NCBI RefSeq assembly: GCF_964213995.1 | Contig: NC_135814.1 | Span: forward strand, 57,846,001 to 57,910,000 | Origin: Mustelus asterias | Taxonomy: Eukaryota | DNA length: 64,000 nucleotides | Direction of reading: 5' to 3' | Shown: positions 1-64,000 of the stretch, piece after piece | How positions within the stretch are numbered: position 1 is the first letter of the stretch | Layout of the letters: every line of letters begins with the position of its first letter | The notes under the pieces: model-generated | What the model saw: the letters and a program-made list of their open reading frames with translations, nothing else | Databases searched by the model: none | What the model was told of the DNA's origin: nothing | Translations under genes and position numbers: made by a program

Positions 1-138
1 ATGGCTCGTCATTACATAACCAAGGCTTTGAATTGAATTCCAACTCTCCCACTGTAAACGATGGCATCAAGCAAAGTGTGAGCCTCAGTGTGTCATTACA
101 GTCACCAGTAACGCCAGTGTGCAACAGATCCTCCGACG
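1..138 (+). CDS. HoxD12: HoxD12 exon 1, 3' part (5' end lies outside the window)
   Basis: Open frame from nt 3 (GSSLHNQGFELNSNSPTVNDGIKQSV...CNRSSD) ending at phase-1 donor G|GTATAG (139). It joins exon 2 to give ...SSDGLPW, the Hox12 linker. Confidence 0.8.
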
Positions 139-920
139 GTATAGTATCAGTGCAATATTCAAGCGATCATCCTTTGAAAACTGCAGTATCCCGACTTCTC
201 AAAAGTACTACCTGTCACCCTCACCTGAATTTCATGGACTGAATATCAAACAGCGAGCCTGAAAACCTTGCGCTTATTGTATTCAGAAAAAGCGGGGAAA
301 TGATTCTCGCAATTACAAAAAAATGATTAGGACGTGATAATAAACACAATGAAACTGAAGGCATGGCAGCGGTACATGAATGATAGGTCAAAATATTTGA
401 AATTGAATTAAAATTAAAATGTTACATGTTGCAGTTTGGGTTCTAACTAACATTTAAATTGTGAGGGAATCGTAACTTTACTGAATTTGTCGCCATTTTA
501 TTATGAAGCCAATTTTTCAGGGTGATTCCTTTGTTAGAATTGGCGAGTTTCTACTGCAGTGACTATAGAATATTAAGATGCTTGAATGCTGAAATAATGC
601 ATCTGTGCCATTTGACCAGCTTGTTGGGTAAAATAATAATTTACTAGTGATGCTTTTTTTCCTAAATCATCAAGACCAAGTACCACAAATAGAGAATGCT
701 ATATCTTTTGATCGAAGTTTCAACGTCATTTCAAAAAAGCGCAATAATATAAATCCGGCAACGTTAAAAATGTTACTGTCTGAAGGAACAACCCGTACTG
801 AAAAAGTCAATTATTCTCGAATTGGGGGTGAAGGGGTGTGTTTGGGGGGGAGGGAGGGTGGTGGGTGGTGAAATGTTTCGATTGCTTCAGCCTTTTTTTC
901 TTCTCTATGCCTATCAGCAG

Positions 921-1159
921 GTCTGCCCTGGTGTCCAACCCAAGTGAGGTCAAGGAGGAAGCGCAAGCCGTACACCAAGCAGCAAATAGCTGAACTTGAG
1001 AATGAATTTCTCGCCAACGAGTTTATCAACCGACAGAAGAGGAAAGAGTTGTCCGATAGACTGAATCTGAGCGACCAACAAGTCAAAATCTGGTTTCAAA
1101 ACCGACGCATGAAAAAGAAAAGGCTTGTAATGCGCGAACAAACGCTCTCACTTTTTTAG
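921..1159 (+). CDS. HoxD12: HoxD12 exon 2 (homeobox)
   Basis: Acceptor ...ctatcagcag|. Encodes [79 protein letters not shown]; [11 protein letters not shown] is typical of HoxD12. Confidence 0.95.
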
Positions 1160-4100
1160 GCCAAAGTAAAGTTCAAATGTGAGTTTCAAGGTCGTGAATT
1201 GAACTTTTTATGGTAATTAAGCTTGCTTGCAGAAAGCATGTAGATCAAGAATATCCATTGTTTTAATGGATAGGTGCTCCTTTGATGTGCTGTCATATAA
1301 AACAGCAATCTAACATTACATCGCCACTGCCACTAGTCCATGGCGTGTTGGCTTAGTTAAACATCAGCAACATACAGGGACTGAGATGCAAACTACGGAT
1401 ACCTCGTGAACATTTGCTATAGCAGGACACTGATCGCAAGGCACAAATTTGACTTGTTGTGGCCTGTACTTTGCTGTCCGTGAATAACGTGCCGGCGTCT
1501 TCTCATCATCATGTATTAGTTTCAAAGACATTTGTAATGGTTTTGTTTCCTCATTTTTTAAAAAAAATTGCCACATGACTGTCCAGACGAGTAACAAGCA
1601 GATATTCTGCATTTTGAGAATGTAAGTACAACAGGTAATTAGAATGGAACATTCGAATTTAAATCTTAAATATATAAATATTATGCATGCACTCTACCTA
1701 TGTAAATTGAGTTCTAATAAAATGAAGGACGAAGCAATTTTTCATTTGTATGTAAAATCATGTTTTGTAAACGTGCTGTGAAGCCGGAGGCGGACAATTG
1801 ATTAATACAGAGGTGTGTGGAAATCTGATAAAGATGCATACCCATTCGGGCTATTGCATTTGCTTTCCGCTAACAATGCGGGTCCACAATAGGTGTTCGT
1901 GGTCTGTGTGAATGGGAAGGTGCTGATATTATTGACGTTCTGTGACTGCCCAGTATAGTGGGTGTTTTCAAAGCAGCAAGAACTTCGGCTTCCGAATTCA
2001 GAGTTGCTCTGCTGAAATTGAATGCGACACAAAATAAATAAACAACGGTGCCAGAAATTCAAAACAATAAACACAGGGGTGATACATTGTTATGGAATTG
2101 TACTTTTCTGGGACCCTTTAAAGGCCCATATTGAACTAAATAAAAATAAAGAAGCACGCCTCGCAATGTTTTCCACAAATGATTTATTGCAGTCGTTTCC
2201 ACTCCAGTAACATTAAGTCAACGTCTGATTTCAGAATAAGTTTCAATAATTATACACTAGCGATTAATTGGGAACGCATAATATCCACCTGATGCATAGG
2301 TTAGAGGATGGGAAATTTTGACTTGCTAAATAGACAGATTACAGAGTTTCGGAGCTAATCGCCTTCAAATGATTGCATTATTGCTGGAGCAATATTGCTT
2401 GCTCACTGTGCACACGCGCCAAACAATTTTCGCCCATCAACTTCCGATAGGGTGATCTGTAGACTTTCAGTGCTTGCTAATCTACTTGGGTTTAAACTGT
2501 GCAAAATCTGAGGCTTCTGAAAATTCGGATCAGGAGGAGCAGCAACATTTAAGGAGGTTGCATCCAGATTCAATGAGATAGATATTTATCTTCAACTGTG
2601 TTCTCAGACCCCAATCGTAACGCAAGAGCGGGGCACCAATAGAAAGCGTACAATATAACAAGACATCCTGTCGACATGTATTTGTATTCAGCTGGATTTT
2701 GGTTCTGTAACAACCCGCTTAACTCGCTAGTTTGAGAGTTGCTGTTTTTCACTTATAGCGCGCCCCTATTTCCATCGAACCATAATAGTGTCCCTCTCTC
2801 ACATTATTACAATAATTCCAATTCTTAATCATCAGAAACAGTAAGTGACCGGTGTACAAAAAAGGCAAACTTACGAAACAAAATAAAATGAAATAATTGA
2901 ACCTTTGTTGTAATTTGAATATGATTTGACCCGGATGCAGGGCGCCACGTATTTCTCTCATTTGAAACGAAAATGCGACTTTTATTCATTCGTTTCATAC
3001 GGGTTGGCGACCATTCAATTCGCCGCTGCGACATTTTTCTTGGAGTAGTTTAGAAGTTTGGAAATAATGTTTGTTTTTTTTTAAGAGTGGAGTCAAGTGC
3101 AATCAACCTCTTTTGATAATTATTGTTGCACTTTCCTTTTATGGCAATGCCTGCTTCCTTCATTCTTTTTGATTTGACGGTCACAAGTACGGCGGATTTC
3201 TACCTCATTTAAAAATGGAAAGTTCCATTTCGATGCGAATAAGTCATGTTTATTAAAATGAGGGTTTGGTGGAGATAATCTTTGTACTTGAGCCTGGGCA
3301 GTTAGCAGAAGATGTAAACGAGAATGAATGAGTTGCAGTCACTTCGCTTCTCATTCTCGCAAATCAGGACGTGGGTGGGCAGAAGCAGCCATTACTTCTA
3401 ACCCCGCCATTTGTCTGGACTTTAATTAAACATGCACCGTGCGATTTCATGAACCTTTAAAGGAGCTTTAATGAAATATATCAACGCAAATGAAAGTTCT
3501 CTGTGATTGAAGATAATTAGATATTTAATTCTGGGCATTTTCCAGGCAGTACCTGCTTTGGCAACAGGCCTTAACTATGTCCAGATTTCTTTTAAAGTGT
3601 GCATCGACAATTAGGCCTATGAAATTCGGAGAATTTGTTTTCAGGCGAGATATAGAAATACGACTTTCGATGCAACCAATGCGCACACCCATTTTAAATT
3701 ATTTCGATGCCCTTAATTTGATGCTGGGTTGGCATTTAATAATTTGCTGGTGTCAAAGTGACTTTTCATATCCCTGGTCCCCGTGATTGTATCAGCTTCA
3801 AGAAATTAATGTAGATGCCTACAGCCCAGATGTTACAGCGCACGACACTTCCCTGCAATGTCTGGGTGATGGAAATGAATGGGAAGGTTGCTATTATTGT
3901 GGATGCCACTTTGCATTTCAAAAAGACAGGTGTTATGGGAAAGAACAGTTAAACTACGCTATTCTGAATGAAGGTTCCTCCGCTATCACCAGAGGTAAAA
4001 TATGTATTTAAATGATTATAGGTTTCATCAAACTCTATTGCACTAGGGATATAAACTTTTGGCATGAAATTGCACATATTTATAAATACAATGAAAACGG

Positions 4101-4859
4101 TTACATGCCGTAATTTACATTGCTCAATTTTTAGAAAGTTGGGTAGAATTAGCATGAGTGTGCACTTGGAACCGATTGAATTTGGTGAGCTTGTCTTGGA
4201 AGCACTGTGAACTAATGAAAACGCCACGTAGGTCAGCAGGATGGATGGGTGGTAGTGAGGGAGCTTCTGGCAAACACCAGAAAGACGCCCGCGAGAGCCA
4301 GATTAGAAAATAATGCGACCCCGAATACCGCCTCCAGTTCGTCGGAATTGGTCGAACGGGTCTCTAAAAGGTCCTAAACATTTTAATGCACATTCATCAA
4401 CATGTGAGTTTTATTTAAAAATCTATGAGGCCATGCATTCGCTAATGTTAAAAATGTTAGCGCTAACAGCGTGATTACACGTCTAGTCCAAGCATTAATT
4501 AAAAATAGACTGAGAGCCCAGCATTCCGGCACTGTAAATTGACTTTCAAATTGAATTAGAAACGGAGGAAAATGGCTAAGGCTCTGTTTTTCCAACTGCT
4601 GCGTTTGGGGGATGATGAGACCTGAGCTTGGTGCTGAATTTCTGACCGCTTCCCCCCCCCCCCCCAACCCGCCCCCTTTAAGCATTATACCGCAAATGGA
4701 AATAAATGTGCTTACATCGTCCCAGACTGTAATTTCCAATAATTTGTGCAATAATTGTGTACAGTAAATTACTCCAGCACCAAAATGTATTGCTGCATCA
4801 AGGTTATCATATTTGCAGCAGTATAACCCAGAGCTTTGGAAATTTGTCCGACATTACGT

Positions 4860-4980
4860 CGAAATGGCTCGGAATCTCTTTTTCATCTCACTTTTATGGG
4901 TCGAGCTGCCAGACAGTGTCTGTACATGTTCTCCAGATACTGGGGGCGCCATAACAAAGTTAAGGTCAAGTTAGTGTCTC
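4860..4980. promoter_or_regulatory. Candidate conserved element between HoxD12 and HoxD11 (possibly region X-like)
   Basis: TTTTATGG (Cdx/Hox-type), GGGGGCGCC and AAGTTAAGGTCA nuclear receptor half-sites cluster within about 100 bp. The identity is inferred from position only. Confidence 0.3.
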
Positions 4981-7659
4981 TTTTTGCATTGCACAAGTCT
5001 AACATACCTACTGATCGTGGACTTCGCTTGACTAATGAGGGTTTTTTTTCCACATTGGAAATACTTATCGCTGCGCTCTGTTCAAAAAAAAGCAAAGAAG
5101 ACGCTAATATTTTGCCTAGGACGGCAACGTGAAAGAACAAATCGCCGATTTGAAGAATTGAGTAAGAAAGAAATACGCCAGACAAACTTTCCCTGTGCGT
5201 CGCCTTTTTGCTCCATGTGTGTAAGAGAATAACGATCCTAACTTATATCCTATAAAACTCTTTACTTGGTATACCAGAACCGCCTTTGCTTCCCTCCGCC
5301 CCCCCCCCCCCATCGATGTTAAACAAGTTGTTAGGTATTTGTCCGCATTTAACATTCAATACAGGCCGAATTGGTCATCTGAACACGAGATGAGAACAAA
5401 GGGCACTTTTAATTCCCTTTCCATTTACAGCCATTGCCATAGTATTGAACCGGGTCTTTTAACACACGGACTAATGTTATGTGATTGAATTAGTGCGTAT
5501 CTTCATAACGGTTGATGCTTGGAAATTGCTTGGAAATGACATCAAGCCCATGGCCAGTACATTTGAGCTTTACAACCATTATACGCAGAAAGGAAAGCCA
5601 TATTATAACCAGTGCATGCTTAAGCGAGTTCCGTAATCTATTAATAGAATACGCCACGATGATGTTTTTACTAACTACATAAAGGATGCATTACATTCAA
5701 GAGGAAGAAAATTAAAAATGAATCAATATTTGTAAGCGAGAGGTTTCTTATTTCAAATGATTGTGTCGGGGTAATGCTCAACACGCTATCTACATTTCAA
5801 TGTGACTTATTCTGCTGTATCGGTGATCACGGTCGACATACCAGATCACTCAGCCGTGCTGCGTTAGGAAATTTCAAATTTTGATTTAATTTGAGGTTAA
5901 TTATCGTTATTATTTTACAATAAATACACAAAGACAACACTGCGTTTTAGATCCCATTAATTAAAACGATACCGGGTCACACACTTTATACTAACAACAG
6001 TCGGAGGTTGCATTTTAGAAGTGCGTGTGCAAGTTTGACGAGAATGGAGCGAACAAATCGAAACTTAACACATTTGTGGGATTCAAACCTTTAATTTAAA
6101 TCCATATTTTAGGAGACTTACTTTACAACCGAACAATTATTACTTATGGAATCAATGACATTTATATTTTATTATGTTTCCATTCGGAGAAGTGGGACTA
6201 TCCTCAGATTGCTCGAGTTAATTATACAGAATCTTGGTCTAATTGAAAGATACGTACAATATTATTTGTCTATTGCAATCTGACCAAAGTAAACAAATAT
6301 TGATCAGAGCGCTACCTCCTGCTCGGTCTTGCGGGATAAATGGAAAGCGAGATAATGACATGCAATATTTAATGAGTGCATGAGCGCAAATTGGAACATG
6401 AGTAGATCTCCTTCCATAATTAAATATGATTTTTTTTCTCCGTGGAGCTGCCTCCTCCCACACCCTCCAAGCTGTTACATGGAAATATCAGCTTATATAT
6501 CTTTTGCTTGATTGGCCTTCACTTAAAAGGGTCGAAGATGATCCATATTTGCAGCTTCGAGCTCTATTTAAACAAGAAGTTCGCTTCCCTGCCGATATTT
6601 AATTAGACTCCACATATTGGCTTCTGCCGATGGGGGAGATTACGGAATAACTCGGCGATGCACTCGTTTGCATTCTCAGATTTCTGAACTCACTCCAGTT
6701 GCCAAACAGAGCCTCCACATGTCGTTTCCAATTTATGCAAATCATGGATATTAACTTTTGAAATTGCAATGAGAAATGTACGCCTCGAGCAAGCCTGATA
6801 TTATGGTCATTATTTAAATATTGCAGTGCAGCCATATTTTAACGTTAATGTCAAAATAGCGATGCGGTTCTAGAGGCGCCCAACTCCAAAACCTTGTTTA
6901 ATTTGCATATTTACGATTTATGTCGAAGATAGTGTTAAACTCGCGCGATCATTGGATGGTTAATTTGCGTAATGTAAACAATAATATCGAGACAATTAAT
7001 GAAGGAAATCTTTTTTTGGCGGTAACATAATGAGACTCAGCAGTAGGGAATGGCTTTAACCATGTGTATATTCTTGGCTATAGCATATGTCAAATCCGAT
7101 CTTAGAAATCGAATCGAAAGGTTGCAAGCCACCAGCTTCGAAATAAAAGTGAATAATGTCGCTATCGTCCTTGAATAGACATATTCCATCTAATTTCCTT
7201 ACTCTGAGATATATAATGAAACTTCTGTTAACACGTCAATCCGACCTTGGAGTAGAGTTTAGGCAGGACCTTGTAATTCGGTTCACCCACCACGAAATGG
7301 CTTGGAGCTCCCCCTTGTTACTCGTATTAGCACACGTATAAAAATAAAGTTTTATATTTTAAGATATTTAGAATTCTGCCTATTTGGTAGAATATAGTTT
7401 TGTATTATGGACACGACCTCAACAGTTAATGAAACAGCGCCGATGTTTTTGGAGTTTCCAAATATAGAAAGGTATCTGTGACAGAGTGCGGTATGTCAAT
7501 TAAATTATTTGTTACTGTGTTTGCTTTATCCTTAGTCACAGGGCAAATCATTGGCACTGGGAAGGGAACGCGGCTACCTAGCACCGCCTGAAAGGCGATA
7601 GGCTAATTTCGACAGTATTACCTTCGAGTTCCAAAGGATGGATCTTAATGACCAAAACT

Positions 7660-7760
7660 GATCTATGGTAATTTCTACATTGGATCACATGACTCGTTTA
7701 GCCTTAGAATCAATCAAGATGAATTGCACGTCAACTTGCGTTTCCAATTTTTTTTTTCGC
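7660..7760 (+). promoter_or_regulatory. HoxD11 proximal promoter
   Basis: CATTGG (7678) and TCACATGA (7685), then TGCACGTCA, 120-180 nt upstream of the ATG; Hox11-type promoter motifs. Confidence 0.65.
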
Positions 7761-7854
7761 CGGCCCTGTTCATACGCTTTTAGGGTAGAATAGATGGAGC
7801 ATGTTTAACATCATCAATCCTGATAATTCGGCCTCGCAACTCCGAAAGCAAAAT

Positions 7855-8458
7855 ATGACAGAGTTTGAAGACCTTGGTAGCTGCGGCTCCAGTATGTATC
7901 TGCCCAGCTGCACGTACTATGTTTCAGCCCCAGATTTCTCGACAGTGTCAACATTTTTACCGCAGAGCACCTCTTGCCAAATGACATTTCCTTACTCCTC
8001 CAATTTAACCCAGGTTCAACCTGTCCGTGAAGTGGCGTTCCGAGATTACGGTTTAGAACGTCCGGCTAAGTGGCATTACAGGAGCAACTATGCTCCTTAT
8101 TGCACGGCAGAAGAAATCATGCATAGAGACTACATGCAACCACCGAGCAGGGCGGGGATGCTGTTTAAAAACGATTCTGTATACAGCCAGCGTGGAAGTT
8201 CAAATCCATCTTGCAATTTCTACACTGCTGTTGGCAGGAATGGAATTCTCCCTCAAGGTTTCGATCAGTTCTTTGAGACGGCTTATGGGATTTCTGACTC
8301 CGCTAACTATGAACAGTTGACCGAAAAGTCTGTGTCGGCGTGCCAGAGTATCACAGCATCTGAGAAAGTTTCTTCCCGGCAGGAGAAAGAAAGTGCGACC
8401 GAAAAGAGCACGGTGGAGTTCTCCGGTAACAGTGTGGCCGACAAAAGCAGTCTATCCA
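7855..8458 (+). CDS. HoxD11: HoxD11 exon 1
   Basis: [24 protein letters not shown]...[14 protein letters not shown]...[18 protein letters not shown] are Hox11 N-terminal motifs; phase-1 donor A|GTAGGT at 8459. Confidence 0.93.
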
Positions 8459-9023
8459 GTAGGTGCAGTAGTAACCCGGGGTTAGAATACAGGGCCAACA
8501 CATTTTGCCTCACAGATTTTATGTGAAATTTTATAAGCAGACGAAGGATTTTATATACCCTATAAGATCTGCTTTAAAGTTGTAAAGGTTGTTTACGACG
8601 GGAAATCGGTTTAGGTGGGCTTTTTGAATATGTAAAATCACGAATAGTCGATTTTAACTTTATATAATGATTTCAATACAGTCATTGCAATTTTACTGGA
8701 GGGGTTTTTTTTTCTGTTTTCCATTCATTGCCAAGGCTTTTCTTCCAGGGTAACAAGGCAAAATTTTAATTATGATAGTTTCCCCTGCGATTGTTGATTT
8801 CAGTGCGAGGGTAAGGAAAATTATGCTTCATAAAAGAAAACCTAATTTAAGCTTTTTCATTTTTAAAAAAAGTTATCAGTAAGTAAATAGTCCTATCAGG
8901 ATGTATTGGGCAAGTCGAACATTATTTGCATAATTTGCTGTCGAGTTTATGTAGAAGGAATTAAGAACACGTCTGTTGCTATTTGATACTTCGTAACCTT
9001 ACGTTTTAATGTGTTCCCATCAG

Positions 9024-9256
9024 CCGCTGTGCGATGCAGAAAGAAAAGATGTCCTTACACGAAATATCAAATCCGGGAACTTGAACGAGAATTTTTCTTC
9101 AATGTTTACATAAACAAAGAGAAGCGCTTGCAGTTGTCGAGAATGTTAAATCTCACCGATCGACAAGTGAAAATTTGGTTCCAGAATCGAAGAATGAAGG
9201 AAAAGAAACTTAGCAGAGACCGCCTTCACTTTTTTACTGGCAACCCTCTACTGTGA
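9024..9256 (+). CDS. HoxD11: HoxD11 exon 2 (homeobox)
   Basis: Acceptor cccatcag|. Encodes [72 protein letters not shown]. Spliced CDS is 837 nt (278 aa). Confidence 0.96.
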
Positions 9257-10035
9257 CTATGATACAACTTAACTCTGGTGGATTCTCTCCGACCAACTCT
9301 CCATTGCCTTAGTCAATATTTATTTACAGAAGGAGTGACTTGCAAGTATGAGGGGATAGTTTTGTTGTTCTTCTTTGGCAAGCAGACGGCCCTTAATGCG
9401 ATCGACGTAGAATCGAATTTATAAAGGTGACACGGTTGTGCGGGAATCATGGCCGAAGTGTAAATTAGGGAACATCCTTACCTCAGTATTTGTGTTATTC
9501 AATTCCAACGGAAGAGGCTTGATTCACGGCATAAAAAGGCAGCGTGCTCATTTTTAACAATAAACCGGGGTAATTGAGGGCTGGGATGGAGCAGTCGTTC
9601 GTTCACAGCGATAGGTCAATCAGATAATATAGTATTTTCTATTTGTGTTTTAGTCATTGTATAGCCAAACTAACCATTCTTGTTCAATGTGTATGTATTC
9701 CCATGAAAAGAAGAAATGCATATTTATTATTTTACGTTCTTTTCCAATGTATTTCATTCATTAACTATAACATATCGTAGCTAGAAATATCTAAAGCTAT
9801 TGCAATGTCAACAATTCTGTTTAATGGTTACAAACTAGTTGACATTTCATGATAAATGCATGTGTTAGTATGTGTTCTGTCTCAAATGAAAACAAGTCTT
9901 CTAAGAAATCTTATAAATAAACTTTTTAAAAATGAATTTGAGTATACTAAGCAGACCAGATTAAGGGCACCAATTCATTCAGAAGATCCAAATATCGTTT
10001 ATCTCCCAAGTACACAGCAATTTACTGCACAAAGT

Positions 10036-10131
10036 GCAAAGTAATGCGGATGCTGGAAATCTGAAGTATAACAGATGGTGCGTCATCTACTGAGTATTTC
10101 CAGTATTTTTTTGTTGTTTATATTACAGATT
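10036..10131. mobile_element. Internally deleted copy of a palindromic interspersed repeat
   Basis: Left arm GCAAAGTAATGCGGATGCTGGAAATCTGAAGTATAACAGA and right arm CTGAGTATTTCCAGTATTTT...TTACAGATT resemble the arms of the 20950-21135 element. Confidence 0.55.
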
Positions 10132-10504
10132 ACTGCCTGGCTCATGTATTATGCGTCCCCACGAATGTTTTTGTTTAAAAACGAAAAGCCGAAATTTGAC
10201 CTGGCGGTTCGCCGATAAACATGATAGTTAATTGCAATTTTTAAAAAATATTTGGAGGAAACGTATTTACATCTGGAAATTAATTGACTTTTTTTTTCCA
10301 TTTCATGATGAGAAAACGGGCCATGGCAGCGTATAATCAAAACTAAACTAAATTCTTACAGAAGGAAGTACTTACATGTATAAACAATATATGATAACTT
10401 GAAACTAATCCGTGTCCCTGTGACACAGTAAATAAGACTTCTCAAAACGTTTAATTTTTTTTCGGGGAAAAAAAAGAATTGCCAAGTTTCCGTGCCGCAT
10501 GACA

Positions 10505-10545
10505 TAGCATTGCTGTTTACAAAACCTTGAACTGTCTAGACAACA
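10505..10545. promoter_or_regulatory. Conserved Hox11-Hox10 intergenic block (possibly region VIII-like)
   Basis: TGTTTACAAAACCTTGAACTGTCTAGAC contains a Fox-type TGTTTAC. I recall similar sequence downstream of Hox11 genes; the name is inferred from position. Confidence 0.4.
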
Positions 10546-10867
10546 TCGTAAAGTTCACTGCTCTAACCAGGCTAATGGCGACTTATTACACCTTCTAGTC
10601 ACTAAGGAAGGCTCCTGCACCACATACCAAACAAAAGAATCGAAAGAAATCAAAGTAAGCAGATTTTTAACAGGAATACGAACACAAGAACGTTTCAGCT
10701 GATAAGTCTACCATTTGAAAAAAAATCTGCACCTCACATAAGTTACATCAAACAAATTTGTTAAACCTAATGAAGACCAGGGTGATACTGACAACGTCGC
10801 ATCTCCTCGTGAGCATGCTCGGGTATATGTTGAAAAGAGAATTCTTATAATGTTGTCTTTGAACTTC

Positions 10868-10900
10868 TATAATGTCAAGGTCATCACCTTTAACCTTTTT
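10868..10900. promoter_or_regulatory. Region IX-like nuclear receptor element 3' of HoxD11
   Basis: TCAAGGTCA (10875-10883; NR5A/NR6A-type) abuts TCACCT-T-TAACCT (10884-10896; DR1 on the - strand), matching the layout of Hoxd11 region IX. Confidence 0.65.
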
Positions 10901-13900
10901 GAAGGCATAGGCGCCTGGTGGCTGTTGGATTGTTCTTGCAGCTTCCCTCCTTAAGGCAAAAACTTCAACAACTATATCGTGTTGTTAAAGTGCGCGTGCT
11001 GAAGGCCACAAACAATCAATGTGAAAATGCTATTTCCTTAATATATCTCTATTTTAGCTGAGTTTGTGTACGTTTCCAAAAATTACATTGAGCAATACAC
11101 CCGAAGTCTTTTTGCATTAATAAGTACGAAGGCTCCTTTGTTCTCCCATGCTTAGCTGATAGGAGTACTATATTTCCATTTAGGTTATTCTCTTGCAAGT
11201 CGAACGAGTCAAAAATGTTCATCATGCGTCCAAACACTATACCAATCGCCCACGAGTATGTCGGTTTCCATGGAAATGAGAGAAAATGTAATTTACGACT
11301 CAATAGAATTTCCGATGTAAACCTGGGCATTCACTGTATTCTTGTAATATACAATACTGATCTAAGTATGACTTTACTGTTTGCATATCTTACTTAAATG
11401 ACCATGACATATATAATTTGATTAGGCTCATTAAAAAGTGTCAAAACAGCGAGACTAGTTTACAGTGATAGTCATTGCCAGGATAGTTAATTCTGCAAAT
11501 GGCCACACGGCGGCGCACTGTAGCACTAAGCTACAGGCTGGCATGCTGTGATAATGTCTTTCAGAGATGAATATGAAAGAACCCGAAATAATGTAAGTAT
11601 TCAGAACGATAAAGTTCTCCTTATTCCTGCCATTTATCTGGAACATTATGCCGAAGTGTGGGATTAAATATAAGCCAGATCAATGTATCTGCAGGTTCAT
11701 TTGGTTTTTGGCTCTCTTTTAAAAATTAAGGCGTTTCATTTTCGGCGTAATGAGTACAGAATAAGTAAAAGTCACCTTCCAATTTCATGAGTTGGATAGT
11801 TTGATTCGCATTCACTCGGTATATTGTCTTAAGCTTGTTGATCGGATTTGTTGGGTGCAGATTGAAGGAAGTTATAAAGTATTGGGTTCGAAACAAAGGT
11901 TTCTTTTTAACATACGAAGATCAAATCAGATCCGGTGTATTATTTGTAACAGCCCCAGAAAACATTCTGAATGTATGGAGCAAACTGAGGGAACACATTA
12001 CCGCTAATTTGAAAAAAAAACTATGCGAAACAATGTAACAAAGGATGGAAATTGTTAAATCAAACAACTGCTGTTGAGAAATAACCTAAAGAGTTCTATT
12101 CACATCCTGGCGAAGCAGTCGCGGCTTAAATGGCAGCACAATATCTGAAACAGCTCTTTCTCAATACCGTTTTCCCCATGCGGTGTTTCCGCAATCCAGA
12201 CAAACTTAACAAGATTATGAAATGAATAGTATTGGACAGTCAAATAATACTTCCGGCTATACAATTCGCCTCGATAATGACATGTTTAACTACAGTATTC
12301 GTTTCTGCTTTTACTGGACAAAGGAAAGCCGTTCACACTGTTGTTGCGTTTTGGATTCCTCCCCTCTTTTGTAAAAGTGAAAAGGGAATGTTGAAAGCTG
12401 GAGTATTGACTTCGGCGACGAAAATCAATAACTACCCCATTCTCTCACAGTGTGGAAACGAGGAATATTTGATGGTCATATTCGGCGAGCCATTTAAGTG
12501 GAATCAGCGAGAATCAGCTGGTCCGACTTAACGTGCAAAATTTTCATCTCTCTTTTGCGAGAGTAACAGGAATTTGAAATATTTAAACGTATAGAAAGAA
12601 ACACCCTTTAATTTCTTACTGTAAAACGGAATAAACGCATATATGCAAGATAATTTTAAATTGTCAAAGTGGCCTATTGCAGTAATTGGCACTAATACCC
12701 GCTCCAATCTCATTAATGGCTCGAGTATTAAATGAGTGGGGGGGGGGGGGGGGATGTGGAGGGGGGGGGGCGTTGTTTTAAGTTTTCTATCTGTGCGGAT
12801 GAAGATTTCAGAACACGAGCTAAAGTACCCGAGCGTCTTTCCCTTTCTCGCAGCAAAGCTGGCCGGGTCATATTTTTCAACTATCTCCCATTCAGTTCTG
12901 TCCATTTAGTGGAGTGTTGTGTAAGGAACTTTTATTTTGCTCAATTTTTATCATTTTATATTTAAATGACGAAAAATAGTTTGGAGGAAAACATTGTTCC
13001 TGTCTCCTTGTTTATAAGATGATAATACAGTATTCTGAAATGCGTAATTTAAAATATGGAAAGGCTGATATTCAGATAGGGGCAATTGCTTTATTGATAA
13101 ACATTTACTGACAGCAAATACCACCAAAGCTTGTTTGATGTGACAAGGAGTGAAATTATGTTAGACTCTGTTGCTGATCGTTTTGTAGTCAGGGTATAAT
13201 AAAAGCCCTGTGCATTATCATTAGGCTTCCAGTCACAACTTAACTGCAAATATCCAGTGACCACACATATTTCCGAAGTATCTTCAGGCACTAACAATAG
13301 AGCCAACGTTTTGCTATCGGCAACTGTGGTGGCAAACAAAGTTCGGCTGACGGAAGCTTCGCGTGCCCTTTAACCGGACGTTTATGGAACATTTAATCTT
13401 TTCTGCATTTGTCTGATGGACTGTAAACAAGAAGGTGAAATTAGTGGCACACGCTTCGTGTTTACTCCTTTAATTTCGAGTTCTGAGCGTGGCAAAACGG
13501 TCAGAAAAATTCAAGGTGAAAGTGAAGGTAGAAGTGGCTGACACTTTCATGGTCACAAGACCATGCCAGTTTAGGCTGGTGGGAAGTGTAAAGGGAGAAA
13601 TGTGAGCCTTTATCAAAGCATGGAGCCAACTGTTTGGTCAACACGGCAGGAGAAACAAAGGAACAAGCAATTCCATCCAAACATTCGCAGTGACTATAGT
13701 GATTTAAAATTGTTCCATCTTTTTTTTAGGGGAGGGGGACTTGACATTTTTCCTATATTTTGTCTCATTTTGACAATAGATTGTTGGTGATGTTTGTACA
13801 TGTGTACGGAACGGAAATGTTGCTCCGTGTTCCATTGCAAATCGATGCAAATGCAACACTGTTGCTTCATGTTCCTGTTTAAATCTAATATTAATGAAGC

Positions 13901-16900
13901 TTGTCTGATATAAAATCCTTCCAGCAAATCACATTCGACGTTGGCGCTTTAATGCATTACGAGGTTTTAATTAATCTCCATCATTAGAACTAATTTAAGG
14001 AGGATTGTGTGTAACATTTCTCCCATAAACAGCTTATAACTAGGTTATTAAACATTAAAGCACCGTTAGGAGACTAATCAGTCAGTTCTCTTTCTAGTTG
14101 CTATTAATATTACCTTCCCTTTACTTAAACTAGGCTCTGCGTGAGTTGAGAGTACCCTCATGATAACTGTGTTTGATATTGCAATCTTCCCCACTGCATA
14201 CCAGGACACTTTATAGTTCAAAGATTTCATAGCTGTTAATTCTCGTGTGTCTGCAGTCGTAATATTTTATGAGGGTATTTTTGGCATACTAGGGGTCTTA
14301 TGATACAGGTTTACAGACTTATAATTTTATTTGAGTACATTGAAAGGAACATTTATGGTACATCATGGAGGACCGCTTCGTGCAATTATATTGTTTTGTT
14401 TACTTGGCATGCGACTGGTACAGTGTAAACTTAATACGATAACCCGCTATCATTGTGTTGTTAATAAACATATTGATACAATCAACACTATGCTAGTTCG
14501 TAGATAAGTAATAAATGTAGGTAGGAATATTAAAGTGGCTTTTTAAATGTAACAAATTTCCTGCACAGCAATTTATACCCGATAAACATATGCATAAGTG
14601 TAAATACACTGCGGTAATGCTTTCTTTTGCAATATTCCGGTAACGAATGCTGTTTCTCTTTATCCAACCCCATTCACTGTGACTAATAAATGGCGGCGTA
14701 AGTCACGGCTACTGAGCAACGAATTGACTCGTGTTGAGTGAAAAACAAATTCTTCTTGATAAAAACACGTTTGAGCTAAGCATTGCCTATTCCAACATCT
14801 AGGATTTCGCCTTTTGAGGATTATTTAACTTTGAGATAGCAATTTGTATATAAATAGCAGTTTTGTACTGTGCAGGCCTCACGGCGCAGAGAATTCTCTC
14901 GTTCAAGGCTGCAAGTATCTGTGGTCTGAAAATAGAGCGGCATTGGTTCTTATCTGCCCTACTACCAAAGTCACAGCCGCTAGGTTTTTTGCTTTTGATC
15001 GCTTGCAAGAAAAGTCACCGTCGGTTTGGCTTTGTTTGTCATGGATTTGAATATTGATTATAATATGGCGAAGCGTTGTGGGCTGGCAGCATATTGTTGG
15101 CTCCCGTTCAACAATTCACTGTTTCTTATAAACAAACTACTGAGGTCAGTATATTGCTTGGAAAAATTCTTGAAGTGTCGTATTATTCCAGATATACTTC
15201 CACATATAGTCGTGCTATCTACGTGTGTTTAATGAATAGTATCCAGTGTCAATAGTAAAACAGCGGTGGCGATTTGTATTTTATTTTACTAGGATATTAA
15301 TTGCATTCAGGGTTAGGCAGTGTAAGCATTGAGCTTTTCGGCTGTTGTAGAAATTTGACGGAGGAAATAATAAAGAAGTCAGGAATAGAAGGTGGCATCA
15401 ATCTTATTTCTGTATTTTGCACATATTCACTCATGTTGCACATAAATACGTCCACGATTTTCCAAGCGCCAGAGTAAAGCAATCTTTTGTCTTTGAACTG
15501 CTAGTTTTGCCCTTGCCTGGAAGACCAGTTTTACATTAAGGCACATCTATTCCCATTTTTAATTAAGACAAGGCGCCGAATAAATTAATTTGAACTTTAT
15601 CAATAATGTATGATGTTCTCAATTGGGTGCATTATTTGCCATGTCATATTGCTCGTCTTTCAGAACGTTTTTAAGACTTGGAGAAATGATTTTACACTAA
15701 AAGGACATAGTTTATGAAACAAATTCTAGCGCCTTTTGTAAGCCCTTTGCTAAATCGGGGTTGGCTGTTAAGGACAGGATTGTGATACATTTTGTAGAAC
15801 TGTAAACCTCTCGGACCCAGATGTGTGTATTGCCTAACACATATACTTACTGGACTGGCAGAGATAGGCTACGCAGCATCGAAGTTATGTTCTGGATTCG
15901 AATCACTATAAGCACGAATCAAATGCAATCTTAAAACGCAGGGACGCCTTGGAGCAGATTGTAAAGATTTGGACCACAAACTCAATCAAGTCAGAAACAG
16001 TGATGTGAAAAAAACAGCCACAAGTTATCTGCGAAAAGAATTGTATTTCTTAATAACTTACACGCAAGTATTTAGAGCTGCTCTAATGTTTTGTCCCTTT
16101 TCAATATTTGTAGAATTTTAGACATTTGGTACAATACTAAAATTCACACAATCCGAAAACACTCTGAAGATTACAATTACATTTCCAAATAAATAGAAAA
16201 ATGAGGACACCGTGGCAGCCTTGACCCTGACACTGTCCCCGTCTTGCGAAGTGGAAAATCTCGATGGCGTTGTGTGAATGTCACTTTGCTCCTCCATAGC
16301 TGATGCCTGTCGTTCTTTGGATTTTGTTGAACCCTCAAGGGTTCGCCCTGTGACCGGACGTGGGCAAGTGCTGTTAAGTGGCACATTTTCTCCATGTAGG
16401 AAGTTCCAAAGATGGACTGCGAACGGAGGCAACACAAAAAAAAACTCCACCAACCCAGCTGAATCCCGTGAACAAGCGGCGCGGGCTGTGCAGTGGAAAG
16501 CAGACAGACTAGCTCTGTGTCTTTTCCCTTGTTTACCGGCTATGGAGTGCGGATGCATTTCCGGCCTATTTTGTGGAGTGGTTCTATTGATGATCAACAG
16601 CGAAGCCACCCACCTGCAGCAGGGAGATGTGTGTGAATTCCAAAGTTAAAGTGGAATTTTTGGGATAGGGTAATCCACTCTGAACTCGAATAATACTTAT
16701 TAAATTAAAATGAAACACAAAATAATGGCAAGAATCGCAAAATGCGTCTTTTTCTTACACAGGGTCTGAACCGTGGAGGGTGTCTGTGCAAATATTCGGA
16801 TAAAACGACATTATCGAAGTGTGCGTTATCAACATCAGTATGTTTGTACTCCAACTACAGTAATGGAAAGGACAGAACGGGAGGAAGCTTACAATCATTT

Positions 16901-17594
16901 CAATTTGAACACTGTTATGGCGGCTCTTAGGGTCAATTTTACTCACGAAGATTGGTTTTATTATGCATTAAAATACTTTGGCATACTTGCAGCTAAAGAG
17001 AGTGTACATCAACCAAATAACAGCAAGAACGTATCAAATGAATGCTGATAAGTCTGCAATATTTTCATGCCATTCGTTGATTTTACAAAATGTTTGGCTT
17101 ATAGCAAAACAAAATGCATAATCCAGCAAGTTATGCAGATAATAGGCATAATGTGTAGAATGCACACAATGAAATGCCCCGGCTGCTCCGGACTCCCTGA
17201 AACTATAAAGACATTCAGACCATAAACCTGCACTGCACTCATTTCATTTCGCCGACATTTTCCATCAATAACTCCGTTTTTACTTCCCTGTGGTAGGGAA
17301 TTGCAGCGATTTTCTTTAATTCCTATTCGATTCATTTATTTTGTGTTTTATCAAACAAAGAGCAGGTTGTGTTTTACAAACAGAATGCTAATTTTTTCTG
17401 ACTGATAGCTGGGATGAGATGATACAGTCTGTAGTATGGATATGATGTGAGCTTTGAGCCGGCCTCTATGTGGGGATCAGGATGAGCTGGAGCGGGCGCC
17501 ACTTTGGAATTGCAGTTGTAGGTGTCGCTGTTGTCCACAGTTAAGCTCAAATTCAACCGACTGTGGATCATGTGATGTGCGGGGAGGTAGTGCT

Positions 17595-17731
17595 TCAAGG
17601 CCATTTTCAAATTCCATTGGCTCAGTAGTCATGTGGTTGTACAGAGGCATCCACAATTACACAGGGAATGTTTTGTTAGAGATGTCAGCTTACAAAGGAC
17701 ATCATCTGCCTTCTTCAAATTACTCTCCAAA
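17595..17731 (+). promoter_or_regulatory. HoxD10 proximal promoter / 5' UTR
   Basis: CCATTGG (17614), GTCATGTGG (17628) and CAATTACACAGGGAATGTTTTGTTAGAGATGTCAGC, a Hox10-type upstream block directly before the ATG. Confidence 0.7.
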
Positions 17732-18470
17732 ATGTCCTGTCCCAGCAGCTCTCCCGCTACTAACTCGTTTTTAGTAGATTCCCTGATTAGTGCTTGTAGG
17801 GGTGACGGGTTCTATTCAACCAGCTCCATGTACATGCCATCGAGCACGGATATGGGAACTTACGGAATGCAGACCTGTGGACTGCTCCCGACCATGACTA
17901 AACGAGGAGAGGTTAGCCATCAAAATATGAGCATCAGCGTTCATCCGTATTTATCTCAGGTGGATGGCTGGGCTGACCCTTCGAGACCATGCCGAATTGA
18001 ACAACCTGTTACTCCACAGATGCCCACGTGCTCCTTTCCTGCTAGCATAAAGGAAGAAAACACTTGCTGCATGTATAATTCTGATAAACGGGCAAAACTC
18101 ACTCCCACCGCAATTCCCGCCTATCCCAGGTTGGTCTCGGAAAACTGTTCCATTGAAAGTCCTGAGATTCCCATTCCGGGATATTTCAGACTCTGTCAGG
18201 CTTATCCATTGGAGAAAAGCCTGGACTACAATCACGCTGGGGAAATTAGCGCCAATGTAATGCCGCAGTCAAGCCTAGGGCTTATCAGTAAACTCCAGGT
18301 ATCCAGCCAGTCTTCAATGGAGAGGAAAATAAACGAGAAGCCAAGCGCACAGGAGCCCATTAAGGGAATATATGTGGAACCTCCAGAGCCAAAACCGAGG
18401 TTAGTGGAGGTCAGTGCAACCGCTGAGGAAGCCGAATCTAGCTCGGAACTATCGGACAATGAGACGAAAG
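17732..18470 (+). CDS. HoxD10: HoxD10 exon 1
   Basis: [29 protein letters not shown]...CRIEQPVT...[13 protein letters not shown] (HoxD10-type); phase-1 donor G|GTGAGC at 18471. Confidence 0.94.
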
Positions 18471-19645
18471 GTGAGCATTTAAAAGATTTAATATGAACAT
18501 GGCAGCGTCGTAAAGCGGATACAAAAACTTGCATAGCCAGTACGTAACTTTACCATGGTAATATGTTTGGCAAGTTCTGTGTGTTTCTGATCGCCAAGTC
18601 TGCATAAGTTTGAATAAAAGGACAATTTCCTTTTATCACAACGAGTTGTTGGAAAATGTGCCCAACAATTCCATGAAATTGTTAATGACGTAGTAAAGGC
18701 CAGCAAATCATTTACAGATGTCAGTATAACAGTGATAGTTTCATCTTGGCGTTGGCGAGCCCTAAGATACGGTATGAAACGTTTGGTGCCATACACGACA
18801 TGCAGTATATTAAAAGCAACTGCGTATATATTTAGCAGCACGCCACAGGCTCAGAGATTGTGAAATAAAAGCGTTATGTGCATCATTTGTTGACTTGGAG
18901 ATAGTGAGTGGGAAATTCTTGGTCTACAGTTAGAATTGTAGCTTTCCCTTGAACAGTTTGTTAGATATATAAGGTATACTATACGCAGAGATAAAAGTTC
19001 CATTCGAAGAATGTGAAATACTACCAGCACATACAGTACATACTCGCACATAAATTCCAATTAACCTGCTCGATAGGAGGCAGCGGTAGTATGTTTAATA
19101 GCCTAAGATTTACCTCCGAAATTATTATCATGGCCACATACGTTTATATTGTCAGGATTTCACAATCTGTAAATTTAGGTTATGAAGTTGAAAAACGACC
19201 TATTGGTGAAACTCCTATTGCAACCCACAGCGTTAGATTCCATTCACAAGTAATGGCATTGCCTACTAATCATCCAATGTTAACAAATTGTCTGTTTTCA
19301 GTGCATCTTCAATCGGCCTGGCATATATTTTACAATTCACCAAGAAACCTGTCCCAAAATGTGCATTACAATAAATGGTGTATGGTATAACATCACTTGT
19401 CAATTTCCTAAAGCATATTTTTAGCTCCCTTGATCTATTCACCGATTTTCTCTTTAAATCGCATCAATTTATGTGTCTATTTGTTGGACGATTTGACAAA
19501 ATGTAAAGAGCGTATCGCTGCGGTCTGTGTGTAACTTGAAGTGGCAATTTTGCGTATAACCGCTCTGGCTGAAACTGATTTGAAGTTCAGTTGTCGTAGG
19601 GACATGTTTGCTAAAATCTCATCTCTCATTTCTTACTTCTGATAG

Positions 19646-19917
19646 AAGAGCTGAAAACCCCGATAAGCAACTGGCTCACAGCAAAGAGTGGAAGAAAGAA
19701 GAGGTGTCCTTATACAAAATATCAAACACTGGAATTGGAGAAAGAGTTTTTATTTAATATGTATCTGACTCGTGAGCGCCGTCTAGAGATAAGTAAGAGC
19801 GTGAATCTGACCGACAGGCAAGTCAAGATCTGGTTTCAAAATCGTAGGATGAAGCTGAAGAAAATGAACAGAGAAACCCGAATTCGAGAACTGACCACTA
19901 ACCTCACTTTCTCATGA
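19646..19917 (+). CDS. HoxD10: HoxD10 exon 2 (homeobox)
   Basis: Acceptor ttctgatag|. Encodes [89 protein letters not shown]. Spliced protein is 336 aa. Confidence 0.96.
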
Positions 19918-20475
19918 GCGGGGGATACGGATTCCACCGTGATCCAACACCTTTGATACTGTGGCGGTTTAGTGGGGACCTTGGGACCCTGCAGTTTGTC
20001 CACTCTGGGATATTGTTATTATTCTGATTTGACCATTTTAGTGTTATGGTTGTTTGAAAGTACAAATTAGCACGTTTACGTTAACAAGAATATTTTCTAA
20101 GAAATTGTCCTATCTAGTGCGGGGCAAATTATTTACTTTGTTTAGGAAGTAGGTCTTCAGTAATTTTACACGCTACAGCTATTCGGGCAAGCGTACTGTA
20201 CACCAGAACATCACCTCTTACAAAACCACTACATTCAGGAAAAAAATGCCATTTATTTAGCAATTGCAAATCAGATGTGACAATACTATGAGCAATCGCA
20301 TTAGAAACGTACGATTTGAATTTATTACAGAGATGCTCTTAAACAGTGGCCCATATAGAGTACAGTGTTAAAATAATCAGATCTATAGAAGAAGTTCTTA
20401 GGTACATTTTGGAGTATGTGATGCATCGTGATGCAAATTTTCATGTCTATTTATATGCATGTGTCTGTTGCACGT

Positions 20476-20518
20476 ATATATATAAATATAAATATAAATA
20501 TATAAATATAAATATAAA
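20476..20518. repeat. (ATATAA)n microsatellite
   Basis: About 6-7 tandem TATAAA units downstream of the HoxD10 stop codon. Confidence 0.8.
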
Positions 20519-20949
20519 CGATAAATCCTAAATTAGATATCAACTTCTTCAATCTGGGAACCATTCGCCAAACGGCCGTAGGCAAAATTGATAGGTTACT
20601 CGTGGGCAGTTCAAGTAAGGTGATTTAACAACGGCAAACATAAACTTCTCACAATACTTTAAAGGTTGAAAATCAACTAATGTAATGTAGAGATAAATTC
20701 GAATTCCTTCCCTCATACTTCAGTACATTACGTTCCCCGTAACATTAAACCGACCAGCGCTAAATGGTTAAACGAGTGAAAGCAAAGGGAAAGAATAAAG
20801 AGGACAGTGGCGTACAGTTTGATACAAGTCACAAAACTTAATAACCTCCCCATTTATTTATCAAATCATTATTCATTGCGTTAGTTTGTTTCTAGTTTTT
20901 TTTTGGGGGGGGGGAACTGGCCTCAGAAACAAGTACATATTTCTTTATC

Positions 20950-21135
20950 GAAAAGCAAAATACAACGGACGCTGGGCATCTGGAATAAAGCAGAAAATGC
21001 TGGAAATATTCCGTCTGCCAGGCAACCTCTGCGGAGAGAGAAACAGTTAAACCTTCAAGTCGATCGATCTGTTTCCTTCTCCACGGATGTTGCCTGACCT
21101 GTTGAGTTTTTCCAGCATTTTCTCTTTTTGTTACA
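20950..21135. mobile_element. Palindromic (MITE-like) interspersed repeat
   Basis: Nested inverted arms: AGAAAATGCTGGAAA (20992) / TTTCCAGCATTTTCT (about 21109) and GGCAACCTCTGCGGAGAGAGAAACAG (21021) / CTGTTTCCTTCTCCACGGATGTTGCC (21069). Resembles a common shark repeat (recalled). Confidence 0.75.
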
Positions 21136-24100
21136 TATTTATTTATGCTTTGTCTCTTTGGAGTTGTTGCTTGTCTCTATAGGAAGCTAAGTTTACCTTG
21201 TGTTTATTAGCGTAAATCTTCGACCAGTGGGAAATATCTAAATTAACAATTGGAAATTATAATTTAAACGTTAAGGTGTGCGGTAGAAATACATAAGGAA
21301 ATAGTAATTCTGCTTTATGAACGAAAAAAAGTTCACGGTTCGGTACTTGATTATTTATTTATTTGGGTTTGATCTTAACTAGGATATCAAAACTACTGTT
21401 CTTATTGCGTCCTTGGCGTTAATAAACAGAAGCAACGCATCGAAGACTAGTTATTCTGACATGGTCAATGCAAATAGTGTTTGTTAAGCTCACGTGTTAT
21501 TATGATCCGGTACGAAACGCTGAGAATATGTGGTTGCAGTGAGGGCTGAATTCAGTGCTCCCTTCTTTTAGGATGCACAGCTGTATCTTGTAAATGTCAC
21601 TCGTGGCAATAAAAAAAGGGAAATAATTTTAGTAACATGATGAGGTCTTTGATATTTTTAGCAGACAAAGTGACGAATTACACATAGTTTCGTATTATTT
21701 CTGCAGGGGTATTAATAGTGTGGAATTCCTTAATCTAAGTTTAATAAATGCAAACAAAATCTATTTATAGCGCCATAAGCATAGAGTGGACCCAAAAGAA
21801 CGGCTGGTTAATGGCTTATTTGAATGCATTATTATTAATGGAGAAGGTTGATTTCAATTCATAAACCGTTTCAAGAGGCAAATTGACATTTTGTATTTGC
21901 AGATGCAAGTCTTTTTGAAATCTACCGAGCTGCTAGTCTTTGTCGTCTAAGTATATGAAATAACCTAAATAAGAGCAGACAAAATGTATGGATATGATAG
22001 TGACAAAACACTGGACATTTACTGTGGATCAAAATTGCTAAAATCCTTCGAATACAGCTTAGTGTCACAAACATTATATGGTCGTTAAATTAAACAACGT
22101 GGCGGCGCGTTTACAAGACTTTACACAGGTGGATAGACCTGAAAGATTTAAAATGACAGAGTGTGCAAGCTCATTGAGAAAACGCATCGAAAAATGAAAC
22201 CAAATTAAACGCAAGCCATCAGCTCAATCAAGTCCAAGTTTGAAATAAAGGATTGTTTTTCCACAATGCAAAACACAAATCTTGCAGCGATTGTTTACCA
22301 TAATATTTGTTTCGAATTACAATCCCACGAATACCAAATATAAATTATTTTGTCTTGATTAAGCCACAGAAGCATAGACTCTCCCCAATTCGTTTTAACA
22401 ACTGTCGTTGTATATACAAAAGAGAAAATTAATTAAATAAAAGTCAATTAATCGGGTTAAAGTTACTACCGAATGGAATTAGTTACTTATCTTTGATAAT
22501 AATTGCATTCAAAATAATGATTTCCCTCACATAATTTTGTAAATGCTCAAAATATTCGAAAGTACTGTTTTGTTTCTGCATTACTACAGGGAATTCACAA
22601 AGAAAATAATCCTTTACATTAATGTACTATTCATCCGACGTTTAAATTGCAAACGCGTTCTCGAAGTTAATGTGTTGAGGGACGGGGGCAGCGGTTGCTA
22701 GTTAATCTTAACCATTTTTAATTCTGTAACAAAAACTAAGTATTACTTGAACTGGTGTAAAATGGCAGCCAACGAATGAGCTTTCCGGCGGCATTTCCTT
22801 ATATGAAATGCAGTAAACATTATAAACCTGAAAGTTGCAAAAAATTGATTTATTTAAGCTTTATTTAAATAATCGTAAAGGGAAATGTGCTCTTTGGTTT
22901 AGCTGGAGGAATCGCAGCGCAAACTGCAGCGTAAATTTCATTCCTTATCCTTAAAGTAATTCATAACGAAGAAAGAAGCATTTTCCATTTGTAAATGACA
23001 TTGCACAACAGCAAGGAAGGTGCCCCTATTCTTTCAATTTAGCCAAAACTGGCATCTTGCGAAAACTACTCACTTAAATCTGTGTGGGTTGCCTGCTGTC
23101 TAAATTCCGGAAGATTATTATTTGCATCATCTTAAATCGGGATGAATTGCTTTTGGCAAAATGGAATTTAAAGTTATCCCTTTGACTATGACAAGTTATT
23201 CCAGTAAAGTGACTTCAACGCGTAATAAATAACATAGGACGGTTCATATTGCCGTAAAGTCGACTTGAACACTCACTGACGTGCCTTATCCTCTGGCTTT
23301 GCTGATCTTTAGATTTTGACCATTCACCACTGTATATTAAGCCGATTTCCTTCTCGTTTATATTGCCGAGATGACAAATAATAAAGTATCTGCTCATCAA
23401 TAAATAAGAAAAATGAGCTGATAAGAATGGAGTATTTTTTAATAAGTTGTGTATTCTGAAACGTCCGTGAGGTGCACTCAATGACTGTAATCTAGTCATG
23501 GTGAATGCCAAGATTACTGCAGTTACTGACCATTCAAAAGAAAAAAAAAGTTCAATGTGAAAAAGAAAGAAGAGTCAAACTAAAAATGCTTAGATTTTTT
23601 TAAAATGTCGAACTAAACTTATTCCTTTCATCACAAACGAGGTTTTGTCTGATTGGTGTCATGGTGGACGGTCACAGAGTGTGTCATCTGAAGAAACACG
23701 CCGTTTCTCTGCAGCTGTTTAATGGTTAGCATCTCTTAAAACTCGGGACCAACTCAAACTTCTCGATCTTTACCCTTAGACTCACTGCAATTCCTTCATG
23801 GTATTGACTAGCGAGGGCATTGAGACACGGCATTGGAGCTGGCCGATGAGTTGGTGTTCCAATCAGCCGGTACATTCCTCTCTTTTGTACACCCTGGTAC
23901 ACTGAATCGCTGTTAACAGGCGATGAGAGAGAAACATATTTATTGGCTAGAGTACTTGCACCTATGTGGGAACCTTTTGGCGCCCAGTTTTGGTTAGGCA
24001 TACTTTACTATGCCAAAAGAGGCCTGTTTTATTAAAGACACATTAATGTATAATCAAATGCACCTCATAAAAATTTTATTGATAGACATAAAAGCATTTA

Positions 24101-24628
24101 TGGTGGCTTCTGAGTACAGACTATAAAGGGGCGACGAAGCCTTTACTTCAAATGCAGTGATATTTGAAACAAGTTAAAATATTAGCCGAAGAACATTGGA
24201 AGAGTGGGAAAGAAACTCTGCAAGTTCTTGTATTCCGGATTTGAAAAAAAAGTAGCTCGAACCCTTGGTTTTACAACATCTCGTTTACTCCTTTTTATGG
24301 GAGAGACCCAGTCAATGGTCTGTAAAAGCTCTTCTCTAAACAAGAGAATATACAATATAAAAACACCGACGTACCTCGAAGGTGTTTTCTTGCCGCTTTA
24401 TTGCACTAAGCTAACAGATATTTGCTCTTGACATAGATCATGGACTACGCACTACTGATTATGAAATGAGTGACAGACATTAATTAGCTTACAGGGAAAA
24501 TAGTCCCCTGCTTCTCCAGCCGCTGTTTTAACCGCATTTGGAGAGGTTGTTCCTTTGGCTCCAGCAGAAGGACTCCAGCGATCCTGATCAAGTGATTTTG
24601 CTTTGCCCATTGCTAATACGTTTTTAAA

Positions 24629-24634
<6 letters not shown>

Positions 24635-24668
<34 letters not shown>
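24635..24668. repeat. (AT)n microsatellite
   Basis: About 17 perfect AT units, about 50 bp upstream of the HoxD9 promoter block. Confidence 0.9.
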
Positions 24669-24670
<2 letters not shown>

Positions 24671-24709
24671 CATTAAAAGCTGGGCCAGGCCCAGTTGTGG
24701 TCAGATAGA

Positions 24710-24810
24710 TGAGCGGATTGATTTACTCGCTGTATTGGTAAATACAATCACGTGAGCCCCGCAACCAATAGCTGCAACTGTAGTCGGCAAAATACTATGA
24801 TTGTTCTGAG
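24710..24810 (+). promoter_or_regulatory. HoxD9 proximal promoter
   Basis: TGATTTAC (Pbx/Hox-type, 24719), ATTGG (24734), TCACGTGA E-box (24748) and CCAAT (24765): the conserved Hox9 upstream block. Confidence 0.75.
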
Positions 24811-24869
24811 TGAAGGTATCAGATACACGTTCCAGTGTAACCTTTTCTATGAAAGCGAGAGAGCCTAAA

Positions 24870-25425
24870 ATGTCGACCGGTGGCACTATACAGAACTATT
24901 ATGTTGATTCTTTGATAGGTCAGGAGACAGAAGACTTATACGCGGCCAGATATGCTCAAGGATCACACAGCACTGTTTCAAGGCCGCCAGGTGTAGCAGA
25001 CAGTTCAGATTTCTCTTCCTGCAGTTTTACCCCCAAGTCAGCCGCATTTTCCAATCCCTGGTCTCCCGTCCATCCTCAGCCCTCTGCCGCCGTTGCAGGA
25101 ATCTATCACCCGTACATGCATCAGTCGCATCTTGCGGCTGGGGACAGCAGATACGTGCGCTCCTGGTTAGAACCACTTTCCAGCTCAGTCCCTTTCCCCG
25201 GATTCCATCCCAACGGCCGACATTACGGGATCAAGCCAGAAACTTTATCAGCCAAGAGGACTGAGTGTTCTTCCTTTGAGCTGCAAACTCTCAGCCTGCC
25301 AGAATTTACGTGCGGCTCCTACCCAGAGTGTAGGGAGAAGGTTCCCAAGGAGATTGGCTGCAGCAGCTCCGAGACGGCGAGCAACAGTGAGCACAAGGAG
25401 GGGAAACAACAGCAACTTGACCCAA
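24870..25425 (+). CDS. HoxD9: HoxD9 exon 1
   Basis: MSTGGTIQNYYVDSLIG...DFSSCSFTPKS...RYVRSWLEP...GRHYGIKPE; phase-1 donor A|GTAAGT at 25426. Confidence 0.94.
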
Positions 25426-25981
25426 GTAAGTGCAAAAATTGCAGCTTGATTTACAACCCGAACCTGTAGACCCGAGTGTGCAAAGCTGATGGTTTTACAA
25501 ACCTATAAAGATGTCTAGACGCCTCCCCAAGTCTGAAAACGCACAGGCAGCAGTAAAGAGTTTATATTGTTACAGGGAATTTTTACACACAAATGTATGT
25601 CTGACAAGACTGTAAAACGTTGATGTATTCCTTCTCGTTCCATCGTGTAGCACCATCGGAAAGTCGGAGGTGGAATAGCTTTTTTCTAATTTAAACATTT
25701 TTATCTGCAGTTTTTCCATTCTATTTTTCTCCCAATTTTGTAACAACCGATTTCAAAACAAATCCAAACAAACTGAAATCAATCGCTCTCTCAGCTCCTT
25801 AATATATGAAACCTCCCTGAACTTGACAAGTACCCAGTGGGAAAAGAGAACTGCAACTTTGATTCATATTGTCATGATTGTGGAAATTCTCGAAGATTTT
25901 TGAAATCCAGCGGAAGATATCCAGGAGATGTTCAGATTTTAATTCTTGTTTTTTTTACCCCCCCCCCCCCATTCCTTCTAG

Positions 25982-26223
25982 ATCACCCAGCTATAAACTG
26001 GATCCACGCTCGCTCTACCAGGAAGAAACGTTGTCCTTACACCAAGTACCAGACGCTTGAATTGGAAAAGGAGTTTTTATTTAATATGTATCTTACCAGA
26101 GACCGGCGTTATGAAGTTGCTAGAATTTTAAATCTTACCGAGAGACAGGTAAAGATTTGGTTTCAGAACAGAAGAATGAAAATGAAAAAGATGAACAAGG
26201 TGAAAAATAACGAAGAGCCTTAA
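25982..26223 (+). CDS. HoxD9: HoxD9 exon 2 (homeobox)
   Basis: Acceptor ttccttctag|. Encodes (N)[79 protein letters not shown]. Spliced protein is 265 aa. Confidence 0.96.
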
Positions 26224-28179
26224 GTGGCCACCCGTACTTTAAGCGATAGATCTGGAAATCCAACAGACTGTGTACAAAGTGTTTTGTCTATCTAGTGGTG
26301 CCTACTCAAAGCACGGTCTATGTTTCCCAGTGTTGTCCTGCTCCGGAGCAATCCTGTGTATAAACAACTTACATTTGTGTAGAGACTCCTTGATTTGCTG
26401 CTACTTGGTTACATTAAACGGAATTTAAACTGATGTCAGCACATTGGTTGTATTGCGATAAAACGTTGACACCATCATTAGAATATATTTGTTTTATACA
26501 TGAATAAAACACGCATACTTCAACAGTCTCTTTAGTTGTGCAACCTGTAAATTGTTGTGTTTCCGCTGTACTGTTAGTGTATCATTCAGATAGAAATATA
26601 GAGAAATACAGACCCTTTGTCCTTCTATTCAGTTTGTCTGCTGGTTACTGGGTGAAGTGTAATAAAAGCGCCAGTGTCTGTACATTATGCAGTTATTTAC
26701 AAGTGCAATGGCACTATCACTGTGCTGATAAAGGTGTCAAGCCAATGTACTATTTATTTAAAATGCTCCACGTGAAATTAGCAGAACGTCATAGTCACGG
26801 CGAGAAAGCACATTTCTCGAATAACCTGAACGTGTCATTAAGCGATAGGCATCTTGAGGAAGGGACACAGATAAATAGAAAGATGTTCGAAACTTTGTTA
26901 CTTTTTCAACATCCGCGAACATCTTTCTTGTGCGTTTGGGACAATCTGAAGCAAGCTTATTTTAGTGGCAAGTGAATATGACCTGCTTTAGTGTTTATTG
27001 TGTCCATTTCAATACTGTCATAAAGACGCCGTTATCTGGATCATTACGTAAGTCAGATCCAATGTAATTAATACAAGGAAGATGTGAGCAAATACAAGAT
27101 CACAGTAGTTTTGGACTTACTCCTAGGTCCTCTGCACTATTTAATAGCTGCCATAGTTGTGATAATTTTTAAAAAACACGCTGCGTTGCAAAAATCAAAC
27201 GGCTAAGCAGAAAGTTCCACTCTTGTCCGTTGGTTTTGTACCTCACGTTTCCTCGTTACGATAACAATAAAATTTATAAACATTTCAGATTTGCTGACTG
27301 CTTGAAAAGTCATTTATGATTTACGATTAACTCTGGATGTGAACTGTTAGCCATTTCAGGAGGGACTGCAGAGGAATACGGTACTTTAGCAGGCCTTAAA
27401 TTCCCTCCATTTCTATCTGGAACAGTATTGTTGAATCGGATGTTAATATCACGATGGTTCAAAGTGGATTTCGTTCAAATGAGCTGATCAGCACTCTAAC
27501 ATTGACCTGCCCTGGTGGGAAATGATCGCTGGCTGTATAGATTATGAAAACAATTCTGAAATCTTGGGCTTTCCTCGATTGTAGCAATTAGCAATTATCC
27601 ACTAAGCACATGCTGGCACACATGTATTTTATAGATAATGTGGATGAAGGCATCTTTTAAAACAAAATCGTGCTTTAATCAATACATTTGCTTATTTCCT
27701 CGCAATATGACTTGATATCTATTGGAAGGAAGTTCCTTTCGGCCTCCTGTGCACAGAGATGTTTTATAGTTTCTCTTGTTGTTTGAACAATGTTATTTAT
27801 TATTATAGCGGGTATCCGACGCGGAGCACGCTGGAATGATTCATAGTTGCAAATACACTGGGTATATTAGTTAAAGGTACGAAAATAAACAGCAAAGTAC
27901 ACATTATATTGGCAAGCCACTGGGCAGGGATTTATTATAAGTGTATACATAAATGGGTGCTGAACGCAGACAGATTAATTTTACTTCACGTCACTATTTC
28001 ATTACTATTTCAAGCTGAAAACAATTGCGCGCCCTCATAAAACTAGAACTTCATTCTTTTTGGAGGATCCTCTGAAAACTTTACTGCTCAGGAGGTGTTG
28101 AATTGCAACGCCATCTATTGCCACCATTCTACATACAGTACTTCAGAACCGGAAGGGACGGGGTACAATAAACCCCACT

Positions 28180-28270
28180 ACTGGCTAGACGCCTGACCTT
28201 AATGACTTTATAGTTTTTTTCATGTAATTACGGACTTCTTTGAAATCAGCCAATTCAGATGTTTTGTCTG
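28180..28270 (+). promoter_or_regulatory. Paralogue of the Hoxc8 early enhancer, upstream of HoxD8
   Basis: Ordered motifs ACTGGCTAGACG, TTAATGACTTTATAG (Cdx-type), CTTTGAAATC (TCF/LEF-type) and ATGTTTTGTCT (Fox-type), as recalled for the Hoxc8 early enhancer core. Confidence 0.65.
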
Positions 28271-29288
28271 TTGACGACAAACAAAAACTCAGACGCTAGT
28301 TAAAGGAACGAAGACAATTAATTCCGCTTTGTCACTTGAGTCTGGACAATCGTATCTATTCCCAAACATACATGCAAGAAGCGCAATGAAATGAAATACA
28401 TTTGGCTGTACGGAAAAATTACATGTAATATTAATCCGCGTGCCCAGTTAAATAGCAATAACGCGGAAATCTACAGGGTTGCTTCATTAATTGATGAGTC
28501 ATGCGATAGAAAGTAAAACAGAGCTCTAAAGAAATAATACTTACGTTCAAGATATTTTATCATGCAAGATGCAAACGGTGGATAGGCGAATATGTATCAC
28601 AGGGTTGCTACTGGAAACTAAATTGAACACAGCATCCGTTTTATGGATGTATTTAATTTTGTATTTCCAAACGAATGTTTTTCATCTCGCTTACGTGCGC
28701 ATACAAATGTATCCATAAATCTTAAAATGTAGAAACAGCAGACAGGAAATACTGTTCTCAACCTATAAAAAACATATTTAGATCTTTCCACATATTGAAT
28801 AGTCGCTAATAATCTGTATTTCTGTTACTCTCTTTGTCTCTATATACACGTGCAGTCACCCATGCCCCCCTACCCCCGCTTTTATTCAAATTATTGGATC
28901 TTTAATAATACATAACATATACATGCAATCAACTAATTTAATTCATATTTGTTTTAGGGAGTCGTTAGAGAAATAACATACAGTTAGGCGACTGCTTCCT
29001 TTCAAATACCAAGTGCGTAAAGTTTCAAAAAGTCTTTTTAACTTTTTGAACCGCTGTGCTTTCACTGGAGAATGCTGATTGCCAAGTTAAAGTAGTGCAG
29101 GGCTGATCAGACAAACCTGCTCTGACAATTCTGAATCATTTTTACATAAAGCAATTTTTAAAAACATTTATTGAGATCTAATGGACCTTTTATGTCACGT
29201 ATCTTACAAGTATATTAACTGATTCTTAAATGATTCCCGCACAAAAATCAAAGTAGCCCCGTTCCACTTCAGTCGCAGTTCATTTCAT

Positions 29289-29308
29289 TATCCACTAGGC
29301 GGTGCTGT
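29289..29308 (+). promoter_or_regulatory. Candidate CTCF site
   Basis: CCACTAGGCGGTGCTG closely matches the CTCF core CCACYAGRKGGCGCTG. Confidence 0.5.
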
Positions 29309-32300
29309 CGCTCCACTATAGCAATTTGGGAAACCTGCAAATGACAACAGATACATTTTAAATCGGTTAAAGGGAAAGTAATATTTTTCATAGTGCGTTT
29401 AAATGTAGCAAATATGAAAAACAGTAATATCTGTAACGTGTTTTTGGAGAAATATAAAAATTCAAGTTTAATATTACAATTGCAAATACGCAAAAAAAAA
29501 TGTTCAAAATCAAAGACAGCAGACCATGTGCTCGCTTAAAGGTTAGAAGTTCCACATGACTTGTTTTGGAAATTTACCATTAAATAGTTGCATAGTAAAG
29601 ACTTTTGATCGTGAAAGTTTTGTGAGAACAAAACGAAGAATTATTCATAAGAATTTGCACCAGTTGCAACTTAAATTGTGACAAAAGCCTCCATATTTTT
29701 GTCTGCATTCTTCTTTGTTCGAATGATGTTCCTTCGGTGAAATTGTAAAATATGATCTTTGTAGAATGGTTAATTTGTACATTAAGTCAGGGTCAGACAA
29801 TTCGCAGTGAATTTCGAGAATAAGGATGACATTTTTTTATTTCTCAAAAAATCACTATTCTGGGATGAAAACTAAAATGTTACAATGTAGTGTAGCAGAA
29901 TTAAGACAAATGGAAATACACAGAGCGAATCTTTTCAAACTGTGCAACTATCGACTTTAACAGGCGTAAACATTTGTTTATTTCATTGTGCGCGTCAGCC
30001 CCCAAAGCAATAATCAGAGTCATGTCTCCAATTTAAAACAAAATCTCATTGGCGGCCAATTTTACAATCTCCCCCTTAAAATACTTTTTTCTGGGCATGT
30101 AATAGTTTCCAATCATTTCTGAAACATCTTTCATGCGTTTGAGGGCAGTTACAGATCGAAAAGTAAAATAAACTAAATTGCACATTGATTTGACTTCTCA
30201 CATGCTAGCTGTATGGCCATGCCCCGGAATAAATTAGCTGCAAATTGATAAATATTCGCAATAGAAAATATGAATAAGGTCTGCAGTTAAATTTAAATTA
30301 CATCTACAGAATGGCGTTCGAAGCCCAATTTTAACTTTACAAAACCGTTCCCAAGAATTCGGCAAAAATAAACCCCTACCTGCCGTTTTTAAAAAAAATA
30401 GATACTTCCCTGTTTTATATTAGTCACGAATCCCGCACTCCTTATTGCAATAAATACCATATACATTTATTTGCCGCCGATCATTGAGGAATCTGCCAAT
30501 AAACCCCGAGAAGTGTTAAGTTGTTCTTTCAGATTTCTGGCGCCGCTTCCCTTCGATTAGAAGAGGTTTTGTGATGGCGTCAAATAGCAAAGCGCAGAGA
30601 AAAAAAATCAAACAGATAAATAATAAATATATTTCAATTAACAACGATTGTATATTTAAGCTTCCCAACCTGGTGGGTCAGATTTTTAAAATAAGTAATT
30701 GATATGAATGCTTTATATATAAAAAAGGGAGGCAGCAGAAGGAGAGAGATTCTCGCCGTTACCATTTCTCCTTAAACGAACTATTTTGGTGAAATGGAGT
30801 TTAGCTCAGTAGTAAATTGGCTACGTAAATATGTACATAACAATGTTAATATGCCGCCTATTAATCGCAATGCTGATTGATGGAAAATTGTCCTCGTTGT
30901 GCAAAAGTGTGGTTTGCTGGTAATTTTAGCGCTGAATGCGATTATTGCCTCGATTCTATCGTGCAGCCCACAGCAGCTATTAGTTCTATTTCAAGGTACA
31001 AATTCACAAACACCTTTATAATTAAACAATAATAACACCTTTTAATTGTGACTTTTTAGCTGACTGATTTCCTTTTATGCAAATAAATGAAAAGTTACTG
31101 AAAAGGGACGTCGCAGTCTGCAGCACATTTTGGACTCATTTGAAATGCGCCCATTGGGGTGGAGTGAAAACAGCGAGTGAAGACATTTCTGACTTTATTT
31201 CCCTGAAGCACGCTGTGGAGCTGAGGCAACCACCGAAGCGTGAGGGACAAAGTTCACTGGTGGATACAAGTTTAACAGATCAAGGACTCTTTTCGTTTAA
31301 ACTTTAAACTCAGTCGCTGCAAGCAAATAAATTGGGATTCACTTTATCCACCAGCGATTCAGCTTATCTGCAACTAAAGCTAAGCAACTGGGGGACTTGC
31401 ACGCCTATCATCTCAGGCTTGCTGTTCCTCCCGATGCTGAAGTCCTTGGTGAAATTTCTAACCTCAATCTACAAACTTTGTGTTTGCCTGGAGACCCGAG
31501 CTGCTTTTCTGGGCAATGACGTGCGCCAGAGCTGAAATGATGGAAAATGTATTCACAAGCATGATTTTCATTAGCTAGCAATTAACCTACAAGTTTCAGT
31601 CAAGCGAACCTACTTTTTTTTCAATCTGAGCCAAGGGTAACTATTTTTCGCGTTATTTGTAGAAGAGATATTTCACATTTACTATCTTAATGTTGCCTGA
31701 TGCAATTTTTAAAAAAATAAGCTTCCACTTCTGTTTATCAGCCGCCCATTTAAACCCAACAACAAGAATTATTGTTGATTGATAACAGTTTACATGTAAC
31801 TTACAGAAATATCTATGCGTCAACTATACTTAAGCATGGGGTTGGAAATACATATATATGTGTGTGAGTGTGTGTGTAAATACAAGCTGGATAGACAGAC
31901 AGATTGACAGAGCCACGCAGATTCAACAAGATTTACAGAAAGAGCCAATAAAAAATAATCCCTGATCTTCATTCTAACCTTAGCCCTTCAGTCCTGTGGC
32001 TTATTCTCCTCATTTTTGACTATGTCTTGACCTTGAAACCAATCTCACCTTGTTGTGTTCTAAAATCTAATTGCTGTGCTGTAACCGGGCCAGCTTCATT
32101 TCTCTTCAGTTGAGTGGCGCACGTATTTCATGTTTTCTGTGATGCGGCCCGCCTAATTGTAATGAGAGTGTGCTGAATATATTAATCCGCATGTTATCTT
32201 TTTTTCCCGATCTGTGTGCCCTCTACATTTTTTTTACCCCCCCCCCAAAAAAAAAAATCATTTTCCAGCAGAGACGTGTTGCCCGCGAAAGCGGTAACTG

Positions 32301-32553
32301 TAAACGGCAGACAACGACCTTCCCAGCTGGCTGACTACTGAGCTGCGGTTTCTGAAAGCGAAGCAGCCAGAGCAGTGAGGCAGTTGTGTACCTACAGTAT
32401 TAGCGAGTATGTTCCACAGGGGCATCAGTGCATACAGGACCTGCATTGCCATCATGAGCACACTGTAAACCGGGGGACCCAAAATAACATTCCTCCTGTG
32501 CTGTTTAGCAGTGATTTTGTTGATATTCATTGGCCATTCCAGAGTCTGCACAG

Positions 32554-32980
32554 ATGAGTTCATATTTTGTGAATCCATTCTACTCCAAGTACAAGCCCGG
32601 AGAAGCTCTCAGTCCCACTTACTACGACTGCCGGTTTCCACAGGACGTGACCAGTAGACACACTGTCGTCTATGGTCCCAGCACCGGCGCAGGCTTCCAG
32701 CACCCAGCTCAAGTTCAAGATTTTTACCACCATGGGACATCTGCACTTCCTAACGCTGGCTTTCAGCAGAATCCTTGTGGAATTACGTGTCACGGTGACC
32801 CCTCTAAATTTTACGGATACGATAACTTACAAAGACAGCAAATTTTTACGACACAGCAAGAGGCCGATCTGGTACAATATCCTGACTGTAAATCGTCCAG
32901 CAGTAATATTGGCGAAGAACCAGAACACTTAAATCAGAACTCGTCTCCTACTCAAATGTTTCCCTGGATGAGACCTCAAG
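32554..32980 (+). CDS. HoxD8: HoxD8 exon 1
   Basis: [17 protein letters not shown]...[37 protein letters not shown]...[16 protein letters not shown]; phase-1 donor G|GTTGGA at 32981. Confidence 0.95.
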
Positions 32981-33222
32981 GTTGGATATATTAGAATTAG
33001 CTTCCATCTCACGTTTTACTGCTGCTCAGTTAAATCGCCAAGGTGTTTTAATGCTGTCTATAATAGTCTTGTCTGCTTTTATAGGAGCACTTTCTTTGTA
33101 TGGCATGGCCGTTCAAAGCAAAGATTTGTTCCTATGTGTGTCGCTCTTTGGTTTGCGTGCGTTTGATTCCCCCCCCCCCCCCCTCGTACTGATTGTCTTT
33201 CTGTGATTCTCGTGTTCTTTAG

Positions 33223-33518
33223 CAGCGCCCGGGAGACGCAGAGGGAGACAAACTTACAGCCGTTTCCAAACCCTGGAGTTGGAAAAGGAATTCCTCTTCA
33301 ATCCGTATCTGACTCGGAAGCGAAGGATCGAGGTTTCACATGCCCTAGGACTGACTGAGAGGCAGGTGAAGATTTGGTTTCAGAACAGAAGGATGAAATG
33401 GAAAAAGGAAAACAATAAGGACAAATTTCCCACCTCCCGGAACGACGAGGAGGAGGAAGAGGTGAAAAAAGAGCAGGAAGACCCCGAGCAGGAGACAACA
33501 GAAAAACAGACCAAGTAA
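33223..33518 (+). CDS. HoxD8: HoxD8 exon 2 (homeobox)
   Basis: Acceptor ttctttag|cag. Encodes [70 protein letters not shown] plus an acidic tail. Spliced protein is 240 aa. Confidence 0.96.
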
Positions 33519-33931
33519 CTTTACCCCCTTTGGCCTCCAAGCGAAACGTCATTCAGTTTGCGCTAATTCCACTGTTAAACGTGTTGAGGAGATTGAATCC
33601 TCCAACACAGCCATGGCTGGCTCGATGTAAACAATCCACCTGTTTATTTTTATCGAAGCTCTTTAGAGCCTTAATTCGACATTATTTCTAATGAATCCTG
33701 TGTGCATAATTTTAACATCCCCCCCTCCCCACCCCCCAATCACACCTTGACAGATCAGCCCTCCTATAGAATTTTGCCGCTCCCTTTAAAAGTGGAAAGC
33801 GGCAAAAAAAAATCTCAACAGAAATAGCCATTTGGAATAAAGATTTTATTGCTTTTTAATAAGACGAAAATATGAAATGATATGGTGATTGATTTAGTTT
33901 GCTGATTTTATTTCGCATTTTTGTGAATATA

Positions 33932-33952
33932 CCCAACAACATGAACTGCCTA
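33932..33952 (+). promoter_or_regulatory. miR-196 target site in the HoxD8 3' UTR
   Basis: CCCAACAACATGAACTGCCTA versus the miR-196a complement CCCAACAACATGAAACTACCTA: one missing A and one G:U pair. Confidence 0.85.
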
Positions 33953-34584
33953 ATAGATTGGATAATTTGGAATGTATTGCGAACACACTTAATTAATGAT
34001 AGAGAAAAGGAACCGTGCACTTACGATGTGTCTTAATTACTGTGCGTGTGAAATAATTGGTGGTGTATTGCGGCTGGAAATTCTCAACCATTACCTATCT
34101 CCGATACGCATATTATAAACACAAGCAAAAAAATAAAAATAAAAATGAATTACAAGGTATTCCGCAGCAATAGTCACTTTTTATGATGGTCGAATGTGAT
34201 TAAATTAATAAATGTTGATTAAATTTAATTGTCTACTTGTTTCATTTAACGACGAGCATCTCCAAAAGTAGACCCAACAGGAGTAGAAACTCATTGTGCT
34301 CGGATTGAGAAAGTCAGCCGGAGTGACTGGGTCACTACCTCGCCAGCTTTCTGTAACTGTTTGGAGGTTGTATTGCTCGCAGTGAAATCAGATGTCGTGT
34401 ATTTGTGTTTGTTTAGCTCCGTGGCCACAAGGTGCTTGTCTCCCCATACAGCACCGCCGCTCTGTTACATGGGTGCAAAAGCCTGAAGATGGCGTAATTC
34501 TTTATATGTAGTTATAAAAGTTAATGATATAGCCGATGATTAGAATATTAGTTTATCTGTGCCTCAAGTTAAAAGTCTTCCGAA

Positions 34585-34750
34585 TGACCATTGGCTGATC
34601 AGATCACATGCCTGGCTCATGTGTGGCTAAACCGACGCTGTAAAAGTTAGTGTTTGGTGTTAAACTGCGGTCTACTGTACGCGTATATCAGCAAATCTCG
34701 TAAAACCGGCAATAAAGTTCTAATACTACAAATCACTGGACAAACTGCGG
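34585..34750 (+). promoter_or_regulatory. Orphan Hox7-type promoter/5' UTR (candidate HoxD7 relic)
   Basis: CCATTGG and TCACATG, then TTTGGTGT...TATATCA..AATCTCGTAAAACCG...CTACAAATCA...CAAA, colinear with the recalled HOXB7/HOXA7 leader. No ATG or Hox ORF follows. Confidence 0.65.
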
Positions 34751-37179
34751 ATTTCTGGCCTCCATTTTATTCCTCCCTGCCTTAAAGGCTGGGAGCGAAA
34801 GCAAAATCTTCAGCTGTCGAAGAATCTTCCAGCTTCCCATTACATTTACCTTAATCGGCGATTAGGCCAAGTCGAAACTCTAATAGAATCAGCGCGCGGG
34901 TGTTGCATGCAAACCGCAACCATAGGAATTGGCAATTTCCAATCTCTTCCTTTGCGCGCATGATAAGCCTAAGTTAAGGAAAAGTATTGATAAGAGCAAA
35001 CAGGAAACAATCAAAATCGGGAGAGAAAAACGAAGCAGACATTATACAAATATTAAACAAACAATTGAAATCGCGCGTTTATTTGCAGGAGATAACATTT
35101 ACCCAGTGGATTCCAGAATCCATAACTTCAACCATCTCTGCTGCACCACACAGCTTCGGGCTTGCAATCGAATTGAATTATATGTTAGATAACTAAAAGT
35201 CAAACATCCTCATTCTATCAGGTAGTTTGAGAATGCGAAACAGCAATTAGCTCGTTCAAGGCGGGCAGCAGCTTTGAAATTCCACTTTTGTTTAAACAAA
35301 TCTATGTTGTCAATTTCATATATTCTAAGCTCAACGCACTATTTTAATGCAAAATATATTTTGCAAGCTATATTGGATATCACAATCGGCGCCCGATCAA
35401 AACAGAGAAATAATTTTACAGAATAAATCAACTCGGAATAAATGTTTATTCTGGAAATTGCCTTCTCGTATCTGAAGGGAATTCTCTGTCCCAAATGAAC
35501 AGTTTTCACAAGTCTCTCTTGTTTTACAACCAGATGATTTTCCCCCCAATATTTTTGCACTACGATCCGTTTTTAGAAAACATGCAGATTTAAAGTTTCA
35601 TTCAATCTGTTGGCAAAATGATCCTCACAAAAAAAAAGTTAATTTTGTATCGGCTCCCATTTACGAATCGGACGGTCAAATGCGGGTCTTCACCGTAATA
35701 GCGGCCACGAAAGTGACCGCACATTCACGGCAGATCTAGGCCGTATTGATAGTCTTATCAGATGGTAGGAATCGCCTGTTGTCTCTGAAAGATGATGCAC
35801 TGAACGACGACGCATTGGGTGGAATTCGTATTTTGAGATCAGCGTTGCTTCCACAGATTTTTAATAAAGAATGGAGATCAAAAAAGCCAAACATGCATTA
35901 AAAACTCTCCCCTGAATCATTGCAAAATGTTCAATGTGGTTCTTCAAGAACCTTCATTTGGGTTTTTTTTAAACCTCTGCAGAAATTCCTCCACCACTGA
36001 CTCTCCAACAGCATCCACCCCAGACCGAGACTTTCCCCATCCACACCGAGGGTAACTTGCACGGCCGAACGTTCTATTCAGAATGTCTTCAATTGGAGGC
36101 TGCTCTTCTACTAGTTTTATTCTTATCATAAATTAAAAATGAGTTACCGGCACGTATCTGGTTACGCTGTTTCTGATTTTTTCCCCCCGTAAGATCAGAT
36201 CAAAGCATCAAACCAGAGGCAACCGAGTGATAGATAGCCTTTCACTCGAGTTAAACCAGCGAAAAGCATACGGTTAGGGGGAAAATGTAAATTTTAACCA
36301 TCATTTTTTTCCGCCTCTTAATGAATGGGGTCGCCGTGAATTGGACACGGCGGAGCATTAGGTGCCGAGTCCGCTCACCGCCACTGAAGGGAGAAATTAC
36401 AGAACCAACTGATTTAAAAGGTTTAAATATGTAAACCAACGCCGGAGTCATTTTATCCGGTTAAGACAAACCTTAGTGATCAGTGGCATGTGTTCTTGTA
36501 TTTGATATAGATACACTTTCTACTTCCAATGGATACACGAGGAATATAATACAATGCTCCCTCTGATTGGAATGGAAGTGCAACATATAATTAGTTGCCT
36601 ATATATACACGCCGATATTTAATCTTCAATCTCTCACCTGTGCAGAATGTACCATGCAACATTTAGAATAAATTAATAAATGCTTTTATTATTGATTGCC
36701 ATTTGAAGGAAGGAAGTCGCCGTAGTTTTACTATATTTAATAGGCAAACACGCTTCTGCTTGGTTTATTTCCTACTCTTCACTTGGCCATATCGAATGGG
36801 CTGTGAAAATCTGGGCAATAAGAAAAATAAGTGTATTTCTGCTGCATAACTGGCGGCATTGGAGATTGTGATCAGCCCACATTTAATCATTTGTTGACCT
36901 TGCTTTTTTCCCCCCAAAATTCGAATGTCTCTCCTTTGACTTATTCGAACCATGAACTAAGAAACGGCTAGATGCACACACACAACTGGCAGTGATTTGA
37001 TTGCTGGACTGCGGAATATCTACTGCATTGGGAGAGGTTTCTCCTTATGTTGTCGCGGCATTTCCGCTTATATAGTTAGTTAAGGCGTTCGTTACAATAC
37101 ACACGATAACAAATAGCTGCAGCGAAGAACTCGTTAAAGGAAACATGGCGCTTGCGAGCAGTACTTGTGAAATCCGCAA

Positions 37180-37325
37180 GGAATTGCTGCGAATTCCTTT
37201 TTGTTTGAAGAAAATTTACAACTTTGTAATGGACCTTTTACGACGGAGACTCCTTTCCTATTGGCTGTCATTGGTCATGTGAATCTAGTAACAGCGTTCA
37301 TGGCCTTTTCATGATTTCCCTTGTG
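37180..37325 (+). promoter_or_regulatory. Conserved Hox8/7-6 four-cluster-type element / orphan promoter
   Basis: GAAAATTTACAACTTTGTAAT...TTTTACGA...ATTGGCTGTCATTGGTCATGTG...TTTTCATGATTTCCC resembles the element recalled from the Hox7-Hox6 interval of all four clusters. Confidence 0.65.
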
Positions 37326-39825
37326 AATATTTCACTGCATTCCGCAGCTAACTCGTCTCAAATCGTCTTTTCTGTCAGTATCTCCCCTTGCCTGCTTTTG
37401 TCGTTGGTATTTGACGCTAGCTGCTAGCAAAAAAGGACACTTTCCGCTGTATTCGCGCATTTCAGTCTTTTCCTGTAAAACTATGAGGAAGTCATTCGAC
37501 CCATGCTGGGATTTAGCAACCTGAGCACTCTCACAGACCTCTGACGTCTGTTTACAGTCTTTCATTTACCCTTCAGTTTTCGCTTTACTCCTTTTTTTTT
37601 AAGTCCCTTTATTGATCGAAAAAGTAGAAATGGAATACAACATTCAGCTGGTTACCATTCTGGGGAAGCGCCTTGAGCCGGGTAAGTGCTGTGTTTTGCT
37701 TACGCTCTGCTGTTGCAGATAACACTGCTGTACAGAGGAGGGAAGGGCGTTTGTTTCGTTGGTCGAGTTGCAGGCAACTGTTAGGGAGGTCGAGGAGCGT
37801 TCGACATGTATGAACAAGAGAAATTTGTAAACGGTACATTGGAACCGGGTCCGGGTGGTCATGTCAATTCAAAGGCTGACTGTAGCGCAGGTGAATTATA
37901 TATTTATATTCCGCGGTAGGACGGGGAATTGCGATTCGCGTCTATCTTTGATATGAAAGCTTCGCCACAAAGCAGCTGACATTCGCTCATATGATCCAAG
38001 GCGGAGATTAATCAGATTGCATAGTATACTCATGGGATAATGATTATTGTTATTACCAATAGGAATAGGAATTGTTGTTGCTATTTTGCGGGAGCGATAT
38101 CCGATCATTTGCTGGCGTCTGGGTTCCCTTTTTGCCAATGTGTGGTTTTTCCGCATTCAGTATCTTACGGACGAGGGCACTAGATGGACGCTTTTACGCT
38201 GAGGATTGATTGTAGGGATGAATGATGCACCTTGTGTTAATGATCCGAATAATCCCGTACAGTAATTACAGAAACGATCCGAATTTAGGAGAAATGTTTG
38301 GCCAACATTGTAATGATGACCAACCACGTGACAGAACTTTGCACAAATGAGTGGTACTTGCAATAATGACCCTGCAGTCGATATCACACTATGGTTTCAA
38401 TGTGCTAGTCATGATTCAGTTGCTATTTTAACTTGTGTTTTTTAATGCAAAAGTTTCAAATAATACCAGCCCACCCATCTGATGATTTATTTACTGCAAC
38501 AAGTTGTGCCCAAATTGGATTGCATATTATATATCTATATATATAAATACTAAGCTCTGCAAACTGGGAGTGTTTTTAATTCGGTAGAAACAGTTACATG
38601 TTAAGTGCTTTCACGATGCAAAGCATAACGGTCACTGGAAAAACACCGGCTTTCCTTGTTCCTATTTAGCTGTAACACCTTGCTGCAGAAATAATCACTT
38701 GTTAGCAAGAAATTAATTCATCAATAATTGTTTGTTGTTGTCATATTTTTTCAACGTATTTGTTTGTATGCATTTCCGGTGATTAAATGTTCCTAGAGGG
38801 TTGTTTAGGATTTTTGTAACTTAGCATCAGCGTGAGATAAGGGAGCTTGGAATTGCGTCCATTTGATATTGTCGTATCTGTCACATGACTGTGAATTCGA
38901 TCTTTCAGTATCTAGATTTTTTTTACTGGTAATAGATAAAAATGGCAATGCATTCGTTTGATCATCTGTGAGGCGTATGGTTATGACGGTGTTGATTCAT
39001 TTTTAGCATCTGAAATTCATTTGCAAATGAAAGAAATGTTTTAAAATGGCTGATCTGTATGTGTCTGCATTCGTCGCATAGACCAACTGGCATTTTGTCG
39101 AAGTGCCACAGGGACTGCTTACAATTAGATTATAAAGTGTTACTCGAATTAAATCAATGTGTAAAGATATCATAACATTTGCAATTAAATCGTGTTATTA
39201 TTTATAACATTGTAACTGTTTCGATATTACTTGTGGATTTTTTAGACCAGATCTACAAACAGAAATGTATTCATACCCAAAGTATATCAGGTTGGGAAAG
39301 CTAGTGTTGGTTGTCTTATTGAGAAAGCAGTTTAATCTTTACCTCAACTCTCACGCAACAATTGATAGCGATTGTGTTCATAGTATGTTTTCATATAATT
39401 CTCAAAGCATTGCCCATGTTCATTCCTATGTGTTCATGGCGAAGACAACGGTTCTTAAGCAGGATTTACTAATCAAGCTCTTGTCCGTTCAGTTAACGAG
39501 ATGACTATCTGTTTAGGTTTAATTTTCGATAAACTCAAACTGCGTACCTGGGCTTATGCGATTCCTATATTATGAGATTTTCAAAATATTTGCAAAGGCT
39601 GATTTGTGATTTTCATTTTTTTTCTTGACAATACATCATTTAATATAAACATACAAAAAAAGGAAAAATGAACGGAAAACATTATTATAAATAAATTAGA
39701 TCGGTGTCGTTACCACTTAAGTGACAGTTACAACTTTTAAGATCTAATTATTTAATATATGCTCTTCAATATCACGTAGCCAATAATTTTGCTAAAGGTG
39801 CTAAAATACTCAACAGGAACACCAC

Positions 39826-40721
39826 TATGTGTGTATATGTGTACGTTCATGTCTGTGTACATGTATATGTTTGTGTTTCTGTATTTTTATGTGTGTGTGT
39901 GTCTATGTGTGGCTGTATACCTGTGTGTTTATGTGTGTTTGCATGTTTGTGCATTTATGTGTGCATATATTTGCTTGCATGCATGTGTGTGCTCGTGTGT
40001 GTGTTTTTGTATGAGCATGTGTGTATGTATGTGTGTCTGTATGCATGTGTGTCTGAATGTATATGTGTGTTTTATGCGTGTGTGTATTTGTGTTTGTCTG
40101 TATGTATATCTGTGCCTGTATGTGTGTATTTATGTGTATGTTTGGTTGCATGTATATGTGTGTCAGCATGTGTGTGTATATCTGCTTACATGTTTGCCTG
40201 TATGTATATATATGTCAGGACGTCTGCATGTGTGTGAATGTATGTGTATGTGTGTGTTTATATGTGTGTCTGTGTGCATATGTGTGTCTGCTGTGTGTGT
40301 GCTTATGGGCCTATGTATGTCTGTCGGTATGTGTATGTGTGCCTGTAGATGTGCCTGTATATGTAAGTATGTGTGTGTGTCTGTCTGTATTTGTATACGT
40401 GCCTGTATGTGTATGTGTGTATGTGTATGTGTGCCTATATGTGGCGTTGTCTGTGTGTGTCTGTATGCATGTGTGACTGTATGTGAAATTATGTGTGTGT
40501 GTCTGTATGTATGTGTATGTGTGCCTGTATGTGTAAATATATGCATGTGCATCTGTATGAGTATGTGTGTCTGTATGTGAAATTATGTGTGTATGTGCAC
40601 CTATATGTGTAAGTATGAACGTGCATTTGTCTGTATGTATATGTGTGTCCATATGTGTATATGCGTCCGTATGTGTAAGTATGCACTTGTGTGGATATGT
40701 ATGTGTGCCTATATGTTTGTG
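39826..40721. repeat. About 900 bp degenerate (TG/TA)n low-complexity tract
   Basis: Near-continuous alternating TG/TA/CA. Contains an internal duplication of CTGTATGTGAAATTATGTGTGT (about 40477 and 40571). Confidence 0.95.
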
Positions 40722-43700
40722 AATAAATTGATTTACAATCAGTATCTAGCGGTCTATTTGGAACATTTAACCTGGACGATTTTGCTCACAATGTATCTTC
40801 TACACCGATAATGCTCAAATATAATTTCCAATTTCAATAGAATAATATGAAAATATAATATTATTTATTTAATGGAAACAACTTTTCAACTGAACATACA
40901 TTACAGAATGTAATCAGATCACCGCCAACGTTCAGCGCTTAAAAAAATACACTTTTTTCTAATCTTTATAACATTAGTTTACAAATATAAACAATTCTTC
41001 ATACAAAAACTCCACTAAAGATTTAATCTAGATTTTAACGGGAATAATCCGTTGGAATCCCAGAAACGGTTCGCTCTTCGCAGGGTTATCAAACAAACGA
41101 AATTCCAGACCATGGTCTTCTCAAGGATTTATTACAAGGGAGAACGCGCTGTAAAGTGAAAACACACAGAAAAATGATTGGTATGTGATGCACGCACCGA
41201 TTTCTTCATTTCACAGTGTGAATATGATCCACGATCTCTCCCCGAATAAGAGTAAAATATTTAAATCCTGGCCGTCCTATCGCAAAAGTTTCAAGGATAT
41301 AAACGCGCAGTGGCCCGGAAAAATACTTATATTTTTAAATCGCCAAAGTCAGCACTAGAAACCACACTATTCGATCGAATGTTCAGTAAGAGCGGCCTGA
41401 TTTGTTAATACAAGACAAAGACAATATTTCTTCCACCGACTGTCATGTTAGATTTACGAGCATCAGACAGAGTCACTTGGACAGTGTAGAAACCAGGTTC
41501 TGAGATCAAAATTATAAGAGAGGCCACACAAACCGCACCCCACAAAACAGAAATAAAACCAGACCTATAGAATGGCATTTTATCTCAAACGTACTTGTTA
41601 AAATATTACATTTTCTTGTACTTAAGCTGAACTCAGCGCAGCTGTAAGTTGGAACACATTATGGACCTAGAATCAGAAACCTTTCAATCGAGGCCTATGC
41701 GGTTCTGCACTGAAACTGTACGGCTGAAGCTTTCCCAGTTACTTCGGGTTCATGCAGTTCCAGGCAGTAGTTACACCTCGTGTGCTCCTAACGTGGGTCC
41801 TGATTATACAGATCCTCACTGCAACCGATTTTATTCGGAATCTGCTCAGACTTGAATTATTTTGTAACGCTTTATCCTCCAATTCTTAAAAACTCTGGTA
41901 ACAGAGATCGGGAAGGCGAGCACCAAAAATTTCCCTCGCTCCACGGCAGGAAAATATGTTTAAAAAAATCATTGCCAGAGCGTAATAATTAAATATTATT
42001 TTGTATGAGAAATATTCGTGCGTGGCGTGGCCACATAACCCGGGGGTTCATATTGTACAGACTGATACCCTTATTAAAGTGGTGAAAGGAACATTCTTTT
42101 TACATCAATGAAAATCAACAGACAAACAAATCTAAATATTTAGATGCAATCCACCTGTTTAAATATTACTGCGATCTTCGGCGAACTTTTGGCAAGGTCT
42201 TCAATCACATTAATACAGTCGATATTTGACATCACTACCCCTCGTTAACGACGCCTTTCCGGATCGCATTCTAGCATTCATACGCCGCTTATTAATCAAA
42301 CCGGGGAGGGGGGAGACAAATCTTGATTTCAAAAATTCCATTTATTGCTCTGTGAATTTCTTGCATTTCTAGCCGGCTCAAGCTGGCTCGATGTGTTTAA
42401 AGTGTAACTACCACTGTAGAGATCAAAAGTGCAGCAACTGCAAATGTAACATTCCTTTCCCAAATGTGCAAATATTTGCCGAAGGCTATCTTTCTAAAGA
42501 AATATTTTTAATGAGCACAACATATACATTGAATGTACATCAGGCCCCAGAGGTTGATACAATTGCCACGACCCCAACACAGTGCAAAACATTGATTGTA
42601 CAGAAGGAAACTCTTATTAAAATCCACGATTCATTGCGAGGTGAAAATAGAAATAGAATAGAAATCAGACACTCCGCTTAGCTTCTCGATGTGTCTGTCA
42701 GGACTGGTGGCAATGTCGACTCAACCAGTCACAGAGTAAAATACAAAGTTACTTTGTAATTATTTTCAAATATAAGTTACCGATGAGGGAATTTTCACAA
42801 TAACTTCACTGTAGTGTTAATGTAAGCCGATTCGTGACACGAATAAATAAACTTTAAAAACAGAGAGCACATATTTATGCAGAATTCCGAATTTATTGGA
42901 CAGGGTTCCGCCAAAGAAGGAATACATACGTGCGCATGAAAGCTAGTGGGGAATATCCTAGAGCTGATTTTAATGTACCATCTGTGAAGATATAAAATGA
43001 ATATATAAATAATTTCAACGCAGTTTTCTACGAATGCAATCCATTCCAATCATTCTGAGCCCTAGCGACCCGAAGAAAGTGGGGAGGCTGCCTTATGAGT
43101 CGTATGTTTGAATACGTTCTCTTTCTTAGAAAATAGCCTCCACGGCCTCGTTTCGCACAAAAGGGAATCTGAAAATCCCAAATCTTTTGATTAAAAGTCA
43201 GAATGGGATGTCTGCTATTTGAAGTAATTACTCCGAGTATGCATTATCTATTTCCAACTAGGCAGTCCGCCGAGGATCAAATTATTTATTTACAGGCAGC
43301 ATCGAACTAAGGGGTCAAGTACGCAGTTAATCCGAAGGAAAGGTGTTCTTATCAACTGAATTTTAAAAAGAGGGGTTAACAGTGTCACGAAATAAGTTGA
43401 ATTATTGTGCTAGAAGTTTTCATAATAAAAGCATTGGATAAACTTTTGAAGTTTTTAAGTGGTCGTATATTTCGTCAGCAAATGCCAATTCGGCGAGTTA
43501 ATTTGCACGTGTATTGTACACAAATATACACTTTAATGATATTACGAAACGGAATGTATGTATTTACAGAAACATTTTGCATCTGAGTTCCTATACATGT
43601 CGCCAGCTGCATAATTCATAATTTTAGATAACAGAAAGCAGCATCGAAACCCAGATATTATCATAGCTTAAACCGTGATCCCATTTAGAAATGAACCCGT

Positions 43701-43839
43701 TTCGAAAAATATTTAACAAACCGTGTGAACATTAAAGCCGCTTTTGGATTTGCTTTATTGATGTGAACCTGGCTTTCTTCATGTTTGCCAGCAGGAGGCG
43801 CTATAGGACCATGCTCGCTAAATCACAGCAAATATTCTC

Positions 43840-44046
43840 ACTGCATGAATTACCCCCAGGGTCAGGCATAAGAATTTACGACTGGTCAACAAAAACACGT
43901 GATCCAAACTTGTGTCCCATATTTGGTTGTATACGTAGAAGGCAGAGAAATGACATGTGCCTTTTATTTCCATATTTCATTATATATCGCGCGGTCTAGT
44001 GGCGAATAAACGTCTAAGAACCACAAATCAAACCCCTAAAAGGCAG
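43840..44046 (+). promoter_or_regulatory. HoxD5 proximal promoter / 5' UTR
   Basis: ATGAATTACC...ATTTACGACTGGTCAACAAAAACACGTGAT...CCATATTTGG (CArG-form, 43917-43926): the typical Hox5 upstream block. Confidence 0.75.
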
Positions 44047-44554
44047 ATGAGTTCCTACTTTTTAAACTCCTTCTCAGGTCGCTACCAAAATGGCCACGAT
44101 TATCAGTTGCAGAGTTATGGAAATGCAGCTTCTGTGGGCGAGCATTTTAGGGAGTCGACGATGCTGTCTGCCAGGTATGGCTATGATTACACCGGGATAG
44201 ACCTCAGCATGACTCGCTCTAACTCAAATCTTTGTGGAGACAGTGAAAGGTCTGCCAACTACCTGCAAACAGCCAATAACACCTTTCATAGCTCATCTGG
44301 GATGAAAATGAAGTCTCCTGATCCTGCCTTCTGCTCGGCATCTTTATTAAGCCCATCAGGCAGTGCTATTAAGACGGGGGCCACTGTCACAGAGTCCAAT
44401 CACTCATACAGCGGTGACCAGGACACTTCGCCGGTTAACGATGGACATCCTAAGGGGACGGACAGCCCCAAACCGGAAAGTGAGCAACTGGACAAGGATC
44501 AAGCCCTACAGATGCAGATATACCCATGGATGAAAAAGATGCACCTTAACCAAG
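44047..44554 (+). CDS. HoxD5: HoxD5 exon 1
   Basis: [21 protein letters not shown]...[12 protein letters not shown] (Hox5 N-terminus)...[13 protein letters not shown]; phase-1 donor G|GTACGA at 44555. Confidence 0.94.
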
Positions 44555-44916
44555 GTACGATATTTGGCTTTTTGATGCGTTTTAAATTTGATCGAATTGA
44601 TTTTCAGACTGAGAAATAAAATAGCAAGCATGAGCTAAATATTTGAGGACTACATGTCAAAATATGACAATTTGAATCATATCGGATTATCAGACTGTTG
44701 ATATTAATTATAACAGCAATTATGCCAGAGATTGCACCATGCTTTACACCATACCTCCTGAATGTGAACATTTGTAAATTATTTTAACACATCTATCCAA
44801 ATAATTGAAGATTTTATTCGAGAATTAAGCATGGATGTATTTGTCTGAAATTGTATAACTTCATAATTTCCATTGCATTGATGCGTGTAGTAACGCACCT
44901 TTTAACTTTTTCTTAA

Positions 44917-45168
<252 letters not shown>

Positions 45169-46694
45169 CTTCTTTCATCCAACTGGCTATATAAGATGAC
45201 TATCCAGATGATTTTTTTAAGTTGCAATAGGAGAGGTTGCTTGGCCACATTAAGTGCTCCTCAATGAGATGTTGTTCTCGTGTGGGTTCAACGTCTTGCT
45301 ATCAATTTATAAAGGCGAGAATACAATTTATCAGTTTGTCATCAACACATGTTAAATCATGCTTTTGGTATGTTGATGCTAACATCCATGTCTAAGTTTA
45401 GATTGTAGGAGAGTAAATCAGAGGTCAACAAACGTAATGTAGCCAAGCAAGCCACTTGTCTCAGAACAGAATGGACTTGTGCCATATATCTGGTTGGTGA
45501 ACAAACAAATTCTACACCGGATTATAGCTTCGCTAAGACTCTAATTTAAAAATGTTTTATAAACATAAATAAATATTGTTTCTTCATCTCTTTTTACAAT
45601 AAAAATGATTTTTTTGTTTGATTATTCCTTGGAATGTGTATGGCACGAGTGTTGCTGTGGTCCCAGGTCTATCTTGTTATGTATATTCTGTACATATATA
45701 ACGTTTAAGTGTCTGGCTTTGTCCTATGTACATGAAAGAAGTGATTTTTTTTGCCTACAACACTGAAATAAATTCAGATTTATCAATAAACATTTCACCT
45801 GGCGTTTTGTTTCGCTCTAATGGGAGTAAAAAGACAGTGACAATTGGTGACTTGTGAAAGAACCAAACGCCATTTCACTTTCTCACTTTGCATCTATTCC
45901 TTTGACAACCAGGTTCACCTAATACTAGCCCCAATGTTTCAAAGCGCATGAATGTTCCTTGGGCTGAACCGTCTTTGAACGTTTTCTGAATTTAAAAAGA
46001 AATATTATTATTGGTAAGAGCTGATGGCCGAGATTATACTTATTCCAATAACTTTATTTAAAAAAGGACATGAGTCATGCTTCAAAAACCTCAGCACCTA
46101 GACTACAGACACGGTAATTTTCAAAATATAGTTTGATAAACTGTTATTTGATAAAAGAAATAATACGAGTTTGCTATATTAACATAAATATTTGAACAAA
46201 TATACATCCATTGGTGGGATTTGATTGGAAGAGCTATGGAACTTATGAACGACTTGGTATTAGATTCCACTGCATGGAATAACTTACCAGCTTAACTGCA
46301 CTGAGGATACTTTTTTACCCAACGCTTTTGACTAAAGCTGTTGAAGCGACAGAAACAGGGAAACAAAGTCACAGGACTCCGTAACTGTTGAAAAAGCTTC
46401 TTGCTTCCTTTCCCAATCGACCAGTTTCTATTTCACTCTAGCGCAGAAGCTATCGCTCACGTATACATGTAATGTATTTACACTTACCAAATCTTATAGA
46501 TCCCAGTGGTTGCTTAAGAACTGCCCAAACTGCGTTTTAAAGTAAAGGCAACTTATTCTCCAAAGCACGTTTCCTCTTGGGACTCAAATGTTTAGCTTTA
46601 TATTACTGAGAGAACATTTCGATGAACATGACTGTCTTTAGTGAATAAAAGTTTTAAAGTTTAAGGGTTATTTATATGGACGCCACAGAGCCGA

Positions 46695-46941
46695 TTCCTG
46701 ACTGGCTATAGAGGGGCACGTGATGTCATTAAACTTTGTTTTATGGTTAGGGGAGTTGACAAGCCAAAATATAATTCACATCATATATTAGGTTAAGAGC
46801 AGACAAGTGCAGATGGGTTAGTGTTTTTGATAGGGCCTGTGGAAAGTGACACCAAGAAGCAAGCTGCCCTGTTCCACGGCTGTGCATTGGCAGTATCCTA
46901 GTGTCCTAGTCCCTTTACGCTGGAAAAGCAGCAAAGTAAGT
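46695..46941 (+). promoter_or_regulatory. Distal HoxD4/HoxD3-type promoter with candidate non-coding first exon
   Basis: GGCACGTGATGTCATTAAACTTTGTTTTATGG...GAGTTGACAAGCCAAAATATAATT (Hox5-Hox4 conserved block, recalled), followed by donor AAA|GTAAGT at 46936. Confidence 0.6.
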
Positions 46942-48938
46942 TCTTTCTAATCGGTTGCAGAGCTGGTGAATCCGTGACACCTGATGTCATTCGGGCCTCT
47001 TGGGCGCATGCACTATTTCCTTGGCCAGCCAAAAAGTAGAAAGCACGGTACGACGTGAGTTCAGTTTCAACAGATACCAGTTTTAGAAATATAATGTGTT
47101 CAGTTATGAAAATGATATTGTAATATTCGAAACAAATGATAAATTATACATGCTACTAAATTTCCTACGACAATTTCAAATGCTTAATCGTGAAGAATGT
47201 TGTGTGTCATAATGCTTTTAAACAGTGAAATGAAAAATTCAGAAATAAACCTAGTGTAAGTAGGGTGCTTTAAAAAAACAAGGAGCTTTCGTGCAGCTTG
47301 GTCACGTGTGTTAGATAAGTCACTTTATTCAGCGAGCTCTGAAAGGTATGTACTGCACAGCCCTCCCTAATATGTAACACTTCCATACGTTGAAAATCGA
47401 TTTTTAAAAAATTGAGGTCGGAGAACTAAGCAATGTGCAGGATACAAATTGTTTCTGTATAGTCTGCGAGTTTGATTGAAAAATACTTTGGGAGATATGA
47501 CCTAATTCAAGGAATAATACTGCAAGTTTAAAGAAGAATCAAACATTTCCAGCACATTCCTTGCTCAACCTGGATTAATTTGCTGAGGTTGCATAATAAC
47601 TTTCAGTTAATTTGTTCGGTTATAGGTATCAGGGTTTTGTTCAGAGTTGTGAACAATTTGGAATAGAAATATAGAACAATGGCGACCAATGTGCTGCTTA
47701 ATGCATTTTCATTTTCTCCAAGTATCTGCTGAAAAATATCTTCTTTTTTCAATAAAAGCAGTCAGAACACTCACTGCAGTTGGTGAGAACTAGTTCGGAA
47801 TTCCCATTTCAGTCCTTTTGTGTCCCGCAGATAGTGAGGCAAAAGGAAATGAACTAACCCTATTAATTGTTTTTTTTTGGTTACACATTGGTATAACTTA
47901 TGGGCTACATTCATGTTGCTGAAATTTGTAGAATGGTATGACAACGTTTCGGGGGGGGGGGGCGGACTATGAAATCTTAAACAGTGCGAAATGGGAACCA
48001 AGATGCCATATTAGTGCAAAAGAAAATGAATAAATACCAAACATGATAGGGGCAGGCTCTATCCAAGGAGCCCAGATGAAGAATGTTGACACTGACAACA
48101 GAAAATGTGAACAATGCATTCATACATAATTCGGATTTACTTTATAAAATAAAAATCCAGTACGTCCTGCCCTCTTTAGCCAACTTTAATGGAGAATTTA
48201 AGAGATAAACTTTTTAAGAAATGAAAAATAAAGATTTCGTAATTATTCGAAGTTAACGAGGCTGAGTAACACCACGAGATTTTTTTTCTCTGCTCTAAAT
48301 GTTCAAAAAAATCCGCATTTGAAAAGAATAGCAAACAGAACCTCAAGAAAAAAATACCTGCCAAGATATTCGAGAACATATTTGAGAGTGGGTAGCAGCC
48401 CACAGAGGACTTTCTTTTCATTAATGTCGCTTATCATTACAAATCGACGTTTTATGCATATAGATATATTTTAAAAGTGCACTGAATGGTCACGTTAACT
48501 CGTGAGAGGAGAAAATTTGTATTGTCAGACACGGCCAGAGTAATGTAAAACCAATATTGAAATTGTTGTTTACCTAGAATATGTGATATCACATGGGTTT
48601 CCTGTGCTTAAACAGTGTAAAATGAAATTAATGATGACATATCATAGGCCAAAAGCAAAATTCGCCGTATATAAATGATCGAATTTTTGTTTAAAGTGCT
48701 GCACCGTAAAAATACAGAGCTGCAGTTGTAATGGTAGCATAAATTATATTGTAGGTCGAATCTTTGTCTTTGAAAATAATATCATGTAGACCGCTTACCT
48801 GAACTTGCGAAGTTAAAAATATTTCAGTTACTTTAACATTAGTTTGGACCGGAAAGTAATTCCACTGATTTCCATCTTTATTGTGTGATTCGCTGAATCC
48901 GAACTGTTGAATCTAACTTCGATTTTATTTAATTGCAG

Positions 48939-48965
48939 ATCTCGCAGAATGGAAGAGGCTCTTCC
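48939..48965 (+). other. Candidate 27-nt micro-exon
   Basis: Branch-like CTAAC (48913), T-rich tract, TGCAG| acceptor and donor CC|GTAAGT at 48966. Confidence 0.45.
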
Positions 48966-50701
48966 GTAAGTAGCTGTGTGTTATTTCTTAAATGTGTGGC
49001 GAATAGTTGCGAGCGGATGTTAGTTTCGAATGTGGTCTATATGGAAAATGAGACGGTCACATTGTGGGCCTAAAGGGAGTGGTTACGTGGATTCTAACAG
49101 GATTCGAGTAACAATTGTGCACAACTTACTTTCTTCCTGACATTCTGCTCAATTTGTATAACTGCATGGGAGAAATTATGCTGTTACAGTCAGTTTCCCC
49201 GAAAGGCTTAGGATACGTCGAGGTACAGAGTAAAAGCAGTTAATGTTTTGTGTTTAACTGTGACGGTTTATATCCAGTCAGATTTAGTTGGGTTGTTATT
49301 TTGAACTGGTAATGTACTACACAGCGCCTCCCAGTGCAAGGCTGCATCTGTAAAAGGTCATTTGCAGGAAAATTATTGTTCCGGTTTCAAAAACATCTGT
49401 AAAATCGCTTTGTCGAATGACGTGTCGATAATTATAGCAGATATTTAAAGCGTACACTTATTGAGCCAACAGAAGCGTGTGGGCGAAAGCAAATGTTAAA
49501 GCTTTCCAGATATCACAGTCACTGTAAATATGTAGGCCAAAAATCAAGCCTTATGGCTGCCAGAGCATCAGATGAGCTATTCATTTAACTGAAGCACAGC
49601 TTTTCCTTTATTGGGTTATGTATTGGCTAGGCTTACCTTTTATGAAAAAAAAAATATTTGCAATGGTCCGCCAGGTCCTTGGTAGAATAATTAATCATTA
49701 GATGTTCATATTACTTATTGCAAAATTTCATTACTTTTTAAATTGAAGCATTATTAAAAAGTTTCTTGCATTTTGTTAACTATGAAAGATACAGTAAATA
49801 AAATACTCTATCAATAGGTTCATGAAGATAATACATTGAGACTATACATTTAAGGAAAAGTTAACAATATCGCAATACAATAAAGTAGCCAAAATCGCAC
49901 GTCAAATTAGACAGTTTCAAATCTTTATTGCAAAAGGGACAGTAAAACATCTTGAGTTGAATTACAATCTGGCTCTCGCAAGCCAGTACTAGAAATATTC
50001 TGTCCCCTCCACGCCAGAGACCGTCAATGTTTCTTTTCACCTTTGTCTGCTATTGCTCCTTCACCTCAGCTAATTATAAGCATTCATAAGGATATCAAAT
50101 GCAGACATTTACAGATACTAGTCTATATTTACCCATAATATCCGATTCTATTGCCCTCCGAGTAACGGCCTAATTATGCCACGAGATAAACGTCAAACAA
50201 GAACTCACTTTAAATAGATCCAGATAATGTTTAACCGGTATTGGCAAAGCAATGGGCCAGCGCAATGGATCCTTCGTGTCAGCACTAAGTTTTACAATGT
50301 GAATCTCTAGGCGTTGATAAGTAATCAAGGATAATTGCTACTGAAAAGCAAAACAGCCTTCCTTATGCTGAGTGGACTCCTGCAAGAAAGTGGCTTTCTG
50401 GGTCACTGGAAAGGTGAACTTTTTAAAAATTCAATTTTGTTTTTTAAATCGTTGTGTTTATACGCAGGAAGGCCCTGAGCAGGCTCATGGCAATAATAGC
50501 TTTCATTGAACAACTGAATCTATGAATAAATATAGGGTTCACTTCCCAAACACTTACTTTGCATTGACATTCTCTAGGTCAAAATCTGCTAGATCAAAAG
50601 TCGCAGCACTTGTGTGGGCAGTTAAAAAAGAGGTGAATTTTAATCGGGTTTGTTCATCAATAACTCTTTGGCATTGACCTGTCTGAACGAGTCGAGCAGT
50701 A

Positions 50702-50718
50702 AGGTGAAATGCAGGTCA
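50702..50718 (+). promoter_or_regulatory. HoxD4 5' retinoic acid response element (DR5)
   Basis: AGGTGA-aatgc-AGGTCA, matching the recalled mammalian Hoxd4 upstream RARE, about 3 kb before the ATG. Confidence 0.88.
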
Positions 50719-52331
50719 CAGCGTCTAACAAATATTAAAATGTGTAGCACCAATCAGCTTCACTATCTGCGATAATTTGAGCAGTAAAAGAGATTTGGCT
50801 TTCCAATTAGCGGATGATGTAACGGTATCTGGGATTTTCTTTGCAAAAAGGCTTTTTTTAAAGCAGAATTCACTGCCGGTGCATTTCGTTGGTGTCATTG
50901 GTTGTCGAAAACTGTTTAGTTTTTTTTCTCTTTCCTAATGCACTGGGGCAAACGAAAAAAAATCACAGGTAAACAAGACCAAACTTTTAGCGACGTAATG
51001 ATTTTTTTTAATGGAAGGTAAAATAATCAAAGCAGCAATTTACTCAGGGATTAAACACAAGGCTGAACATTTGTAGAGGATTAGTTTAGTTGCTCTGCAA
51101 TAAAACGTCGATAAAACGAAACCTTTGTTGTGCTGGACAGAAGCAGCAGAGAAACAAAGTGAACACTCCCATTTCGTGGCAGAAAGTACAGTTTCCGTTT
51201 TACTTTGTTAATCAGTGCAGCTCAAAACATTTCAGTCTAACCTTTGTACTGTTCAATACACTTACTTTTTTTCGTTGCCGAAGGTTTATATTTGTTCTCG
51301 GCCTCTCGCGTGCCTTTTATTCTAACTAGAGACACAAGGGCAGAATTACTGTAAACTCAGTAAGTTGGGAAAGATTCACACACTTGTGAAAGGTCAGGCG
51401 AGCAGCGCTCGCTAAAGTGAAAATAATAATGCAACTTTCCGAGGTGTTTGTAAATGATTTCAGTCTGACCCCGTGCCCTTCAGCCTTTAACACACAACGC
51501 GGTGACACTGCGGGGACAGTGGGGAGAGCAGAGTAAGGAATCTACAATGCACGAGAGTTGAGAAACCACCTTAGACTTGTTCGAGGCAAAGGGAATCCTA
51601 GTTAGTTGGCAGATTAAATAATATGCATTTCTTTCCTTGCATATGGCGATCCAATTGACTGGTGGTAATTAGATTTCGAAACACTCTGCAGCATTTATTA
51701 TTTGATCCAGCTCCGAGGAAGAGATTAGAATAGAACAAACAATCGTTATTTTTTTCCTGGGCTGCTATCATTTCTTGACTGTAGCACTGAATGGAGAACA
51801 CTTTGAAATAAACCAATATTTGCACTATCATGTATAACTTGTTTTTGATTAGATTTAGGAATTGTTTAGGCCGGGCGATATTTGTTATAACATCCTGCGG
51901 TTTGTTAGTGGTGAGTTCAAATTATTAGCATCTGGAGCAATTATTGATTCACGCTGGGGCACTTAGTAATGTTAGCTGGAGCGGATCGGTACAAACTGTT
52001 TCCTATAAAATCTTTGTGAAATACGAAGGGTTCATAAGCACAGTAACAAATGATAACTTCTGCCTTGCAGACTGTATGCACAAACCAACTCTGCACGCTG
52101 ATTCATGTTGCTGTCACTGCCGAACAACGCACATAGAAATGTTTGCTATCACCTACCAGTTATAAAAGAACGACTTATATGATTTTTTTCAATGGCCAAA
52201 CAATTAAATTGTTTAACAATCCCTTTGTCTGAATTTTATTTTTTAGTTATTAATATTGCACGCCATGAACTCCTTGGAGCTTTTAAACTACTTTCCCATA
52301 TTGTAATTAGTCACCGAATTTGTTTGCAACC

Positions 52332-52413
52332 CGTCGTCTATATATACCCTGTAGAACCGAATTTGTGTGATGTTTCTGTCACAGATTCGTTTCTAGGGGA
52401 GTCTATGGTCGAT
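52332..52413 (+). ncRNA. MIR10B: miR-10b precursor hairpin (mature 5p 52345-52367; star about 52381-52402)
   Basis: Mature TACCCTGTAGAACCGAATTTGTG with complementary arm ACAGATTCGTTTCTAGGGGAGT, at the canonical position between Hox5 and Hox4. Confidence 0.97.
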
Positions 52414-53639
52414 GCCAACACTACGAAAATCAGCAGTTTGCTCTCCGTGGCCTTTACTGTTTAGATTGATGAAGTTCTAAGTCATACTGAATGATTTCAT
52501 TGGGAATGGTCTCTTTTTGTTTTGAATCCAGTTTTCAATATTGAGTAGACTTTTAGATCTCGCCGCTCAGAACTGAATGGATTATTTTAGTTCTCCTTTG
52601 CAATCGAACTGTGGTGGTTAACGTGTTGATTTCCTGATCATTAGTGAGAATGCAGTCGTTTCTAAACTTCCGGATTTACTCTCCGGAAATCTAAGATTAC
52701 TGAAACTTAAGTATTTCTTTCTCAAGCTGCCTGTTTCCATGGCGATGACGATAAATTATCTACAAAGATTGGCTGGCGGTTTTCGTATCACTTTAGAGCT
52801 TGGGAATTAAATCGAGCTAGAATGCGGCTCAGTTCAAAACGTAAAGTTGAATTGTACACGTTACAAATAGGAGAGTGAGTTATTGGAATAGTTTAGGGAG
52901 ATAAGAGATGTGAGTGAATGTGAGAAGGAAAAAAAAACGAATTGTGAAAAAATGGTAGCATAAATGCTTCGGCCATCAGATAGAAAACTTATACCCCAGT
53001 CTTGCAAATGTTTCAACTTTAGAAACAAAGTATTTTTGATCTTGCAATGTCCTTAAGCAACACAGGCAAAGTCCTTTATGTGATACGGAATGCCTTGTTC
53101 TGACTACATTGAACTAGGCCCATGTTTGCCTTTGAATAACTTTGTCCAAAAGATCTTTCTGCATCGGTAATGGCTGTAATTATTTCCCTCAGCTCCGTTA
53201 TTCCTTTTTTTGGCTAACTGGATGATTCCTTTGTCACCCTGCGTGCGTTGGACTGCTGGCCGTTTCTCCAGGAACCCTCGCTATTGTCCTGCTGTTCCCG
53301 GGGAAAAAACTGCAACAACAAACACCAACATGCCGAATGAGTTCGCTCTCCTTGATTTATTTGAAAAGCGGCAAGGAATGGTGGAAATCTCTCTTTTGAC
53401 AAAAGAGCAAATTACCTGAGCAATATTCGGGCGCTCAGTGAGTGAACAATTATTCTCTCCAAATGGGAAACTCTACTGTGTGTATTTTCCGGAACCAGTT
53501 TCAAATACTTAGTGGCTGCTGGGGGGGAGAAAATCAAGACCTTCCAGTTTTTAAATTTATTTTTAAATCAAGGTTTTCTGGACGAAGTTTGTAAAAAATT
53601 GTCATTAGCTGTTTCCTTATCCGGGAATCGGGCCCGGCC

Positions 53640-53766
53640 ACGCCATTGGCTCGCACGGTCACATGGGTGACTAACTTTATTCAGTTGACAGCAAGTAGGA
53701 GGGCTTTATGGAACGGGAAAAAAAGACAACTGGAGAAAAATTAGTATTTTCCACCTTCAGAAATTA
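53640..53766 (+). promoter_or_regulatory. HoxD4 proximal promoter plus splice acceptor before the ATG
   Basis: CCATTGG (53643), GTCACATGG (53658) and AACTTTATTCAGTTGACAG; acceptor TATTTTCCACCTTCAG| (53760) 6 nt before the ATG. Confidence 0.75.
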
Positions 53767-54178
53767 ATGACCATGAGTTCGTATTTGATGAACACTAAAT
53801 ATGTGGATCCCAAATTTCCACCTTGCGAGGAATACTCGCAAAATAACTACATACCTGACCACTGCTCAGAGTATTACAACCAGTCGCAGGATTCAGAATT
53901 TCAGCACCAAGGAATCTATCCACGGTCAAACTACAGCGGCCAGTCGTACAGCTGCAGCAACGCTCGGGGCTCTCCAGTGCAGCAGAGGGGTCATCTGCAG
54001 GCACAGCCCGCTCCTCAGAACCACCTCACAGGGCAGGGGGAGCCCGTTGCACCGCTCCAAGTGTCCATAGGCCGGCCTTGCAGCCAGCAGCAACATAATC
54101 CAAAGAGTCAAAACGGCACAGCAACCAAACAGCCAGCAGTGGTTTATCCTTGGATGAAGAAAATCCACGTTAACACGG
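53767..54178 (+). CDS. HoxD4: HoxD4 exon 1
   Basis: [23 protein letters not shown]...[17 protein letters not shown]; phase-1 donor G|GTAAGA at 54179. Confidence 0.95.
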
Positions 54179-54324
54179 GTAAGATCCACTTTTTGGTTTC
54201 CCTTTCGCCCCCCCACCTCCCCCCTCCTCTACCTCCCCTCCCCACCCCCCATGCTGCATCGCCATCCCTGGCAAATATTTGTGACCCATTGATACAGGTC
54301 TACCGTAAATAACTCCTTCAAGGG

Positions 54325-54386
54325 AGGATTTATGAGCGGTTTTTAAAAAGACCAGCAATTACACCCATCATAAATTTTTATTGCTG
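54325..54386. promoter_or_regulatory. HB-1-like homeodomain-binding element in the HoxD4 intron
   Basis: GGATTTATGA...CAATTACA...CATAAATTTTTATTG: a cluster of Hox/Cdx-type sites near the intron 5' end, as in other Hox4 introns. Confidence 0.65.
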
Positions 54387-54649
54387 AGGAAATAGGCCGC
54401 TGGCCATGTGGCTGGCTCCATGTGAAAACTCGAGCCTGAGAGTAACAGGGACATGTTATATCCCCAATTCCGAAAGAACTTTAAAGTGATCCTTAGTAAC
54501 AATATATATATATATATTTGAACTTCCTAGCAGAGATACTATTACAGTGCAGTGTGCGTGCAGGCGTTGCCTTTAGGACTGACTGGTGAAAGCGGCTGAC
54601 AAACTTTAGGTGCAGATTTGAATGGTTTTTGAATTGTTTTGTTTTTCAG

Positions 54650-54960
54650 TGAACCCTAATTACACAGGAGGGGAACCAAAACGTTCACGAACTGCCTACA
54701 CAAGGCAGCAGGTTTTAGAACTGGAAAAGGAATTCCATTTTAACAGGTATCTGACACGACGACGTCGGATTGAAATAGCTCACACTTTATGTCTTTCCGA
54801 ACGCCAGATCAAAATTTGGTTTCAGAACAGAAGAATGAAGTGGAAAAAAGATCACAAACTGCCTAACACAAAGACCAGATCCTCTGGTTCTTCCTCGACT
54901 TCCAATCAACAGTTACAAACTGTTTCCAAGGACCAACAAACAGACCTCACAAGTTTATAG
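54650..54960 (+). CDS. HoxD4: HoxD4 exon 2 (homeobox)
   Basis: Acceptor gtttttcag|. Encodes [75 protein letters not shown]...TDLTSL*. Spliced protein is 240 aa. Confidence 0.96.
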
Positions 54961-57472
54961 AAACACTTCTTCTAAGTGGCTCTTTAAGTGTATATAATGA
55001 GACATTTCCAGGCAGAAATTGCATGTACCGATAACATGGCTTGTAGGTGCTTTCCTGCTGATTTTTATGGCATTGAAGGGACCTTGTCTTGTGCCTCACC
55101 TTTGTTCTTAAATGTAGGAAATGAAACAATAAAAAAGGAGAAAGTCACCTTAGCTGCAGCTGAAACCATTGCGATTTTAGTCAGTGGCTATTCTTATCAT
55201 GCAGTACACCTTAGTAACCTTAACAAGTGCGAGGCATTAAGACCTTGACGACATGGCGAGGTGTACACTCCAGGAAGATACATGTGTAGTCTGCTCGCAT
55301 GAAAATGAAAGGCTCCGACGCTTGTTCATGGTCTTTTATTTTACAATGAAGGCCCAGTGATTTGTTGTGGTAATTTCTGATTTCCACAGCTATTTTGCTT
55401 GTAATGTGCATTTTTGCGATTCCATCTCTTTGTGTATGTTGTGTTGGTATTTGAGATTTATAGTGATCAGGAATTAGATAGTATTATGTGGTTTCTTTAT
55501 TTAAAATGAGAAAATGGTATTTGTAATTGTGCTGCTGGATGGATTATTGTTACAAGTCTACAATGCAAGATTGCATACATTTTTATGTTCAAGAACGATA
55601 CCAAAATTCGTACGCACTACTAAAGTTCAAAAATAAATTTAGTAGTAATAAGCTGAATAGCGTGAGTGGTTTTCCTTTTTCGGTATCTGCACATGGAATC
55701 TTGTATGTGACGACCGTTCCTGTTGCGACGCTATCGTGTGCAAATGTCATGAAAATAGACCTTACATGCAACAATACAAAATGCCAAAAAATCCAGTGTC
55801 TCCAATTCAATATCAAATTAGGTAAAGACACCAACCGATGTAATCTAAAGCAAGATTTCTGAAAGAGAAATGCGGTTAGTGAAATATTGCAACAGTACTT
55901 TGTGTTCAGGATGCTTGTTAAACTCTGTTTCTCGGGTTGTTAGTTGATAAATGAGTAAGTTGGTTACACCAATCTGTGAACGTTTAGTATTACAAGTGGG
56001 AATGCGTTTCCTTTCGATTTTCTCCAGAACGGATGAGCGAACAACAATGCTACAAGGTACACAGTTTAGAAACAGAAACTCTCCACACCGTGCATATTTT
56101 GCTTTGTGAAGAGCCCTGTTCGTTTTTTTACCAACCTATTAATCTGTAAAGACACACTGGTGCTTGATTTAGAGGGACAGGGACAATAGCCGAGAGGCTC
56201 TTCAATTAGGTAATTTACACCTAAACACAAATTGCTGAAGATTCTTGTTTCTGGCAGTTTGAAGGAAGCTAATGTTATGTTACAAGCATGCGAAACGAGT
56301 CAGAACTTCCTGAAACACAGGACTGGATGCACTGTGCCAATATTCTCACGATATCAATCAGTGGCACATTGGTATGTCATGGAGATTTCGCATTCAATTC
56401 CTTTATGCGATGTTTTAAACCGGTCATTCATTGCAGGATATCCAGATATTTAAATGGAATGAAGTCTTCTTGGTGCCCCGAAGGAAAAGCTCATTAGATA
56501 TTCGAACATGCCTTACTGCTTTCATGATAACATTACCTCCATAAGCTAAATATAAAGATACATTTTTTAAATTCTCAAGAAACCCTTCCGGCCACAGCTA
56601 ATATAAGTTATTTTTGTGTGAGGAATTGTCCAACCTTTGAAGGTACAGCCTTCTCACAATGAAGCGTGTTTTCTCTGAATTCTCTTAATCATGAGAGGGG
56701 GAAAAAAACGGCGAGCGATTGTGTTTAGTTGTGTGATTACAATTGAGGGCTATCTCCTCACACATTACTAAAACCGCGCGAACAAATGTGAGATGGCTTA
56801 GATTTCGGCCGTTTGATTTTTCTGCCACCCGCAAAACTGGAGCTTTGGAAAAGAAAGATGGCGAGTGTCCACAATATTGCCTTAAAATAATCGAAGCTAA
56901 CGGTAGAAAGGCTGTGTATTTAAAGGGAGAAAAAAGTCCGGAGGGTATCGTGTTAATGGGCTAGCTAATCCGCTAAAAGGAAACCGTGCCAAACCAACTC
57001 TCAGGAAATCATTATTCGCAATCACGCAGCAATTTAGATGGAAATGCCAGAATTCCGTCAAAATGCAAGAAGTCAAGAAAATCTATTTCCGAGGAATTTC
57101 GATGTTCAAACTCGATTTTGTAGCATTCAGTAACAAAAGAAAGTTGGCGGTGCAGCTCTCTTTCCTGTCCCTTTACTGCCCTGCAAGCCTGCAGCTGGCT
57201 TAGCTGGACATGGGCTGTTTGAAAAGGCGAATTCCAAGATGCTTTGTTCTTTATAGGATAAGCCGTGTAGTTCTCAGACTTGCACATGACATTACTATAA
57301 TATATCCACGTCTTGATATTATAAATGAGTGATATTCTCTATGCCATTTAAATCATTGTCATCAGCACAAAACGCTAAGGTTCACGCGAAGCAAAGATGT
57401 CCTTTTCTGACGCCTTCATGTTGAGAAGCTGAAAAGGTATTTTTACTGAAGTTCGGCTAAACTGTAGAAACA

Positions 57473-57489
57473 GGTTCACCAAGAGGACA
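57473..57489 (+). promoter_or_regulatory. HoxD4 3' neural-enhancer RARE (DR5)
   Basis: GGTTCA-ccaag-AGGACA about 2.5 kb after the HoxD4 stop codon, with extra half-sites GGTTCA (57379) and TGACCT x2 (57529, 57544). Confidence 0.85.
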
Positions 57490-59054
57490 AATTTTCTATT
57501 CGATTAGCTGTATTTCAGCCTGGAGGACTGACCTCTAAACCCTTGACCTTTTGGACTCAATCCTACCCTTCGCCTTTTCTATGTGTTTCAACACAGACAC
57601 CCTCTAGTTAAAGCCAGTTGAAATAGTTTCTCACGTATGAACTACTCCAATTTCTACAGGGGTAACTTTTGCATCTATTCTCAGGACATGTAGATTTTAG
57701 GATCATGCACGGTGCCTCTAAACCCCACTTTTCTCCCACCCTCGCACCTTCACAGAAGTGACATTTCAGCCGTTACCTCTAATGATAGAACATAGACCTT
57801 GTTCATTTACTCAGCTTCAGACGTTGCCTATTTTTCAACTCAATATGTTCTTGCTCTGCTTTCTACGATGCTGAATAAAGTAAATGCTCAGAAACTCTCC
57901 CAAACATTTATCTCTTAGTATTTGCATTGAGATTCCCACTGTAATTCTTTCTCCATATAGGCGCCACAAAAATATAGTTTTGCCACATTCATTGATATGT
58001 TCAAAACATTCGAAGTCGCGTTGCAGCGGTTGATGTTTGTGTGGAATAACGGCCCATGTTGGTTTCACAAGCCAGAATTGAATTCATGCCAGTTAAAAGA
58101 CATCCCAGCATATGTAACAGTAAAACAATAAAAACAAATAAACAAAACGTCCAGTAGTACGATTGGAAGTAATTATATTCTCGAGCAGTGTTGCATCCTT
58201 ATTATGGATAAGATTTCAGAATGTTGTCATAATTCATTTGTTTTAACTAAAAGAAGTCACATTTTCGTCTCTGAGTAGACACAGCATCCTGTCGTGTAGG
58301 TGTTTCGGCCTGGCCCATGTTATGCCGAGTTATAACTCATATTAACACCCCACCCTCCCCCCACCCAAAAAAAGTCTGCCCCGTCCACTATGACAGTTGA
58401 GTGCAATGGAGTCTCCTTTCTCTTTTACAACCACCCACGAAAAGTGAAACTGAACGAACTTTTAAAAATATTTTGTAATATTTGGTCAAACAGAGGTCAC
58501 TGAAACCCAGTTACAATGTGTGCGAAAAGCCCCAATAAGTAGCAATTAATCAGCGGCAAATGTTGTCTTTTCCAAGGCACAGTCTAAATGACCAGAGCAT
58601 ATATATGCTGAAAGAAGCTGTAAGCAGTATATGACTTTGACTTTTGTGCAACACCTATCTCCTTGAAAAGCAGTCTACTTTTAACCGCAGTTACCACCAA
58701 GGTCAATTGATAACGTCTCATATTCATTTAGTCATGTAATTTATCAATATTTAACCTATCCAGCTACACGTATTAGTAGGCACTGGTTACAATTCATAAT
58801 TCAGATGTTTTAAATTCAGAATCTTAATTATTTTCAAGTTCTTTCACTGTGTAATTTGTCACATAAATATCGAGTAGGCAAACAAGGGAAGCACAGAACA
58901 TAAAAGTAAACAACATCATGATTTCTGAACTGTTATATCATTCAAAATTCACAACGTCACATATAATATCAATCACAATCAATCAACTTGCATATTTATA
59001 TCTATCGACGCTCAACACAGCTCCCCATGGCTACATATAACCATTATATCTAGC

Positions 59055-59230
59055 TGTGTGTTGTTTGTATGCATGTATCTAGTATGTATTTATGTATATG
59101 CATGTATGTACATGTGCATGTGTACATATGTGGATATGGCCACGGTATATGTATTGATGTATGCGTGTATGTATATATGCGTGGGTGCGTATGCGATAAT
59201 GTACATGCATACTTTTGGTACACGCATGTA
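59055..59230. repeat. Degenerate alternating purine-pyrimidine tract
   Basis: TGTA/TGCA/TATG-rich low-complexity sequence. Confidence 0.8.
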
Positions 59231-59664
59231 TTTAGCTCCATGCACGTTTAAAGGACAAATACGGGCATTAAATGACCCACCTTTTATGATTTGACTTCCT
59301 TAAAATGGAAATAATTTTAATATTTAGTTTCATGGAACAAATCCGAATAAACTTAAACTTAAATGAGGAATGTTCACTGAACTGTTATTGTTATGTGTAC
59401 ACTGCCCCGTTATTTTGCTCCTAGCCTGGAAAGAGAAACAGCTGAAAGGAAGGCAAAGAGTCAATCCGACCATGCCATAGGCTGGTCATTCAAAATGGGA
59501 CAAAGCTGATGCAACCCAACGCTACTAAACAGCCATATTTGTTAGTCTTTCCCTTTAGAATTTTAAAAGATATTTACCAACCAAATATTTCTCAAATGGT
59601 AAAGACTTATACATTTTATGATTATGTCCAGAAGAGGTGGCAAGATTTTATGTATCCTTTTATA

Positions 59665-59715
59665 TTTGATTCGGCCACGTGATTTACTAAATAATTAATG
59701 CAGTACGTCCCGAAA
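59665..59715. promoter_or_regulatory. Conserved Hox4-Hox3 intergenic element
   Basis: GGCCACGTGATTTACTAAATAATTAATGCAG: an E-box overlapping TGATTTAC, plus TAATTAAT homeodomain sites. Confidence 0.55.
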
Positions 59716-62700
59716 GAAACACGGCGTCGTCATTAATCGGCCAAGCAAAGGACTCTATCACACTTGAAAAGTGAACAGATCCCAAGAATATTATATACAA
59801 ATGGTCCGCTATTTCACTTTGCTGTTGTGGTTCGTTGCCAGAAACTGAAAAATGGAAGCTTGGTAGGTAAACAATTTTAGTTTTGTTTCTGCTAAGATAG
59901 CAAATGAATGTAACTGTCATATATATTTGATGAATAGCGCCCTTTGCTTCTTACTCTGTGCTACCAGGCGACAGTCATAAGTTGTAGTAGGCAGATATAC
60001 TGACCTTCTATTCGGATTAGCTTTAACATTTTGGAACAACCATGATAAACTTCAGATGCAGAAATTTGTACCGGCTGCATTTTGGAGGTGGGGGTAAATG
60101 TTAGTAAGGCTGCGATGAGATTATTATTAAGGCGTAGTTGAGTGTCATGAAATGGCGTAGATTTTACGGTTTAGTTGTGCTTTATTGCAAACAATGCCGG
60201 CTGTCATGGCATCTGCTGCCTATTTGTACACAGTGAAATAGAGGCCTGAGTTTATATTGAATACCACGAGTCATATATTTTGTTTTCTTTGAGATGTAAT
60301 GGAAAGTCTGTAAATGAGATTCAACTAGAACAATTGCAGGTACCCACGTCTACAGAAACTATATTCATGAACGTTTGGTGCTTCATTTTTTAATAGATGT
60401 TTTGCTTTAAAAGATGAAACAAATGTTTCCTTTGCACCTACGGGGATTTGATTTGACAGAAAATGAGTTTTTGTCTTTCCTATAGTAGTCTGTTAAATGA
60501 TTATCCACAAAACTAGGAGAGCGTGCTTGACTCATTTAAATAATAAATGGTTGCGATTTCTACCCAGAGCAGGAACAAACTGTGTTTTCACTGTCGGTAC
60601 ATGTTATAATGTAATAAAATTGTTCTATTCTGATTTGCTGATTTGAGGTTAGTATGATAATAATAGGATGTCGTATTAAAGTATGCCTCACATGTATAAT
60701 ATAGATAATACAACACAATAAAGTACAAGCATAATCTGGCTTTTTATTGTTGGCCGTTTAATAATAATGTGCAAAAGTTTTATTCTTGTGGTAAAGGTTA
60801 AAAACAAATGCAAGTCAACATTTTAAGGTGTAAAGTGAAACAGTAATATCAGACCTTAACCTAAGTTATAGTTGTAGCGTCGGAGTGGCATATCATGACA
60901 GCTCAGTTCCTAAACCTCTTTCTAAAAGTGTAATTAAACTGCATACATTACTGTGGCAAATGCAGATATCTTTTGAAAAAGGATTTTATTCAATTGATTG
61001 GAGATATTTTACAAAATGAACCTCGGCATTTATTGCTTCCGTTGCTTTTGTCACAAAACACTTCTGGAAATTGAATTTGTGCTGTCGTCACGTGTGTAAA
61101 GTCAACGCTCGTTTCCTTTTTTAATAAATTATGCATTAAAACAATAACCTATTAATTCAGTTATTCGCCGATGACAAATGCAGCGCTGTTTTACTGATGA
61201 CAAAGCTGCGGTCGTACCGCCAAGTTACTCTTTTGCCGACTCTCACTTCAACTCAGTGTCATCTACCGTTAAATTCCACTCTAGCGAAGGACTAGGCAGA
61301 CACGAATCAATGAAAACGCTTTAATTACAACTTTTTCATTAAATCGGAAGAAAGTTGTTGTTGGGGAGGGTGGGGGTTGGGGGGTCAACAATTTTCCACT
61401 GTTATAAATCACTACCAGTAATTCCTGAAAGGCTGCCGAGACCAGGCGAAGATTGTAAATCTCTCCTTTTTATTGCTGTATGAACATATGCTGCAGTCGA
61501 AGCCGTCTTCAGGTCCCCATTTGATTATATTCCACGTAAAGCTGAGTTCCCACAGTGGCAAGCATTAACACTTAGTTGCTTCATCTTAGTCTCCTCATAA
61601 AATTATCAGAGAAGGGAAATCTTGCCGTGATAAAATGGTCTATTTACATTTTGGGGATCGAAGAATACTATAACAGTGATTACTTAAAAGTCGCAAACGC
61701 GGGATAACTTGAAAGATATAAAAGATTTATCTGTTTTACAAAGCCCTACGACAATCGTTATATTCTGAAAAATCGTCAAAACAGACTTTCGAATTCGCTC
61801 AACATAGGTTTTGACCGAAAGTGACGCCTTAGTTAAACATTGAGATGTAAGCCTTATTTTCTTTTAAATAATTTATAATGCAGTAATTGCAAAGCAATAT
61901 TTTTATAACGACCATATAAGCCACAGAGGGTAAAGTAATTTAGATAAATGTTGCGTTAAGCCAGCGCTAGGTGCAATAAGGTCATGCATTACTGTCAATA
62001 GAAATGTTTTTTATTGCTATTAAATTACAGACAAATGTTTCAGATATTAAGAGCAGTTGGAAGTAACATTTAACAGAAATATTAAGCAATTCGATAGAAT
62101 GTAACTGGAAATTAATTTTCCCTAACCAAAAACATTATATTTCCACAAAACATTTGTCGGGGGTAAATACATAATATTAACAGAGATGAAATGAAACGAC
62201 ATTCAACGCCTGGTTTTGTGAGACGTTTGTGTAACTAGACATTGTCACTGGTCCTTGTGATTTAAACTGCTTCTCCTGAAAGAGAAAGGGAAAATGCCAC
62301 ATTAATTCCTAGTCCACAGACATCAAGTTCATTGCATAAAACTGCAGTTACCAACGATGATTAATTTCTCTTCCTGGAAAGGAGGGAGATTGAGTTTCAC
62401 AGAAATCGTATCTGCTGCAGCATTTCTTTAACGGCTTCTCTCAACTAATTCCAATCCTAAACGGGATTAATAGGAAGTCCAATTCACTCGCCAGATTTTT
62501 ATGTGATCACCCCACAACATTTAACCTAAATACATGCTTATTGTAGTTTCATTACATATTTTGTCGCTTTACTCTCAGCTTTGTGTTGGTTTTGAGACCC
62601 ATTGATATATATTGTTTTCAAAATACGAAAATATTTTAAACCAAATGAAGTGTTTCATGTAAATACGCTGCCTTGGTCATATATAATGTAAATATATGTA

Positions 62701-63039
62701 CATATACACAGAATCCGATTCTTCCAAAAGTAATACTTGTTAGATTAAGTAAATGAGTGCACTAATCAACTCAATACACCAGGAGGAATGATAAGCAGCC
62801 TGCAGCCTAGAGGCTATGAAAAGGCAATAAAATACAAATCTATTGTTCAATTTAGTGAACGTGGTACTGTTCTGAAAGACGCTACCTCACAATGCTTTTA
62901 CAAATGCAACACCGAATATTTAATTTTCATTCAGCTCTTCATTAGTGTTAATGTAAGAAGTGACTCAAAGCACCAAACAATCCATATTAAATAGATGTTA
63001 GTGAGGTAGCGCTGGCTCAACTTACTGGCTCAATCAGAA

Positions 63040-63463
63040 CAATCTGGTAACACAGATCACGTGAACAAATATGCCTGTATCTTGAGGCAGCGCCTATATT
63101 TTCTGATTATAAAAGGTATCCGTTGCACTATAAAATTCATAAATTGCAACTTTTTTTAAAGGAATACCTACCGGTTTATCAATACCATTTCCTCGTCGAA
63201 TGCTCGATTCTAAAGTCTCGGTTTAGATCTAAAAGCTAATGCATCTCTGTACGCCGTTTTTATTGGTAGTTGTCCCTGAGACTGAAGCCATTTCTATCGG
63301 GAATACCGTCTGCATTTCGTATCGAAATGTCTGCAAAACCGCAAGATCTGGTTTAAGACAGCACTGTCTCCAGACAAACGGCGCAGGATATTATTCGCAG
63401 CTGCAGGCTAAGAAATTGAGTTTGAGAAGCATAGATTTATGATAAATTGACACACAGGTAAGC
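63040..63463 (+). promoter_or_regulatory. Probable HoxD3 upstream promoter and non-coding exon
   Basis: GATCACGTGAACAAATATGC...GGCAGCGCCTATAT...TATAAAA (63108), a Hox3-type promoter block (recalled), then donor CAG|GTAAGC at 63458. The HoxD3 CDS is expected beyond the window. Confidence 0.6.
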
Positions 63464-64000
63464 AATCGTATGATAATATGCAACCTTTAGTAGTAGGTTT
63501 GGATAATGCCTTCAGCAAGAAGGCATATTATTCATGCCAAATTGTATGAAATTCTGAAACAAACTAGTGCATTGTTCCCATTTCAGAAGCAAACCAGGAA
63601 CCTGATTTTGTAGCAAGGAATGGCGATTTATAGAGGAAAGAAACATTTGCTCCTTCACCAAAGTGCGCAATTTGAGAAAGGTTAGATCGGACAATCCAGA
63701 GCAGTCCCAGATTTGTCTTGTGGCGCATTTTAGCTGATTCTGCAGTTTTATGTAAAAGGAAAACGAAATAAAAAGGCACAGAAACCCAGGGAACTTTTCA
63801 AACTGTCACTAGCAAACTTAGATCGTAAATCACATTAATTTGTTGTCTCTAGCTTATCGTCAGGCTGCAGTCTTCTTTGATTTATGCGCTTCAGAAATAT
63901 ATTGCGGGCTAAAGTTATTGCAGCAGCCTGTATAAATTATTTCTCAATTAATGTTATTGTCCTTCAAGGAAAACTATTTGTGAATTTCTTGGAAATCACC

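What the first reader, a model, noticed from the sequence alone, without database searches (positions are those of the whole stretch)
34585..34750. Ghost HoxD7 promoter and 5' UTR retained where the gene was lost
Seen: 1.1 kb after HoxD8, CCATTGG and TCACATG are followed by TTTGGTGTTAAACTG..TCTA..TATATCAGCAAATCTCGTAAAACCGGCAATAAA...CTACAAATCACTGGACAAA. From memory, the HOXB7 leader reads TTTGGTGTAAATCTG..TCTA..TATATCAAGGAATCTCGTAAAACCGACACTAAA...CTACAAATCATCCGGCCAAATT-ATG. Here the ATG position (about 34747) reads GCG and no Hox ORF follows. HoxD7 is not known in jawed vertebrates, so this block has outlived its gene for a very long time. That implies selection as a promoter for a non-coding or long-leader transcript, or as an enhancer.
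Basis: partly seen in the sequence, partly recalled or inferred. Interest (0 to 1): 0.78.

Follow-up and report, generated by a model that had tools for sequence, protein, structure and literature searches.

The report
Leftover Hox7 promoter in shark HoxD
In a shark's HoxD gene cluster, a 160-base stretch still matches the front end of the HoxB7 gene although no trace of Hox7 coding sequence follows; it was likely kept as a docking site for transcription factors, and it is probably an element already described in 2000.

Summary
The window is a shark HoxD cluster (D12-D8, D5, miR-10, D4). 1.07 kb after the HoxD8 stop lie a CCAAT box, two E-box variants and a stretch matching a published HoxB7 5' UTR primer at 18 of 20 letters (sole hit in 64 kb; 0 of 100 shuffles). 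The expected ATG is missing and no Hox7 exon 1 or homeobox remnant was found between D8 and D5. Two corrections: the CCAAT/E-box pair is a general Hox core promoter (also at D11, D10, D9, D4), not a Hox7 mark; and the long-leader HoxD5 isoforms annotated in two sharks use an exon ending at 37681, which has its own CCAAT/E-box promoter at 37260, so they need not start at this block. The part shared with HoxB7 is an optimal HOXB13-type site followed by an optimal CDX2 site, which favours selection on DNA binding. From recall (papers not held), this is the 'H8/7-6 four-cluster sequence' of Kim et al. 2000, found in horn shark and human. Expression of the block was not tested. Real and ancient, probably known; function open.

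The parts
34588..34594 (+). Reverse CCAAT box (ATTGG), NF-Y-type site
   Evidence: Sequence; CAAT box beside an E-box described for Hoxa9 in PMC9456764; NF-Y as the binder is recalled
34604..34624 (+). Two inverted E-box variants (CACATG 34605-34610, CATGTG 34618-34623)
   Evidence: mouse Hoxa7 promoter needs two E-boxes (PMC9456764 Fig. 4 legend); these are not the CACGTG form
34653..34746 (+). Remnant of the Hox7-type 5' leader
   Evidence: HoxB7 primer match 18 of 20 at 34697-34716; last part resembles the HoxD5 leader by local alignment, not significant (30 of 200 shuffles)
34697..34716 (+). Core shared with HoxB7: CTCGTAAA (optimal HOXB13 site) then GCAATAAA (optimal CDX2 site; also holds an AATAAA hexamer at 34711)
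   Evidence: Sequence; optima from PMC5896879; TCGTAAAA alone is not enriched in the window (3 found, 3.3 expected)
34747..34767 (+). Place where the Hox7 ATG is expected; none present (GCG at 34747)
   Evidence: Primer geometry and ATG scan
32554..33518 (+). HoxD8, upstream neighbour (paralog label recalled from its sequence and order)
37260..37281 (+). Second orphan Hox-type core promoter: two ATTGG boxes and TCATGTG; not alignable to the block
   Evidence: alignment to block: 166 of 300 shuffles score as high
37630..37681 (+). Coding end of an upstream exon spliced into HoxD5 in annotated isoforms of two sharks; strongest donor of 34640-43900 at 37682; possible acceptor at 37576
   Evidence: 17 of 17 and 14 of 17 residues match; donor and acceptor scans
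44047..45120 (+). HoxD5 (to the end of the homeobox), with an internal acceptor at 44077 that receives the upstream exon
   Evidence: 8 of 9 hits are named Hox-D5 of cartilaginous fishes, 1 unnamed; junction frame fits

Best explanation
This block is likely what remains of the promoter and 5' leader of a Hox7 gene lost from the HoxD cluster, and it was likely kept because transcription factors still bind it as DNA, so that it would act as a promoter-like regulatory site for neighbouring Hox transcription units rather than as the front of a protein-coding gene. Shown: the motifs, the HoxB7 leader match, the missing ATG, no detectable Hox7 coding remnant. Inferred: NF-Y binds the CCAAT box, USF/TFE-type bHLH factors the E-boxes, and CDX or posterior HOX proteins the CTCGTAAA-GCAATAAA core. 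In HoxA7/B7 these sites would serve the gene's own promoter. In HoxD the same sites would open chromatin at the paralog-7 position and feed input to HoxD8 (1-2 kb upstream) or to the distal promoter at 37260 that likely drives long D5/D3 transcripts. Some short non-coding initiation at the block is expected of such a site but is not needed by this model.
For: HoxB7 5' UTR primer match, unique and above chance, with paralog controls negative or at chance. Position directly 3' of Hox8 and spacing to the expected ATG. No coding remnant: homeobox DNA profile 0 hits at E<=10 in 33520-44046; Hox7 exon 1 profile best E 0.94 there, while it finds exon 1 of D8 and D5 in the whole window (E 0.0013, 0.0003; D4 missed). 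ATTGG-to-E-box pairs occur at 6 places on the + strand: 4 at Hox starts, 2 orphan (this block, 37260); control mean 1.4, max 4 in 100 (motif set chosen after seeing the data). Hoxa leader regions work as E-box/CAAT promoters (PMC9456764). The shared core equals the HOXB13 optimum and is followed by the CDX2 optimum (PMC5896879). No RNA fold (z +1.45), no Rfam match at E<=1. The annotated long HoxD5 isoforms are explained by the exon ending at 37681 and its own promoter, like the mouse Hoxa5/Hoxa3 D2 promoter 2.3 kb 3' of Hoxa7 (PMC2868907).
Against: No binding, chromatin or expression data for the block were obtained. Only 20-23 nt could be compared with a real Hox7 leader, and with HoxB7 only. 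The CDX2-type site differs from the HoxB7 primer at 2 letters, so it is not shared. TCGTAAAA is not enriched in the window. The intact order CCAAT, E-box, leader is what a still-firing promoter would keep. A possible acceptor at 37576 allows the downstream exon to be joined to a first exon from the block. No orthologous block from another species was aligned. Slow evolution in cartilaginous fishes inflates conservation among them (PMC2746220).
Confidence: 0.55

Rival explanations
1. The block is a working promoter: it fires near 34630-34680 and supplies a non-coding first exon spliced to the exon ending at 37681 or further on, giving D5/D4/D3 and miR-10 a paralog-7-like domain.
For: Complete core-promoter layout like that of D4, D9, D10, D11. 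Possible acceptors at 37378 and 37576 and one 7 nt before the D4 ATG. Shared upstream promoters are known in Hox clusters (PMC1831499; PMC2868907).
Against: Best donor within 1.9 kb after the block scores 2.8 (35222) against 7.1 at 37682, although the window's own donors span 0.3-5.6, so this is weak. Six AATAAA hexamers lie between 34600 and 37260. The annotated upstream exon has its own promoter 350 nt before its ATG.
Confidence: 0.27
2. The block acts in RNA as the far end of a long HoxD8 3' UTR, with the AATAAA at 34711 as a distal poly(A) signal.
For: Same strand, 1.1-1.2 kb after the D8 stop; AATAAA at 34711 where the HoxB7 primer differs.
Against: Four earlier AATAAA hexamers (33836, 34132, 34138, 34207). 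No fold. Does not explain the CCAAT/E-box layout.
Confidence: 0.06
3. It is a functionless remnant that has not yet decayed in a slowly evolving shark genome.
For: High background conservation in chondrichthyan Hox clusters (PMC2746220).
Against: Both coding exons are undetectable while the core still matches a primer designed for HoxB7 of lobe-finned fishes and tetrapods, a paralog split by the early vertebrate genome duplications. A clean deletion of the gene body could remove the exons but would not freeze the leader.
Confidence: 0.06
4. It descends from a lost HoxD6, or from a generic central-Hox promoter, not from Hox7.
For: HoxD6 is also absent here. By eye the HoxB6 primer's middle resembles 34720-34738 with a gap. 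The 3' end resembles the HoxD5 leader weakly.
Against: HoxB6 primer gives no hit at 3 mismatches, HoxB7 primer does at 2. The block lies directly after Hox8.
Confidence: 0.05

Closest known systems
H8/7-6 'four-cluster sequence' (Kim et al. 2000 PNAS 97:1655; discussed by Santini et al. 2003; Matsunami et al. 2010) - recalled, texts not held
   Same: As recalled: about 140-200 nt, 3' of Hox8, at the proximal promoter of Hoxa7/Hoxb7 and at the same place in HoxC and HoxD where Hox7 is missing; first seen in horn shark. One search confirms three CNSs shared by all four clusters were reported in 2010; one search confirms the Kim paper's citation.
   Different: No difference known. Identity could not be checked because neither text nor sequence was available.
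HoxB7/HoxA7 proximal promoter and 5' leader
   Same: CCAAT plus two E-box-like sites; 18 of 20 letters of the HoxB7 5' UTR primer; spacing to the ATG position.
   Different: No ATG, no exon 1, no homeobox; E-boxes are CACATG/CATGTG forms.
Distal shared Hox promoters: mouse Hoxa5/Hoxa3 D2 (PMC2868907), HOXC4-5-6 common promoter and HOXD4-3 transcript (PMC1831499)
   Same: A promoter without its own coding gene between Hox8/7 and Hox6/5 that feeds downstream genes.
   Different: D2 lies 3' of the Hox7 position. In this window that description fits the second element at 37260, not the block. Sequence homology to D2 was not testable.

Membership tests
Hox7 promoter/5' leader paralog | Sequence match to a Hox7 5' UTR above chance | tested here: met
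   18 of 20, sole hit, 0 of 100 shuffles; one 23-nt HoxB7 primer only
Hox7 promoter/5' leader paralog | Closer to Hox7 than to other Hox leaders | tested here: inconclusive
   HoxB6 and HoxB1 primers negative or chance; no significant alignment to D11, D10, D8, D5, D4 upstream regions (D9 not aligned); full Hox5/6/7 leaders not available
Hox7 promoter/5' leader paralog | Syntenic position directly 3' of Hox8, same strand | tested here: met
Hox7 promoter/5' leader paralog | CCAAT box next to E-box(es) | tested here: met
   feature is general to Hox promoters
Hox7 promoter/5' leader paralog | Initiates transcription | not tested
   No reads were laid on the block
H8/7-6 four-cluster sequence | Located between Hox8 and the next 3' gene, about 1 kb after Hox8 (recalled definition) | tested here: met
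   1.07 kb after the D8 stop
H8/7-6 four-cluster sequence | Aligns to the published element in clusters A, B, C and D | not testable with these tools
   Papers not held; name not found in the library; no vertebrate DNA among 14 of 14 metagenome hits
Hox coding pseudogene | Recognisable decayed exon 1 or homeobox | tested here: not met
   best homeodomain tblastn hit E 0.037 at 34787-34897 among 7 queries, with no DNA-level hit
Distal promoter of polycistronic Hox transcripts (Hoxa5 D2 type) | First exon with a donor spliced to downstream Hox exons | tested here: inconclusive
   Met for the exon ending at 37681; no link shown from the block
Structured non-coding RNA | Stable fold or Rfam match | tested here: not met
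   z +1.45, 189 of 200 shuffles fold as well; 0 matches
CTCF boundary site | CTCF consensus (recalled) in the block | tested here: not met
   One hit in the window at 1 mismatch, at 43788, not in the block

The most novel reading that the evidence does not exclude
The block is a still-firing ghost gene: the HoxD7 promoter, gated by CDX and posterior HOX proteins, makes the first exon of long transcripts that carry D5, miR-10, D4 and D3 into a paralog-7 time slot and domain. HoxD would then keep two coding-less promoters (34.6 and 37.3 kb) that preserve the promoter ladder of the ancestral cluster after its genes were lost, which would make it testable whether colinearity counts promoters rather than genes.
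Probability: 0.2. Interest if true: 0.6.

Novelty: already known. Interest (0 to 1): 0.27.

Why it matters
A promoter that outlives its gene by hundreds of millions of years argues that Hox clusters are held together by shared regulatory DNA as well as by coding genes. If my recall is right this was noted in 2000, so the element is no surprise to specialists. I know of no deletion test of the HoxD or HoxC copy (recall; not searched as such), so its function seems open. The small additions here are that the retained core is an optimal posterior-HOX site followed by a CDX site, and that shark long-leader HoxD5 isoforms point to a second orphan promoter 2.7 kb further on.

Tried and rejected
Own genome: none held, so HoxA7/B7 of this species could not be compared. 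Sequencing runs for 33600-36500: 16 listed, no RNA holder listed on record; ten guessed-RNA runs hold small shares (0.07-0.17) and four other runs 0.23-0.34; none was laid, so this is no evidence either way. Metagenome scan for the core motif: 14 of 14 loci were chance matches with no Hox context. 'HoxD7' paper hits: the 3 of 5 opened were the HOXD70 scoring matrix. Ten library searches found no paper naming this element; the library lacks most subscription papers, so this says nothing about novelty. Mouse Hoxa7 leader in the supplement of PMC9456764 is cut at 400 of 1168 letters, before the part that matters. No leader hit in the 4 supplement files of PMC8892498. Supplements of PMC1831499 unavailable. 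The 79-codon open frame at 34724-34960 is ordinary: 15 + strand frames of 70 codons or more lie between D8 and D5, several in a repeat. No N-terminally extended Hox7 protein that would reveal the leader was among the 119 fetched. No DR5/DR2 retinoic-acid consensus without mismatch in the window. Earlier findings of this scan: nothing relevant.

Full report
Setting. Seven homeoboxes lie on the + strand in the order 12, 11, 10, 9, 8, 5, 4, with miR-10 at 52338-52409 as the only Rfam match. The gene at 44047 is HoxD5: 8 of 9 relatives found are named Hox-D5 of sharks, rays or chimaera, one is unnamed, and the best is identical over 94% of exon 1. The window is therefore a shark HoxD cluster. The other paralog labels, and the absence of HoxD6 and HoxD7 from all jawed vertebrates, are recalled; the review passages seen (PMC3707753) do not state it.

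Observation. A full-text search for the block's 12-letter core gave 2 papers; in one, it is the start of the HoxB7 5' UTR primer used across lobe-finned fishes and tetrapods (PMC3038165, passages). Its first 20 letters match 34697-34716 with 2 mismatches, the only hit in the window; 0 of 100 shuffles gave any. The HoxB6 primer gave no hit and the HoxB1 primer a chance-level hit elsewhere. The primer's 440-460 bp product and a median 390 nt from ATG to the PWM motif (109 of 119 Hox7 proteins, nearly all HoxB7) put the expected ATG at 34747-34767. None is there; the next is at 34907.

No coding remnant. A DNA profile of the window's seven homeoboxes finds nothing at E<=10 between D8 and D5. A Hox7 exon 1 profile finds D8 and D5 exon 1 in the whole window (D4 missed) but nothing better than E 0.94 in the interval; tblastn with 119 Hox7 proteins gave 2 hits at E<=0.1, both weak. 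One homeodomain tblastn hit just after the block (E 0.037, 7 queries) has no DNA support and is treated as chance. This is a cis-regulatory remnant, not a coding pseudogene.

What is general and what is Hox7-like. The CCAAT/E-box pair is the common Hox core promoter. ATTGG followed by an E-box form occurs at six + strand places: before D11, D10, D9 and D4 (4 of the 6 genes whose start is in the window; D8 and D5 lack it), at the block, and at 37260. A first-order control gives mean 1.4, maximum 4 in 100 (motif set chosen after looking). Akirtava et al. show that such Hoxa regions are E-box/CAAT promoters and that Hoxa7 needs two E-boxes (PMC9456764, passages); the block has two inverted variants. 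The Hox7-specific evidence is the primer core. That core is CTCGTAAA, an optimal HOXB13 site, followed 4 letters later by GCAATAAA, an optimal CDX2 site (PMC5896879, passages). The motif is not enriched in the window, so its weight comes from being the part shared with HoxB7. It offers a reason why a leader would survive without a reading frame: selection on the DNA site. The block does not fold and matches no RNA family.

Long-leader transcripts exist here but point elsewhere. NCBI HoxD5 isoforms of Mustelus asterias and Scyliorhinus torazame (4 of the 13 members of that cluster; the latter named 'Hox-D3a isoform') have a 17-residue N-terminus that maps to 37630-37680 at 17 of 17 and 14 of 17 residues. 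It ends at the strongest donor of 34640-43900 (37682) and joins an acceptor inside D5 exon 1 in frame. That such models rest on RNA-seq, and that the D3a name means a shared exon, is inferred from how NCBI annotates. This exon has its own double-CCAAT/E-box site at 37260-37281, which does not align to the block. The arrangement parallels the mouse D2 promoter, 2.3 kb 3' of Hoxa7, whose first exon feeds Hoxa5 and Hoxa3 transcripts (PMC2868907, passages and discussion); shared promoters are also listed for HOXC6-5-4 and HOXD4-3 (PMC1831499, passages). Expression of the block itself was not tested.

Mechanism. Most likely (0.55 for the whole chain; about 0.9 for Hox7 descent alone): after the coding gene was lost, the paralog-7 promoter stayed because NF-Y, bHLH and CDX/HOX sites in it also serve neighbours, HoxD8 or the distal promoter at 37260. 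Binding and effect on neighbours are inferred, not shown.

Known or new. I recall this element as the 'H8/7-6 four-cluster sequence' of Kim et al. 2000 (horn shark HoxM/HoxN against human), described at the Hoxa7/Hoxb7 proximal promoter and at the same place in HoxC and HoxD, and treated again by Santini et al. 2003 and Matsunami et al. 2010. None of the three texts is held, and ten library searches did not name it. The only tool support is Matsunami and Saitou 2013 (PMC3595034, passages): three CNSs conserved in all four Hox clusters were reported. I put about 85% on this being one of them. Other papers opened as passages without bearing on the block: PMC2080641, PMC8892498 (plus supplement search), PMC2746220, PMC4510006 (no HoxD intergenic transcription in RA-treated ES cells, a setting where HoxD responds weakly), bioRxiv 2021.08.13.456193 (passages and one section), and the three HOXD70 papers. 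Figures, the cut Hoxa7 supplement cell and the unavailable Mainguy supplement may bear on paralogy and start sites.

Verdict. Real, ancient and well spotted, but probably known for 25 years. Interest 0.27; the open part is function.

Noticed in passing
window 37236-37281 and 37577-37681: Second orphan Hox-type promoter (two ATTGG, TCATGTG, a TCGTAAAA site on the - strand at 37236) and an upstream exon giving shark HoxD5 an alternative 17-residue N-terminus conserved in two shark genera; likely the counterpart of the mouse Hoxa5/Hoxa3 D2 promoter.
   Followed up: partly
window 39850-40680: About 0.8 kb degenerate TG-rich tandem repeat between D8 and D5; Hox clusters are usually repeat-poor (PMC1831499).
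   Followed up: no
window 43788-43801: The only CTCF-like consensus hit in the window at 1 mismatch, 260 nt before the HoxD5 ATG; may correspond to mouse CBS1 between Hoxd8 and Hoxd4.
   Followed up: no
window 34689-34710: By eye, the mouse Hoxb3 long leader NM_001079869 in the supplement of PMC9456764 shares 18 of 22 letters with this part of the block; no second copy in the window. May be chance or a motif shared by distal Hox leaders.
   Followed up: partly
window 53744-53766: Pyrimidine tract and AG 7 nt before the HoxD4 ATG, an acceptor that would admit upstream non-coding exons.
   Followed up: no
window 24734-24769: HoxD9 promoter has a CACGTG E-box flanked by CCAAT boxes in both orientations, a layout that could drive transcription both ways.
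   Followed up: no
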